Assembly: GCA_040384765.1 (NCBI GenBank)
Contig: JAZKIQ010000010.1
Coordinates: 43,208 to 80,416 of the forward strand
DNA: 37,209 bases
DNA from: Patescibacteria group bacterium
Lineage (GTDB): Bacteria; Patescibacteriota; Minisyncoccia; Phycocordibacterales; JBBUBG01
Direction of reading: 5' to 3'
Positions within the stretch are counted from its first letter, which is position 1. The number at the start of each line of letters is the position of its first letter. The position numbers and the translations under genes were made by a program. Below, in pieces: positions 1 through 37,209 of the stretch. The notes beneath the pieces were generated by a model. The model was not told where the DNA came from, ran no database searches, and saw only the letters and a program-made list of their open reading frames with translations.

Positions 1-9
1 CCGCCCGTA

Positions 10-501
10 TCATACACCAAACTGTTTACCGAGAATATGGTGCGGATGTTCTCGATTGAACAGCTCCTCGCTGCGCTCGAGGAGGTACACTCGCTCGATC
101 CCCGCTTCGAGGATAGCACTCCAGCAGTCCTTGCAGGCCCACCAGTGACCCCAGAGGTAGAGGCTTGCCCCATCGGGGTCGTTTCCGCTCTCTCGTGCCG
201 CACGCAGTGCAGACGGCTCTGCGTGATAGGCAGGTGAGCAGCCTTCGCACAACTCGTACCCTTCACCCGTCTTGCAGCCAAGACGCTTGCGTTCGCACCC
301 CTTCTCCTCGTGGAATGCACTGTAGTTTGCTCCCACCCCAAGCACGGAGCCATCGCGCGATACAACCACCGCACCGGTCTTCACCAGAGGGTCAGTCGAG
401 CGCCGAGCCGCCTCCCGAGCAAGCCCCATAAAGCGATCGTCGCTTGGGACGTACAGAAACGTACGCCCTGGGGGGATGAACGGATATGGAATGGATGCCA
501 T
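10..501 (-). CDS. Zn-dependent cytidine/dCMP deaminase-family protein (163 aa)
   Basis: HAE motif, TGAVVV strand and WWACKDC in place of PCxxC, plus an extra Cys cluster (CERKRLGC...LCEGC). The start is reset to the ATG at 501 (MASIPYP) because the longer ORF overlaps thyA antisense. Confidence 0.85.
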   Translation of the reverse strand: MASIPYPFIPPGRTFLYVPSDDRFMGLAREAARRSTDPLVKTGAVVVSRDGSVLGVGANYSAFHEEKGCERKRLGCKTGEGYELCEGCSPAYHAEPSALRAARESGNDPDGASLYLWGHWWACKDCWSAILEAGIERVYLLERSEELFNREHPHHILGKQFGV

Positions 502-567
502 GTTTGTTCCTTTCGTCAATATTGCACCCAAAGGGTGCAGGACTATACTTATCGCAACCGCACCATC

Positions 568-1404
568 ATGGCACATTTTGACCTCCTCTACCAAAACCTC
601 CTGCGTGACATAGAAATGCACGGCATACAGGATGTCAACAAGCGCACCGGACACGAAACGAAGGCAATTCCGGGAGCGCAGTTCTCCATCGATCTCGAAA
701 AAGAGGGCTTCCCGCTTCTTACACTCCGCAAGATCCCTATTCAAGCGTTTATCGCAGAGCAAACCTGGTTTATCTCCGGCTCTCGCAAGCCCGCAGACCT
801 TCTGCGCGACTTCACCAAGATATGGGACGTATTCACGAACCCCGGTGACGTAGTGACCGTCGCATACGGGTATCGCTGGCGCCGCCACTTTGGGCGCGAC
901 CAGCTCAAGCTTCTCATCGATCTTTTGAAAAACGATCAGAGCTCGCGCCACGGAGTGATCGTCACCTGGGACCCAAGCTCAGATGGCCTCGGAGGTCCTG
1001 CGCGCAAAAATGTCCCCTGCCCTTTTACCTTTACCGTCAACATTATTGGCGGGCGGCTTCATCTGCACAACATTATCCGCTCGAACGATGTCATACTTGG
1101 GTTGCCGTTTGATGCAGCAGGGTTTGCATTTCTTGCACTGGTGCTCGCACAGAAGCTGGGTGTGCGCCCAGGTATCTACACACACTCGATCTCCAACGCA
1201 CACGTGTACGACAACCACTACTTCGCAATTCCTGAGCTCCTGCGCCGCCCGGCAGACCACCCAACAATCCACCTCCACCTTCCCGATAAAAGTTTTGAGC
1301 GGGCAGAGAAAAAAGATCCAGACCTTATCCGGGAAGTAGCCGCCCACCTTGAGGCGCAGTACCACCCCGGAGAACCCATCAAAGGCCTCAAGATTGCTTT
1401 GTAA
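568..1404 (+). CDS. thyA: Thymidylate synthase-family protein with Asn->Asp specificity change (possible dCMP methyltransferase)
   Basis: Motifs EQTWF, YGYRWR, SSRH, catalytic PC (Cys151), RSND..LGLPFD and HVY. Start taken at ATG 568 (MAHFD), downstream of TATACT at 544-549. Confidence 0.9.
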   Translation: MAHFDLLYQNLLRDIEMHGIQDVNKRTGHETKAIPGAQFSIDLEKEGFPLLTLRKIPIQAFIAEQTWFISGSRKPADLLRDFTKIWDVFTNPGDVVTVAYGYRWRRHFGRDQLKLLIDLLKNDQSSRHGVIVTWDPSSDGLGGPARKNVPCPFTFTVNIIGGRLHLHNIIRSNDVILGLPFDAAGFAFLALVLAQKLGVRPGIYTHSISNAHVYDNHYFAIPELLRRPADHPTIHLHLPDKSFERAEKKDPDLIREVAAHLEAQYHPGEPIKGLKIAL

Positions 1405-1424
1405 AAAATTTTAACAAGAGAACC

Positions 1425-2057
1425 ATGGCCATAATCGTACGCAGCGAAATAGTGGAGAGAATAAAAAGCGGAGATATGGTGTTCAACCCACCACTCGATA
1501 TCTTCCAGCTTCAGGAGCATGCAATAGATCTGCGCATGGGATTTACCTTCATGGTTCCAAAGCGATGGCACCTTACAAAAGCCGGCCGCGAGTCGCTCGA
1601 CGCCACCCACTTCGACAAGCCAAATAGTGAATATTTCGATATCGTGGAGCTCGAGGAGGGGCAAACGTTCGACCTCCTTCCCCAGGAGTATATTCTCGTA
1701 TCGACTCTTGAATCGATCAAAGTGCCTCGCGACCTGATGGCGGTGATGTATCCACGCTCTTCGACCAACCGCAAAGGCCTCTCGGTCGACCTTACCGGCA
1801 TCATCGACTCTGGATACGAAGGCCAGCTCACCATTCCGATCCGCAACAACACTCAGTCCCAAGTGGTGAAGCTCCACCCTGGCGAGCGCCTCTGCCAGAT
1901 CGTGTTTGAAAAGCTCACGATGTCTGTCGACGCACGCAAGAGCAAATACCACCGACGCGATATTATCGACGGCGTGAAGCGTGAAAAGCGCACCGAGAGC
2001 AAGCTCATTCTTGATGGTGCCATTCGGAAGCTAAAGAGCGATCACAAGATCAAATAA
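1425..2057 (+). CDS. dcd: dCTP deaminase/trimeric dUTPase-fold protein lacking the deaminase Glu
   Basis: Motifs IDLRMG, STLESIKVP, RSS..R.GL, GIIDSGYEG and GERLCQIVF. Pro138 occupies the position of E. coli Dcd Glu138. Confidence 0.85.
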   Translation: MAIIVRSEIVERIKSGDMVFNPPLDIFQLQEHAIDLRMGFTFMVPKRWHLTKAGRESLDATHFDKPNSEYFDIVELEEGQTFDLLPQEYILVSTLESIKVPRDLMAVMYPRSSTNRKGLSVDLTGIIDSGYEGQLTIPIRNNTQSQVVKLHPGERLCQIVFEKLTMSVDARKSKYHRRDIIDGVKREKRTESKLILDGAIRKLKSDHKIK

Positions 2058-2527
2058 TGGCAGAGATTATACTTATCGCTGCCATCGGAAAAAAAACGCG
2101 CGCTATCGGACGCGAGGGAAAGTTGTTGTGGAAAATCCCCGAAGATCTCAAGCGCTTCAAGGTGCTTACGCTCGGCTACCCGATCATAATGGGGAGAAAG
2201 ACTTTTGATTCTATTGGAAAGGCACTGCCTGGCCGAAAAAATTTCGTTATTTCGCGAAATCCCGACTTCGCACATCTGGATATTGAAAAAGTGTCGAGCC
2301 TCGACGAAGCGCTGCTTCTCGCAGAAGAATCAGCCCCGGAAAAGATATTTGTGATCGGCGGAGGAGAGATATACAAGCAAGCACTCACCCGCGCAGACCG
2401 CCTTATGCTTACTCTCGTAGACTCTGACGAGGAAGGCGACACGTTCTTCCCCCCATATCCCGAGTTCTCAAACGTCGTCTCAAAGGAAGATCACGCCGGG
2501 TTTTCGTTTGTGGAGCTCACGCGTTAA
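2057..2527 (+). CDS. folA: Dihydrofolate reductase
   Basis: Motifs LLWKIPEDLKRFK, IIMGRKTFDSIG, LPGR, VIGGGEIY and GDTFFP. Translationally coupled to the upstream gene (TAATG). Confidence 0.95.
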   Translation: MAEIILIAAIGKKTRAIGREGKLLWKIPEDLKRFKVLTLGYPIIMGRKTFDSIGKALPGRKNFVISRNPDFAHLDIEKVSSLDEALLLAEESAPEKIFVIGGGEIYKQALTRADRLMLTLVDSDEEGDTFFPPYPEFSNVVSKEDHAGFSFVELTR

Positions 2528-2536
2528 TCTATCTCA

Positions 2537-3235
2537 ATGCCCTATCTCATCCTCAAAGCACGCGATACGATCGCAGAAAACACCACACAGTTCACCTTTG
2601 AGACTCCGCCCGACTTTTCTTTTAAAGCAGGTCAAGCCGTGGATCTAACACTCGAGAATATGTCGTACACCGACGACGCGGGTGCCACTCGCACCTTCTC
2701 GATCTCAAGCTCACCAAATCATAAAGGCGAGATCACCATCGCCACACGTAACTCAAGCTCTGCTTGGAAACGCACGATGTTCGAGGCACCCATGGGTCAA
2801 AAGATCTCGTACACAAACCCAACCGGACAGTTTAACCTCCCCCGCAAACCGGAGGAGCACCTTATCTTTGTCGCGGGCGGTATTGGCATAACACCGTTTA
2901 TGTCGCTCGTCCGCTACGCAACGGAAGAGAAACGTTTCGACAAGATCACGCTTATCTACTCAAATAAAAGCGAGGCGACCGCCGTATACCTTGCCGAGCT
3001 CCGTGCGCTTGCCGCAGAAAATCCCAACCTCACCCTTATCGAAAACTACGGTTCGCTCACATCTGAGATCATCACAAAAGCCGCGCAAGCTGACCCACTC
3101 CCCAAGCTCTACTATATTGCAGGTCCGATCGGCATGGTTGGGATGGCGCACAAAACGGTCCAAGAAACAGGTGTCGATGATAATGATATCCTCATTGAGG
3201 AGTTCGCCGGATACGACCCTTCCGTACTCCACTAG
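2537..3235 (+). CDS. Ferredoxin-NADP reductase-like FAD/NAD(P) oxidoreductase
   Basis: Motifs FKAGQ, RTFSISS, AGGIGITP, YIAGP (Ala for the usual Cys) and C-terminal EEF. Confidence 0.85.
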   Translation: MPYLILKARDTIAENTTQFTFETPPDFSFKAGQAVDLTLENMSYTDDAGATRTFSISSSPNHKGEITIATRNSSSAWKRTMFEAPMGQKISYTNPTGQFNLPRKPEEHLIFVAGGIGITPFMSLVRYATEEKRFDKITLIYSNKSEATAVYLAELRALAAENPNLTLIENYGSLTSEIITKAAQADPLPKLYYIAGPIGMVGMAHKTVQETGVDDNDILIEEFAGYDPSVLH

Positions 3236-3288
3236 GGTGTGATACAACCGAGGAGGAACACGGTTCACGAACACGAAGGAGGTGCGGA

Positions 3289-4047
3289 ATGCAGATACTC
3301 TCAGATGCTCATCATCTTGAAACGATCGTGCGCCTCCAGGCGTGGCGATTGCTCGAGAAGGCGGAGAAGCTGAAGACGACGATGAAAAAGATTGGCGCCC
3401 AGGCGTTCGTCACTGACTGGGATGACACCGTCGCATATGGCGTCGTTGCCTGGTTTGAGAAGGCAATTGTGGATCTTGGCCAGGCTGACTACGACAAGCA
3501 TCTCGACGGCTGGGGCATGTACCAGAAGTACAAGGTGTTCAACAACGTGAAGTACTGGGACCCGGTCAGATTTGACCGCTGGGCCCAGAACACCGTCGAC
3601 CAGAACGACCTCGATCCGCACGTAGCGGCTATTCCAGGCAGTATCGAAGCTCTCTGGAAAATACCGAGCGAGACCCACCTGTGGTTCGCCGGATACCTCT
3701 CGGCACGAAGGGAACGAAACGAGGAGAGCATGCGGCGCATGCTCGAGCGTCTCGGTGCACCTCCCGGAGAGCTGTTCTTTCCGCCAAACCACGCAACGTA
3801 CGCAGACACGCACAAGATAAAGTGCGAGCTGCTCCGGTACATGTACCCCGAAGTACAGCTTCATATTGACGATCACCCGCTGATCATCAAAGAAGCTTCG
3901 GTACACTTCCCCGGACGTCTCTGCCACTTCAACGCCGACGCTGAGGGAGAGTGCCCCCAGGGCAAGATCATCAGTGCAAGCGGCCGCGAGTGGAGCTACC
4001 TCCGCAAGCGCCTGGCACACCACTACCCGCGCAAGCGCGTAGCGTAG
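3289..4047 (+). CDS. HAD-superfamily hydrolase, 5'(3')-deoxyribonucleotidase-like
   Basis: DWDDT motif I, LSAR motif II and IDD motif IV. Strong SD AAGGAGGT at 3276-3283. Confidence 0.65.
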   Translation: MQILSDAHHLETIVRLQAWRLLEKAEKLKTTMKKIGAQAFVTDWDDTVAYGVVAWFEKAIVDLGQADYDKHLDGWGMYQKYKVFNNVKYWDPVRFDRWAQNTVDQNDLDPHVAAIPGSIEALWKIPSETHLWFAGYLSARRERNEESMRRMLERLGAPPGELFFPPNHATYADTHKIKCELLRYMYPEVQLHIDDHPLIIKEASVHFPGRLCHFNADAEGECPQGKIISASGREWSYLRKRLAHHYPRKRVA

Positions 4048-4076
4048 CGGCAACAAGCCTGCCACGCAACGAGCGC

Positions 4077-4114
4077 AAAAGCCGCGATCCCTTCGGGATC
4101 GCGGCTCTTTTTTT
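4077..4114. terminator. Bidirectional intrinsic terminator
   Basis: AAAA-GCCGCGATCC-cttcg-GGATCGCGGC followed by a T-run, between convergent genes. Confidence 0.8.
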
Positions 4115-4149
4115 CTTCTGACCTTCTGTACTTAAACTACTGAAATTTC

Positions 4150-4575
4150 TTATACAATCTCAATCCCCATGCTGCGAGCCGTACCCGCAATAATCTTCAT
4201 CCCCGACTCAAGATCGTTTGCGTTGAGATCAACCATCTTCTTCTCAGTCACCTCTTTCAACTGAGCCTTAGTGATCTTGCCTGCCTTCTTGGTCAAGTTG
4301 GTGCCTGAGCCCTTCTCTGCCTTTGCAGCCTTAAGGAGAAGGTTCGATGCGGGAGGAGTCTTCAGGATAAAATCGAAGCTTCGGTTCTCATAGACACTGA
4401 TCTCTACAGGGATAATATCCCCGATCATCGAGCGCGTAGCGTCGTTGAAGCTCTTAATAAACTCACCAATATTGATACCTGCACCACCAAGAGCCGGACC
4501 AATAGGAGGCGTAGGAACAGCCTTTCCTGCCGGAATCTGGAGTCTGAGTACTTTTGTTACTTTTTTGCCTGCCAT
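4150..4575 (-). CDS. rplK: 50S ribosomal protein L11
   Basis: Motifs [26 protein letters not shown] and IAGTARSMG. Confidence 0.97.
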
Positions 4576-4594
4576 AAGTATGGTCTAAACTACC

Positions 4595-5140
4595 TTAAAT
4601 TCGATTGACCTGCAAGAAGTCGAGCTCGACGGGGGTCTCGCGGCCAAACATTGAGACGAGCACCTTCACCTTGCCGCGCTCCTCGTCGACCTCATTTACC
4701 TTCCCTTCGAAGTCCTTAAACGGACCGTCGACAATGCGTACCGACTCACCTTTTGTAAGGTCGATCTTGTGCTTGATAATATCGGCGCCCATGCGCTTAA
4801 AGAGCACATCCACTTCAGCCTGGTCGAGTGGCACAGGAGAGACACCTGCTCCCACAAAGCCGGTCACCCGAGGGGTATTGCGCACCACGTACCATGAGTC
4901 ATCGGTAACGATCATATCTACAAGCACATAGCCTGGATAGATCTTTTCCTCAACAGTTACGCGTTTTGCGCCCTTGGTCTTTATCTTCTTTTCCGTAGGA
5001 ACGATTACGCCAAAAATCTTATCCTCCATACCGAGGGACTCGATGCGATGCTTAAGGTTGCGCGCCACAGCATTCTCATATCCTGAGTAGGTGTGGATCG
5101 CATACCAGTGGCGCTCGGGGCGAATTTCTTGTCGTGCCAT
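4595..5140 (-). CDS. nusG: Transcription termination/antitermination factor NusG
   Basis: Motifs WYAIHTYSGYE, YPGYVLV, VRNTPRVTGF, KOW GPFKDFEG and FGRETPVEL. Confidence 0.97.
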   Translation of the reverse strand: MARQEIRPERHWYAIHTYSGYENAVARNLKHRIESLGMEDKIFGVIVPTEKKIKTKGAKRVTVEEKIYPGYVLVDMIVTDDSWYVVRNTPRVTGFVGAGVSPVPLDQAEVDVLFKRMGADIIKHKIDLTKGESVRIVDGPFKDFEGKVNEVDEERGKVKVLVSMFGRETPVELDFLQVNRI

Positions 5141-5151
5141 GTTATTCGTAG

Positions 5152-5179
5152 AAAGTTAAAAGTCCAAAGTCAAAAGCTA
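5152..5179. repeat. Degenerate heptamer tandem repeat (4 x AAAGTNN-like)
   Basis: aaagtta aaagtcc aaagtca aaagcta in the secE-nusG spacer. Confidence 0.5.
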
Positions 5180-5359
5180 GCGAACGAGAATGAGCGAAAC
5201 GAGCTGGAAAAAGCCGTAGTCAACAAGGGCAAGGAAGAGTGCGACGACCACAGAAACGCCGATCACGAGGCCGGTATACTGGATCACCTGCTCGCGAGAA
5301 AGCCACTTTACGTGCCTAAACTCCGCACGAGTCTCTTGGATATAGTTTGTTAATGACAT
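5177..5359 (-). CDS. secE: Preprotein translocase subunit SecE
   Basis: E.RHVKW motif plus a single TM helix, located upstream of nusG. Confidence 0.93.
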   Translation of the reverse strand: MSLTNYIQETRAEFRHVKWLSREQVIQYTGLVIGVSVVVALFLALVDYGFFQLVSLILVR

Positions 5360-5460
5360 TTTATTGGAAATTGCCCCTTAAGAAAAACCGCCCCGGAGGG
5401 CTGTATTTCTGTAGGATACCAGAGGTAAAACCATCCGTCAAACCCAAAGATGGCTTCGGA

Positions 5461-5802
5461 CTACCTGTTGTCCCCCGAGCCGTGGAGCACCCCCCGAGCC
5501 TTACGGGAAGCCAGCTTTTCGATATTCATCTGGGCCACCTCATCGAGGGTCGAGCCAAGCTCATGCGCACAGGCTGAGACGTACCAGAGCACATCCCCCA
5601 CCTCAGCAAGCAGAGCTTTTCTATCCTCTGGAGTAAACGGCTGTTTCGGGTCGTACGAGATCTCTCGAATAATCTTTTTGAGCTTGTCAGCCACTTCGCC
5701 CGACTCCCCCGCAAGACCGAGTACTGCATACATAAGGTTGTGCCCTCGATCCTTATAGAGCGCGGTCCCATCAGCCGCATCGTCATATTCGCGTAATGTC
5801 AT
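5461..5802 (-). CDS. MazG-like nucleoside triphosphate pyrophosphohydrolase
   Basis: Motifs LGLAGESGEVADKLKK and EVGDVLWY, ending GSGDNR. Confidence 0.88.
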   Translation of the reverse strand: MTLREYDDAADGTALYKDRGHNLMYAVLGLAGESGEVADKLKKIIREISYDPKQPFTPEDRKALLAEVGDVLWYVSACAHELGSTLDEVAQMNIEKLASRKARGVLHGSGDNR

Positions 5803-5834
5803 ACTAAAAATATACCAGCTGTTAAGAAATGAAC

Positions 5835-5951
5835 CAGCTCATAAAATCCTTCATATGCGAGGCGCGAGCGAGCATTGAGCGGAGTTATACAAAGGTACTA
5901 CTCCGCGAGTGGCGGAGCTCGCAACAAAGCAGATGAGGATTTTATGAGCTG
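5835..5951. repeat. MITE-like palindromic element (117 bp)
   Basis: Perfect 16-bp terminal inverted repeat CAGCTCATAAAATCCT / AGGATTTTATGAGCTG. Subterminal sequence resembles the elements at 9673 and 26882. Confidence 0.7.
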
Positions 5952-5969
5952 CGGCTACTAAGCAGTAAA

Positions 5970-7160
5970 TTATCTTTCCTCTGCCATCTGAGCTTTGAGT
6001 TGTTTTGAAGCCATAGTGTATCCCCCGTCAGCACCATCAATGAAGTGAACCTGTCTGCCGCGATGTTCGAACACGAGGCAGGTCATAACCGCGCGATTTG
6101 AAACATGCATGCCATAAAAAATCTTCCCTTCCCCTCGAAGCTCTTCGAGGTAGGTCGCTAAGGCTTTCCGTTTTTCCGGCGTGCCCGCGATTACCATACG
6201 CAAAAGATCATCAAACTTTTTGTAATCGCTTGAGCTTATGATGCGCCGTTTGTATTGCGGAAAGTCATAAAAAGGCTCTGAAATTCCTGAGCGCTCAAGA
6301 AGCACCGCACCCAAAAAGAGAAGTCCAAACTGCACCCTGAAAAGCCATTTGGAAAGTGTGCTTGAGTGCGAAGCAAGAACAGACGCCTCCCTCTCTACTA
6401 CCGCTGTTGAAAATGGCAATGCCAGCTTTTCAAGTGCAACGGGATGGTGCATCTCGATCGGGCCAAAGAGCGTTTCAACCTGCGCGATGATATCCCGATA
6501 CAAAGCAGCATCAGCACCTTCTTCACTTTTTGCTTTTATGATAAGGCTTATCGTTTCACCATACCGACTCTCTACGTCTCGCCAGCGGCACGAGAGCCCA
6601 TGGAGATCGGCTTCTCCTTGCACAGAGGGCATTGAAAGCGCATACCTCTTTTCAGTCTCGAGGCCTTTGACGAGCTTCTCGGCATACGACAATCCTCCGC
6701 CGCGAAACATTGCTTGATGGTACTCCTTTGATATATGGAATTTTGAAACGAGGATAGGGTGACCGGCAGCAACGATCTCTGACACTGCAATAATCCCTAC
6801 ACGAAGATCCATACCGAAACCTTCTTTCGCTTTTAGCTGCGCATCTGCAAGCGCCCGGCGAGACTCGTTCATCATGCTTGGCGGCAGCACAAAAGTGGCC
6901 CCATCTCCACCAAACACAAACGGTATATCGAGATTCCCTGCGACATGGAGAAGTGCAGCAATCGAAGAAGCTCCTACCAGGTTTACCTCTTTGTAGAGAC
7001 CGGCCTCGATCGCTTTTGTAGAACCTCGTACGTCCGTGATCACGACCCACCAGTCTTCTGGAACAGGCACATAGTTACCAGGATTAGCAACATCGCCAAA
7101 ATCCCGAAGAGACGGAAGGTCGTGATAAAAATTGCTTGTATCAATTTTTGAGTCGCTCAT
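5970..7160 (-). CDS. DUF3095-like protein (nucleotidyl cyclase-like N-terminus)
   Basis: Motifs TDVRGST, YKEVN, FVFGGDGA, LSCRW, KFDD.LRM and HFIDGADGGY. Confidence 0.75.
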   Translation of the reverse strand: MSDSKIDTSNFYHDLPSLRDFGDVANPGNYVPVPEDWWVVITDVRGSTKAIEAGLYKEVNLVGASSIAALLHVAGNLDIPFVFGGDGATFVLPPSMMNESRRALADAQLKAKEGFGMDLRVGIIAVSEIVAAGHPILVSKFHISKEYHQAMFRGGGLSYAEKLVKGLETEKRYALSMPSVQGEADLHGLSCRWRDVESRYGETISLIIKAKSEEGADAALYRDIIAQVETLFGPIEMHHPVALEKLALPFSTAVVEREASVLASHSSTLSKWLFRVQFGLLFLGAVLLERSGISEPFYDFPQYKRRIISSSDYKKFDDLLRMVIAGTPEKRKALATYLEELRGEGKIFYGMHVSNRAVMTCLVFEHRGRQVHFIDGADGGYTMASKQLKAQMAEER

Positions 7161-7183
7161 TATCAAAAAAGTATGGCATGGTC

Positions 7184-7279
7184 AGAAGTTTCAGTACAGA
7201 AGAGCTAAAGCTGGCACAAAAAACAGCGCCCGAAGGGGCGCTGTTTTTTGTACTTCTGGTCTTCTGTACTGAAACTTCT
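7184..7279. terminator. Terminator hairpin nested in a 20-bp outer inverted repeat
   Basis: Inner stem ACAAAAAACAGCGCCC / GGGCGCTGTTTTTTGT. Outer perfect IR AGAAGTTTCAGTACAGAAGA (7184-7203) / 7260-7279. Confidence 0.75.
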
Positions 7280-7290
7280 TCCAGCCTCTC

Positions 7291-8100
7291 CTACCGTATC
7301 TCGTACGTAATGTTTACGTTTGAGCTGATCTTGTTTTCACCCTGAGGAAGCTCGGTCGGTGCCACCTGCGCTACAGCGCTCCCTCCTCGGCCATCAGCTG
7401 CGTACTCAAGCTTCGCGTAGCTCGGATAGAATCCAGACTCCGAGAAAGAGACGACGCGCACGATGCGTACACCAAGATCACGTGCGAGTGCCTGCGCTTT
7501 TTCTCTCGCATCTGCAATCGCGAGCTCACGTGCTTTGCGTTTCAACTCCTCGTCATTGTCTTGCGTGAAGTTTACTCCGCTTACATTCGTAACTTTGAGA
7601 GCGCCAAGTCCGTCAACAATCTCCCCAGCCTTGTCAGGCGTGCGTACCTTTACAGAAAACTGCTGGTTGACGCGGTAGCCAACAAGTACCTGTTTGCCTG
7701 AAGGTGGACATGAGTACTCAGTGCAGACAGACGACTTGATCTGCTCATACGAATACTCCGGATAGAAGCTATAGTCAGCCGTCTTGATATCCTTGTCGGC
7801 AATTCCCGATTTTTTGAGATAATCGAGCGCGGCGTTCGCTACTTCGCGGGCTTCTTTCTGGGCATCTGCGACAGTCTTCGCTTTTGTCTCTACTCCAAAG
7901 GTAAACTGGGCGATATCGGGCGTTGCAAACACCTCTCCCTTACCTTCAACGGTAATGGTAGGGCCTTTCGGCTCGATGCTCGATCCCCAGTAGTCCTGCC
8001 ACCCCGCAAGCGTCTTCACGCCGAGGAAAAGTGCAAGAACAACAAGAACAACCGAGAGATATTGCAGATTTCTTTTTTTATCAGCGTGAAGATCGTTCAT
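7291..8100 (-). CDS. SIMPL (DUF541) domain protein
   Basis: N-terminal TM, ITVEGKGEV.ATPD.A, DIKT, AIADAREKA..LA..LGV, ending V.ITYEIR. Confidence 0.88.
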   Translation of the reverse strand: MNDLHADKKRNLQYLSVVLVVLALFLGVKTLAGWQDYWGSSIEPKGPTITVEGKGEVFATPDIAQFTFGVETKAKTVADAQKEAREVANAALDYLKKSGIADKDIKTADYSFYPEYSYEQIKSSVCTEYSCPPSGKQVLVGYRVNQQFSVKVRTPDKAGEIVDGLGALKVTNVSGVNFTQDNDEELKRKARELAIADAREKAQALARDLGVRIVRVVSFSESGFYPSYAKLEYAADGRGGSAVAQVAPTELPQGENKISSNVNITYEIR

Positions 8101-8121
8101 TGCGTAAGCGTTATATAATAA

Positions 8122-8484
8122 TTATTTCTGCATCGGACCGTTACCGGAGCATTTCATCCCCTGGCCCGAGCACTTCATACCCTCCTTCATACCTGAGCAT
8201 TTTGCTCCCATCCCTTTGCAGGAGCCGCCCATGCATTTCCCTCCTTCGCACTTGCCACCGCACATCCCATTGCCACAGCATTTCTTGCACGCGAGCATCA
8301 TGAGAGCCGAAAGGCCTACGAGGCCGTACACGATCCGAGAACCAATGCTCATCATCATCGGATCGTTGAAAATCATCGAAATGAGATTCCACGATGGATT
8401 GATCGCAACCAAACCCCAGTTGATGCCACCTACAAAAAGGAGAGCTCCTGCAACTTTGTGGCCCATGCACATGCCCTTATTCAT
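8122..8484 (-). CDS. DUF378-type small membrane protein with Cys/Gly/Met/Lys-rich tail
   Basis: VGGINWGL and RIVYGLVGLSAL, followed by repeated xKC units. Confidence 0.75.
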   Translation of the reverse strand: MNKGMCMGHKVAGALLFVGGINWGLVAINPSWNLISMIFNDPMMMSIGSRIVYGLVGLSALMMLACKKCCGNGMCGGKCEGGKCMGGSCKGMGAKCSGMKEGMKCSGQGMKCSGNGPMQK

Positions 8485-8585
8485 ATTGGATATATACCGC
8501 TACTTGTAATGTCGGCAGTATACCAGACACGTGAGGCCCAAAACATCAGGGTACTCCTTAGACGCACTGCCCACGAGAAAAGTGA

Positions 8586-8792
8586 CTAGCCCCGCAGTTT
8601 GGCCAAGAAATGGCTGATAGAAAGGTGGATGCGGTTGATCCGTTCGATAAGGTACAGACCGATCGCGATCAAAATAACGGGCCAGATAATATCCCAGCGC
8701 ATGAGAACAAGGCCGGTATTATTGAGAAGAAATATGACTCCTATAAAGATAAAAATGTAGGCGACAAACATCGCAATTGATCGAAGTAGCAT
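8586..8792 (-). CDS. Small LiaF/DUF5668-like membrane protein
   Basis: G..FLL.N.G and WPVILIAIGL. The start may instead be at 8771. Confidence 0.6.
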   Translation of the reverse strand: MLLRSIAMFVAYIFIFIGVIFLLNNTGLVLMRWDIIWPVILIAIGLYLIERINRIHLSISHFLAKLRG

Positions 8793-8881
8793 CTGGATAC
8801 AGATGAGGACGGGAAGGATCTGTTTTTCTTAAGGGCTTGGGCGAGCCGAGAAGCGGGTATACTATAAGCTTCATACCTCCC

Positions 8882-9670
8882 ATGGAGCGCCTTCGTAGAT
8901 ACACCTCATACGCAACAGTGCTTCTCCTCCTTTTTCTTGCGGGAGGAGGCTACCTTTTCTATCGAGGCTTTGGGAGCGCCCTGCGAACGTCGCGCGGGAC
9001 AGCCGCGCGTACGGCCCGCTACACCAACAGCCTCGTCGGAGTAGACACCTACACAACAAAGCAGTTTCTCCGAAGCAAAAGGCTTGAAGATGCATACAAA
9101 GAAGCCGCCCTCTCGCATACTGGAGAGATCACCGACACAGCTGTTGTGTTCCGCGAGCTCGGCAAAGGATCGTGGGCAGAAGTGAACCCGCAGACACAAA
9201 TTCCGCACGAAGCAGTGGCTCCTGTGCTTGATATCTTTGAAAAATACGACGCCCGCTACAGCGGCCAATCTATTTTTGAAGAGATCGGTATCGCACCCAA
9301 AAAAGATTCAACCGGAAAGCCTTTCTACACAATCAGCCAGCAAAATCTCCTCATGCGGGCACTCTACAATGGGACCTATATGGGGCGCGAAGAGTCTGAG
9401 TCGGCACTCTCCCGCCTAGCAGAAACGGGCGCGAAGATCCCAAGCGCACTTCCTGCCACTTTGCCTTTTGTACGCATCTCGTGGACCAAAATGCCCGACA
9501 CCGCAGGACCTGGCGACTTTGAGCACAACAGCTGTGGTATTGGATACGACATATCAAAGCCGTTTGTACTATGCATCTATGCGAAAGCGACAAGTCCCGA
9601 GGCTCTCGAGAGTTTTTTTACAACAATCGAAGAACGAACATACGCTGAACTCCCCTTCCTCTATCAATGA
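8882..9670 (+). CDS. Membrane-anchored, degenerate class A beta-lactamase-like protein
   Basis: N-terminal TM. The C-terminal RALYNGTY..., CGI.Y...PFVLCI resembles the beta-lactamase2 fold, but no SxxK or KTG is visible. Confidence 0.5.
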   Translation: MERLRRYTSYATVLLLLFLAGGGYLFYRGFGSALRTSRGTAARTARYTNSLVGVDTYTTKQFLRSKRLEDAYKEAALSHTGEITDTAVVFRELGKGSWAEVNPQTQIPHEAVAPVLDIFEKYDARYSGQSIFEEIGIAPKKDSTGKPFYTISQQNLLMRALYNGTYMGREESESALSRLAETGAKIPSALPATLPFVRISWTKMPDTAGPGDFEHNSCGIGYDISKPFVLCIYAKATSPEALESFFTTIEERTYAELPFLYQ

Positions 9671-9672
9671 AA

Positions 9673-9971
9673 CTAGAGCATCTTTAGAATCCCCAGATCC
9701 GAGGCACTCAAACATGAACTGCTTCATGTTTGAGGCGGTGTCGGCCTTAGCGGCACATGCCGTTGTCGAGCAAAGCGAGACAGGCATGAGCACAGGAGAG
9801 ATAAAGTTTTGGTAGATAACCGTCACAGGTTCTTTTCTACTGAAAAGCCCTGCGACCCCGCCTCGCCTCGTCAGGCTCCGGCTCTTGATTGCTCGCTCAT
9901 CTCACAATCAAGCTACTCAGCTTTTCTCGACGAAGAGAACGAAGGAGGTGGGGATTTTAAAGATGCTCTAG
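9673..9971. repeat. MITE-like structured element (299 bp)
   Basis: 23-bp TIR CTAGAGCATCTTTAGAATCCCCA / TGGGGATTTTAAAGATGCTCTAG (1 mismatch). The 42-nt core at 9750-9791 is identical to 26958-26999. Confidence 0.8.
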
Positions 9972-10453
9972 GAAAGCATAGTGCTGTACTCTCGTATCTC
10001 TTGGGCATGATACTTCTCAAGAATATTGCGTAGCCCGCCTCGTATTGAATGAATCGTGAGCACGACAAGGTTGCGCGAGCGCAACAGAGATGAATCGCTT
10101 CCAATGCCAACCAATCCCCCAAGAAATGCGCCAAGAACGAGTCCGATGAATGCCCCTATCGCGATACCAGCTTCATAGGGAGAAAGTCCAAACAGTACAG
10201 GAATCTCCCCTACGGCAGTGATCGGCCCAACTCCCGGAAGAACACCTGCACCGATCAACCCTCCGATAAGCGCCCCAAGGATGGCGAGCACGGCCGCCAA
10301 ACGTGAAGATGATCTTGTACCCTGCTCTAGGGTAGTCACCACCTCTGGCACCACAGCGATATCAGTGTCGATAACACCCACCTCGCGCAACTCCCGAAGA
10401 GCAGCCTCGGCATCTATACGATCTTTAAACACGCCAACAGTAGTCGTTTGCAT
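9968..10453 (-). CDS. Glycine-zipper membrane protein, general-stress-protein-like
   Basis: VGVF.D...AE.A..EL N-terminus and Gly-rich TM segments. Its stop codon lies inside the element TIR. Confidence 0.65.
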   Translation of the reverse strand: MQTTTVGVFKDRIDAEAALRELREVGVIDTDIAVVPEVVTTLEQGTRSSSRLAAVLAILGALIGGLIGAGVLPGVGPITAVGEIPVLFGLSPYEAGIAIGAFIGLVLGAFLGGLVGIGSDSSLLRSRNLVVLTIHSIRGGLRNILEKYHAQEIREYSTMLS

Positions 10454-10561
10454 ACTACGAATGACGTGAGCCCGGCCGATGACTTACCAACTACGGTTAT
10501 TGCCTAGTGAAGAGAGCGAAATGAAAAGAGCACTTTTCATTTCCGAACGAACGACGGCAAA

Positions 10562-10653
10562 AAAGAGTAGCTACCCCGCCGCTTTGCGGCGGCCACTACA
10601 GCCGATACTTCGGTTGTAGTGGCCAGGGGCTTGCCCCGGGGTAAATACTCTTT
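10562..10653. repeat. Multi-branched REP-like palindrome
   Basis: Outer AAAGAGTA..TACCCC / GGGGTA..TACTCTTT enclosing three hairpins. Confidence 0.6.
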
Positions 10654-10674
10654 ATCCACAAGAGCTGTGGATGA
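10652..10674. promoter_or_regulatory. Pair of inverted DnaA-box-like motifs
   Basis: TTATCCACA at 10652-10660 and TGTGGATGA at 10666-10674 (1 mismatch). Confidence 0.35.
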
Positions 10675-10825
10675 TACTACAATAGAATGGCTCAACAATG
10701 ACACATCTTTAAAAACTGTCTATGGCTGTGCTTGCATCGAGCGGCCTCTTCCGTAACAATTGAGCCACTCACCGCTGAGGTGGTACTCACAACACAGACA
10801 TGGAGCTTACCTTTAACTTCACTCA

Positions 10826-12262
10826 ATGGAATCGTTATACACTAACTTCGCATCTTTTCTTCGACGTATCTCGTTCGTTGTTCTTACTTCGCTCTTCCTT
10901 ATCCCAAGCTTTGCGCATGCTGCAGGCCCAGTAGACATCTGGTGGCCTACCGACGGAGCGCGCGTAAGCGGTATGCAGCCCGTTAAGGCTTTGTACTCAG
11001 GCAAAAATCTGAGCGAATACACCATGTACTGGTCCGTAGACGGCGGACAGCAAAATCTCATGCCAGATTCATACCAGGACTATCCGCACAAAGAAACGTC
11101 GATAGATGTTTCCGGCTGGCGCTGGCGCGGCAATGGACCGTACGTCATCACCCTTACCGCGAAAGATAAAAGCAACGCAGTGATTGGTGCACGCACCACA
11201 TCGATAACCATCGATCGCCCAACTACAACCACAACGGTAACGACAACCCCGGCCCCGGTACCTGCACCAACCCCTACGCCGACGACTCAGGTCACCGTTA
11301 CAAAAACAGGAGCTGCGCCCGGAGGCACAGCACCCGTCCCTACTCTCGCACCCACCGCACCAACCCTGACTCTTGCCCCCGTAAGCACGGGAGCAACGGT
11401 AAGCGACAGTGGATTGTATGTTGACTTCAACTCACCTGCAGCAAAGCAGGCTCTCACCTGGAGCACTACCCGTCCCGCAGATGCAGCGATCATGAAAAAG
11501 GTAGCGAGCACTCCAAGTGCTGCTTGGTTTGGGGGATGGAATCAAAACGTTCAAGCTGATGCGGCTGCACTCGTTGGCAAAGCAACCGCTGCAGGAAAAA
11601 CAGCTGTGCTGATTGCATACAACATCCCAGGCCGCGACTGTGGCAGCTACTCGGCTGGTGGAGCAAACGGCTCGAATGCGTACCGCACGTGGATTCGTTC
11701 GCTTGCAGCAGGTATTGGAGGAGGCAAAGCAATCGTAGTCCTCGAGCCTGACGCAACAGCAGGAATCGACTGTCTCTCAACCGAAGGGAAGGCTGCGCGC
11801 AACGCACTCCTTTCAGATGCTATTGGAGTCTTGAAAGCAAACGCCAACACAAAGGTGTATCTTGACGGAGGAAATGCACACTGGATCGCCGCGGATGTGA
11901 TGGCATCACGCCTTACGCAAGCAGGGATCGCAAAAGCTGATGGCTTCTCGCTCAACGTATCGAACTTCTTCACGACAGCGGAAAGCAATGAGTACGGGAA
12001 AAATGTCTCATCTCGTATTGGCGGCAAGTCGTTTGTTGTGGACACTTCCCGCAACGGCTCAGGCTCAAACGGACAGTGGTGCAACCCAGACGGACGCTCA
12101 CTTGGTCAAACGCCAACATTCTCGACCGGAGTGGCAGAGGCAGCAGCATACCTGTGGCTCAAGACTCCAGGAGAATCCGATGGATCATGCAACGGCAACC
12201 CTTCCGCAGGAAACTGGATGCCCGAGTATGCACTCGGACTCGCAAAGCGAGCGGGATACTAG
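10826..12262 (+). CDS. Secreted glycoside hydrolase family 6 (cellulase) with N-terminal Trp-rich module and Pro/Thr linker
   Basis: Signal peptide ending AHA. Motifs YNIPGRDC, LEPDA, YLDGG..HW, GFSLNVSNF, DTSRNG, WCNP and WLK.PGESDG. Confidence 0.92.
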   Translation: MESLYTNFASFLRRISFVVLTSLFLIPSFAHAAGPVDIWWPTDGARVSGMQPVKALYSGKNLSEYTMYWSVDGGQQNLMPDSYQDYPHKETSIDVSGWRWRGNGPYVITLTAKDKSNAVIGARTTSITIDRPTTTTTVTTTPAPVPAPTPTPTTQVTVTKTGAAPGGTAPVPTLAPTAPTLTLAPVSTGATVSDSGLYVDFNSPAAKQALTWSTTRPADAAIMKKVASTPSAAWFGGWNQNVQADAAALVGKATAAGKTAVLIAYNIPGRDCGSYSAGGANGSNAYRTWIRSLAAGIGGGKAIVVLEPDATAGIDCLSTEGKAARNALLSDAIGVLKANANTKVYLDGGNAHWIAADVMASRLTQAGIAKADGFSLNVSNFFTTAESNEYGKNVSSRIGGKSFVVDTSRNGSGSNGQWCNPDGRSLGQTPTFSTGVAEAAAYLWLKTPGESDGSCNGNPSAGNWMPEYALGLAKRAGY

Positions 12263-12274
12263 GAAGCAAGTACG

Positions 12275-12355
12275 GAAGTAGTTGCAGGACAGAAGAAGAA
12301 TCAAAGAAAACGGCATCCGAGAGGGTGCCGTTTTCTTCTGTTCTGCAACTACTTC
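12275..12355. terminator. Bidirectional terminator with extended outer stem
   Basis: AAGAAAACGGCATCC-gaga-GGGTGCCGTTTTCTT, flanked by GAAGTAGTTGCAG / CTGCAACTACTTC, between convergent genes. Confidence 0.7.
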
Positions 12356-13905
12356 TGTTCTTCTGTGCTGGTTGTAGCACCCAGCCCCTCCCTCTCGACC
12401 GGTACATCGTACCTCAAGCGGTACGCCTGCACCGTGAGCCCAGGTGAAAACTCTCCCTGATACAGCCTCGTGTAGTGATTGTCGAAGTACGATTTTAGTT
12501 CACTCTCGTACCCCTGATCGTACGAAAGTACGACCCACGCCACTTCATGGCCGACGCTAAGTGCTTTCACCTCCTTAGGCATATCTGCTTCGGAATAACC
12601 TGGAATACCTCCCTTTTTTGAACGATCCCAGTTTGGAAGCGTTGTAAGTGCCGCGGACCCTCGGTAATAATATTCGATTGGATAGATCGTAAACGGCGCA
12701 GAGATCACCACAACATCCTGAGGCTTCGCATGCGTCTCGAGAAATGAAGTAACCCCTTCGTAGTTCTCCTTCACCGGAATGGTCGCACTCACAATCTCAG
12801 CACTGAGTGCACCCATCATGAGGAGCACAATCGCTCCGCGCAAAAGCCATGAAAAGAATTTCGGGTACGATGCAGTCATCGTGATGAGCAGAAAATAGAG
12901 GGGCGGCACGGCAAGGATCAGATACCGCGTCAAATAGATCGGCTGGAAGACAAACGATGCGGCGAAAGCAGCGAGTATGGGAACAAGCACAGAAAACAGA
13001 ACATATTTGGTTTCGGAGGAAAGGACGACGCCGCGCTGAAGAGAGAGGAAGGCAAGCAACACTGCAAGAGGCCAGAGGGCAAGAATGAGCGAGTTAATAT
13101 GATCACCCTGAAAGCCAAAGAAGAATTGGGAGAAGCTGTTGAAGACATTGGCAGTCGTCGGAGTGGCAAGAAGTGGCCGCTCGGTCGCTGCGCCACCCAG
13201 CGCGGTAACCCAAGCTATCCATGGGGCAAACGACAGTGCCGCGATCACCCCAACCGCAACGAAACGCCCTACTGCACGCGCAGGAAAAATAGTTCGATGC
13301 GAGACGAAAAAGAGAATCTGAGCAAGAATAACAAGCCCGAAGAAATAGTGAGTGTACAGTCCGAGAACCGTTACGGCAGCGTACCCAAACCATAGGCCTG
13401 AACTCTCCTCATCCTTAAAAAGTCGTACAAAGAAATACTGCGAAAGTATCGAGAGAAGCGTGAAGAGGCTGTACATACGGATCTCGTTTCCGTACCAGTT
13501 GAGAAACGGTGAGATCGAGACGAGAAACGCACCGAGCACCCCCTCGCGCGGGCCATACAATGCTTTCCCGAGGAGATACATGGCTGGGAGGACCAGAAGG
13601 AAAAAGAGGAGAGAGAGAAACCGTGCCGTTGCTACGCCATTGCCAAAAATAATCTGCCAGAAGTGAAGAACCGAGTGGTAGAGCGGCACATGCACATCCT
13701 CCCCTATCACTTTGAGCATTCCCGTAAAGGTGTGGCTCGTTTGCCAAAGACTTTGCGCCTCGTCGAGCCGCAAACTCTGTTCGGAAAAAAAGAACACCGA
13801 GAGAAGGAGCACGAGGAGCGCGCACCCGGCAAGGCACCAGCCGATCCATGCCTCCCCCGCTATCGCAGCACCTTCATCTCTCATATCGATCGATCGTGTT
13901 GTCAT
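12349..13905 (-). CDS. GT-C fold (PMT/ArnT-like) polytopic glycosyltransferase
   Basis: Motifs SLRLDEAQS, DVHVPLYH, E.RMYSL, YTHY and RY; many TM helices and a soluble C-terminal domain. Confidence 0.85.
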   Translation of the reverse strand: MTTRSIDMRDEGAAIAGEAWIGWCLAGCALLVLLLSVFFFSEQSLRLDEAQSLWQTSHTFTGMLKVIGEDVHVPLYHSVLHFWQIIFGNGVATARFLSLLFFLLVLPAMYLLGKALYGPREGVLGAFLVSISPFLNWYGNEIRMYSLFTLLSILSQYFFVRLFKDEESSGLWFGYAAVTVLGLYTHYFFGLVILAQILFFVSHRTIFPARAVGRFVAVGVIAALSFAPWIAWVTALGGAATERPLLATPTTANVFNSFSQFFFGFQGDHINSLILALWPLAVLLAFLSLQRGVVLSSETKYVLFSVLVPILAAFAASFVFQPIYLTRYLILAVPPLYFLLITMTASYPKFFSWLLRGAIVLLMMGALSAEIVSATIPVKENYEGVTSFLETHAKPQDVVVISAPFTIYPIEYYYRGSAALTTLPNWDRSKKGGIPGYSEADMPKEVKALSVGHEVAWVVLSYDQGYESELKSYFDNHYTRLYQGEFSPGLTVQAYRLRYDVPVEREGLGATTSTEEQK

Positions 13906-13948
13906 GGAAGTTTCCGTACGTTGTTACGTGCGACTGTTGGAGATCTCC

Positions 13949-15481
13949 CTATCCTGCCAGCTCACGCGATGCAAACAACTCATGCACAAATCCGTACGAC
14001 TCTTTCGGAAGAGCGGCTGCTACAAATTCGAGGAAGATGACACTGTAGAGAACCGCCCACGCAAAGTTTGAAAGGATCGATGGAGAAAAACCTTCGCGCG
14101 CAATCCCTACCCCTACGCCAAAAACCACAAGAAGGATGTAGACGATATGGGGTATGACCAGGCGTACAAAGTTACCGGAGATCGCTTTTTTCGAGGTGAC
14201 TGAAAAAGCAGTTTTCTCCCCCAAAAGCGCGGCGAGAAGTGCGCGCAAGTGAATCGTAAAGCCGGCCATCGAAAATGCGAGCGAACGAAATGAGAACGAA
14301 TATCCGGAAGAGCGCTGCAGGAGATAGAGAGTGAGGAAGATGTTCGGGAGAAAGATCGCGGCAAGAAGCATCGTCGAGATCTGGAACGGAACGATTCCGA
14401 AAAAGAAGAAGAGGAGCGGTATCAGTGCATTCATGAGGACGACAGCGCCCGACAGAAAGTAGCTCACCGACGAGAGGTACTGAAGACGCTGAGCGAACGA
14501 AAGACCTGGTCGAAAGAGCAGCTTATAGCGAAAGATAAAGTCCAGAGAACCTCGAGCCCAGCGAAACTGTTGTTTGTAGTACGAAAGGAAATCTTCTGGC
14601 GCCAGCCCCTCTGCAAGCACTTCGGGAACATAGAGCGACTTCCATCCTCGACTGTGCATGAGAGCCCCCGTCAGAAAGTCTTCTGCAATACTCTCCGCGA
14701 TGCCGCCAACTTCAACCAGCGCTGATCGGCGAATAACCATGTTGGTGCCGCACATGGTGACTGAATTGAGTCTGTTTTTTCCCTTACAGATTGGACCAAA
14801 GAAGAGCGTTTGCTGCTCCCACGAACCGCGGGTGATATCGTTTACCGCATAGTTCTTGTAGTACTGAGGCGTCTGCACATATCCCATCTTTGGATCGTGG
14901 AAATACGGCACGGTTCGTGCGAGAAAATCAGCGTGTGGCACATGATCGGCATCAAAAACAACGACCAGATCTGAAGCAGTTTCACGCAGCGCATTGTTGA
15001 TATTCCCCGCCTTTGCGCCACCCGGCGTCTTGCGGGTAATGCACTCCACTCCGAGGCGCTCTGCCAAAAGCTCCATCTCATACCAATTTTCTTTTTTTGC
15101 TACGTATCCATCGTTCAAGATATAGACCGTATGCCGCGGGTACCTCATAGCAAGAGCCGCAGTCACTGTTTCCTGTACGATATCTACCGGCTCTCCGGCA
15201 ACCGTGATAAACACATCCACCTTTGGCTGATACGAGGAGTCAAAAGAAGCTTCGTACTCAGTGTCCCAGATCGTCCAGAGAAAGGTAGCGAGCTGCCAGA
15301 GATGGAATATTTCACCAGCAATCAAAAGAGAAAACAGAACGGTATTGCCGCGTGGAAACCAGAATGCTAGGACAATAAAATAAACGACTGCGGCGATACC
15401 GTTAAGCACAATGAGATACTTTGGCACTTCGGTCTCCATGAAGCTCTCCGTATCTTTTCTGGGAACAGTTTTGGCTATCAT
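13949..15481 (-). CDS. bcsA: Cellulose synthase catalytic subunit-like processive GT2 (no PilZ domain)
   Basis: Motifs LNDG, KAGNIN, FDADH, QTPQ, CGTN, AED and QQFRW, with flanking TMs. The protein ends shortly after the last TM. Confidence 0.8.
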   Translation of the reverse strand: MIAKTVPRKDTESFMETEVPKYLIVLNGIAAVVYFIVLAFWFPRGNTVLFSLLIAGEIFHLWQLATFLWTIWDTEYEASFDSSYQPKVDVFITVAGEPVDIVQETVTAALAMRYPRHTVYILNDGYVAKKENWYEMELLAERLGVECITRKTPGGAKAGNINNALRETASDLVVVFDADHVPHADFLARTVPYFHDPKMGYVQTPQYYKNYAVNDITRGSWEQQTLFFGPICKGKNRLNSVTMCGTNMVIRRSALVEVGGIAESIAEDFLTGALMHSRGWKSLYVPEVLAEGLAPEDFLSYYKQQFRWARGSLDFIFRYKLLFRPGLSFAQRLQYLSSVSYFLSGAVVLMNALIPLLFFFFGIVPFQISTMLLAAIFLPNIFLTLYLLQRSSGYSFSFRSLAFSMAGFTIHLRALLAALLGEKTAFSVTSKKAISGNFVRLVIPHIVYILLVVFGVGVGIAREGFSPSILSNFAWAVLYSVIFLEFVAAALPKESYGFVHELFASRELAG

Positions 15482-15520
15482 GTCGTTTATCTACTAGCGA
15501 ATAAATCTCTTACCTTTTTG

Positions 15521-16759
15521 TCATCGGACCACAAGAGTACTTCTTGTTTTCTCAAGGAGAGATGCCTGATCCGTGGAGAGCTTGGGCAGCTCATTCCAGT
15601 AGAAAGCCATCCCAAACCAAGCCCAGTTGTCGTCGTAGTATGACAACTTATCCTTCCAGATCCGCTCATCGGGATCGTACAGAATCTGGAGCTTCAGCCG
15701 ATACATTTTTTCAGCAGCGTCTGGCGCCACCAAAAGAAAGTAGGGCAAGGTCGCGCCGTACACTGCTGGAGACTCATGAGTATCCACACTCTTTCCGTCG
15801 TGTCCGTAAATAGAGGCAATCTTTCCATTCTGTTCCCACTCCTCACGAAGGAAGGAGAGCTTTGTGAGCAACGCCTTTGCACGGAGCTCTCCATTCCAGC
15901 GATAATCGAGGGCAATGCGCCATGGGACTCGCATAGCATCAAAGCCAAAGTTTGTAGACAGACCTGTACCATCCGGAGCACCCAGAGCGCCCGAGGTGCG
16001 ATTAAGCTCTACCCAATCCGGCGGAAGAAGGGCTGACCTCTTTTTATCGAGGGGAAGTTCAAGCGATCTCGACAGAACCTCGTATGAGGTGTCCACGAGA
16101 CCCTTCCAGTTGTGCTCAAGATCTACCCGTGCAAACTCTCGATATGCATATGGGGCAAAATAGGAAGGGTTTACGACAATCCTCGAGAGAGACTCCTTTT
16201 CAACATTGTTCGATGCGAGATATGGACGACCCCCAATGAGCACCACCTCCTCTCTCCAGATATCCCGTATGATCGCCTTCGCTGAAGAGAGATACGCATC
16301 TCCGTGCCAGCGGTTGTGCGCAAACAAAAGCGCGAGTGCGATATCGATATCAGCATCGCTTGCTGTATGTTCCCCTCCCTTCGCAATGAGCGGGCCGTAC
16401 GAACCGTCTGCACGCTTTCCAAATAGCCAGGAAAAGAGTGCGTCATCGGTATGTCCAAGATTGTCTTTAGTCCACTTCCACGAGCGGTCAAACGTTTCCT
16501 TGTCATCCATCCATACCGCACGAAGCATCGTATAGCTTTGCCCTTCGGAAGTAGTAACGTTGTCTCTGCTTTTATCAAGAGTCCGTCCCGTGCCGGGCTC
16601 AAGATACTCAGCTTTATACGAACTCCACAGCGAGTGGAGCATGTCGTGCGGAGAAAAAACTACTGGTATATGCCTCACCGTGCTGTTGTAGTAAATAACT
16701 CCGAAAACAATACCAAGCGCTGATACAAGGAAAAAAATGCCGAGAAGAGTATTACGCAT
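15521..16759 (-). CDS. Membrane-anchored glycoside hydrolase family 8 (BcsZ-like)
   Basis: Motifs TTSEGQSY, ASDADIDIA, NPSYF, FDAMR and YYD; N-terminal TM. Confidence 0.9.
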   Translation of the reverse strand: MRNTLLGIFFLVSALGIVFGVIYYNSTVRHIPVVFSPHDMLHSLWSSYKAEYLEPGTGRTLDKSRDNVTTSEGQSYTMLRAVWMDDKETFDRSWKWTKDNLGHTDDALFSWLFGKRADGSYGPLIAKGGEHTASDADIDIALALLFAHNRWHGDAYLSSAKAIIRDIWREEVVLIGGRPYLASNNVEKESLSRIVVNPSYFAPYAYREFARVDLEHNWKGLVDTSYEVLSRSLELPLDKKRSALLPPDWVELNRTSGALGAPDGTGLSTNFGFDAMRVPWRIALDYRWNGELRAKALLTKLSFLREEWEQNGKIASIYGHDGKSVDTHESPAVYGATLPYFLLVAPDAAEKMYRLKLQILYDPDERIWKDKLSYYDDNWAWFGMAFYWNELPKLSTDQASLLEKTRSTLVVR

Positions 16760-16794
16760 ACGAAATGTGTTGTGCTGCTAATGTCACGGGCACA

Positions 16795-17502
16795 TTACTG
16801 CCGCGTGCGTGCAAAGAATGCCCCTACCGCCGCAGGATCCCGGCGCGCAAAAACTCGATCAAGGAGACCGGTAACAAGCGCGGTCCCAAAAAGCGCAAGA
16901 AGGAGTGCGGCCGTATAGAGTCGACCCGTCCAGAGGGCTGAGAGCGTTTCAAATTGGTACGGATTTACGATCGACTTTGGAAGCCAAACAAGTGCCCCTG
17001 GATAGAGGCCGATAGTACGGCCGAGAGCAGAGGATGTGGAAGTAGGTGCGACAGGAAGAGGGGTTCCCACAGCAACCGTAGTTGTGGCTTTTACAGGAGT
17101 TCCCGTCGCAATGGAAGGAGAATAATCCTCTTCATCAGTAGTCGTAGCACTCGATGTAGTAGCTAACGGAGCAGCTGGGGTTGCCCCGACAACACCCGGA
17201 GAAGTAGTAGCACTTCGAGACTCTCCGAGACTCTCCGGCGTACTTGTCGTACCAAAAAGAATTCTCATAATCCCTCCCACCACAGAGCCTCTCTCGGAAG
17301 AGATCTCGTCCCTCTCACCACCACGAGGAGCCTCTTCTTTTTTCTCTTTTTGCCACTCATCAGAAAGAGCGTCGTACTCACGTGCCTCTAGAGGGCGGTG
17401 GAAAGATGGCACAAGCACAGCCACACCAAAAGCGCCGAAAAAAAGGACCGGTATGATGAGTCGTGAAATTCGCTTCATTACCCTTGCAAGACGAAAGGTC
17501 AC
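16795..17502 (-). CDS. Hypothetical membrane protein with Thr/Ser-rich low-complexity middle
   Basis: N- and C-terminal hydrophobic segments; co-oriented upstream of GH8-BcsA-GT-C. Confidence 0.6.
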   Translation of the reverse strand: MTFRLARVMKRISRLIIPVLFFGAFGVAVLVPSFHRPLEAREYDALSDEWQKEKKEEAPRGGERDEISSERGSVVGGIMRILFGTTSTPESLGESRSATTSPGVVGATPAAPLATTSSATTTDEEDYSPSIATGTPVKATTTVAVGTPLPVAPTSTSSALGRTIGLYPGALVWLPKSIVNPYQFETLSALWTGRLYTAALLLALFGTALVTGLLDRVFARRDPAAVGAFFARTRQ

Positions 17503-17595
17503 GATGGAGCTTACAGCTGGGCAGGAAAAGTACGAGACGTAACGGATCTATGGCCGTGCCGTCTCCGCACTATATCCAGAAGGTTTTGCTTTGCC

Positions 17596-18708
17596 ATGAT
17601 CAAAAAAAACATATCTCTTTCCCTCTTCTTTCCTGCATACAATGAAGAAAAAAATATCGCTGCTTCAGTCAAAAAGGCACAGGCGGTGCTCGAGCAGTGC
17701 GTAGATCAGTATGAAATAATCGTAGTCAACGACGGCAGTAGCGACCGCACGGGAGACATTATCGATGAGCTTTCACGGAAGGACAATCGCATCCGTGCAA
17801 TCCACCAAGCGAATACGGGATACGGAGGCGCAGTATGGAAAGGGGTCATGTCAGCACGATACGAGTATCTCTTTTTTACTGATGCGGATTTGCAGTTTGA
17901 TCTTGATGAGCTTCCACTGCTTCTTGCCCACGTGCCACCGTATCATGCCGTGCTTGGATACAGAGCAAAACGCCAAGACCCTTTCATGAGACTCGTGAAT
18001 GCCAAAGGTTGGAACATGCTCAATAGACTCCTTTTTGGTCTTCATGTTCGAGATATCGACTGCGCCTTTAAGCTTTTCAAAACGAGTGTTGTGCAGGCGC
18101 TTCCAGAACCAACAACAAGCGCCATGATGAGCGCCGAGATTCTCATTCGCCTTTCGCGTAAGGGCATCCACTGGGCAGAAATACCCGTAACACACCTTCC
18201 TCGCAAAGCAGGGGTGGCCACGGGAGCAAAGCCTGCAGTAATCGCACGGGCACTCCGATCGATGTGGACGCTTTTCTGGGGAGACCTTGGCCCCGCGGGC
18301 GCACAGCAATTTGCGCGTTTTGCCGGCGTCGGTATTGCAAATACGACAATCGACCTGGGGCTTTATACACTCCTCACTCGCACCATCGGTTTTTTCGGAG
18401 CCCAGCTTCTTGGTACAAAAGTACTCAGCTTTCTTGCCGGCACAGTGTTTAGTTTTATCGTAAATCGCCGCTGGACCTTTCAGAAAGAGGGCTCCGTTCG
18501 GATAGAAGAGGTCGTTCGATTTTATGCATCAGTTGGAGCGGGCCTTGCAATCAACGTCTTTTCGCTTCACCTCTTTCACAACGTACTCGGAATTCACGAC
18601 CTCGCTTCAGCCCTCCTTGCGACAGGAGCTTCGTTCATCTGGAACTTCGCTGCTTCTAAAATGTGGGTATTTAAAGGCGCTCCTCAGCAGATACTGAAGC
18701 GTGCTTAG
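17596..18708 (+). CDS. GT2 polyprenol-phosphate glycosyltransferase fused to GtrA flippase
   Basis: N-terminal PAYNEE, VNDGSSD, DADLQ and DIDCAFKL; C-terminal RFAGVG, NRRWTF and WVF (GtrA). Confidence 0.88.
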   Translation: MIKKNISLSLFFPAYNEEKNIAASVKKAQAVLEQCVDQYEIIVVNDGSSDRTGDIIDELSRKDNRIRAIHQANTGYGGAVWKGVMSARYEYLFFTDADLQFDLDELPLLLAHVPPYHAVLGYRAKRQDPFMRLVNAKGWNMLNRLLFGLHVRDIDCAFKLFKTSVVQALPEPTTSAMMSAEILIRLSRKGIHWAEIPVTHLPRKAGVATGAKPAVIARALRSMWTLFWGDLGPAGAQQFARFAGVGIANTTIDLGLYTLLTRTIGFFGAQLLGTKVLSFLAGTVFSFIVNRRWTFQKEGSVRIEEVVRFYASVGAGLAINVFSLHLFHNVLGIHDLASALLATGASFIWNFAASKMWVFKGAPQQILKRA

Positions 18709-19288
18709 AACCCCTTCCTCGAAAATAGGCAAAGAGCGCCGGGAAGAGCGAGAGCAGAATAATAAGCAGGATAATGGGGAGCAGATAGGTGTCGATATCG
18801 GGAATGGTATTACCAAGCCAAAAACCGAGAAGCGGAAGGCCGAGCGCCCATAAAACCGCGCCCACGATGTTGTAGATGAGAAAAGTCCGGTACGGCATCT
18901 CACCTACCCCTGCGAGGATAGGCACAAACGTTCTTCCCGCTGGGATAAACCGAGCAAGCACAATACTGCGCGGTCCATGCTTTGCAAAAAAGGTGCGGGC
19001 TCGCTCGAGGTGGCTCTTTCTAAAGATAAGGGAATCTTCTTTCGTGAAGATGCGCGGGCCCATACGAATACCAAAAGCGTATCCGGTCGAATCGCCAAGC
19101 ACCGCAGCAACAAACAGGAGCGGGCATAGTATCCAGATATTGAAATACCCTGCGGAGGCAAGAACCCCAGCAGTAAAGAGAGCACTATCACCCGGCAGGA
19201 AGAATCCGAAAAAGAGACCTGACTCAGCGTAGATCATTAAAAAGAGTCCGAGATATCCGATTGTTTGAATGAGTGAAGAAAGATCCAT
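18671..19288 (-). CDS. dedA: DedA-family membrane protein
   Basis: Motifs AESGLFFGFFLPGDS, GDSTGY.FG and ARFIP..RT. Confidence 0.92.
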   Translation of the reverse strand: MDLSSLIQTIGYLGLFLMIYAESGLFFGFFLPGDSALFTAGVLASAGYFNIWILCPLLFVAAVLGDSTGYAFGIRMGPRIFTKEDSLIFRKSHLERARTFFAKHGPRSIVLARFIPAGRTFVPILAGVGEMPYRTFLIYNIVGAVLWALGLPLLGFWLGNTIPDIDTYLLPIILLIILLSLFPALFAYFRGRGSKHASVSAEERL

Positions 19289-19302
19289 AAAAGGCAGTAT
19301 AC

Positions 19303-19343
19303 AGAACCACCGCCTGCGGCCCTAGCCCGCAGGCGGTGGTTCT
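19303..19343. terminator. 17-bp perfect hairpin downstream of the GH113-like gene
   Basis: AGAACCACCGCCTGCGG / CCGCAGGCGGTGGTTCT. Confidence 0.6.
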
Positions 19344-19354
19344 TCTAAAAAACT

Positions 19355-21190
19355 CTAATGATCTACGTATACAGAGATATCTTTCTGGGCGAGTGTATTT
19401 CCACCTATATCTTTTGCCGTAAACGTAAGCTTGTACGGATCGGCGCCGCGCCATGTCCACCCAGTCACATCGATGGTTGTCTCTTTGTGCGGATAGTCCT
19501 GCTCGGAGTCTCCCATTATATTCAACTGATCGCCATCAACCTGCCAGTAGAGAGAGTACTCAGAGAGGCTCCTATTTTCGAGCATAGCCTTGAGAGGCTG
19601 GAGGCCCGTAATACGCACCCCATCTGTCGGCCACCAGATCTGTATCGGACCAGCTGCAGGAGTCGGAGTTGGCGTAGGTGTTGGTGTGGGAGTCGGAGAC
19701 GATGCGCCAACGCTGCCTGTCACCACAGAATCGTTCCAGTAAAACTGGTTTGACCAATCACTCTTGAATACACCGACTTTTACCGTATAGCTCCCACTCG
19801 AACCAGTATTCCACGATACCGAATAACTCTTTGCTTGGTTTTGGGTAAACGACTCCCCTTCAAAAACCTTCTGTGCAACCTTGGCACCCGAACCGTCATA
19901 CACCTCAAGGTCTACGATGACGTTCTGCGAAGATCCATTTTCGTTCTTGAGAGAGATCGTTGCGGTTGCTCCGGCATTTGCAACCAGTGGCGACGGAGCG
20001 ATCGCACCGCTTGCACTCCATGTGCCTGTTGAAGTTGAGGGGGTGGGTGTTGGTGTTGGAGTGGGGGTTGGAGTTGGTGTAGGTGTAGGTGTTGGAGTGG
20101 GGGTTCCCGATCCGCCATACCACTCTTTCATGACAGACTCGGCCGGTTTGTGCTGCGGAGTGTAGTCCATATTGCCAGAGCCACCGTAGCTTGGATCAGA
20201 GGACCAGTTCCAAAGGAACACCCCCTGCATCCATGGATAACTGTTCCAATACTGGAAGAGCGCACGATAATCCTTCGCCTGGCCATCGGGGTCATACCAG
20301 CCACTTCGACCCCAGTCCCACGGCGCCTTGTAGGCATCGTTCACACTCCTGTATCCAAGCTCTCCAAACACCACCGGCTTCCCTACGCGAGCTTGAAACG
20401 GCTGGATATCGTTCTTGTTCCACCAATCCCATGCGGCAACAAGATACGAGGTCTCATTCGAGCCATAGTCGAGATTGTAGTACGGAGAAAGACTTACATA
20501 ATCAAGCGAACCCCAGAAGCCAACATATATTTTTTCGTTTGAATACTGATCAGAACTGTTATTGGTAGAGTTGGCACCATAGGTAATCTTACCTCCGTAT
20601 ATGGCTCTCAATGAACTGATCAAACTTTGCCAGTAGGCGGTATTCGAGCCGTTCCAGCTTGTCGAAGTGAGTCGGACGAGCTCCGTACCAATCGAGATTG
20701 ACTCAACCTTATGCTCCTGGGAGATAACGGCGAGATGGCGAAGAAGATTTCCGTACGCCCGAAACCATTCATCGCGACTCCACGGTTCAATATTGGCCCG
20801 CCACTCCCCCGTATACGAATCTGGATGCACCTTTATCTGGACGGCAAGGCCAATAGAATGTGCATACTGAATTGCTGATATGAGCGAAGCATCAGTCGGC
20901 GTATTCCATCCCGGTGCGATATCCGTTGAATACAGGTTTGACTGATAATAAGGCACCACAAGGGCCACATAGTTGGCGCCCGTTGCCCGGAGGTTATCAA
21001 GCGAGGTTTTCATCTCCGCAGAACCGAAATCCTCGGCATACCGCGGAGAGATAGCGGCACCCTTCATCCATGAAGAGACAGCCGCTTCGGCACGCGGAGG
21101 CAAAGACGCAACAGGCGCAAGCCCAATGGCGCACAAAAGCACAACTACCACAAACCGACTGAGCAACGAATACGAATGAGTGTATGTCAT
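19355..21190 (-). CDS. Secreted GH113-like (clan GH-A) glycoside hydrolase with PT linkers and two accessory modules
   Basis: Signal peptide ending AEA. Motifs WRA.I, IGTEL, YGAN and FGELGY; (PT)n linkers; C-terminal module shared with GH6. Start set at ATG 21190 (21226 possible). Confidence 0.75.
   Translation of the reverse strand: MTYTHSYSLLSRFVVVVLLCAIGLAPVASLPPRAEAAVSSWMKGAAISPRYAEDFGSAEMKTSLDNLRATGANYVALVVPYYQSNLYSTDIAPGWNTPTDASLISAIQYAHSIGLAVQIKVHPDSYTGEWRANIEPWSRDEWFRAYGNLLRHLAVISQEHKVESISIGTELVRLTSTSWNGSNTAYWQSLISSLRAIYGGKITYGANSTNNSSDQYSNEKIYVGFWGSLDYVSLSPYYNLDYGSNETSYLVAAWDWWNKNDIQPFQARVGKPVVFGELGYRSVNDAYKAPWDWGRSGWYDPDGQAKDYRALFQYWNSYPWMQGVFLWNWSSDPSYGGSGNMDYTPQHKPAESVMKEWYGGSGTPTPTPTPTPTPTPTPTPTPTPSTSTGTWSASGAIAPSPLVANAGATATISLKNENGSSQNVIVDLEVYDGSGAKVAQKVFEGESFTQNQAKSYSVSWNTGSSGSYTVKVGVFKSDWSNQFYWNDSVVTGSVGASSPTPTPTPTPTPTPAAGPIQIWWPTDGVRITGLQPLKAMLENRSLSEYSLYWQVDGDQLNIMGDSEQDYPHKETTIDVTGWTWRGADPYKLTFTAKDIGGNTLAQKDISVYVDH
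20043..20104 (-). repeat. Coding (Pro-Thr)n linker repeat
   Basis: GT-rich hexamer run encoding TPTPTP...; a second run lies at about 19660-19696. Confidence 0.8.
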
Positions 21191-21285
21191 GTAAGAAATA
21201 AAAAAGCTGCGAAAAAAAATCCTCATCTATGAAGATGCACAACTAGAGTGCTTCTTACTATTGCCGAGTGGACTCTGTACCAGCC

Positions 21286-21909
21286 CTAGGAAGACTCGTC
21301 GGTAAACACAATGAGCCGCTCAGAGTAAGTACGCGAACCACGCACCCAGGTACCGCCGCAAGTGACGAGGTTGAGATGAGATCCACCGTCTCTCGCGAGA
21401 AACACCGACTCTGCATCTGCAGACTGATAAGGCACCATCTTCTTCTCGCGCACCTTAAACTCCCGAGTAGAACCGTCGTCAAAAACCACCACCACGAGGT
21501 CTCCCTCCGAAAGATCGGCAAGATGTTTAAACACACCATCCCCTCCAAGTGCATCGTCAAAATGTCCTGCCATTACCGACGAGCCCTGATCACCGGGAAG
21601 CGGTCCATATTTGTACCATCCAACATCAGAAAAGCCTTTCGGTGTGGCCATAGCTCCACTGACCGTAATACCAACCTGTTGGATATTCGCGTCAACGGAA
21701 AGTGACGGCACAACCAGCCGAATAGGAAGGGCTGCGGTCTGGGAATGCTCGACGCGGCTGTTCAAAAGATACGCTGCTGGTACCGCATCTGTTTCGAGAA
21801 GAGCCTCATAGCTGCTAGCTCCAAGCGCACGAAAGAGCGTGGTAGAAAATACCGCGAGAGACGAAACCAAGAGCACGATCAAGAAAAGAGAGCCGGTTGG
21901 TTTTCGCAT
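21286..21909 (-). CDS. Class F sortase
   Basis: Motifs GWY..GP.PG..GS.V.AGH, LNLVTCGG and Y.ER; N-terminal TM. Start set at ATG 21909. Confidence 0.88.
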   Translation of the reverse strand: MRKPTGSLFLIVLLVSSLAVFSTTLFRALGASSYEALLETDAVPAAYLLNSRVEHSQTAALPIRLVVPSLSVDANIQQVGITVSGAMATPKGFSDVGWYKYGPLPGDQGSSVMAGHFDDALGGDGVFKHLADLSEGDLVVVVFDDGSTREFKVREKKMVPYQSADAESVFLARDGGSHLNLVTCGGTWVRGSRTYSERLIVFTDESS

Positions 21910-21923
21910 AAAGGCTGAGTTGC

Positions 21924-21956
21924 CCTTTGAAAGCGGCATCGTGCCGCTTTCAAAGG
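21924..21956. terminator. 15-bp hairpin between the LPNTG gene and the sortase
   Basis: CCTTTGAAAGCGGCA-tcg-TGCCGCTTTCAAAGG. Confidence 0.5.
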
Positions 21957-21980
21957 AGGCGCCGAACCGCGCCAATAAAA

Positions 21981-22397
21981 CTACGCCGTGATTTTGCGAG
22001 CGAGGAGCGCGCTACCACCGAGAAACACGATGAGCGCTGCCGCAAGAACTGACCAGACCGTTGCTATGTTACCGCCTGCGCCGGTATTCGGAAGTCCAGG
22101 AATTGCCGTCGCAGTTGTGGCAGAGATACTGCTGTCCGAGGTGAACGAACTACCGGTGAGGCCGGAGGTTGTTCCTGACACGGTACCACTCGTGGCATTC
22201 GTACCTCCCACCGTAGTGCCATTGCCGGTGAGACCTGTTACCCCGCCGCTTGTCGGCGCTACGGCGCCCTGATTACGCGTTTCAACAGAGCTCTGGGTAC
22301 CTGTCGTTTGCGCAAATGCGGGCGCTACTCCGAGGGCACAAGAAAGCGCAAGCGCAGCTCCAGCTGCGTAGTTGTAATAGTTTCGGTGTGACGTCAT
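21981..22397 (-). CDS. Small Thr/Gly-rich LPXTG sortase substrate
   Basis: Signal peptide ending AFA; LPNTG followed by a TM helix and an RK tail. Confidence 0.85.
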   Translation of the reverse strand: MTSHRNYYNYAAGAALALSCALGVAPAFAQTTGTQSSVETRNQGAVAPTSGGVTGLTGNGTTVGGTNATSGTVSGTTSGLTGSSFTSDSSISATTATAIPGLPNTGAGGNIATVWSVLAAALIVFLGGSALLARKITA

Positions 22398-22499
22398 ACG
22401 AAAGAGATGAACCTGATTAAAGAAAAGACCCGTTCGACCATCAGGTACGGAGACGAAACAAACAGAAACCTTTTACACAAGCCTTCTACAGCTCACTCG

Positions 22500-23564
22500 C
22501 TAGAGAGAAAAGACCAAATCGGAGAGATCGCGGCGGACGGCATTGATTGCATCCGCACTACCTCGCACGGGATAGATACGGTTTGAGAGCAGTGTATATG
22601 CAACTTCGCGCTCTGGGTCGACAACGACGACAGTGCCCGTAAAACCTGTTTTGCCAAACGTGCTCGGGCGTGAGCCGCTACCCATAAATCGCGGTTGATT
22701 GAGCTCCCAGCCAAGGCCAACCGATTCCCCAATCGATTCAAGCTGATTCGTATGCATAGAAAGAACCGTCTCTTTTTTGAAAAACTGAGTGCCATGTAAC
22801 GAACCCTCAGCGAGTAGCATAAGAAGAAAAGTAAGCAGATCCGGGGCGTTCGAAAAAAGGCCGGCATGGCCCACCACCGCGCGGCGCTGCTCCATAAAAA
22901 CGGCCGCGCTCTCGTCGTGCACAACTCCCCGCACAAAGCCGCGCCAGTCATTTATTTCGGTAGGCGCTATTCGCTCAAGTGGAAACTGTTCTGGATGAAA
23001 AGTGCTCTCACGCATACCAAGCGGCTTAAAAAAGTAGTGCTCCGCGAGCTCGTCTATTTTTTTGCCGGCCACGCGCTCGATCACGAGACCCAAGAGAAAG
23101 ATCGGAACGTTGGAATATTTAAAAACGGTTCCAGGCCGCTCTTTAAAGTCGTGCGTAAACACGTATTCGAGCATCGCTTCCGGAGACTCCTTATAAAATC
23201 GCGCTGTGCCGTATCCATCGAGGGAATACGTAAAAAGGTGGCGCATGCGGACGTTGTCCCGATCGGAGTTGCGAAACTCGGGTAGGTAGGAAGCAAGCTT
23301 CTGATCAAGATCTATCTTTCCCTCCTCAAGGAGACGAAGGCCAATTGATGCTGTCGGAATAGCTTTGGTTATCGAAGCACAATCGTATACCGTATCTTTC
23401 CCCACAAGCGGACTACCCGACTCATATGTCTGGCGGCCGACCGCTCGATACAAGCGTTCTCCGTTTTTTCGAACCACACCGAGCACAGCTCCGGGAAATA
23501 CTCTCTCTGCGACAGCTCTTGCAAGCCGCGCCTCTATTTGCACGAGAACCTCTTCTTGACTCAT
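22500..23564 (-). CDS. Serine hydrolase, class C beta-lactamase/AmiE-like
   Basis: Motifs SITK, YSN, G.VHDE, GHAGLFS and GKTGFTG. Confidence 0.9.
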   Translation of the reverse strand: MSQEEVLVQIEARLARAVAERVFPGAVLGVVRKNGERLYRAVGRQTYESGSPLVGKDTVYDCASITKAIPTASIGLRLLEEGKIDLDQKLASYLPEFRNSDRDNVRMRHLFTYSLDGYGTARFYKESPEAMLEYVFTHDFKERPGTVFKYSNVPIFLLGLVIERVAGKKIDELAEHYFFKPLGMRESTFHPEQFPLERIAPTEINDWRGFVRGVVHDESAAVFMEQRRAVVGHAGLFSNAPDLLTFLLMLLAEGSLHGTQFFKKETVLSMHTNQLESIGESVGLGWELNQPRFMGSGSRPSTFGKTGFTGTVVVVDPEREVAYTLLSNRIYPVRGSADAINAVRRDLSDLVFSL

Positions 23565-24028
23565 TAATTTCCTACCGCCAAAAGCTCCACCTCAAAGAGA
23601 AGGGTGGCATTGGGAGGGATAGGTCCGATACCCTGAGCACCATACCCGAGCTCCGATGCAATAACGAGTTTTCGTTTTCCACCAACCTTCATCCCAGCAA
23701 CACCAAGATCCCACCCCGCAATCACCTCCCCTGCTCCGAGAATAAAACTAAATGGCTGCCCATGATCACGCGAGCTATCAAACTTTGTTCCATTCTCGAG
23801 TGTGCCTGTATAGTGCACGGTCACCTTCTGGCCGGACACCGCTTCCGCGCCAGTGCCAACCAGAAGATCAGTGATAGCCAAATTCTCCGCTTGCGTGCCG
23901 TTCCCCCCGGTTTTTTCTTCTGATGATGTCATAGGTCCCGAGCGATAATATCCAGCGCCAATAATAAAAATGACAAGAAGCAAAAGTGCGCCAATGCCAT
24001 ACCATACGTTGCGTGTATCAGATTGCAT
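23564..24028 (-). CDS. FKBP-type peptidyl-prolyl isomerase, membrane-anchored
   Basis: Motifs VHYTGTL.NG.KFDSS, VI.GWD.G and IPPNATL.FEVELL. Start at ATG 24028. Confidence 0.93.
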
Positions 24029-24130
24029 ACTATCCTTTGTATCACCAGCACGAAATGAGGGCAACTTTAAAAAGAGAACGCCGCACGGGAGTGGTCGCGC
24101 GGCGTCATTTTTGGATCACTCGAAACGAGG

Positions 24131-24805
24131 CTAGTAAGAAGCGTTCAGGCGCTCCCAGGCCTCCTTACTCTTTGGCCGGATCGCCTCCGAACCTTGCTTG
24201 CGGAGCGGACATGCGTCCGGACTCCACAACGGGAGATCCTTCTCGATGAGCGACACAATGCGCCTGCCGCCCACTTCCGAGCGGCCCGTGCGGTTGACGA
24301 TCACGAACGCCCACGGCATGACGACACCCTTGGCATCCACGATCGCCTTCGCGAGCTTCTCGAGCGAGCCGCCCGACGTAAGCACATCGTCGGCCATCAG
24401 GGTCCTTTCGCCCGGCTCCGGCTTCGTGGTGTCGAAGACGAGCTGTTTCTCCTTCCCCTCCCCTCGCTTCTCCGCGAAGACTGTGTAGATAGGCCACTCG
24501 TCATCCTCGCGAAAGTGCCACGCGGCGGCGGCGAGCTGATCGGCGAGCGTAATCGAGCCAAACTGAATGCCGCTCACGAGATCGAGCTTCTCGAACGGAA
24601 ACTTCGCTTCCGCGAGCGCCCCCAGCGCCTCATCCACGACATCGATCAAGCTGACCGGGTTGCGCATGATGAGCCTGCTGTTGACGTACGCACCCGAATG
24701 GCTCCCCGAAGTGAGGAGCGGGTGCGGCTGCTTCGGGTTGCCCCCGTGCTCCCACCAGCCTCCTACTTCCCTGTACCGTTCGATCCAGCGCTCTTGTCGA
24801 CCCAT
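24131..24805 (-). CDS. pyrE: Orotate phosphoribosyltransferase-like type I PRTase
   Basis: LLTSG.HS..Y and PRPP loop DDVLTSGGS; GGAGG SD lies 6 nt before the ATG at 24805. Confidence 0.7.
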   Translation of the reverse strand: MGRQERWIERYREVGGWWEHGGNPKQPHPLLTSGSHSGAYVNSRLIMRNPVSLIDVVDEALGALAEAKFPFEKLDLVSGIQFGSITLADQLAAAAWHFREDDEWPIYTVFAEKRGEGKEKQLVFDTTKPEPGERTLMADDVLTSGGSLEKLAKAIVDAKGVVMPWAFVIVNRTGRSEVGGRRIVSLIEKDLPLWSPDACPLRKQGSEAIRPKSKEAWERLNASY

Positions 24806-24906
24806 CATCTTCCTCCGTCTTGTTCGCACACACAGGTTCAGGTTCCACAGGCACCTTAGCGGATGCTTCTCGCAAAATCAATCACTACCCTATCAGTGGG
24901 CTCCTA

Positions 24907-25746
24907 TTACACACCGATAAGATGCGCCACCTCAGAGATACCCCAAATACCGAGCCCTACAAACACGAAACTTCCGATGAGAGAGATGATCGGATTTTTT
25001 ACCACTTTTATCGTATGAGCAGGTGAAATATAGAGCAACATATTGAGAAGCATGTGACCAACAAAAACACCGATACCGAAACCAAAAACATTAACGACAC
25101 TAAAGAGTGGAACATACCCGGCAAAGTCGTCGAGCCCAAGAATAAAAGGGACTGTGAACGAAAAAGCGAGGAGCGACCAGAAACCGGTCCGCTTTGCAGA
25201 CTTCATGCTTATCGATGGCACTACATATTTCAAAACAGGAGCGACGAGGCGGTTGAAGCGCCCGAGCCATAGCTCGAAATAAAAAACAGTTCGCCTAAAC
25301 CAGTTTGGGTAGCGATCATCCTCGTCTTTTGCATGCTCAAGGCTTTGCTCTGCCAGCTTAAAAAGCACCAGAGCGGCAAGAAAGATCATGAGAGCAAGGA
25401 GCCACTTCACCTCCTTGAAAAAGGTCCAGACCGCAAGCACGGCAAACGTACCTGCCGCATTTCCAAATGCCGTGCCGATCTCGATACTGAGCCGGCTCTT
25501 CCATCCAGCATTGTCGTGCATCAGATGTCCTATGAAGATTGCAAAATCGATAGAGGTTTTCAGATAGATGGTAAGGCCAACAAGCACATCTACCCAGCGG
25601 AATGAAAGGAGAATGTCGGTCGTCGTGAACTGATTAAGAAACAGAATCTCGAGAAAGAGTACCCCGACGAGGAAAGCGCATACGACGATTGTCGCGAGAA
25701 CCGGAAGAACCTGCTCCTTTAAAAAACCTGCTTGATGTGGATTCAT
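24907..25746 (-). CDS. Polytopic membrane protein, CadD/LysE-superfamily-like
   Basis: TSIDF and GLDDFAGYVPLF resemble the two CadD repeat motifs. Start at 25746 or 25788. Confidence 0.5.
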   Translation of the reverse strand: MNPHQAGFLKEQVLPVLATIVVCAFLVGVLFLEILFLNQFTTTDILLSFRWVDVLVGLTIYLKTSIDFAIFIGHLMHDNAGWKSRLSIEIGTAFGNAAGTFAVLAVWTFFKEVKWLLALMIFLAALVLFKLAEQSLEHAKDEDDRYPNWFRRTVFYFELWLGRFNRLVAPVLKYVVPSISMKSAKRTGFWSLLAFSFTVPFILGLDDFAGYVPLFSVVNVFGFGIGVFVGHMLLNMLLYISPAHTIKVVKNPIISLIGSFVFVGLGIWGISEVAHLIGV

Positions 25747-25831
25747 GGTCACTAGTATAGGATAAAAAGTGAGGGAGGATAAGTCCATCGGTCACAAGGT
25801 GAAAGTCTCCGTCGCTTCGATAAAGTCCATC

Positions 25832-25916
25832 GGTCACAAATATTTTCTCGCCGTCGCTCGAAAATTTCGCGACCCCGCCTCGGCCGTTTCTTTTGCTAAA
25901 GAAACATGCCTCCGGC
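25832..25916 (-). repeat. GCCGGA...GAGGCGGGGTCGC...TGTGACC structured repeat downstream of tRNA-His
   Basis: The same motif order occurs at 9822-9882 (-) and 27797-27862 (+). Confidence 0.7.
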
Positions 25917-25954
25917 TTCCGATTCCATACCGCAAGATACTCAAGTATCTTGCT

Positions 25955-26010
25955 TGCCTCCCAGAATATAAAAGTCCCGCATAAGCGGGACTTTTATATT
26001 CTGGGAGGCA
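25955..26010. terminator. 26-bp perfect hairpin including the tRNA-His 3' end
   Basis: TGCCTCCCAGAATATAAAAGTCCCGC-ataa-GCGGGACTTTTATATTCTGGGAGGCA. Confidence 0.7.
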
Positions 26011-26075
26011 TATGGGAATCGGACCCATGTTAAAGGCTCCACAAGCCTCTGTGTTACCATTACACCAATGCCTCC
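26004..26075 (-). tRNA. tRNA-His(GTG)
   Basis: 8-bp acceptor with G-1 (GGAGGCAT/ATGCCTCC), anticodon loop TTGTGGA and T-loop TCCGATT; no full CCA. Confidence 0.9.
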
Positions 26076-26087
26076 ATGCTCTGCCGC

Positions 26088-26609
26088 CTATCTATATTTT
26101 GGCGGTCTTTCTTTTATACCACTCTTTTTAGCCTGATGTCGAGCCAAGGCGTACAGGAGCGACGAGAGCCTGTTCATATATGAAAGGATCTGATCAGAGA
26201 TAGGTGTCTCCTCATGGAGCGCCACCAGTGAGCGCTCCGCTCTACGGGCTACCGTCCGCGCGCAGTCAAAAAGAGCAGAAGGTACATTTGCCCCGGCAAG
26301 CAAAAAGGTACGGAGCGGCGGAAGCTTTTTCTCAAGCTCATCCGTCTTTTCTTCAAGAAAAAGTGTCCGATCAGGCCCGATCCGTTTTGAGGAGCCCGCC
26401 ACTTCCGCCTGGATCGTGAAAATATCGTGCTGGAGCTCTTCGAGCATCTCTTTCCCCGACCCTCTCACCTTTGTTTTACACAACCCAATCCACGATCCGA
26501 GCTCATCAAGTGATCCGAGCGCCTCTATCACCAGATCAGTTTTTGAAACACGCTTGGCCGACCCAAGATGAGAGGTCTTTCCCTTATCTCCATTTCCTGT
26601 GTAGAGCAT
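26088..26609 (-). CDS. pduO: PduO-type ATP:cob(I)alamin adenosyltransferase
   Basis: Motifs YTG.GDKG.T, G.LDEL, ARTVARRAER and NRLS. Confidence 0.88.
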   Translation of the reverse strand: MLYTGNGDKGKTSHLGSAKRVSKTDLVIEALGSLDELGSWIGLCKTKVRGSGKEMLEELQHDIFTIQAEVAGSSKRIGPDRTLFLEEKTDELEKKLPPLRTFLLAGANVPSALFDCARTVARRAERSLVALHEETPISDQILSYMNRLSSLLYALARHQAKKSGIKERPPKYR

Positions 26610-26879
26610 CTATTTTTTGAAATACGCTTTAAACACATGCCGCTTAACCACAAGATAGGTGCCCACACTGTTGCCGAGTGCATACGCCAAAATCGAGCTC
26701 ACCGCTTCGTCCTCGAGACGTGCCAAAATGGCATACAGTACGAGCAGGTTCACGACCGTCAGAAGCCCCGCCATGAACGCCGCAGTCTTTGCTCGATCCG
26801 TCGTAATGACCTGATAGTAGTACGTAACCAAGAGATCCTGGAAAACACCCACTGCAAAAAAGAGGACGAGGTTATGCAT
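26610..26879 (-). CDS. Small three-TM membrane protein
   Basis: Hydrophobic 89 aa with AYALGN.VGTY; abuts the pduO start. Confidence 0.6.
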   Translation of the reverse strand: MHNLVLFFAVGVFQDLLVTYYYQVITTDRAKTAAFMAGLLTVVNLLVLYAILARLEDEAVSSILAYALGNSVGTYLVVKRHVFKAYFKK

Positions 26880-26881
26880 GC

Positions 26882-27092
26882 CTAGGACATGACTAAAACC
26901 CCTAGATCCGCGAAGCTGAAACAGAAACTGCTTTCTGTTTCAGGCGATGCCGGTCTTGCGGCACATGCCGTTGTCGAGCAAAGCGAGACAGGCATGAGCT
27001 TACGGAAGAAAAAAGCGAGCTGTACATGAGGTACAGTGAGGGTTTTTCGACCGATGGCGACAAAGGAGATGGGGGTTTTAGCCATGTTCTAA
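26882..27092. repeat. MITE-like structured element (about 210 bp)
   Basis: Imperfect TIR TAGGACATGACTAAAACCCC / GGGGTTTTAGCCATGTTCTA; 42-nt core identical to 9750-9791. Confidence 0.75.
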
Positions 27093-27574
27093 CGTGTTGC
27101 GATCGCAATGAGAGTACCAATCTCAACACGGTGCCGCGCCGCAAACCCAGCAGGCACCTCAAGTGCATACTGAGCCTTTTCGCGCGGGGCAAAGAGTTCA
27201 GGATAGGTTTTAGGTGACAGGTTTGCTGCGATATCGACCACCCGGCCGTTGGTATCCATCCAGATAATATCGATAGAAAAAAGCATATCCTTCATCCAGA
27301 ATGCATAGAGATCGGGCCGCTCAAACACAAACAGCATCCCCTCGTTCTCTCGCAACAAAGCCCGGCCAGAGAGACCGTGCTCGCGCACAGCAGGAGTATC
27401 TGCAACGATAGCCGAGACAAGCGTGGACCCGATCCGGAGAGCCGTGCGCTTTTCGACAGGAATCTCTTGCGCAAGAGAGGCGAAGAAGCGATCGCGCGAG
27501 AGGTAGAGGTCCGCCAGTGAAAAAGCGACGGCAAGACAGAGCGCGAGAATGATCGTGCGCTTACGGAAGTTCAT
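27089..27574 (-). CDS. DUF192 family protein
   Basis: Motifs ADT...R..GL, GMLFVF, FWMKDM..SIDIIW and LEV.AG. Confidence 0.9.
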   Translation of the reverse strand: MNFRKRTIILALCLAVAFSLADLYLSRDRFFASLAQEIPVEKRTALRIGSTLVSAIVADTPAVREHGLSGRALLRENEGMLFVFERPDLYAFWMKDMLFSIDIIWMDTNGRVVDIAANLSPKTYPELFAPREKAQYALEVPAGFAARHRVEIGTLIAIATR

Positions 27575-27647
27575 AGGGCGAATTATAGCATGAGCAGGCC
27601 TAAGGGGTTGAAAAACCCGAATAAACCCTTTATAGTAAGAAACCTAA

Positions 27648-27731
27648 GCGCGGGTGGCGAAATTGGCAGACGCACTACCTTGAGGTGGTAGCTCCCTCAC
27701 GGGATTGGAGGTTCAAGTCCTCTCCCGCGCA
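27648..27731 (+). tRNA. tRNA-Leu(GAG)
   Basis: Acceptor GCGCGGG/CCCGCGC, anticodon loop TTGAGGT, long variable arm and T-loop TTCAAGT. Confidence 0.93.
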
Positions 27732-27776
27732 CAGATTGCGAAGCGATGAAAAAGACCCCTAAATGGGGTCTTTTTC

Positions 27777-27862
27777 GCGCGGGAGAGGACTTGAAAGCCG
27801 GAAGTCGCGAAGGCGGCTGAGGCGGGGTCGCAGAAATTTCTAGCAAGAAATTATCTGTGCCC
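27777..27862 (+). repeat. Inverted copy of tRNA-Leu 3' end followed by the GAGGCGGGGTCGC repeat
   Basis: GCGCGGGAGAGGACTTGAA (27777-27795) is the reverse complement of the tRNA T-loop and acceptor strand. Confidence 0.75.
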
Positions 27863-27924
27863 AAGTCCTTATTGTATGCGAATACGGCGGCGAGCTGGTC
27901 GGCGCGGGAAAGTCCTCTCCTTTC

Positions 27925-27960
27925 AAACAAAAAACGCCCCTTCTGGGCGTTTTGTTGTTT
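27925..27960. terminator. Intrinsic terminator after rplS
   Basis: AAAACGCCC-cttct-GGGCGTTTT with A/T tails. Confidence 0.65.
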
Positions 27961-28366
27961 ATTCTTTAACCTCGTCTACCTCTGCTTTTTCTGGCTTGTC
28001 TGCCCCGCGGAGCTCCTGCTTCATTTTGCGAGAGATCTCTTTTGCTGCCTTCTCTCGAATATAGTACAGCTTTGCACGGCGTACTTTTGCGTGTTTCGTT
28101 ACCTCGATCTTCTCGATCATAGGAGAGTAGAGTGGGAAGATTCTTTCCATGCCAACACCGCTTGCTACTTTGCGAACCGTGAAAGTGGCTCCTCCTTCAG
28201 TGCCGTGCTTTCGTGCGATCACGAGACCCTCATACACCTGGAGGCGAGTTTTGCCTTTTTCCTGAATTTTCTGGTGTACGCGCACCGTATCGCCAGCTCT
28301 CATCTCGAGAGTCTTGCGGCTTTCAATATTTACGGGCGAAAGTGGGATAGATATTGCTCCTGCCAT
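27959..28366 (-). CDS. rplS: 50S ribosomal protein L19
   Basis: Motifs GDTVRVH, RLQ.YEG.VI, FTVRK...G.G.ERIFP and VRRAKLYY. Start at ATG 28366. Confidence 0.96.
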
Positions 28367-28426
28367 AGTGAGAGAGATTGTAGCACACCAAAGAAATCGT
28401 ATCAAGAGGCCCCGAAGCCCGGACCC

Positions 28427-29134
28427 CTAGGCACGCAAAGCTTTGAGGCAAGCCGCAAAATCAGCTGGCTCCTCGGCCACAAATTGGCGAGGGGCCTCCT
28501 CCCCAGGTAGCGTTATTTCAAGCGAGTAGGCATGGAGTGCGTGGCGCGAGAGGCCGCCAAAAGGACACACTGCCTTCCCTCCATATTTCTCATCACACAC
28601 AATCGGGTGGCCGATCGAGCGCATATGAATTCGAATCTGGTGAGTCCTGCCGGTCTTTGGATACGCCTCAAGGTAGGTACAGCTGCTTTTCGGAAACCGC
28701 TCAACCACTTTCCAGTAAGTTAGCGCCTCTCGTGCAAGAGTATCGGTTCTAGGCGCCGTCTTTTGCCTGCGCTCTTCTGGGTCGCTTACAAGCGCGCGAT
28801 CAATCACCCCCCTATCCTCTTTGACCACCCCCTCCACAATGGCACGGTACACTTTCGTCACCTTTCTCTCTCCAAACTGACTTTTGAGCTTTGCGTACGC
28901 CCGCGCAGTTTTCGCAAGAATCATTACCCCGCTCGTGTCTTGGTCGAGCCGATGAACAACACCCGGACGAGCACTATCCTCCCCCACCCCCAAAGCATGA
29001 GGTACACGAGATAGAAGCCATCCTGCAAGAGTGCCAGATAGCCCCGATGGATCCTCTGGGTGCACCAAAAGTCCCGCTGGTTTATCAACGACCAGCACAT
29101 CTTCATTTTCAAAAAGGATCGTTGGTTCTTTCAC
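28427..29134 (-). CDS. RluA-family pseudouridine synthase
   Basis: Motifs VDKPAG, HRLDQDTSG and TGRTHQIR.H. Confidence 0.93.
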   Translation of the reverse strand: MKEPTILFENEDVLVVDKPAGLLVHPEDPSGLSGTLAGWLLSRVPHALGVGEDSARPGVVHRLDQDTSGVMILAKTARAYAKLKSQFGERKVTKVYRAIVEGVVKEDRGVIDRALVSDPEERRQKTAPRTDTLAREALTYWKVVERFPKSSCTYLEAYPKTGRTHQIRIHMRSIGHPIVCDEKYGGKAVCPFGGLSRHALHAYSLEITLPGEEAPRQFVAEEPADFAACLKALRA

Positions 29135-29136
29135 CT

Positions 29137-30435
29137 TTAGTCGTTTGCGGTATAGAGCACAATACTCTTCCAGCTAAGCCGGATCGCGCTCGTAAGCGGC
29201 AAAATGGATACAAGATACAAGAACCCTACTCCCATCTTTGCACACCAGGCAAGTGCACCCTCAAGCCGGAGGCCACGCATATCAGCCAAGGCGTACTTTC
29301 CACCGATCGGAACAATAAAGAGCGGGTTTCGTGGTGTGTAGGAACGAAGCGGCGTTCCTTCTATCGATGCCGCAATATTATATGCAGCCACTTTTGCCTG
29401 ATCCACCGCACGCTGGGCAGTGCGAGGAACTGGACAGTTCTGAACAGGATCAAAACAGAATACGTTGTCTCCGATACCGTACACATGGGGGTACAGGGCA
29501 AGCCGAAGATGCTCGTCTACCAGCATCGATGTTTTGCTTAGCTCAGCGCCAACAATCCGCTCAAGAAGTGAGTTTGCACGAACGCCTGCAGTCCAGATGA
29601 GGAGATCTGCGGTTATGGTGTCCCCGCCCGCACAATACACCTTTCCCTTTTCAAATCGCAGAATACGGCTGCCCAGAGTAACGTTAATCCCAAGCTTCGA
29701 GAGGCGCATGCGAGCTCGAGCGACGAGCCAAGGCTTGGCACCGGGAAGCAACGATTTTCCTTCCTCGATAATCGTGAGCTCCACGTCTTTATAGTCAAGA
29801 CCAAAGCGCACCGCACATTTCTGCAAAAATCCAGGAAGCTCTCCTGCAAACTCCACGCCCGTAAAGCCACCTCCGCCCACAACAACAGATATTGCGTCCC
29901 CTCGTTTTTTTCTTGAAAAAAGCTCCGTAAGCGAATCACGCAGGTTGAGGGCATCGTCAAGATCCTTAAGACCATACGAACGTTCGGAAAGCCCTGCGAT
30001 CCCGAAATAGTTTGTCTCGGCACCAAGAGCAACAACCAGATGTGAAAAATGGAGCAGGCCAGCAAGATTTGCACTGTTCTCCTCACTCTCCACCGACGGG
30101 AAAGAGAGCGCTACCGAACGGTCGGACAAAAAAACTTCCCGGACCGATGCTTGCACAAACTGTACTCGGCTCCCTTTAAAAATATCTTTATACGGTATTC
30201 CGACCAAAGCTTCAATCTCCTCAAAATCCTGGCGATTCTCTCGAAGCATATATACCGTTGCCGTTTCGTACAGCTGCCAGTGCGGAAGATGGTACGCGCG
30301 CTTATCAACGAGCACGATTGAATAGTCAGGAGGAAGAAGCCTGTCGAGATCGAGAGCGGTTCGGACACCCCCAAACCCTCCACCGAGTACCAAAACAAGC
30401 TTGCGTGATTCGAGATCGTGCGAAGAAGACGCCAT
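29137..30435 (-). CDS. ndh: Type II NADH dehydrogenase-family FAD oxidoreductase
   Basis: Motifs GGGFGG, VVGGGGFTGVEFAGEL, WTAGV, IGD and AQ.A. Confidence 0.85.
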   Translation of the reverse strand: MASSSHDLESRKLVLVLGGGFGGVRTALDLDRLLPPDYSIVLVDKRAYHLPHWQLYETATVYMLRENRQDFEEIEALVGIPYKDIFKGSRVQFVQASVREVFLSDRSVALSFPSVESEENSANLAGLLHFSHLVVALGAETNYFGIAGLSERSYGLKDLDDALNLRDSLTELFSRKKRGDAISVVVGGGGFTGVEFAGELPGFLQKCAVRFGLDYKDVELTIIEEGKSLLPGAKPWLVARARMRLSKLGINVTLGSRILRFEKGKVYCAGGDTITADLLIWTAGVRANSLLERIVGAELSKTSMLVDEHLRLALYPHVYGIGDNVFCFDPVQNCPVPRTAQRAVDQAKVAAYNIAASIEGTPLRSYTPRNPLFIVPIGGKYALADMRGLRLEGALAWCAKMGVGFLYLVSILPLTSAIRLSWKSIVLYTAND

Positions 30436-30507
30436 GCTCCTATTGTATACTAAACGTGCGCGGTACCCACTCCTCCCCTCCTTCGCCTCCTCGTATCAAA
30501 TACCCCT

Positions 30508-31101
30508 ATGGAACTAATATCGAGCCTCCTTGGCAACCCCTATCTTCTCTACGGTACCATCACTTTTTTGACGTGGATCGAAGGGCCCATCATTACCCTC
30601 ATCTGCGGTACACTCCTGCGAACAGTTGGTCTACCGGTCGTACCTACATTCATTGCCGTAGTGGTTGGCGACCTTATTGGAGACTCTCTCTGGTACGCAA
30701 TCGGCTACCATGGCGGTCAGCGGTTTGTGCACAGATTTGGGAAATATATAAGCCTTACCGAAGAAAGGATCACAACTGCGATGGAGTACTTCCACAAATA
30801 CCACGAAAGAATACTCCTTCTCTCAAAGCTCTCCATGGGATTTGGCTTTGCCATCCCAACACTTGTCGTCGCTGGAATGACTCGCATACCGTTCAGACGG
30901 TTCCTCTCTATCAATGCATTCGGACAGATGTTCTGGTCGGGAGTACTCCTCGCTATTGGCTATTACGCAAGCCACCTCTATCTCACAATCGGTAGCGTTC
31001 TCGGTAAGGCCTCGCTTTTGTCGGGTGTTGTGCTCATTCTTCTCATATTTTTTGGCTTTAGAAATTACCTTAAAAAGCGCATACTTGAAGAAACACTATG
31101 A
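30508..31101 (+). CDS. DedA-family membrane protein
   Basis: Motifs EGP, GD..WY.IG and AG...PF.RF. Confidence 0.8.
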   Translation: MELISSLLGNPYLLYGTITFLTWIEGPIITLICGTLLRTVGLPVVPTFIAVVVGDLIGDSLWYAIGYHGGQRFVHRFGKYISLTEERITTAMEYFHKYHERILLLSKLSMGFGFAIPTLVVAGMTRIPFRRFLSINAFGQMFWSGVLLAIGYYASHLYLTIGSVLGKASLLSGVVLILLIFFGFRNYLKKRILEETL

Positions 31102-31814
31102 TCTCAATCGTTATCCCTACCCTCAATGAAGAAGCGGCAATCGACCGAACAGTCAGAGGCATTAAAAATGGCCTCCAGCTTCCGTATGAGATTATTGTTT
31201 CCGATGGAAACAGCGCCGACAAAACACGAGAGTACGCTCGCAAAGCTGGAGCCCGCGTAGTTGCCTATGAAGGGGTCGGGCGACAGTCTATCGCCGAAGG
31301 ACGCAATGCCGGTGCACGAGCCTCGACCGGTGCATACATCCTGTTTCTTGATGCAGACTGTTCGGTCGCCGACCCCGACGCATTTTTTAATCGTGCCCTC
31401 TCCCGCTTTGGACACGACAGTGAGCTCACCGCGCTCACCGGCTACGTTCGCGTTTCTCCCGAGAACGAGCATCTTTCTGACAAACTAGTCATGGGGATGG
31501 TAAACACCTATTTCCGCATACTCAACAACATCGTGGGTGTAGGCGCTTCAACCGGCGAGTTTCAGTTCATGCGCAGAGAGGCCTTTTATGCTGTAGGAGG
31601 ATTTCAAAATGTATCTTCCGAAGATATGAACATGTTCCACCGGCTCGCCAAAAAAGGAAAGACTCGTTTTGATCCGGAGCTCGTGGTATATCACACCGGC
31701 CGACGTATTCGAAAGATAGGCTGGACACGACTACTCTTCCAGTGGATGCGAAGCTGGTTTTCTATGGTATTCACTGGAAAAACCCCTTCCACTCCCTGGC
31801 CCGTAGTGCGCTAG
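31098..31814 (+). CDS. GT2 glycosyltransferase
   Basis: Motifs IPTLNEE, SDG.S.D, RNAG, FLDAD and SED. Confidence 0.88.
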   Translation: MISIVIPTLNEEAAIDRTVRGIKNGLQLPYEIIVSDGNSADKTREYARKAGARVVAYEGVGRQSIAEGRNAGARASTGAYILFLDADCSVADPDAFFNRALSRFGHDSELTALTGYVRVSPENEHLSDKLVMGMVNTYFRILNNIVGVGASTGEFQFMRREAFYAVGGFQNVSSEDMNMFHRLAKKGKTRFDPELVVYHTGRRIRKIGWTRLLFQWMRSWFSMVFTGKTPSTPWPVVR

Positions 31815-31821
31815 AGATGCT

Positions 31822-33057
31822 CTAGGAAACTTCAGTATCCAAACGATAGAGTGGCCAGACTGTAAAAAGAAGAAAGTTCGCAATCGCAAATCCTATCGCG
31901 AAGATCCAGAGTGAAAGAGCTCCTTTCTCTATTGAAAAGAAGATGAGAGTACCTAGTGCCCCGAATGCCCCCAATAGGTCAACGAGGATCTTTCGTTTCA
32001 AAAGCTTAGGGTGATCGATCTTCCCGAGTAAAAACGCATATTTTGCAGTAGCCACCACAAACAAAAACGCAGTAATGAGCAGGAAGAAGGCTGGCACCGT
32101 AAACGAAAGCACGAGCCCTGCATACAAAAAGCAAAGACCGAGGTCGACAAGAATCTGAATCGGATCTGTTGGAGAAATAACTCTCGAAAAAAGACGCACC
32201 GAGAAAAAGGTGTTGAACACCAGAAGAGTATAGAAAACGCCAAGCGGAACACTCCGAAGGGTCGGATCAGCTGCCGACCAAGCCAGGACGCCACCGCAAA
32301 AGAAAAGAAGACTCACCGCAATCGCCTTAAGCGTCGCAGCATCCACAGCGCCTCGCTCTCCCCCATGACCTGCTGTATACGGCTTCCGAAACAGTACCGG
32401 CCACAAAAAATTTAATCCGTAGAGCACCGACGTACGGACAAAGCCCTGCGAACGAAAACGCCGAAGCGAGGAGTATCCCTTAAAGTCCATCTTAAAAACA
32501 ACCTTACCTTGTCCGGAAAGGCGTCGGGCGATATCCGTATCGTCTCCGTAAAAAAGAAACCTCTTATCAAAACCGCCCATGGCAAGGAGCGCGCTCTTGC
32601 GCGCGATAAAGTTGCCGCCAAGAATCATGTACCCCACGACTCGATACGTGAGCGGCGCCGAAAACCACCATACAAGCGACATAAAAAGACGCTCGGGCCC
32701 TGACCCATCGTAATAAGCGTACGGACCCGAAAGTGCAACCACGTGTGGGCTTTTTTGAAACTCACGCTCGGCTTTTATGAGCCAATCTGCAGGTACGTGA
32801 GTATCGGCATCTACAAAAGCAACAAACTCCCCGGTAGCTTCAAGGAGCCCGCGCGCGCGAGCAGCATTGGTCCCCTTCTCTTCTTCACGCACTACCCGGA
32901 CCCGATCATAGCGCCCTGCCGCGAGCGCAGTGTTGTCAGTGCTCGCATTATCGACAACAATAATCTCAGAAAATGAATCGAGCCGAAGAGCCGCTTCGAT
33001 ACAAGCTCCAATGTACGCTTCTTCGTTATATGCTGGAATGACCAAGGAAACTTTCAT
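31822..33057 (-). CDS. GT2 glycosyltransferase fused to a multi-TM C-terminal domain
   Basis: Motifs IPAYNEE, VDNASTD, FVDAD and YGDDTD, followed by about six TM helices. Confidence 0.85.
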   Translation of the reverse strand: MKVSLVIPAYNEEAYIGACIEAALRLDSFSEIIVVDNASTDNTALAAGRYDRVRVVREEEKGTNAARARGLLEATGEFVAFVDADTHVPADWLIKAEREFQKSPHVVALSGPYAYYDGSGPERLFMSLVWWFSAPLTYRVVGYMILGGNFIARKSALLAMGGFDKRFLFYGDDTDIARRLSGQGKVVFKMDFKGYSSLRRFRSQGFVRTSVLYGLNFLWPVLFRKPYTAGHGGERGAVDAATLKAIAVSLLFFCGGVLAWSAADPTLRSVPLGVFYTLLVFNTFFSVRLFSRVISPTDPIQILVDLGLCFLYAGLVLSFTVPAFFLLITAFLFVVATAKYAFLLGKIDHPKLLKRKILVDLLGAFGALGTLIFFSIEKGALSLWIFAIGFAIANFLLFTVWPLYRLDTEVS

Positions 33058-33212
33058 AGAGATGCATACATCTTGTGGAGTCTTCGCTTTCTTTCACTTA
33101 TGAGTTTTACTCTCTCGATTGCTAGGCAGAAGATGCTTCCGAAGATGGTTTTTATACTACTAGATGCCAACACTTTGTTAAAGAGAAAGCATGTGGTATG
33201 GTTTTTGTGCTA

Positions 33213-33285
33213 GGGCGATTAGCTCAGTTGGTAGAGCAACCCGTTTACACCGGGAAGGTCGGGGGTTCAAGTCCCTCATCGCCCA
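33213..33285 (+). tRNA. tRNA-Val(TAC)
   Basis: Acceptor GGGCGAT/ATCGCCC, anticodon loop TTTACAC and T-loop TTCAAGT. Confidence 0.93.
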
Positions 33286-33292
33286 CAATTCC

Positions 33293-33365
33293 GCCCCCGT
33301 AGTTCAATGGATCAGAACTGCGGACTTCTAAGCCGCAAATGTTGGTTCGATTCCAACCGGGGGCA
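33293..33365 (+). tRNA. tRNA-Arg(TCT)
   Basis: Acceptor GCCCCCG/CGGGGGC, anticodon loop CTTCTAA and T-loop TTCGATT. Confidence 0.92.
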
Positions 33366-33374
33366 TTACAGCAT

Positions 33375-33668
33375 CTATTCTCCGTTCAGGAATTTTTGAC
33401 GCTTTGTATCGTAGGTACGAATAAAAGAGTCAAACTCTGCCGTTCGCAGCGCCTCAAATCTCTCCGCACTCGTAGGACTCTCTGACGCAGTATCCGCCCA
33501 GAGACGGATAAGCATCGTCCAAGCAAGAAATGCCCCCACGATCACGAGCACAATAAACGAAACTGCGAGCACAACCCAATCTCGGCGTACCGGAAAATCG
33601 GGAAGATGCCCAGGCTCCCCGTGCACCTTTTTCCATCGAGGAAGATATGCTTTGAAATTACTCTTCAT
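33375..33668 (-). CDS. Hypothetical single-TM protein, last gene of the pilMNO operon
   Basis: Overlaps the pilO stop; one TM after RDW. Confidence 0.65.
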   Translation of the reverse strand: MKSNFKAYLPRWKKVHGEPGHLPDFPVRRDWVVLAVSFIVLVIVGAFLAWTMLIRLWADTASESPTSAERFEALRTAEFDSFIRTYDTKRQKFLNGE

Positions 33669-34182
33669 AGCTTTTGAGAAAAAGGATAACCCTTCCCGAC
33701 CATCCGCTTACTCCTTCCGAGAGCACCTGCGACTCGAAAGTGCCGATCGTGAGAACGTACGGAAGATTCTCAAGATCAGACAAAAATGCATGAGCGCCTT
33801 TGAAGCTCCCTCGGAATGTGGCGTTTACCTTGAGCTGCTTTTTTTCACCGACAAGTACCGTATCGAGCGACTCGACCGCAAGCTCGAGGCCTCTACGACT
33901 CGCTGTCTCCTCGATGAGCGAGAGGAACTGCGGCACCTCGTCTTTCGTTACAAAGGCCGCATCAAGCTTTTCGAGCTCAGGCAACGCCTGAGCAAGATCT
34001 TTTTTGAGTCGTATCAGATCAGTCTCTCGCTCTTGCTCGCGGGCAATCGAGGCAAGCAGATCAGCCTTGTCTTGAAATAGCTTTGTGGTTGTGTATCCAA
34101 CCCCAAAGACAACCCCGAGCGAGAGGAGTGCGCATGCCCCCAAAACGAGAACCGTCTGTGTAAGCTTCTCTTTTTTCATCAC
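33658..34182 (-). CDS. pilO: Type IV pilus assembly PilO-like protein
   Basis: TM plus coiled coil, then G.F.....FL..LENLP; follows pilN. Confidence 0.7.
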   Translation of the reverse strand: MMKKEKLTQTVLVLGACALLSLGVVFGVGYTTTKLFQDKADLLASIAREQERETDLIRLKKDLAQALPELEKLDAAFVTKDEVPQFLSLIEETASRRGLELAVESLDTVLVGEKKQLKVNATFRGSFKGAHAFLSDLENLPYVLTIGTFESQVLSEGVSGWSGRVILFLKSYEE

Positions 34183-34733
34183 TTTTTTGAAACGATCTTA
34201 GCGCTTATCGTAAAAGAGATTTTCGAAGGACGCACGAGATTTGAGATCGGAGATTCTACGCTCGTAAAGAGAGGCTCTGCCGCAAGCGCTTTTGAAAATG
34301 CGAGAACCGCCTCACGACTAGCGCCAATACCAGTAATGCGTAGCGTTGCTCCTGGGGCAAGCTCCTTACCCCGATCGTACGATGCTCCTGTAAGGGTCAC
34401 CCCGCTCGGAACATGCGCAAGAAGTCGGGTAACGAAAACGGATGGCGGCGTGAGGTCGAGGGTATTGCCAGCAAGGAAAGAGAGGCGCGCATTGATCTTC
34501 TTCACCTCATCTGCGACACCTGCTGCTTCGCCGTTTTTTATGCGCTCTTGAGTGCGCACAATCTCTTCCGAAAGGAGCGCTTTTTGTGACCGAGCAGCCA
34601 AAAAAATAGGGAGAAAGAAAGCGCTCCAGCTTAATGAAAGAAGCGTAAGCAAAGCAAGGCCAACAGTCACCAGCCGCACTCGGTAGGCAGCTCTATTCTT
34701 CTCTTTGGTCTCTTCCGGCAATAGGTTGATCAT
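34179..34733 (-). CDS. pilN: Type IV pilus assembly PilN-like protein
   Basis: MINLLP N-terminal PilM-binding motif, TM, and P.GV.L...I.G. Confidence 0.85.
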   Translation of the reverse strand: MINLLPEETKEKNRAAYRVRLVTVGLALLTLLSLSWSAFFLPIFLAARSQKALLSEEIVRTQERIKNGEAAGVADEVKKINARLSFLAGNTLDLTPPSVFVTRLLAHVPSGVTLTGASYDRGKELAPGATLRITGIGASREAVLAFSKALAAEPLFTSVESPISNLVRPSKISFTISAKIVSKK

Positions 34734-35815
34734 AGCAATGAGCGCAGAGCGAGTCCGAGCGTAGTTGTATAACGAAGCGATGTTGCGTACGGCATCTCAG
34801 GCACACTTCCTCCGAGAGGGATATTCACCCAAGGGTTGCCTGCAGTAACACCGAGACCGAGCCCGGAAGAAAGAAACTCTGCCAGACCTGGCATATTTGC
34901 CTGCCCTCCTGCGAGCAACACACGGGTTATCGGTGGCCGTGGTTTGCCATCAACGGCTGGGTGCGTGCGCCAGAACGTTACATGCCGTGAAAGCTCGTCC
35001 TTCAGCGCAGAGAGGACTGGCACCAGGCCTGCAAACAGGTCCTCGTCTTTTCGAGAACGAGAGACGCCTTTTGAGACTTTGATCTGTTCTGCCTCTTCTC
35101 GGGAAACGCTGAGCGCGCGTGAAATTGCCTGAGTGATAGCCTCGCCACCGAGGCTGACCGTAGAAGAGAAGAAGACGCCCCGGTTGTCACCGATTGCGAT
35201 ACCAGTACGTGTTTTTCCAAGGTCGACCAGCATTATTGTTTCCTGGGCCCCCTTTGGGATAAGTGAGCGAGCTACAGCATGTGCTTCGATCTCGAACGAG
35301 ACAGGCGAAAGATCTGCACCCGTACACACCTCAAGATAGTTGTTCACAATATTTTTCTGGAGTGCCGCGACCGCAAGCTCGTACGGATCTTTTTCAGAAA
35401 GAGGTACCTTGGTGATCTCGTAGTCAAACACCACGTCAGCCGGAGGCACCGGAATATGCTCCTCAAGATCAAGCTCAAGGCTCGACCGCAGATCGGCCTC
35501 CTTCATATTGGGAAGAGTCGCCTCAAAAAGATACGCCTGCTCTTCCGGGAGAGAGAGCGCAACATATTCAATCGAATGAAGCGCTGCGATCTTTTTTAAG
35601 ACCAAAGTAAGCTCAGGCACTTTTTCAATACGCCCACCCGACTGCACGATCCCTGGAGCAAGCGGCTCTTCACCATACGCGCCAAGCATGATAATCCCAT
35701 GAGACTCTTTGAGTTCGAGATATTTCACCGAAGCATCAGAGATGTCGATCGCCCACACCGGCACCTTAAGCGTACGCGGTATGGGAAATCTCCTAAGAAA
35801 AGAGAGCGCGGACAT
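34730..35815 (-). CDS. pilM: Type IV pilus assembly protein PilM
   Basis: Actin-like motifs IDIS..SVK, VDLG..RT, GG..IT, LAGG, NPW and GLALR. Confidence 0.92.
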   Translation of the reverse strand: MSALSFLRRFPIPRTLKVPVWAIDISDASVKYLELKESHGIIMLGAYGEEPLAPGIVQSGGRIEKVPELTLVLKKIAALHSIEYVALSLPEEQAYLFEATLPNMKEADLRSSLELDLEEHIPVPPADVVFDYEITKVPLSEKDPYELAVAALQKNIVNNYLEVCTGADLSPVSFEIEAHAVARSLIPKGAQETIMLVDLGKTRTGIAIGDNRGVFFSSTVSLGGEAITQAISRALSVSREEAEQIKVSKGVSRSRKDEDLFAGLVPVLSALKDELSRHVTFWRTHPAVDGKPRPPITRVLLAGGQANMPGLAEFLSSGLGLGVTAGNPWVNIPLGGSVPEMPYATSLRYTTTLGLALRSLL

Positions 35816-35861
35816 TGAAAATAGTATAGCAGATCACCCGAGCGGCCCGAGAGTCGCAACC

Positions 35862-36248
35862 CTACTTTTTCGCGTTTCTTCCCAGAAAACTTTTAAGGAT
35901 GAGCGCTGCGGCAGATGCATCGAGCAGACTCCCCGGGTCTTGGATACGCAGGGCCTCAGCCGAGGTAAGAAATTCGAGCTCGAAATGCACAGGGAGAGTC
36001 GTTTTTTCTGCGAGGGCAGCTGCAAACGCACGCGCTTTTTTCATAATCGGGTTTTCGATCCCCTTGTAGTCTCGAGACTCTCCCATGACAATTCCCCCAA
36101 CCTCCTCCTTGGTGCAAAGACGCGTGATGTGGTCTAACGCGTACTTATCATTTTTGACCACCTCTTTTGGGTACGAAAAATCCCCCTCTGCATCCGAGAG
36201 AGCAACTCCAATTCGCTTTGAGCCGTAGTCAATACCGAGGTAACGCAT
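35862..36248 (-). CDS. ruvX: YqgF/RuvX nuclease
   Basis: Motifs LGIDYGSKRIGVALSD and D..AAALIL. Confidence 0.92.
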   Translation of the reverse strand: MRYLGIDYGSKRIGVALSDAEGDFSYPKEVVKNDKYALDHITRLCTKEEVGGIVMGESRDYKGIENPIMKKARAFAAALAEKTTLPVHFELEFLTSAEALRIQDPGSLLDASAAALILKSFLGRNAKK

Positions 36249-36268
36249 ATTTCAAAACATCTTCTCTG

Positions 36269-36353
36269 CGGAGGAGGTGAGATTCGAACTCACGGTGCCT
36301 TGCGGCACGGCGCATTTCAAGTGCGCTGGAATAAACCACTATCCGACTCCTCC
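36269..36353 (-). tRNA. tRNA-Ser(TGA)
   Basis: Acceptor GGAGGAG/CTCCTCC, anticodon loop CTTGAAA, long variable arm, TTCGAAT and discriminator G. Confidence 0.93.
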
Positions 36354-36814
36354 GTATGTATACCGATGTAGTGCTCTTCGTAATGGCAGTTAGGACAGAT
36401 GATTTCTAAATTTGAAAAATCATTGTTCTTCCGATTACGGTCCTTGTGATGAACATGCAGCACCTCCTTCTTATTATACCCACAACGCTCACACTTCTCT
36501 CCCCTTTGGGCGAAAAGTCTCAATTTGATAGCCCGACTCTCTTCGGCCTTATCTCTTGGCCGACCCAGCTTGTACTTGATTCCTGCTCTGTTTGTATTGG
36601 AACAAGCGCGACTACATGTTTTCCTGTGGAGCGATGCCAGTATCGGCTTTCCGCAGACTACACAAGGACCCTCTTTTCTGCAAGAAATTCCAAAGCACGC
36701 GGTACTACAGAAAGCCCTTCCATTTGTTTGCTCTAGCTGAATAGGCCTCCTGTATGTGGGCTTTTTGCAGATAACACAAGAACTGTTTGGATGTCGCGGA
36801 TATAGCTCAGACAC
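36317..36814 (-). CDS. HNH endonuclease with N-terminal Cys-rich zinc-finger repeats
   Basis: Two CxxC...CSxxC units, CERCG and HVHHKD....NN...NL..ICPNCH..EH; GTG start 6 nt after TATACT. Confidence 0.85.
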   Translation of the reverse strand: MSELYPRHPNSSCVICKKPTYRRPIQLEQTNGRAFCSTACFGISCRKEGPCVVCGKPILASLHRKTCSRACSNTNRAGIKYKLGRPRDKAEESRAIKLRLFAQRGEKCERCGYNKKEVLHVHHKDRNRKNNDFSNLEIICPNCHYEEHYIGIHTEESDSGLFQRT

Positions 36815-36890
36815 TAATCCAGTATACCACCTCCTCTCTCACTCCCCAACTAAAAAGTTCTTTCTTCGGCTCACATGCTACACTTTAGCC

Positions 36891-37209
36891 ATGCATGACG
36901 TGTATCTCGAGTGGGACGTTCTCGAGCACCCAGACAAGGAAAAAAGCACCGACTGGCACTGGGCGCTCGGGCTTATTGCGCTCGCCCTTGCAGTTGCTTC
37001 CTTCATCTTCGACAACCCTCTTTTTGGTATTTTTATCGTCCTTGCAGGTCTCGCTCTTCTTTTCCATTCACATAAAGGCCCGCGCACGATCCGCTGCCAG
37101 ATAACAGCACGCGGGGTCAGATATCACGAGCGGCTCTACCCCTACTCTTCCCTCAAGTCGTTCTGTATTCACGAAGATCGTCATCCCCGCAAGCTGATAC
37201 TCACCTCTG
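36891..37209 (+). CDS. Partial hypothetical membrane protein (runs off the window end)
   Basis: Open frame MHDVYLEWDVLEHPDKEKSTDWHWALG... with two TMs and no stop; TGC-TACACT lies 6 nt upstream. Not in the ORF track. Confidence 0.75.
   Translation, partial: MHDVYLEWDVLEHPDKEKSTDWHWALGLIALALAVASFIFDNPLFGIFIVLAGLALLFHSHKGPRTIRCQITARGVRYHERLYPYSSLKSFCIHEDRHPRKLILTS

Follow-up and report, generated by a model that had tools for sequence, protein, structure and literature searches.

In the textbook pathways of cells, thymidylate always arises from dUMP through the action of ThyA or ThyX, and the locus described here raises the question of the order in which methylation and deamination proceed on the way to dTMP in the organism that carries it. 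We analyzed a window of 37,209 nt from the Patescibacteria contig JAZKIQ010000010.1 (43,208 to 80,416), and all coordinates given below are positions within this window. At positions 10-2527, a Zn deaminase gene on the minus strand diverges from a plus-strand run of thyA-like, dcd-like and folA genes. An initial annotation had interpreted this cluster as a uracil-free pathway to dTMP; its gene calls and coordinates were confirmed, with Pfam matches for all four proteins. The features of the locus are as follows:

10..501, minus strand: dCMP-deaminase-family Zn deaminase, 163 aa (Pfam PF00383 dCMP_cyt_deam_1, 4.3e-13, 49.5 bits)
502..567, no strand: intergenic region separating the divergent deaminase and ThyA homolog genes, 66 bp, start codons as read
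568..1404, plus strand: ThyA homolog, 278 aa (Pfam Thymidylat_synt PF00303, 5.8e-51)
1425..2057, plus strand: Dcd homolog, 210 aa (Pfam DCD PF22769, 3.3e-33)
2057..2527, plus strand: dihydrofolate reductase FolA, 156 aa (Pfam DHFR_1, 3.9e-47)
2537..3235, plus strand: FNR-like FAD/NAD(P)-binding oxidoreductase, 232 aa (Pfam NAD_binding_1 and FAD_binding_6)
5461..5802, minus strand: MazG-type nucleotide pyrophosphohydrolase, 113 aa (Pfam MazG, 2.5e-10)

The ThyA and Dcd homolog genes are separated by 20 nt, the folA start overlaps the stop of the Dcd homolog by 1 nt, and the 66-bp intergenic region presumably holds the promoters of both the deaminase and the ThyA homolog. G060, G030 and G032 share this divergent layout, as do most of the 80 loci described below. 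Immediately upstream are the genes for thymidylate kinase (tmk) and serine hydroxymethyltransferase (glyA). The cluster itself is chromosomal and flanked by glyA-tmk and rplK-nusG across this bacterial lineage. The FNR-like oxidoreductase has no homolog in the 80 related loci and is a neighbor, outside the conserved cluster. The MazG-type protein, encoded near the cluster, may be a pyrophosphatase with a house-cleaning role toward dUTP/dNTP; it is 42% identical to a MazG-like gene adjoining the G032 cluster, and MazG-like genes are present in 14 of the 80 loci. The host genome comprises 0.82 Mb and is 99.8% complete.

Active-site residues of the cluster enzymes

The ThyA homolog retains, as Cys151 in its own numbering, the residue that aligns with the catalytic Cys146 of thymidylate synthases. 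In HMMER alignments against solved structures, its Pro152 falls on the His of the 'pcH' motif (His147) and its Asp182 on the Asn of the 'gvpfNiasy' motif (Asn177, E. coli numbering). Among orthologs, Asp182 and Cys151 are present in 84/84 sequences and Pro152 in 82/84, the other two carrying Leu, while all 25 other ThyA homologs examined from the same order have Asn and His. Similarly, HMMER alignment places Pro138 of the Dcd homolog opposite the Glu of 'tlEl' in solved dCTP deaminases, and this Pro is found in 36/36 aligned Dcd homologs and in at least 95% of 79. The active-site changes reported by the initial annotation at Asp182 and Pro138 were thus recovered in both kinds of comparison and, because they are near-invariant in orthologs, they are neither chance nor sequencing error.

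The ThyA homolog possesses the fold and catalytic Cys of thymidylate synthases, together with a TS-like C-terminal tail (PIKGLKIAL), and lacks the uracil-selecting Asn177 and His147 of dUMP-specific ThyA (EC 2.1.1.45), having instead the residues of Xp12-type dCMP methyltransferases (Asp at 177, non-His at 147). It matches 2078 protein clusters at E <= 1e-30 and scores above the cut-off of the NCBIfam thymidylate synthase equivalog TIGR03284 (121.7 versus 108.35 bits). Asp at Asn177 and a non-His residue at 147 are described in the excerpted text of PMC8670742 as the best separators of cytosine- from uracil-acting TS homologs, and papers cited there report that mutation of Asn177/229 to Asp makes TS a dCMP methylase. 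We propose that the ThyA homolog is a folate-dependent dCMP C5-methyltransferase that would release dihydrofolate.

The Dcd homolog has Asp122, Ile126, Asp128 and Pro138 in its own numbering. Glu138 is essential for deamination by Dcd. Of the changes that the initial annotation had singled out in this protein, the one at Pro138 replaces this Glu, whereas Ile126 is not distinctive, as it lies in a column that is hydrophobic (F, W, I, V) in Glu-keeping relatives too. S112, S113 and R116 are invariant in 36/36 aligned homologs, corresponding to Ser111/Arg115 of Dcd, and so are the D35, P110-R-S-S113, D128, Y131 and Q158 columns, which correspond to trimeric dUTPase motifs I-IV (Asp, PRSS, IDxxY, Gln); the window protein keeps PRSS, Asp128, Tyr131 and a CQ motif. 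Motif V of dUTPases (GFGSTG) is absent from its C-terminus, and its score against the dUTPase model TIGR00576 (52.3 bits) is below the cut-off (102.55), while that against the dCTP deaminase model TIGR02274 (111.4 bits) exceeds it (92.8). Among genomes of this order, only the four with an Asp-type ThyA have the Pro-type Dcd, and 12 of the 14 remaining single-domain Dcd homologs retain the Glu.

The Dcd homolog is the sole dUTPase/Dcd-superfamily gene of the host genome. Separate dUTPases with motif V are present in 22 of the 80 loci, and in G198 the genes for a Pro-type Dcd and a dCMP deaminase form a divergent pair next to two canonical dUTPases; both observations speak against the Pro-type Dcd being simply the dUTPase. 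As the ThyA of G198 is of the canonical Asn/His kind, this form of Dcd can occur without an Asp-type ThyA. We propose that the Dcd homolog converts dCTP to dCMP and PPi, with a base specificity that is not readable from sequence.

The deaminase carries the HxE/CxxC zinc motifs of the CDA fold as HAE and GHWWACKDC, conserved across 82 sequences, as well as an extra cysteine cluster (C..C.GC). It is the sole PF00383 match in the host genome (49.5 bits, cut-off 25), and among solved structures its best match is the human dCMP deaminase (2w4l, 1.9e-6). It is a divergent member of its family, cluster-type deaminases scoring 36-50 bits against Pfam versus 55-101 for those of relatives, and it remains far below the cut-off of the ComEB equivalog (30.1 versus 219 bits). 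The G(Y/W)N(A/G) motif, given in PMC12088426 as the dCMP deaminase allosteric motif for dCTP/dTTP, is absent from it, with GANYS at that position. In agreement with the initial annotation, which held that characterized dCMP deaminases can accept 5-methyl-dCMP, activity of the dCMP deaminase DCTD on this nucleotide is reported in PMC12088426.

Members of this deaminase family (38-52% identity) are also found in four genomes that harbor ThyX and no ThyA, nested within the clade associated with the Asp-type ThyA. This deprives the 'WWxC' deaminase of its suggested value as a pathway marker. In these four genomes the enzyme must, judging from gene content, make dUMP, and because the family serves ThyX genomes without ThyA, the window deaminase very likely also takes dCMP. 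We propose that it converts 5-methyl-dCMP to dTMP and that it is probably promiscuous, deaminating dCMP to dUMP as well; in the host genome, the resulting dUMP would have no obvious consumer. Some dUMP is thus likely still formed in these cells, and the claim that the pathway never makes dUMP or dUTP finds no support in view of the dUTPases of 22 loci, the uracil-DNA glycosylase and MazG encoded by the host genome and the Tmk-ThyX fusions described below.

Conservation of the cluster and other routes to dTMP

A motif scan of species genomes returned 307 loci, of which 80 were kept for neighborhood counts. All 80 belong to Patescibacteria/Parcubacteria and each comes from a different species genome. 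The Asp-type ThyA is adjoined by the deaminase in 77 loci and by the Glu-less Dcd in 76; the four loci missing Dcd are all contig ends, and in the three genomes without an adjacent deaminase the gene is encoded elsewhere or at a contig edge. The predicted co-occurrence of the three variants is therefore upheld by these counts, with G198, where the Pro-type Dcd accompanies a canonical ThyA, as a departure from it. Linkage to the cluster extends to tmk (39/80) and glyA (57/80).

A FolA-type or RibD_C-type DHFR is present in 67 of the 80 loci, and a DHFR-type gene in 53 of the 57 that have at least 2.5 kb of downstream sequence. In G030 and G032, FolA is replaced by a RibD_C/DHFR_1-type reductase. 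That linkage to DHFR is kept despite this replacement of type argues that dihydrofolate is produced, and hence for methylation rather than hydroxymethylation. Judged from gene context, a reductive methylation coupled to DHFR is indicated, in which FolA would recycle the dihydrofolate released.

The initial annotation had predicted that canonical thyA and thyX would be absent. For thyA this is the case, the Asp-type ThyA being the sole PF00303 gene in 56/56 such genomes (the host genome, 5/5 and 50/50). For thyX it stands in part: the ThyX profile had no match in 49 of the 56 (the host genome, 5/5 and 43/50), but 5 of the 50 further Asp-type genomes encode a Tmk-ThyX (Tmk-ThyX-ThyX) fusion that shares an operon with the deaminase, directly next to the cluster. 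In these five genomes, the Asp-type ThyA is retained though unneeded for dTMP, and they are apparently transitional. In L053, the deaminase sits in a Tmk-ThyX operon, and in other genomes ThyX has apparently taken over, with the deaminase alone retained. The same three protein families appear to serve either reaction order. In the host genome, no thymidine kinase was found, nor any dNK, for which the only sub-threshold match was tmk itself.

The best phage matches of the ThyA homolog are Bradleyvirinae TS homologs (36-39% identity), one of which shares 63.7% identity with the Xp12 enzyme; the window protein itself is 37% identical to Xp12 and 23% to T4 gp42. In a quick IQ-TREE phylogeny, a 98% branch parts the Asp types, with T4 gp42 on their side, from all 26 Asn-type sequences of the relatives searched, a split that does not fix the sister group of the ThyA homolog. 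According to the excerpted text of a preprint (10.1101/2024.12.05.627091), the Xp12 enzyme and five of seven Asp-type homologs make 5mdCMP, neighboring deaminases are proposed to turn 5-methyl-dC nucleotides into dT, and the only phage deaminase studied in vitro, mSCD-B5, takes 5mdCTP and not 5mdCMP.

Order of the reactions

The reading that we favor, and consider moderately probable, is that the module runs from dCTP through dCMP and 5-methyl-dCMP to dTMP, with methylation before deamination. The Glu-less Dcd-fold enzyme would split dCTP into dCMP and PPi without deaminating it, and the Asp182/Pro152 ThyA homolog would use methylene-tetrahydrofolate to convert dCMP reductively to 5-methyl-dCMP and dihydrofolate, the cofactor being regenerated by FolA and the upstream GlyA. 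The divergently transcribed deaminase would then convert 5-methyl-dCMP to dTMP, which the upstream Tmk would phosphorylate to dTDP. All of these substrate assignments are predictions; deamination is expected at the monophosphate level, and genomic DNA would retain ordinary cytosine. The proposal builds on the observed residues and their conservation, the gene linkage, the lack of any second thymidylate synthase in most Asp-type genomes and the relatedness to dCMP methyltransferases of phages. Against it count the deaminase in ThyX genomes, the Tmk-ThyX genomes, the loci with dUTPase, G198 and the in vitro action of the studied phage deaminase on 5mdCTP instead of 5mdCMP. The methylate-then-deaminate order put forward by the initial annotation fits all the genomic tests that were run. 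It has a precedent, the same swap having already been suggested for phages with 5mC such as Xp12 (10.1101/2024.12.05.627091, in the excerpted text).

In the conventional order, the Glu-less Dcd would supply dCMP (or dUMP from dUTP), the deaminase would make dUMP and the Asp182 ThyA would methylate it, with the Asp acting protonated or the enzyme taking both bases. Such an order is apparently in use in G198, whose canonical ThyA is accompanied by a Pro-type Dcd and a dCMP deaminase, and the deaminase family must supply ThyX with dUMP in the four ThyX genomes and in the L053 Tmk-ThyX operon; the canonical dUTPases in 22 neighborhoods and the TIGR03284 score of the ThyA homolog point the same way. 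We nonetheless regard it as unlikely, given that the Asp is invariant and position 147 has changed along with it, His being retained by all the Asn-type relatives examined, that the corresponding Asn177/229 substitution turns TS into a dCMP methylase (cited in PMC8670742), and that the ThyA homolog falls on the same side of the quick-tree split as phage dCMP-modifying enzymes, apart from the Asn-type ThyAs of relatives, its closest phage relatives making 5mdCMP (10.1101/2024.12.05.627091).

The cells might also resemble Xp12 more fully, destroying dCTP, methylating dCMP and phosphorylating and incorporating 5-methyl-dCMP, so that genomic C would be largely or wholly 5mC and T would arise by deamination of part of the 5-methyl-dC pool, possibly at the triphosphate level. 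The functional set equals the module of Xp12, Mallos and Donnerlittchen, the studied phage deaminase prefers 5mdCTP (10.1101/2024.12.05.627091), and the Asp-type ThyA and Pro-type Dcd persist in the genomes with a Tmk-ThyX fusion for dTMP. Linkage to tmk and glyA, however, fits dTMP as the product, and the cluster contains no evident dedicated 5-methyl-dCMP kinase. There is likewise no compositional signature of 5mC deamination, median GC being 47% in Asp-type loci versus 42% in the Asn-type loci from that order, and the CpG observed/expected ratio 1.10 in the host genome, although this is weak evidence. Replacement of cytosine at the level of the nucleotide pool is not known from any cellular organism, and we consider this scenario quite improbable. 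Hydroxymethylation of dCMP by an enzyme of the T4 gp42 kind, yielding 5-hydroxymethyl-dCMP for a hypermodified base, is suggested by the Asp at the specificity position and by the shared side of the tree split, but it is hard to reconcile with the conserved DHFR-type gene, with a TS C-terminal tail where gp42 ends some 40 residues earlier, or with the lower identity to gp42 than to Xp12. Furthermore, no glycosyl- or other transferase is conserved in the 80 loci, where queries found only thymidylate-cycle and ribosomal neighbors, and hydroxymethylation is accordingly the least credible of these scenarios, with very little probability.

In this bacterial lineage, which spans at least 307 species genomes, a cytosine-type enzyme is the only thymidylate-synthase homolog, as seen in the 56 genomes checked. 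Because its genes are labeled plain 'thymidylate synthase' and the cut-off of the 'dCTP deaminase' model is passed, standard annotation hides the cluster, as had been anticipated, and metabolic reconstructions of these ultra-small, uncultured bacteria state a pathway at odds with the active sites. If correct, synthesis of dTMP through 5-methyl-dCMP would be new for a cell, having until now been proposed only for a few viruses. A natural Asp-type synthase using dUMP would equally be new for a cell, and 5-methylcytosine DNA made from the precursor pool would identify the first cellular organisms with base substitution at the precursor level. The cluster enzymes are small and easily expressed, making the pathway directly testable.

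Comparison with T4, canonical and Xp12-type modules

The T4 set (gp56, gp42, cd, frd) resembles the window cluster in that a dCTPase feeds an Asp-bearing, cytosine-specific TS homolog. Its gp56 is an all-alpha dUTPase_2 protein unrelated to the window Dcd-fold enzyme, and gp42 hydroxymethylates, has no C-terminal tail and releases tetrahydrofolate. T4 also retains a separate dUMP thymidylate synthase, unlike the genome of the window cluster. The canonical cluster of Dcd/dCMP deaminase, dUTPase, ThyA, FolA and Tmk, as seen in relatives from the order and in G198, shares protein families, neighborhood and folate cycle with the window cluster, and a divergent deaminase/thyA layout is frequent there too. 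The window cluster differs from it by Asn177 to Asp and His147 to Pro in ThyA, by replacement of the catalytic Glu with Pro in Dcd and by its divergent deaminase, and methylation is proposed to precede deamination instead of following it.

In the 5-methylcytosine module of Xp12/PaMx74 (Bradleyvirinae), the TS homolog likewise carries Asp in place of Asn177 and Cys-Pro at 146-147, and the motifs AYGYRWRxHFGRDQ, WDP and KNVPCP are common to both, with VPCP...LPFD in the window protein and VPCP...LPYD in Xp12. The window cluster is cellular and chromosomal, and its pyrophosphatase candidate has the Dcd fold, whereas that of the phages is of the all-alpha PRA-PH/MazG type. Its deaminase is only 27-31% identical to phage deaminases; mSCD-B5 acts on triphosphates, while tmk linkage suggests deamination at the monophosphate level for the window cluster. 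These phages replace all C by 5mC, whereas ordinary cytosine DNA is assumed for the window organism. As in the window cluster, Xp12, Mallos and Donnerlittchen encode side by side an NTP pyrophosphatase, an Asp-type TS, a dCMP-deaminase-family enzyme and a DHFR, and for such phages, too, the excerpted preprint proposes that dT arises by deamination of 5-methyl-dC nucleotides, bypassing a dUMP-dependent synthase (10.1101/2024.12.05.627091).

Gene content and active sites of the thymidylate cluster

The cluster consists of a dCMP-deaminase-family gene and, across a divergent spacer, homologs of thymidylate synthase (ThyA), dCTP deaminase (Dcd) and FolA, with glyA and tmk upstream on the deaminase strand.

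Cluster genes and upstream neighbors (L002, the locus holding the cluster with its upstream flank)
L002 7776-8519, minus strand: tmk (thymidylate kinase), upstream of the window
L002 8651-9820, minus strand: glyA (serine hydroxymethyltransferase), upstream of the window
Window 10-501, minus strand: dCMP-deaminase-family gene, 163 aa (Pfam dCMP_cyt_deam_1, 4.3e-13)
Divergent spacer between the deaminase and ThyA-homolog genes: 66 bp
Window 568-1404, plus strand: thymidylate synthase homolog, 278 aa (Pfam Thymidylat_synt, 5.8e-51)
Window 1425-2057, plus strand: Dcd homolog, 210 aa (Pfam DCD, 3.3e-33)
Window 2057-2527, plus strand: FolA, 156 aa (Pfam DHFR_1, 3.9e-47), its start overlapping the Dcd stop by 1 nt

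A scaffold gap (run of N) spans L002 9958-10000, immediately before the first window base, and separates the deaminase gene from glyA, so that their apparent spacing is approximate.

HMMER alignment to solved thymidylate synthases places Asp182 of the ThyA homolog under the Asn of the gvpfNiasy motif (position 177) and matches Pro152 to the pcH His (position 147), with the catalytic Cys151 retained. We refer to this combination as Asp-type, and to the canonical Asn/His pair as Asn-type. Aligned in the same manner with solved dCTP deaminases, Pro138 of the Dcd homolog falls under the catalytic Glu of tlEl (Pro-type). Asp182 and Cys151 are present in all 84 ThyA-homolog proteins and Pro152 in 82 of them, and Pro138 is invariant in 36/36 aligned Dcd-homolog sequences. 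The deaminase retains the HAE and CxxC motifs, the latter in an unusual GHWWACKDC context (GHWW deaminase), and its top solved relative is human dCMP deaminase (1.9e-6). The residue numbers reported in the initial annotation are correct in each protein's own numbering; its reading of Ile126 in the Dcd homolog as a meaningful change was dropped, as this column is hydrophobic in Glu-keeping relatives too. Two solved 155-156-aa proteins designated dCTP deaminase (PDB 9ln0 and 8y1w) have Met instead of Glu in the catalytic column (ltlMlyn). Archaeal-virus Dcd-like proteins were rejected as Glu-less precedents, since Glu is present in both of those aligned.

As initially proposed, routine annotation hides these variants, because NCBIfam gives both homologs conventional names: the ThyA homolog exceeds the cut-off of TIGR03284, a thymidylate synthase equivalog (121.7 against 108.35 bits), and the Dcd homolog that of TIGR02274, a dCTP deaminase equivalog (111.4 against 92.8 bits). 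Named entries among the 120 best ThyA homologs in a large protein collection read either "thymidylate synthase" or "hypothetical protein".

The window (contig 10, 43208-80416) belongs to a genome (G000) of 822,710 bp in 12 contigs, with a completeness score of 99.8%. The cluster genes encode the only PF00303 match, the only member of the dUTPase/Dcd superfamily and the only CDA-fold deaminase in this genome, in which neither ThyX nor thymidine kinase was found, the single sub-threshold dNK signal lies inside tmk, and a TadA-type tRNA adenosine deaminase was undetected with PF00383. Its ribonucleotide reductase (773 aa) presents an ATP cone and a TNPCGEI motif. Judged by its predicted gene content, the neighborhood is a complete thymidylate cycle whose sole synthase carries a cytosine-type active site.

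Directly 3' of folA lies a gene for an FNR-like FAD/NAD(P) oxidoreductase (window 2537-3235, plus strand), followed by a 252-aa ORF (window 3289-4047, plus strand) with no Pfam or NCBIfam match. The latter contains a DWDDT stretch, which we take to fit the DxDxT motif of HAD phosphatases, and may encode a nucleotidase. Both were rejected as parts of the system, given that homologs of either occur in 0/80 of the best Asp-type loci described below, the FNR-like gene being found in G000 only.

Distribution of the Asp-type cluster and co-variation of its components

In a family/order set of 61 genomes, 36 present a ThyA match, and 28 of the 35 matching genomes other than G000 were examined. Three of these 28 (G030, G032 and G060; 64-67% identical) encode Asp and Pro and the remaining 25 Asn and His; the seven matching genomes outside the 28 show identities of at most 34%, and one of them (G055) is Asn/His. 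The three Asp-type genomes have the deaminase, ThyA and Dcd homologs clustered alike, near glyA-tmk and rplK-nusG. Scanning all species genomes with two motifs yielded 422 stretches, 307 of them encoding a family relative. The best 80 of these 307 (64-72% identical) belong without exception to Patescibacteria/Parcubacteria bins, with labels including Taylor-, Kaiser-, Adler-, Vogel-, Colwell- and Moraniibacteria. These best 80 loci harbor an adjacent deaminase in 77 cases, the Dcd homolog in 76, glyA in 57, FolA in 47 and tmk in 39. All four loci missing the Dcd homolog lie at contig ends, and in the three genomes without an adjacent deaminase its gene is either located at another place or truncated at a contig edge. 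We rejected a prophage or mobile origin because in the majority of the 80 loci the cluster is flanked by glyA-tmk and rplK-nusG.

A class-wide sample of 301 genomes contained 118 with a PF00303 match, and the class-wide count is sample-based, with residues read in 16 intermediate-score genomes and about 59 high-scoring plus weak partial hits outside this reading: two of the 16 (G063 and G152) encode a more distant Asp/Pro type (51-56% identical), with a Dcd homolog (42-44%) and a deaminase (38-41%) as cluster neighbors, and the other 14 are Asn/His. The class sample also holds TS-like families, comprising many 470-560-aa ORFs with a partial thymidylate-synthase domain (profile positions ~90-230, 50-80 bits; e.g. 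G132:C1:262322, G325:C32:1631 and G105:C13:15197) and further ORFs of ~270 aa with 25-37-bit hits. In the same order, several Asn-type ThyA proteins (L014, L016-L019 and L021) have ~35-45 extra residues inserted after the IWD motif.

One check proposed in the initial annotation was whether canonical thyA and thyX are absent: a single PF00303 match is present in 5/5 Asp-type genomes and in 50/50 further ones, and a ThyX match is lacking in 5/5 and 43/50, respectively. Thymidine kinase occurs in one of the five. Of the matches in the seven further genomes with a ThyX match, one is fragmentary and located on a different contig, and a second scores weakly and contains stops; the other five (L053, L060, L062, L087 and L091) are 763-802-aa proteins adjoining the cluster. 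The protein at L053 5106-7397 (minus strand) is a Tmk-ThyX-ThyX fusion (Pfam Thymidylate_kin and two Thy1 domains); its gene shares an operon with that of the GHWW deaminase and faces the Asp-type ThyA. The proteins of the L060, L062, L087 and L091 genomes are assigned to this fusion type as well. We know of no description of such a kinase-synthase fusion.

Within the order, Pro-type Dcd is found only in the four Asp-type genomes. The 14 other single-domain Dcd homologs carry Glu (12), Asp (1) or Ala (1), and many of the Glu-keeping ones adjoin an Asn-type ThyA. Co-occurrence of the three variants, raised as a check in the initial annotation, is seen in the deaminase and Dcd counts among the 80 loci and has two exceptions. 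The first is G198, a genome with a canonical Asn/His ThyA, FolA and two motif-V dUTPases, whose Pro-type Dcd homolog (42% identical) forms a divergent pair with a canonical PCxxC dCMP deaminase across 20 bp.

Cluster of G198
L199 (G198:C5) 1752-7337: tmk, ThyA, FolA, two dUTPases, dCMP deaminase and Pro-type Dcd

Because of this pairing, and because a separate motif-V dUTPase is present in 22 of the 80 Asp-type loci, the Pro-type enzyme is arguably not simply the cell's dUTPase; both observations would fit a dCTP-to-dCMP pyrophosphatase handing dCMP to the next enzyme, whichever that may be. The second exception is the GHWW deaminase (38-52% identity) of G108, G169, G307 and G071, in which ThyX is present and PF00303 absent. 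On a FastTree phylogeny these deaminases are nested in the Asp-ThyA-associated clade (supports 0.90 and 0.95). Given this occurrence, the GHWW deaminase must presumably be capable of dUMP formation; as a diagnostic marker of the pathway it was ruled out.

Candidate pathway and competing interpretations

The route proposed in the initial annotation, with corrections, is the most likely reading, and we hold it with somewhat better than even confidence, inferring every substrate assignment. The Dcd-fold pyrophosphatase would convert dCTP to dCMP, the Asp-type synthase would methylate dCMP to 5-methyl-dCMP, with FolA and GlyA recycling folate, a promiscuous dCMP-type deaminase would yield dTMP, and Tmk would phosphorylate the latter to dTDP. 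The description of this route as uracil-free had to be abandoned: the genome encodes a uracil-DNA glycosylase and a MazG-type pyrophosphohydrolase (window 5461-5802), many sister genomes retain dUTPase, and dUMP is very probably among the products of the GHWW deaminase.

The main competing interpretation, that the Asp-type enzyme still acts on dUMP, is allowed by the layout of G198, where a Pro-type Dcd accompanies a canonical synthase, and we regard it as unlikely but deserving of weight. It is more doubtful still that the module places 5-methylcytosine in the chromosome, working as in Xp12. The retention of Asp-type ThyA in genomes despite a Tmk-ThyX fusion would favor this, but the linkage of the cluster to tmk argues against it, as do, weakly, a GC content of 47% in Asp-type versus 42% in Asn-type loci and a CpG observed/expected ratio of 1.10 in the G000 genome. 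That the ThyA homolog is instead a hydroxymethylase seems very improbable. A DHFR-type gene is present in 67 of the 80 loci; among the 57 loci whose downstream sequence extends for 2.5 kb or more, 53 have one. In G030 and G032 a 167-169-aa protein matching both RibD_C and DHFR_1 takes the place of FolA. Because DHFR function is kept despite this protein swap, the pattern argues that the synthase homolog releases dihydrofolate. The homolog also retains the TS C-terminal tail (YHPGEPIKGLKIAL; YHPPIKAEMAV in its G198 counterpart), whereas T4 dCMP hydroxymethylase ends well short of it.

In the evolutionary scenario that we infer, relatives from this order employ these three families with the textbook sequence of steps, and Asp-type lineages use them with two altered active sites. 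Some lineages appear to have later gained a Tmk-ThyX fusion beside the cluster, and others to have ThyX and the deaminase only. This looks like a replacement series with the deaminase as its constant element.

Relationship to phage cytosine-modifying enzymes

PMC8670742 identifies positions 177 and 147 as the two best separators of TS homologs from cytosine-modified and unmodified contigs, and recalls that the Asn-to-Asp change converts TS to a dCMP methylase. According to a recent preprint (10.1101/2024.12.05.627091), the Xp12 enzyme and five of seven Asp-type homologs produce 5mdCMP, and deamination of 5-methyl- and 5-hydroxymethyl-cytosine nucleotides is carried out by neighboring enzymes of the dCMP deaminase family; the single phage deaminase studied in vitro was active on 5mdCTP and inactive on 5mdCMP. 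Its authors further propose, citing old Xp12 labelling, that these phages obtain dT in this manner, bypassing a dUMP synthase. PMC12088426 describes 5-methyl-dCMP as a substrate of dCMP deaminase. Our full-text literature search, covering main texts, returned no account of an Asp-type ThyA or of this pathway in Patescibacteria or any cell.

The best phage matches of the window ThyA homolog (Donnerlittchen, Mallos and ZQG1; 36-39% identity) belong to the Xp12/PaMx74-type group; the Mallos enzyme shares 63.7% identity with the Xp12 enzyme and 64.4% with the PaMx74 enzyme. On a quick tree of 50 sequences, a 98% branch separates all 26 Asn-type proteins of the searched relatives from the Asp side, on which stand 20 rows of the cellular Asp type (92%), three rows of the Xp12 group (100%) and T4 gp42. 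The tree has long branches, and it yields no clear sister relation between the cellular and Xp12 groups. T4 gp56 is an all-alpha dUTPase_2 protein without similarity to the Dcd-fold enzyme, and was therefore discarded as a homologous dCTPase precedent. The cellular cluster resembles the phage module in the functions it encodes, the latter running in the order NTP pyrophosphohydrolase, TS, dCMP deaminase and DHFR.

Follow-up and report, generated by a model that had tools for sequence, protein, structure and literature searches.

Textbook thymidylate synthesis starts from dUMP and is carried out by ThyA or ThyX. The window, a stretch of 37,209 nucleotides from a Patescibacteria (CPR) genome, carries a ThyA-family gene whose product, here called ThyA-D, has Asp at the position of the usual Asn177 (Table 1). 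The locus raises the question of which nucleotide this protein would methylate and where its product would go. From sequence comparison, we hold with moderate confidence that ThyA-D is a folate-dependent dCMP C5-methyltransferase, which together with a neighbouring deaminase would give a dUMP-free route from dCMP through 5-methyl-dCMP to dTMP. By analogy, the cell would be using the pathway of phage Xp12 for housekeeping.

Table 1. Features of the ThyA-D locus, in positions of the window.
Feature	Positions	Strand	Evidence
dCMP-deaminase-family gene, divergent from ThyA-D; proposed 5-methyl-dCMP (or dCMP) deaminase	10..501	-	PF00383, 49.3 bits
Divergent intergenic region (66 bp) separating the deaminase and ThyA-D genes; putative common promoter region	502..567	.	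gene coordinates
ThyA-D, ThyA-family protein (278 aa) with Asp at the Asn177 position; proposed dCMP C5-methyltransferase	568..1404	+	PF00303, alignments, AF2 fold
Codons of catalytic Cys151 (TGC, 1018-1020) and of Pro152 (CCT, 1021-1023), the latter replacing E. coli His147	1018..1023	+	alignments, close homologues
GAT codon of Asp182, the counterpart of E. coli Asn177 and T4 gp42 Asp179	1111..1113	+	alignments, invariance
dCTP-deaminase-like (DCD-like) protein of dUTPase fold (210 aa), Pro138 (1836-1838) replacing the Glu of the T-L-E motif	1425..2057	+	PF22769, 115.4 bits; TIGR02274, 111.4 bits
Dihydrofolate reductase (DHFR), its start overlapping the stop of the DCD-like gene	2057..2527	+	PF00186, 160.3 bits

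ThyA-D belongs to the thymidylate synthase (TS)/dCMP hydroxymethylase superfamily (PF00303, 173.7 bits against a cut-off of 24.3). AF2 modelled it with confidence as a TS fold (pLDDT 92.5), and the top Foldseek matches of this model were all TS, with a TM of about 0.8 to E. coli TS. The protein could also be an ordinary dUMP thymidylate synthase, with Asp and Pro as tolerated lineage substitutions and with the deaminase and a DCD-derived dUTPase supplying dUMP in a classical thymidylate operon. We consider this unlikely. ThyA-D does exceed the NCBIfam TS equivalog model TIGR03284 (121.7 against 108.35), as a dUMP enzyme would, but it falls far under the cut-offs of the remaining seven NCBIfam TS equivalog models (e.g. 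140.8 against 327 for NF002497).

The sequence-only reading had claimed an Asp in place of the invariant Asn at the known distance from the catalytic Cys, and a change of PCH to PCP; the codons, which lie within RSNDVILGLPFD, and the HMMER, MAFFT and BLASTP alignments confirmed these claims. Against five solved thymidylate synthases, HMMER placed the query segment 'lglpfdaagfafl' opposite 'lgvpfniasyall'. MAFFT with E. coli ThyA and T4 gp42, in an alignment whose numbering was checked, aligned Cys151 with E. coli Cys146 and T4 Cys148, Asp182, 31 residues further on, with Asn177 and Asp179, and Pro152 with E. coli His147. Pairwise BLASTP against Xp12 TS, E. coli ThyA and T4 gp42 placed the residues concordantly. 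The position of Asp182 rests on three kinds of sequence alignment together with the confident fold.

Two traits of canonical ThyA are absent from ThyA-D: the Asn that reads O4 and N3-H of uracil at E. coli position 177 (Asp182 instead), and the His at position 147 (Pro152 instead). Asp at 177 with a non-His residue at 147, here Pro, is the combination that marks the Xp12 type in PMC8670742 and bioRxiv 10.1101/2024.12.05.627091. In phage metaviromes these were the top two positions separating the TS of cytosine-modified contigs from those of unmodified contigs, according to PMC8670742. The same text cites Asn-to-Asp mutants of TS that yield 5mdCMP, and the reported switch of TS to dCMP by this change is against a dUMP enzyme with a tolerated Asp.

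The other catalytic residues and the C-terminal tail of ThyA-D are TS-like, and this would suit a dUMP enzyme. The retained set includes Cys151, Glu64 (E. coli Glu58), Tyr100 (Tyr94), Arg26, Arg127, Arg171, Ser172, Asp174, His212 and Tyr214. In common with E. coli and L. casei ThyA (EC 2.1.1.45) are the fold, the Cys, Glu58, Tyr94, Arg21/126/166, Ser167, Asp169, His207, Tyr209, the tail and the linkage to DHFR. The changes from E. coli ThyA, with which identity is 31%, are Asn177 to Asp, His147 to Pro, Gln165 to Ile, Trp83 to Phe and Arg127 to His; at the last position the CPR type has His or Gln, which differs from Xp12 as well. PMC5175136 describes a ribose pocket in MilA with Ala and Lys replacing Ser167 and Arg126'. 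These Ala and Lys of MilA/BcmA are not found in ThyA-D, which retains Ser172 and Arg127, and its substrate sugar is thus predicted to be deoxyribose rather than ribose.

Conservation of the Asp was strict. All 121 sequences of a first set had it (the query and 120 homologues among the matches listed, at 67-96% identity), as did all 81 rows of a set of 80 species-representative loci plus the query, and 16/16 clade members from a sample of 401 genomes of the phylum. Because the Asp recurs in all of the close homologues and species-representative rows, an assembly error is ruled out, and so is chance. Pro followed the catalytic Cys in 116 of the 121 close homologues and in 79 of the 81 species-representative rows. 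At least 255 matches were found in species-representative genomes. The Asp stays invariant through the deep clade, down to about 45% identity, and the 13 canonical CPR ThyA loci examined all keep Asn and His at the two positions. This pattern does not fit well with lineage substitutions merely tolerated in a dUMP enzyme.

Phylogenetic analyses placed ThyA-D apart from canonical CPR ThyA and beside a phage group which contains the Xp12 dCMP methylase. The sequences for all trees were chosen for their similarity to the query. In the IQ-TREE analysis of 68 rows, 44 rows, each with Asp, formed a clade separated by a branch of 1.04 with SH-aLRT support of 100. Within it, Mallos and Donnerlittchen belonged to a phage-type group, and ThyA-D lay in a CPR-type sister group (support 84), inside the all-Asp superclade and outside the Xp12-like sequences. 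FastTree with 159 rows agreed with this grouping. The long branch from the Asn enzymes and the position beside phage dCMP methylases are again against a dUMP enzyme. Both changes at 177 and 147, together with the all-Asp clade beside the Xp12/PaMx74 phage group, support by homology the proposal of the sequence-only reading that the enzyme is of dCMP type.

Among characterised relatives Xp12 TS scored best in BLASTP (163 bits, 34% identity), ahead of E. coli ThyA (104 bits) and T4 gp42 (44.7 bits, 23%). The dCMP methyltransferase of Xp12, like that of PaMx74, has Asp177 and Pro147, written PCP and LP(Y/F)D, as ThyA-D does. The TS of Mallos was 63.7% identical to that of Xp12 and 64.4% to that of PaMx74. 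Unlike the Xp12 enzyme, ThyA-D is chromosomal, is the sole TS-family protein of its genome, does not belong to a phage takeover module and would be housekeeping.

T4 gp42 raises another reading, in which ThyA-D would be a dCMP hydroxymethylase whose 5-hydroxymethyl-dCMP enters DNA or is deaminated to 5-hydroxymethyl-dUMP. The two proteins share the Cys/Asp pair (Cys148/Asp179 in T4) at the 31-residue spacing, and also the Glu (Glu60 in T4). In addition, linked phage deaminases are active on 5hmC nucleotides too, according to bioRxiv 10.1101/2024.12.05.627091. T4 gp42 has Thr after the Cys, however, and its similarity to ThyA-D is far below that of Xp12 TS. It also stops short of the C-terminal tail, whereas ThyA-D retains a TS-like tail (...IKGLKIAL) which aligns with ...IKAPVAI of E. 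coli. The paper on MilA (PMC5175136) describes this tail as closing over the folate, and hydroxymethylases as releasing THF, with no need of DHFR; gp42 itself is independent of DHFR. A hydroxymethylase would thus hardly explain a DHFR gene linked to ThyA-D in 58 of 80 loci, and with it the cell would have no visible source of dTMP. No glucosyltransferase or other gene for decorating 5hmC was seen in the window. We regard hydroxymethylation as a remote prospect. The sequence-only reading had left methyl- and hydroxymethyltransferase side by side; methylation is favoured over hydroxymethylation because the tail is retained and DHFR is in the cluster.

The genome is 823 kb in size and 99.83% complete, and ThyA-D is its only PF00303 match. 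Neither ThyX nor thymidine kinase was found in it, no dNK match was over the cut-off, and Tmk is present in one copy. ThyA-D must therefore supply dTMP, which suits a dUMP enzyme. ThyX was also missing from 15 of 16 related ThyA-D genomes. The exception, the closest sampled relative (G355), has a Tmk-ThyX-ThyX fusion adjoining the cluster, which could mean that dUMP is available and used there. The window carries genes for L11, NusG, a glycosyltransferase and pilus proteins and no phage genes, and synteny of the cluster extends over 80 CPR genomes; the gene is therefore chromosomal and non-phage, as had been proposed from the sequence. A dNMP-salvage lifestyle after loss of ribonucleotide reductase (RNR) was considered as the setting of ThyA-D and rejected, for RNR of either class occurs in 15 of 16 related ThyA-D genomes. 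The window's genome had no match to PF02867 or PF13597, and this absence is peculiar to it because nearly all of those relatives have RNR.

The genes around ThyA-D form a divergent cluster, with Tmk, SHMT and the dCMP-deaminase-family gene on one side and ThyA-D, the DCD-like gene and DHFR on the other. In 80 species-representative CPR loci the deaminase was found in 77, the DCD-like gene in 75, DHFR in 58, SHMT in 56 and Tmk in 53. The FNR-like gene (2537-3235) and the gene at 3289-4047, both downstream of DHFR, had no match at E<=1e-6 in the 80 syntenic loci and are therefore placed outside the cluster. DHFR, SHMT and Tmk are classical thymidylate-cycle genes, and each gene of the cluster has a canonical reading: dCMP deaminase and a DCD-derived dUTPase would both make dUMP, and TS would turn it into dTMP. 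The gene content is thus equally compatible with the textbook order and suits a dUMP enzyme. The linkage of the deaminase is different: it lay within +/-1.5 kb of 8 of 16 ThyA-D genes and of none of the 13 canonical CPR ThyA genes, which is against that reading. Because ThyA-D is the sole TS-family gene and lies among deaminase, SHMT, Tmk and DHFR, thymidylate supply through 5-methyl-dCMP is the likelier role.

In the sample of 401 genomes of the phylum, 13 of the 17 genomes with ThyA-D had the deaminase type, compared with 4 of the 384 without it; for the Glu-less DCD-like type the counts were 14 of 17 and 1 of 384. Related genomes in such a sample are not independent of one another. Co-occurrence was incomplete: four of the 17 ThyA-D genomes had no deaminase of this type (E<=1e-10) and three had no DCD-like protein of this type, and one genome (G367) had a deaminase at 48% identity and no ThyA match. 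Fusions were found in Asp-type relatives, one of deaminase with ThyA-D (P0141) and one of a MazG-like NTP pyrophosphohydrolase with ThyA-D (P0176).

The gene row of Xp12 is hydrolase, TS, dCMP deaminase and DHFR, and the trio of TS, deaminase and DHFR is common to the CPR cluster, Xp12, Mallos and Donnerlittchen. SHMT and Tmk lie within the CPR cluster, unlike in Xp12, and the place of the pyrophosphatase would be taken by the Glu-less DCD-like protein where phages have a HAD or MazG-like hydrolase. In bioRxiv 10.1101/2024.12.05.627091, phage TS homologues with Asp177 adjoined dCMP-deaminase-family genes in 104 of 149 modified and 17 of 277 unmodified contigs, and five of seven tested phage homologues, as well as Xp12 TS, gave 5mdC. 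The Xp12 chemistry given there, in which dCMP is converted to 5-methyl-dCMP and deamination feeds the thymidine pool, is the chemistry that we propose for ThyA-D.

The deaminase is the only PF00383 match of the genome, and among solved structures its best relative is human dCMP deaminase (2w4l). Its start was provisionally taken as the ATG at 499-501, with the frame remaining open further upstream. Over 80 rows, the zinc and catalytic motifs HAE and C..CW show conservation of at least 90%. Orthology with the ThyA-linked phage deaminases was considered and rejected: identity to them was 29-32%, the motifs differ, and the CPR protein has an additional Cys-rich insert and a GHWW(A/C)CxxCW motif. 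The phage proteins that it matched best were ordinary dCMP deaminases, with identities of 33-37% and weak E-values. A linked phage deaminase, mSCD-B5, converts 5mdCTP to dTTP, and 5mC selectivity among deaminases is polyphyletic, as reported in bioRxiv 10.1101/2024.12.05.627091; the selectivity of the CPR enzyme is therefore not readable from sequence.

The Glu of the T-L-E motif is the catalytic residue of dCTP deaminase. In alignment with solved DCDs, the segment 'ltipirn' of the DCD-like protein stood opposite 'itlelfn' and 'itlelsn'. All 72 complete operonic copies have Pro and none has Glu, while the DCDs adjoining canonical CPR ThyA retain Glu. With the bifunctional dCTP deaminase-dUTPase and the archaeal DCD-type dUTPases the protein has in common the fold and the PRSS...R and IIDxGY motifs; it differs by the Pro and by its specific co-occurrence with ThyA-D, and with the archaeal dUTPase model NF002598, whose cut-off is 130 bits, it reached only 45. 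We propose from these features that it is a (d)NTP pyrophosphatase (dCTP to dCMP and/or acting on dUTP or 5-methyl-dCTP) and not a deaminase. No homology was found with T4 gp56 dCTPase, which had been tried as a relative. The PDB entries 9LN0, 9LN3 and 8Y1W hold chains named 'dCTP deaminase', of which the 9ln0/9ln3 chain is likewise without the Glu in alignment with the DCD-like protein.

If ThyA-D were a dUMP enzyme, the DCD-like protein would be the dUTPase, and DCD-like dUTPases do exist in archaeal viruses; the best phage-database matches of the protein were archaeal and archaeal-virus DCD-type dUTPases. A classical short Dut-like gene, on the opposite strand, was present in about 10 of the 80 loci, however. 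A second dUTPase would be redundant there, and thus the DCD-like protein probably does more than act as a dUTPase.

For the favoured dCMP methyltransferase, we infer every substrate and product of the pathway, as follows. The DCD-like protein would hydrolyse dCTP to dCMP and may in addition rid the pool of dUTP or 5-methyl-dCTP. Cys151 of ThyA-D would attack C6 of dCMP, while Asp182 would hydrogen-bond or protonate N3 and N4 of the cytosine. CH2-THF, made by the neighbouring SHMT, would donate the methylene to dCMP, and hydride transfer from the folate would then give 5-methyl-dCMP and dihydrofolate, the latter recycled by DHFR. The deaminase would convert 5-methyl-dCMP to dTMP, with the mono- and the triphosphate level both possible, and Tmk would phosphorylate dTMP. 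Methylation would thus come before deamination, which is the reverse of the textbook order, and dUMP would not be an intermediate.

The 5-methyl-dCMP may instead be destined for DNA, an alternative role which the sequence-only reading had also named. ThyA-D would then supply it as in Xp12, the DCD-like protein would remove dCTP, a Tmk-like kinase and NDK would make the triphosphate, 5mC would replace much or all of the cytosine in the chromosome, and the deaminase would divert part of the pool to thymidine. Every component of the Xp12 module has its counterpart in the cluster, which contains a kinase besides, and bioRxiv 10.1101/2024.12.05.627091 describes such logic for 5mC phages. Members of the CPR-type clade were also found on phage contigs at 47-57% identity, which fits this reading. 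The genome gave no match to C5 DNA methyltransferase (PF00145), so that 5mC, if there is any, would need to arise ahead of replication.

Against a role in DNA, the sequence gave no sign of DNA modification. The GC content of the window is 51.7%, CpG observed/expected is 1.10 and TpG and CpA are about 0.96-0.97, and so there is no compositional trace of raised 5mC deamination in the window, although this is a weak test. The kinase of the cluster is an ordinary Tmk by Pfam, and neither a dedicated 5-methyl-dCMP kinase nor a polymerase adaptation was identified. To our knowledge, no cellular organism has wholesale base replacement. We judge supply of 5-methyl-dCMP for DNA to be improbable. The full Xp12-like use, with dCTP destroyed, 5-methyl-dCTP built into the chromosome, much or all cytosine present as 5mC and thymidine drawn from the same pool, would be the first such replacement in a cell, and we judge it similarly improbable.

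We found no published description of a cellular thymidylate route that methylates and then deaminates in the open-access papers and bioRxiv texts searched; the route has so far been described solely as a phage means of building 5mC DNA. If the favoured dCMP methyltransferase reading is true, 'thymidylate synthase' and 'dCTP deaminase' would be systematically mis-annotated in hundreds of genomes. The deaminases would be a new source, from cells, of candidate 5mC-selective enzymes, which are wanted for methylome sequencing. Exchange of genes between phages and the chromosomes of CPR bacteria would also be indicated, because the CPR-type clade occurs on phage contigs as well. Widespread ultra-small bacteria would then use a third, dUMP-free order of steps, with dCMP methylation followed by deamination, and this would change models of uracil avoidance, of antifolate and fluoropyrimidine sensitivity and of nucleotide salvage in CPR bacteria.

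Three kinds of alignment agree on the predicted placement of the key residues in ThyA-D, the ThyA-family protein with Asp at the Asn177 position of E. coli ThyA. In HMMER alignments with five solved thymidylate synthases (TS), 'lglpfdaagfafl' of ThyA-D pairs with 'lgvpfniasyall'. MAFFT alignment with E. coli ThyA and T4 gp42 (dCMP hydroxymethylase), with the numbering checked, matched Cys151 to Cys146 and T4 Cys148, Asp182 to Asn177 and T4 Asp179, and Pro152 to His147 of E. coli ThyA, and pairwise BLASTP gave the same placement. The sequence-only reading had reported catalytic Cys151 and Asp182 with their coordinates, and PCP in place of PCH, and the codons and alignments bore it out in every detail. 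The AlphaFold2 model of ThyA-D was confident (pLDDT 92.5), and its top structural matches by Foldseek, at TM about 0.8, were without exception thymidylate synthases.

A protein search over 5.8 billion sequences gave 2112 relatives of ThyA-D. The 120 listed showed 67-96% identity, and those with a named source came from Parcubacteria, Paceibacterota and similar Patescibacteria (CPR) and were labelled 'thymidylate synthase'. Asp182, within the motif RSxD..LG.P.D..GF, was present in 121 of 121 sequences (the query and these 120 of 2112), so it is not an assembly error absent from homologues, as the earlier reading had allowed; Pro directly follows the catalytic Cys in 116 of them. In the GTDB species-representative genomes, at least 255 stretches code for a ThyA-D relative, and among the query and the best 80 of these stretches, Cys151 and Asp182 were found in 81/81 rows and Pro152 in 79/81. 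A wider set of 153 rows (the best 150 representatives at 50% clustering, the query and two phage proteins) had 128 Asp, 19 Asn and 6 gaps at this position.

Genes of nucleotide metabolism surround ThyA-D, and SHMT and Tmk lie directly beyond the window edge on the strand of the deaminase gene, whose closest solved relative is human dCMP deaminase. In 80 species-representative loci, many of which end at contig edges, the neighbours were deaminase (77), DCD-like (dCTP-deaminase-like, dUTPase fold) gene (75), DHFR (58), SHMT (56) and Tmk (53), most frequently in the order SHMT< Tmk< deaminase< ThyA-D> DCD-like> DHFR>. The two genes 3' of DHFR had no counterpart at E<=1e-6 in these loci; in the second, 'FVTDWDDTV' is presumably a segment resembling HAD motif I.

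Positions of the features in the window and in the closest sampled relative
Feature	Position	Strand	Remarks
dCMP-deaminase-family gene	10-501	-	divergent from ThyA-D; PF00383, 49.3 bits
ThyA-D	568-1404	+	278 aa; PF00303 thymidylate synthase family, 173.7 bits (cut-off 24.3)
Cys151 codon TGC	1018-1020	+	within ThyA-D
Pro152 codon CCT	1021-1023	+	within ThyA-D
Asp182 codon GAT	1111-1113	+	within ThyA-D
DCD-like gene	1425-2057	+	downstream of ThyA-D
DHFR	2057-2527	+	downstream of ThyA-D, after the DCD-like gene
FNR-like FAD/NAD(P)-binding oxidoreductase	2537-3235	+	3' of DHFR
252-aa protein	3289-4047	+	3' of the FNR-like gene; no Pfam or NCBIfam match
Tmk-ThyX-ThyX fusion	L121 6182-8542 (G355:C1)	+	786-aa open frame; thymidylate-kinase domain and two ThyX (PF02511) domains

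Elsewhere the window encodes ribosomal protein L11, NusG, glycosyltransferases, glycoside hydrolases, sortase and pilus assembly proteins, and no phage genes were seen in this other coding content. Polysaccharide genes stand together at 10826-16759: a GH6 glycoside hydrolase, a PMT_2 family glycosyltransferase, a GT2 with a cellulose-synthase-like region and a GH8 hydrolase. A full-length DUF3095 protein (5970-7166, minus strand, 430.5 bits) lies near the SecE/NusG/L11 genes.

Cytosine-using enzymes are marked by an Asp (PMC5175136), and the two positions that best separate TS homologues of cytosine-modified from those of unmodified phage contigs in Yang et al. 2021 (PMC8670742) are 177 and 147; that paper also cites Asn-to-Asp mutants making 5mdCMP. 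Asp182 and Pro152 suggest that ThyA-D acts on a cytosine nucleotide. Where MilA has Ala and Lys, Ser and Arg are retained in enzymes that act on deoxy substrates (PMC5175136), and Ser172 and Arg127 of ThyA-D point to a deoxyribose substrate. ThyA-D shares its Asp with the T4 hydroxymethylase, but the TS C-terminal tail, which closes on folate and is missing from the T4 enzyme, is retained (...IKGLKIAL, versus ...IKAPVAI in E. coli), and hydroxymethylases, whose folate product is THF, have no need of DHFR (PMC5175136). The tail and the linkage to DHFR and SHMT point to reductive methylation, and we give hardly any credence to ThyA-D being a hydroxymethylase.

In dCTP deaminases, the catalytic residue is the Glu of the T-L-E motif. 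In the DCD-like protein, 'LTIPIRN' aligns with 'ITLELxN' of solved dCTP deaminases, so Pro138 (1836-1838) stands at the Glu position, and the product is predicted not to be a deaminase. Among 85 DCD/dUTPase-like ORFs in the 80 loci, every one of the 72 complete operonic copies carries Pro rather than Glu, three are truncated, and ten belong to a distinct gene on the opposite strand, short and Dut-like of the classical kind (GVIDSGYRGE...); DCDs adjoining canonical CPR ThyA (L027, L036, L037) retain Glu. This loss of Glu suggests a putative dCTP pyrophosphatase, possibly acting also on dUTP or 5-methyl-dCTP, a niche held in phage modules by MazG-like or HAD hydrolases instead. The T-L-E Glu is also missing from PDB chain 9ln0_A (with 9ln3), 156 aa, deposited as 'dCTP deaminase', which reads LTLMLYN in the HMMER alignment; the related 8y1w_A (155 aa) was among the same matches, and no paper on these chains was found in the open-access literature.

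At 99.83% completeness, the genome comprises 12 contigs with 822,710 bases in total. ThyA-D is its sole PF00303 match, and neither ThyX nor thymidine kinase was found in it; ThyA-D must therefore take part in the dTMP route of the cell, whichever it is. We identified one Tmk, a uracil-DNA glycosylase, one PF00383 deaminase and one dUTPase-fold gene, the latter two being the ThyA-D neighbours. Since the genome has no other TS-family protein and Tmk is in the cluster, the ThyA-D product must reach dTMP, for which the conserved deaminase would be the obvious means. In this deaminase family, an unusual GHWW(A/C)CxxCW motif is conserved where PCxxC is usual, as is a Cys-rich insert (C.R ... C.GC) right ahead of H(A/S)E, and most members have HSE, not HAE; a separate TadA (tRNA adenosine deaminase) was not detected in the genome. 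No ribonucleotide reductase of any class (PF02867 and PF13597 without match), cytidylate kinase (PF02224) or C5 DNA methyltransferase was found in this genome, and no deoxynucleoside kinase match was above cut-off. Fifteen of 16 related ThyA-D genomes, unlike this one, have ribonucleotide reductase; our guess for its deoxynucleotide supply is uptake of dNMPs or DNA.

Judging from gene content and residues, we consider with modest confidence that the cluster probably makes dTMP from dCTP by way of dCMP and 5-methyl-dCMP: the Glu-less DCD-like protein would convert dCTP to dCMP, ThyA-D would methylate dCMP to 5-methyl-dCMP, and the cluster deaminase would convert this to dTMP. The Glu loss fits a pathway bypassing dUTP and dUMP. 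The gene set also permits the textbook order, in which the deaminase and a DCD-derived dUTPase give dUMP and ThyA-D converts dUMP to dTMP. ThyA-D passes the cut-off of one NCBIfam TS model, which favours this order and counts against the dCMP route. The non-orthology of the CPR deaminase to the phage ThyA-linked deaminases also counts against that route; with the cytosine-type residues on the other side, the textbook order is possible but unlikely.

In 401 Patescibacteria genomes, a ThyA-family match was found in 184 (counting the unpublished G150) and the Asp type in 17, from at least 11 family-level groups (46-100% identity, at least 264 bits, next match down 125 bits). It was absent from all nine same-order genomes in this sample, which suggests horizontal transfer of the cluster. 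The deaminase type (E<=1e-10) was found in 17 genomes, 13 of them with ThyA-D, the Glu-less DCD-like type (E<=1e-25) in 15, 14 with ThyA-D, and deaminase lay within +/-1.5 kb of 8/16 ThyA-D genes versus 0/13 canonical ThyA genes; related genomes being non-independent, these counts are a pattern and not a statistical test. The exceptions count against the dCMP route. ThyX is missing from 15 of 16 related ThyA-D genomes. The only one found is the Tmk-ThyX-ThyX fusion of G355, the closest sampled relative, directly downstream of the deaminase gene and with a second, ordinary Tmk at L121 2966-3580; its position next to the cluster also counts against the dCMP route.

Phylogenetic trees, whose rows were picked by similarity to the query and are thus a biased sample, placed ThyA-D in an all-Asp clade with a phage-type group, and canonical CPR ThyA (Asn, His) clustered with E. 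coli ThyA. In FastTree (159 rows), 126 Asp rows formed one clade (support 92) containing CPR-type (36 rows, 90) and phage-type (88 rows, 98) groups. In IQ-TREE (quick search, LG+C20, 68 rows), 44 Asp rows formed one clade (SH-aLRT 100, branch 1.04) divided into phage-type (14 rows, 94) and CPR-type (30 rows, 84), and two Asp rows fell elsewhere. By BLASTP, ThyA-D scored 163 bits (34% identity) with Xp12 TS, 104 bits (31%) with E. coli ThyA and 44.7 bits (23%) with T4 gp42. The phage-type group includes TS homologues of Janthinobacterium phage Donnerlittchen and Xanthomonas phage Mallos, the latter 63.7% identical to Xp12 TS and 64.4% to PaMx74 TS.

Seven IMG/VR contigs (L123-L129) carry CPR-type ThyA-D (47-57% identity), with a dUTPase-fold gene in 6/7, usually of the classical kind, and deaminase in 3/7. 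On those scanned with PHROGs, neighbour ORFs match proteins of phage replication and lysis such as primase, helicase, polynucleotide kinase, RNA ligase, exonuclease and endolysin, so the CPR-type group is common to bacterial chromosomes and phages. One possibility is that these contigs come from CPR-infecting phages whose cytosine is modified; that the chromosomal ThyA-D, the only TS-family member of its genome, supplies 5mC for DNA is highly improbable. Three metagenomic Asp-type representatives are fusion proteins: P0141 has a dCMP-deaminase domain at its N-terminus, P0176 includes a MazG-like PRA-PH pyrophosphohydrolase domain and P0181 an HNH_3 endonuclease domain. The first two tie together the predicted deaminase, pyrophosphohydrolase and ThyA-D activities.

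In phages, a TS gene lies within 3 kb of a dCMP-deaminase-family gene in 104/149 cases on modified contigs versus 17/277 on unmodified ones, 5/7 linked TS homologues and Xp12 TS make 5mdC, 5mC selectivity is polyphyletic, and the deaminase mSCD-B5 converts 5mdCTP to dTTP and does not deaminate monophosphates (10.1101/2024.12.05.627091). This 2024 preprint concerns phages only and does not contain the word 'Patescibacteria'; two CPR papers mentioning thyA treat it as ordinary thymidylate synthase. No account of an Asp-type ThyA or a 5-methyl-dCMP route in Patescibacteria or other cells was found in open-access PubMed Central and bioRxiv, though CPR-derived contigs may be among the sequences listed with the preprint. 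Both the chemistry and the trio of genes have been described in phages. The apparent novelty is that a bacterial lineage would rely on them, on its chromosome and as its only thymidylate pathway, together with a Glu-less DCD-like partner.

Follow-up and report, generated by a model that had tools for sequence, protein, structure and literature searches.

In our study, a protein of the Dcd fold, encoded in a 37,209-nucleotide stretch of Patescibacteria DNA (the window), was found to contain proline in place of the catalytic glutamate of Dcd and to keep the motifs of nucleotide hydrolysis. Comparison of the sequences predicts a deaminase-dead and diphosphatase-competent protein, and both parts of this prediction are well supported at the level of sequence. 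We propose that it converts dCTP to dCMP and PPi, feeding a route from dCMP through 5-methyl-dCMP to dTMP, and we put the probability of this reading at about 0.5.

The glutamate position of the Dcd-like protein

The reading frame and the peptide of the original prediction were both confirmed by translation. The features of the gene were as follows.

1425..2057, + strand: Dcd-fold gene, Pro-type homolog of 'dCTP deaminase', 210 aa (ORF and translation)
1755..1838, + strand: stretch flagged by the original prediction, with motif 2 (PRSS), a loop, motif 3 (GIIDSGYEGQL) and Pro138 (alignments)
1836..1838, + strand: Pro138 codon (ccg), equivalent to E. coli Dcd Glu138 (alignment)
1881..1898, + strand: motif 4 (GERLCQ, residues 153–158), with G153, E154, R155 and Q158 invariant
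1941..2054, + strand: clade-specific C-terminal tail, SKYH...E..L..G.I..LK (alignments)

Residues 111–138, encoded by nucleotides 1755–1838, read RSSTNRKGLSVDLTGIIDSGYEGQLTIP, with the codon of Asp122 (gac) at 1788–1790. The true start of the gene was the ATG at 1425, and residues 1–17 were conserved across the homologs. The stored gene call (P0002) begins at Met18. Within the dUTPase superfamily, sequence and fold place the protein in the Dcd branch, as seen from its scores against Pfam DCD PF22769 (115.4 bits) and TIGR02274 (111.4, cut-off 92.8), from Foldseek and from the tree. The best Foldseek matches of the AF2 model (pLDDT 87.6) were E. coli Dcd 1xs4 (E 1.6e-14), the Dcd:dUTPases of M. 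tuberculosis and B. halodurans, and the DCD-DUT of M. jannaschii. The gene product is annotated as dCTP deaminase with the defining glutamate missing, and 1117 proteins that match it at E ≤ 0.001 are called 'dCTP deaminase' by the naming sources. The C-terminal tail of the Pro clade stands where ordinary Dcds have KYxxQxGPTxS and is without dUTPase motif 5; two short helices were present in this tail in the AF2 model, at 189–196 and 200–206.

The Dcd and Dut of E. coli K-12, taken from NC_000913, served as reference sequences. In the alignment, Pro138 corresponded to Glu138 of Dcd and Ser100 of Dut, Asp128 to Asp128 of Dcd and Asp90 of Dut, Asp122 to His121 of Dcd, and Ile126 to Arg126 of Dcd. 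The substitution of Glu138 by proline, claimed earlier for codon 1836–1838, was borne out by this alignment, by HMMER alignments to the solved Dcds 4xjc, 2qlp and 2qxx with proline at the same glutamate position, and by its occurrence throughout the clade. Pro138 was found in the window and in all 48 related loci (49 of 50 alignment rows, the 50th being a fragment short of the column). A phylum sample comprising 401 genomes provided 14 sequences of more remote kinship, in which the column contained Pro in 13 and Ser in one, and Pro138 was present without exception in an alignment of 16 sequences with identities as low as 26%. The 97 Glu-type comparators all have Glu by construction of the set. 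Three core positions separated the Pro clade from Glu-type Dcds, namely Glu to Pro138, Gly109 to Pro, and Phe/Trp131 to Tyr. The position of the catalytic glutamate of Dcd (EC 3.5.4.13), Glu138 in E. coli and Glu145 in M. jannaschii, is occupied here by Pro138.

The original prediction had also pointed to the substitution of His121 by Asp and of Arg126 by Ile. Both were present in the alignment, but neither was informative, since these positions vary among ordinary Dcds (H/E/Q and F/W/Y/K), and neither was flagged as discriminating. As far as the alignments indicate, only the Glu-to-Pro change is diagnostic among the three substitutions. Conservation of Asp122 together with Pro138 in the homologs had been suggested as a check; it held for Pro138 in the 48 loci but not for position 122, which was D/E/A/N/G. 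Position 132 also varies, and no alternative catalytic carboxylate was invariant across the clade. With the glutamate replaced by an invariant proline and no other invariant carboxylate, the protein is predicted to be deaminase-dead, as had been claimed. In favor of this loss, the title of PDB entry 1xs4 describes an E138A mutant of E. coli Dcd that retains intact dCTP.

Ser112 and Arg116, equivalent to Ser111 and Arg115 of E. coli Dcd, were invariant. We take Ser111 and Arg115 to be the partners of Glu in deaminase catalysis. Their retention, together with a long conserved C-terminal tail that has no assigned role, would suit a regulatory subunit that binds nucleotides and senses dCTP/dTTP, or a deaminase with a different proton shuttle. 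Such a role outside hydrolysis is very improbable, as the clade has no invariant alternative carboxylate and all of the hydrolysis residues are kept under strong constraint, the identity among the homologs being 67–74% across families.

Hydrolysis motifs and the dUTPase alternative

Motifs 1–4 of the trimeric dUTPases were present in the Dcd-like protein. As aligned, D35 corresponded to D11 of E. coli Dut, PRSS to P70-R71-S72, GIIDSGYEGQL to G87..L97 and GERLCQ to G114..Q119, in agreement with the earlier description of GIID..Y.G as a dUTPase motif-3-like pattern. Motif 4 is of the Dut type (GERIAQ in E. coli), in contrast to the GMLIGA of the monofunctional Dcd of E. coli. The R111, S112, R116, D128, G153, R155 and Q158 residues were conserved in the homologs. 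With the Arg-Ser of motif 2, the Asp of motif 3 and the Arg..Gln of motif 4 kept, the protein is probably competent as a pyrophosphatase, in line with the original prediction. The three discriminating core positions shift toward, or match, the dUTPase state, with Pro110 equivalent to Dut Pro70 and Tyr131 to Dut Tyr93.

The Asp of motif 3 is described in PMC4827122 as the catalytic residue of dUTPases, and motif 5 as confined to dUTPases. Motif 5 was absent from the Dcd-like protein in the alignment with E. coli Dut. The scores against TIGR00576 (Dut, family PF00692) and NF001862 were 52.3 and 49.3, below the cut-offs of 102.55 and 103, respectively, and no match to the MazG/DCTPP1 family PF03819 was found in the protein. 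Among the residues that mark a bifunctional DCD-DUT (EC 3.5.4.30), D128 and Q158 were present and Glu was absent. By homology, the protein would be a trimer with active sites between the subunits and would still hydrolyze a pyrimidine dNTP at its alpha-beta phosphoanhydride bond, so that it would in effect be a bifunctional Dcd:dUTPase minus the deaminase half.

The main rival to a dCTP diphosphatase is a dUTPase of the Dcd-like type described in Pyrococcus (P45) and Thermococcus. Such an enzyme, specific for uracil, would convert dUTP to dUMP and PPi and keep uracil out of DNA; the link with ThyA would then be the usual clustering of pyrimidine genes. Archaeal proteins annotated as Dcd and lacking Glu are reported in PMC5122711 to be efficient dUTPases without deaminase activity. 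The 9ln0 ('dUTPase P45') and 8y1w entries were fold and sequence matches, 9ln0 having Met at the Glu position, and motifs 2, 3 and 4 of our protein are dUTPase-like. The absence of motif 5 and the score of 45.1 against the archaeal dUTPase model NF002598 (cut-off 130) speak against this reading, as does the tree, where the Pro clade arose within the Glu-type Dcds separately from other losses of Glu.

The distribution of other dUTPases bears on the same question. In G000 and in 29 of the 48 related genomes the Pro-type protein was the sole member of the superfamily, no other canonical-type gene being found, which would favor a dUTPase. Canonical Dut was also somewhat rarer in the Pro-clade genomes of the phylum sample (3 of 15) than among its other genomes (146 of 386), but its frequency in the two groups does not discriminate between the readings. 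A full-length canonical dUTPase, C-terminal end included, was found in 19 of the 48 related genomes, often in the same cluster as the Pro-type gene (e.g., in G030) and sometimes a few genes away; therefore, the Pro-type protein is not simply the only dUTPase of the cell. A producer of dUMP would moreover make little sense beside a ThyA in which Asn177 is always Asp. We consider a dUTPase rather unlikely; if the protein were a plain dUTPase, the result would be an ordinary one, a bacterial counterpart of archaeal P45.

Gene neighborhood and a candidate route to thymidylate

The Dcd-like gene was accompanied in the window by the following genes.

10..501, - strand: dCMP/cytidine-deaminase-family gene, 163 aa, with HAE and CxxC motifs, divergent from thyA
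568..1404, + strand: ThyA homolog in which E. coli Asn177 is replaced by Asp (LGLPFD), Asp205 by Asn (SNAHVY) and PCH by PCP
2057..2527, + strand: FolA-type dihydrofolate reductase, its ATG overlapping the stop codon that ends the Dcd-like gene
2537..3235, + strand: FAD/NAD-binding oxidoreductase, FNR-like, 9 bases downstream of folA
5461..5802, - strand: MazG-family nucleotide pyrophosphohydrolase, 3.4 kb from the Dcd-like gene

ThyX was not found in the genome, and the ThyA homolog of the window is its only ThyA. Within 8 kb of the Dcd-like gene, the 48 related loci contained ThyA in 45 cases, the dCMP-deaminase homolog in 43 and DHFR in 44. A MazG homolog directly adjoined the gene in 4 of the 48, and the FNR-like oxidoreductase was not seen in related loci with the queries used. 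The Asn177 position of ThyA was Asp in all 46 readable rows. A contrast set of 20 loci from the same phylum, with an ordinary Dcd beside ThyA, contained Asn at this position in 20/20 and a Glu-type Dcd in 18/20. In the tree, the Pro-type proteins grouped in a single clade, well supported, that lay within the Glu-type Dcds. The Pro-clade protein was found in 15 genomes of the phylum sample, the Asp-type ThyA in 19 and both in 14, counts that are not independent because the association is essentially one evolutionary event in one clade. Nor is the link obligatory, since five genomes of one family (f60) contained the Asp-type ThyA without any Dcd homolog and no ThyA was seen in G252, a Pro-type genome. 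Weaker Dcd matches in the phylum sample were considered as hidden Pro-types, and all 16 loci examined were found to contain a Glu-type Dcd.

A viral origin of the Pro type was also considered, and no phage source was found among the searched viral contigs and GenBank phages. Single-protein scans of the viral contigs gave one weak match at 31% and otherwise none. The tblastn search against GenBank phages gave 88 records, all below 60% identity and mostly from archaeal viruses; the four of these that were examined (SIRV7, STSV1, HRTV-21 and PhiF1) all kept Glu.

According to PMC8670742, the Asn177Asp substitution turns ThyA from dUMP to dCMP. Phage Asp-type ThyAs are reported to produce 5mdCMP and to adjoin 5mC-selective deaminases (bioRxiv 10.1101/2024.12.05.627091), and deamination of 5-methyl-dCMP by DCTD is reported in PMC12088426. 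In the proposed route, the most likely physiological reaction of the Dcd-like enzyme would be that of a dCTP diphosphatase (EC 3.6.1.12), the hydrolysis of dCTP with H2O to dCMP and PPi. The neighboring Asp-type ThyA would then convert dCMP to 5-methyl-dCMP, with CH2-THF going to DHF and the DHF being recycled by the adjacent DHFR, and the divergently transcribed zinc deaminase would convert 5-methyl-dCMP to dTMP. The order would be hydrolysis, methylation and deamination, whereas the usual route runs through deamination, hydrolysis and methylation.

As substrate, the original prediction had named dCTP or 5-methyl-dCTP; the gene context, namely the link with the Asp-type ThyA, argues for this, but the sequence does not fix the base. 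We infer cytosine as the base, and likewise the hydrolase activity, every downstream step and any feedback by dTTP retained from Dcd. Some hydrolysis of dUTP or 5-methyl-dCTP may accompany that of dCTP, and the MazG-family enzyme of the window could act as the dCTP diphosphatase instead. Ribonucleotide reductase was searched for and not found in G000, which we count against the dCTP reading.

The same gene context would be shared by a sanitizer of 5-methyl-dCTP, which would return over-phosphorylated 5-methyl-dC nucleotides to 5mdCMP and so prevent random 5mC in DNA during the 5mdCMP route to dTMP. Dcd active sites appear to accept a 5-methyl pyrimidine, dTTP being named as bound in the titles of 2j4q, 2qxx and 4a6a, and animal DCTPP1 is described as having this role. 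Nothing points, however, to phosphorylation of 5mdCMP in these cells; the nearby MazG-family gene, from the family of DCTPP1, is the more obvious sanitizer, and destruction of 5mdCTP would be counter-productive if deaminases of the phage type, as described, act on 5mdCTP. We therefore regard this role as improbable.

Taking the dCTP reading further, we tentatively suggest, at somewhat less than even odds, that free-living cells make thymidylate without dUMP by way of dCTP, dCMP, 5-methyl-dCMP and dTMP. The Pro-type Dcd would be the entry dCTP diphosphatase, derived from a bifunctional dCTP deaminase:dUTPase by deletion of the deaminase and perhaps subject to dTTP feedback. No prior description of the bacterial module was found in the literature searched outside subscription journals. 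If the suggestion is true, these Patescibacteria carry out deamination and methylation in the reverse of the textbook order, the annotation as dCTP deaminase is wrong for several hundred Patescibacteria proteins, and the dUTPase superfamily gains a fourth activity, that of a dCTP diphosphatase. A dUMP-free, cytosine-first thymidylate route, so far that of 5mC phages, would then be housekeeping in a cellular lineage. It would also bear on the exclusion of uracil from DNA in organisms that are often without dUTPase, alter the treatment of pyrimidines in CPR metabolic models and point to new nucleotide-processing enzymes.

Comparison with known systems

The phage Xp12/PaMx74-type 5-methylcytosine module resembles the present one in having an Asp-type ThyA beside a dCMP-deaminase-family gene, and in these phages thymidine nucleotides are reported to arise from deaminated 5-methyl-dC nucleotides (10.1101/2024.12.05.627091). 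As described there, the phage system differs in also placing 5mC in DNA, in that the studied deaminase needs triphosphates, and in its co-localized pyrophosphohydrolase, which is a PRA-PH (PRA-PH/MazG) and not a Dcd-fold protein.

The original prediction had likened the protein to T4 gp56 in function. The proposed function is indeed analogous, dCTP going to dCMP and PPi to feed a ThyA-family enzyme on dCMP, and the gp56 record carries the note 'dCTPase ... conversion of dCTP to dCMP'. No homology was seen: BLASTP between the two proteins gave E 0.055 over 11 residues, which is no similarity, and gp56, a dCTPase/dUTPase, matched the all-alpha family PF08761 (dUTPase_2), to which the fold of the Dcd-like protein is unrelated. 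Because of this difference of fold, gp56 is a functional analog only. The role of gp56 is in the DNA modification of a phage, whereas the Dcd-like protein is proposed to serve housekeeping dTMP synthesis.

The archaeal Dcd-like dUTPases (P. furiosus P45, 9ln0/9ln3, and T. pacificus 8y1w) also carry the 'dCTP deaminase' annotation, contain Met for Glu and are hydrolases, not deaminases, which makes them a precedent for a change such as that of the Pro-type protein. They differ in being about 155 aa long and in keeping PGW, and 9ln0 matched with E 1e-11 over residues 73–165 only. A Met-type row (P0265) fell outside the Pro clade in the tree, which was built without P45 itself. No link between these archaeal enzymes and an Asp-type ThyA is known to us.

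The trimeric Dut of E. coli (1dud) is near-identical in type in motifs 2–4 (PRS, G.IDS.Y.GQL and GER..Q) but lacks the N-terminal extension of Dcd and has a P-loop-like motif-5 tail. E. coli Dcd (1xs1/1xs4) was the top Foldseek match (TM 0.68–0.73, 26% identity) and shares the Ser, Arg115 and Asp128 residues, whereas its Glu138 is Pro here and its GMLIGA is GERLCQ. The bifunctional Dcd:dUTPase has the same fold and N-terminal extension, the Asp of motif 3 and the Gln of motif 4, and no motif 5; it gave the best sequence and fold matches, and it too converts a triphosphate to a monophosphate for thymidylate synthesis. The Dcd-like protein is distinguished from it by the substitution of Glu with Pro, of GRSS with PRSS and of PGF/W with SGY, and by a different and longer tail. 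The bifunctional enzyme yields dUMP, whereas the predicted product of the Dcd-like protein is dCMP.

The Dcd-like gene and its surroundings

In our study, the Dcd-like gene was found in the window among the following features:

10–501, minus strand: dCMP-deaminase-family gene (ORF and family search)
568–1404, plus strand: thyA, 20 bases before the Dcd-like gene
1425–2057, plus strand: Dcd-like gene, ORF of 210 aa (ORF reading of the window)
2057–2527, plus strand: folA, its ATG overlapping the stop codon of the Dcd-like gene
2537–3235, plus strand: FNR-like FAD/NAD oxidoreductase gene, 9 bases after folA
3289–4047, plus strand: ORF of 252 aa, no match in Pfam and NCBIfam
4080–4106: strong terminator-like hairpin of 12 pairs, after the 3289–4047 ORF
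5461–5802, minus strand: MazG-family gene (family search)

The stored gene call of this genome (P0002 of G000, 193 aa) differed at 1425–1475, beginning at Met18; it was probably too short because homologs conserved the 17 residues upstream of Met18. An alternative long ORF (10–951) overlapped thyA and was probably not the true start of the deaminase gene. The deaminase-family protein contained HAE and CxxC motifs with a Cys-rich insert (C..C...C..C) ahead of HAE, and by eye it read GANY in place of G(Y/W)N(A/G), which an excerpt of PMC12088426 gives as the allosteric motif of DCTDs; judged from its sequence, its regulation may differ from that of classical dCMP deaminases.

G000 (822,710 bases, 12 contigs, 99.83% complete) was found to contain a single gene of the DCD/dUTPase superfamily and a single ThyA in a genome-wide search. 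ThyX, class I/II and class III ribonucleotide reductase (PF02867, PF13597) and thymidine kinase were not found in it with Pfam models, and only a weak dNK-like match was present, just upstream of the window (C10:41166–41636). The genomes compared were MAGs, in which an absent gene means only one that was not found. The ThyA contained LGLPFD and SNAHVY where solved thymidylate synthases contain LGVPFN (E. coli Asn177) and GDAHIY, respectively. Asp replaced E. coli Asn177 (Asp-type; Asn-type enzymes keep Asn), Asn replaced Asp205, Pro replaced His147 (PCP) and Ile replaced Gln165; the PCH-to-PCP change was also present in most of the 46 readable ThyA rows near a Pro-type gene, that is, one with Pro at the position of E. 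coli Dcd Glu138. The substitutions suggest a remodelled pyrimidine pocket rather than one switch.

The glutamate position and the Pro-type clade

Residues 111–138 of the Dcd-like protein were RSSTNRKGLSVDLTGIIDSGYEGQLTIP, encoded by 1755–1838, with the Asp122 and Pro138 codons at 1788–1790 and 1836–1838, respectively, as in the original prediction. The protein was aligned with E. coli K-12 Dcd and Dut (gene sequences), 35 Pro-type and 96 Glu-type (Glu138 kept) relatives. Pro138 aligned with Dcd Glu138 and Dut Ser100, Asp128 with Dcd Asp128 and Dut Asp90, Asp122 with Dcd His121, and Ile126 with Dcd Arg126; HMMER alignments to the solved Dcds 4xjc, 2qlp and 2qxx agreed on the placement of Pro138. 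The His121 and Arg126 changes, also listed in the original prediction, are uninformative, both positions being variable among ordinary Dcds in the motif reading of 130 clusters.

Three core positions separated the 35 Pro-type from 97 Glu-type sequences (the 96 relatives and E. coli Dcd), namely Pro110, Tyr131 and Pro138 against Gly, Phe/Trp and Glu, respectively, where Dut contained Pro70, Tyr93 and Ser100; a C-terminal extension was also specific to the Pro-type clade in this comparison. Motif 4 was GERLCQ, against GERIAQ in E. coli Dut and GMLIGA in the monofunctional E. coli Dcd, and its Gln was also present in the bifunctional enzymes of M. tuberculosis and B. halodurans (HMMER alignments). 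Excerpts of PMC4827122 describe the motif-3 Asp as the catalytic residue in dUTPases and motif 5 as confined to dUTPases; motif 5 was not present in the Dcd-like protein when aligned to E. coli Dut.

Pfam gave 115.4 bits for DCD (PF22769) and 61.8 bits for dUTPase (PF00692). Relatives are named 'dCTP deaminase' in their sources because NCBIfam TIGR02274 of that name was passed (111.4 against a cut-off of 92.8), whereas every NCBIfam dUTPase model fell under its cut-off (52.3/102.55, 49.3/103 and, for the archaeal type, 45.1/130). With an AlphaFold2 model from a 16-sequence alignment (mean pLDDT 87.6, pTM 0.79), the best Foldseek match was E. coli Dcd 1xs4 (E 1.6e-14, TM 0.68/0.73), followed by the M. 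tuberculosis and B. halodurans Dcd:dUTPases and M. jannaschii DCD-DUT; 'dUTPase P45' (9ln0) and Thermococcus pacificus dUTPase (8y1w) were lower matches.

Of 1210 candidates in a word-indexed protein search, 1117 reached E ≤ 0.001. Identity was 66–100% in the 120 matches listed, the named ones being Taylorbacteria, Liptonbacteria, Paceibacterota and 'Patescibacteria group' MAGs, and YPRSSTNRKGLS.DLTG..D.GYEGQL..P.RNNT and a large part of the C-terminal tail were invariant in 15 listed relatives. Among 50%-identity representatives, an exhaustive search found 5417 matches at E ≤ 0.001, only 14 of them at E ≤ 1e-30; the motif, read in 130 of the best 150 clusters, contained Pro in the nearest ~20 and mostly ...TLE..N in the rest. 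The tree comprised 134 rows (129 Dcd-family and, as outgroup, 5 canonical Duts), 4 broken-looking rows and those outside 150–260 aa having been excluded beforehand. In it, 23 Pro rows formed one clade (SH-aLRT 100) nested among Glu-type Dcds, and one further Pro row and scattered single Glu losses (M, A, H, K) lay outside the clade. R37, R111, R116, G125, D128, G133, P138, N141, G153 and R155 were invariant across the wider clade, down to 26% identity.

Dcd-like paralogs that have Ala, Gly or Thr in place of the Glu were found at L114 3508–4062 and L115 3356–3910 (G125, G289), L141 3028–3588 (G194), L137 2946–3443 (G389) and L122 2343–2924 (G287). Several also lacked the motif-3 Asp. The paralogs adjoin either a Glu-type Dcd gene or the gene of an Asn-type ThyA and represent separate cases of degeneration of the fold.

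No other carboxylate was invariant in the Pro clade, position 122 being D/E/A/N/G (clade alignment and phylum-sample reading). The Glu is required for deamination, as Johansson et al. are said to have reported in 2005. This requirement is also supported by PDB titles, in which an E138A Dcd crystal holds intact dCTP and the M. jannaschii variants E145A and E145Q were crystallised, and by an excerpt of PMC5122711, which describes the 'dCTP deaminase' of Pyrococcus as unable to deaminate but efficient as a dUTPase. The P45 dUTPase 9ln0 contained Met at the Glu138 position of the alignment. With Pro for the catalytic Glu, the Dcd-like protein very probably cannot deaminate, in line with the earlier claim, and it is probably a diphosphatase; that it hydrolyses nothing at all appears very improbable.

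Pairing with thymidylate synthase types

Among species-representative genomes, 48 related loci (54–76% identity) were found, all in Patescibacteria-type MAGs. Within the stretch examined, the neighbours included a ThyA homolog in 45/48 loci, a DHFR of FolA or RibD_C type in 44/48, a dCMP-deaminase homolog in 43/48 and a canonical Dut (at least 38% identity to the Dut query) in 13/48; a MazG homolog adjoined the Dcd-like gene in 4/48. Of the three loci without ThyA, L041 and L060 were both cut by a contig end, and the third was L052. The FNR-like gene and the 252-aa ORF were not seen in the 48 loci with the queries used. All 46 rows in which the ThyA could be read (45 loci and the window) had both the Asn177-to-Asp and the Asp205-to-Asn change. 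The Dcd-like protein contained Pro at position 138 in 48/48 loci and the window.

In an even phylum sample of 401 genomes, with residues read in every strong match, a Pro-clade protein was present in 15 (Pro in 14, Ser in one) and an Asp-type ThyA in 19, the two together in 14; G252 contained the Pro type with no ThyA match. G242, flagged as unpublished, was counted in these tallies only. The Ser-containing member (YLALSVIN; G114, L101 6545–7207) adjoined an Asp-type ThyA. A further 16 weak Dcd matches were considered as hidden Pro-types and rejected, all 16 being Glu-type. For contrast, 24 genomes contained an ordinary Dcd and ThyA within ~2.5 kb; in the 20 examined (omitting G242, G276, G179 and G260), ThyA contained Asn in 20/20 and Dcd was Glu-type in 18/20, the other two loci, of one genus, having an Ala-type protein in which the motif-3 Asp was also missing. 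The phylum-sample co-occurrence and the contrast-set residues thus show two alternative pairings in the phylum, Glu-type Dcd with Asn-type ThyA, and Pro-type Dcd with Asp-type ThyA and a zinc deaminase. Since the Pro clade is of single origin, the counts represent one evolutionary event maintained by selection, not independent trials.

Five genomes of family f60 (74–85% complete) contained an Asp-type ThyA with no Dcd homolog at E ≤ 1e-12, so that this ThyA can dispense with the Pro-type protein. At the same threshold, a Dcd-family match was present in 0/23 genomes of the family. In two of the five loci (L087–L091; G195, G271, G172, G428, G480), the ThyA gene had FolA and a gene for a putative nucleoside deoxyribosyltransferase-like protein as neighbours.

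Proposed function and known systems

According to a passage of PMC8670742, citing mutagenesis papers of 1992, Asn177Asp makes ThyA a dCMP methylase. Portions of a preprint (bioRxiv 10.1101/2024.12.05.627091) report that phage Asp-type ThyAs produce 5-methyl-dCMP and that their genes adjoin dCMP-deaminase-family enzymes preferring 5mC; its authors propose that thymidine nucleotides arise from deaminated 5-methyl-dC nucleotides. An excerpt of PMC12088426 names 5-methyl-dCMP as a substrate of DCTD deamination.

In the Glu/Asn pairing, Dcd(:Dut) converts dCTP to dU nucleotides used by ThyA, whereas in the Pro/Asp pairing the deaminase-less Dcd would hydrolyse dCTP to dCMP for a dCMP-using ThyA, with deamination shifted to the step after methylation. 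Because a partner ThyA that uses dCMP would fit the same enzyme minus its deaminase, we give this dCTP-to-dCMP role, feeding the Asp-type ThyA, a probability of about one half. That the protein instead removes 5-methyl-dCTP as a sanitiser seems improbable.

A Dcd-like dUTPase is the main, though less likely, alternative. It has a real precedent in P45, the changed core residues resemble dUTPase, and canonical Dut was not found in G000 and 29/48 related genomes; the phylum sample leaned slightly and weakly the same way (canonical Dut in 3/15 Pro-clade genomes versus 146/386 others). However, a full-length canonical Dut was present in 19/48 genomes, sometimes in the same cluster (e.g., G030), and an Asp-type ThyA would have little use for a neighbouring source of dUMP. 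The ~0.8 Mb genome G070 (locus L063) contained three full-length canonical dUTPase genes and a Pro-type gene.

Loss of the Glu in Dcd-like proteins is already known from archaeal dUTPases. In the literature searched, we found no bacterial clade of Pro-type proteins linked with Asp-type ThyA, nor a dCTP diphosphatase of the Dcd fold. The originally predicted functional likeness to T4 gp56 did not extend to the fold, that of gp56 (PF08761) being unrelated; if the Dcd-like protein had the broad dCTP/dUTP specificity of gp56, the distinction between a dCTP hydrolase and a dUTPase would be blurred.
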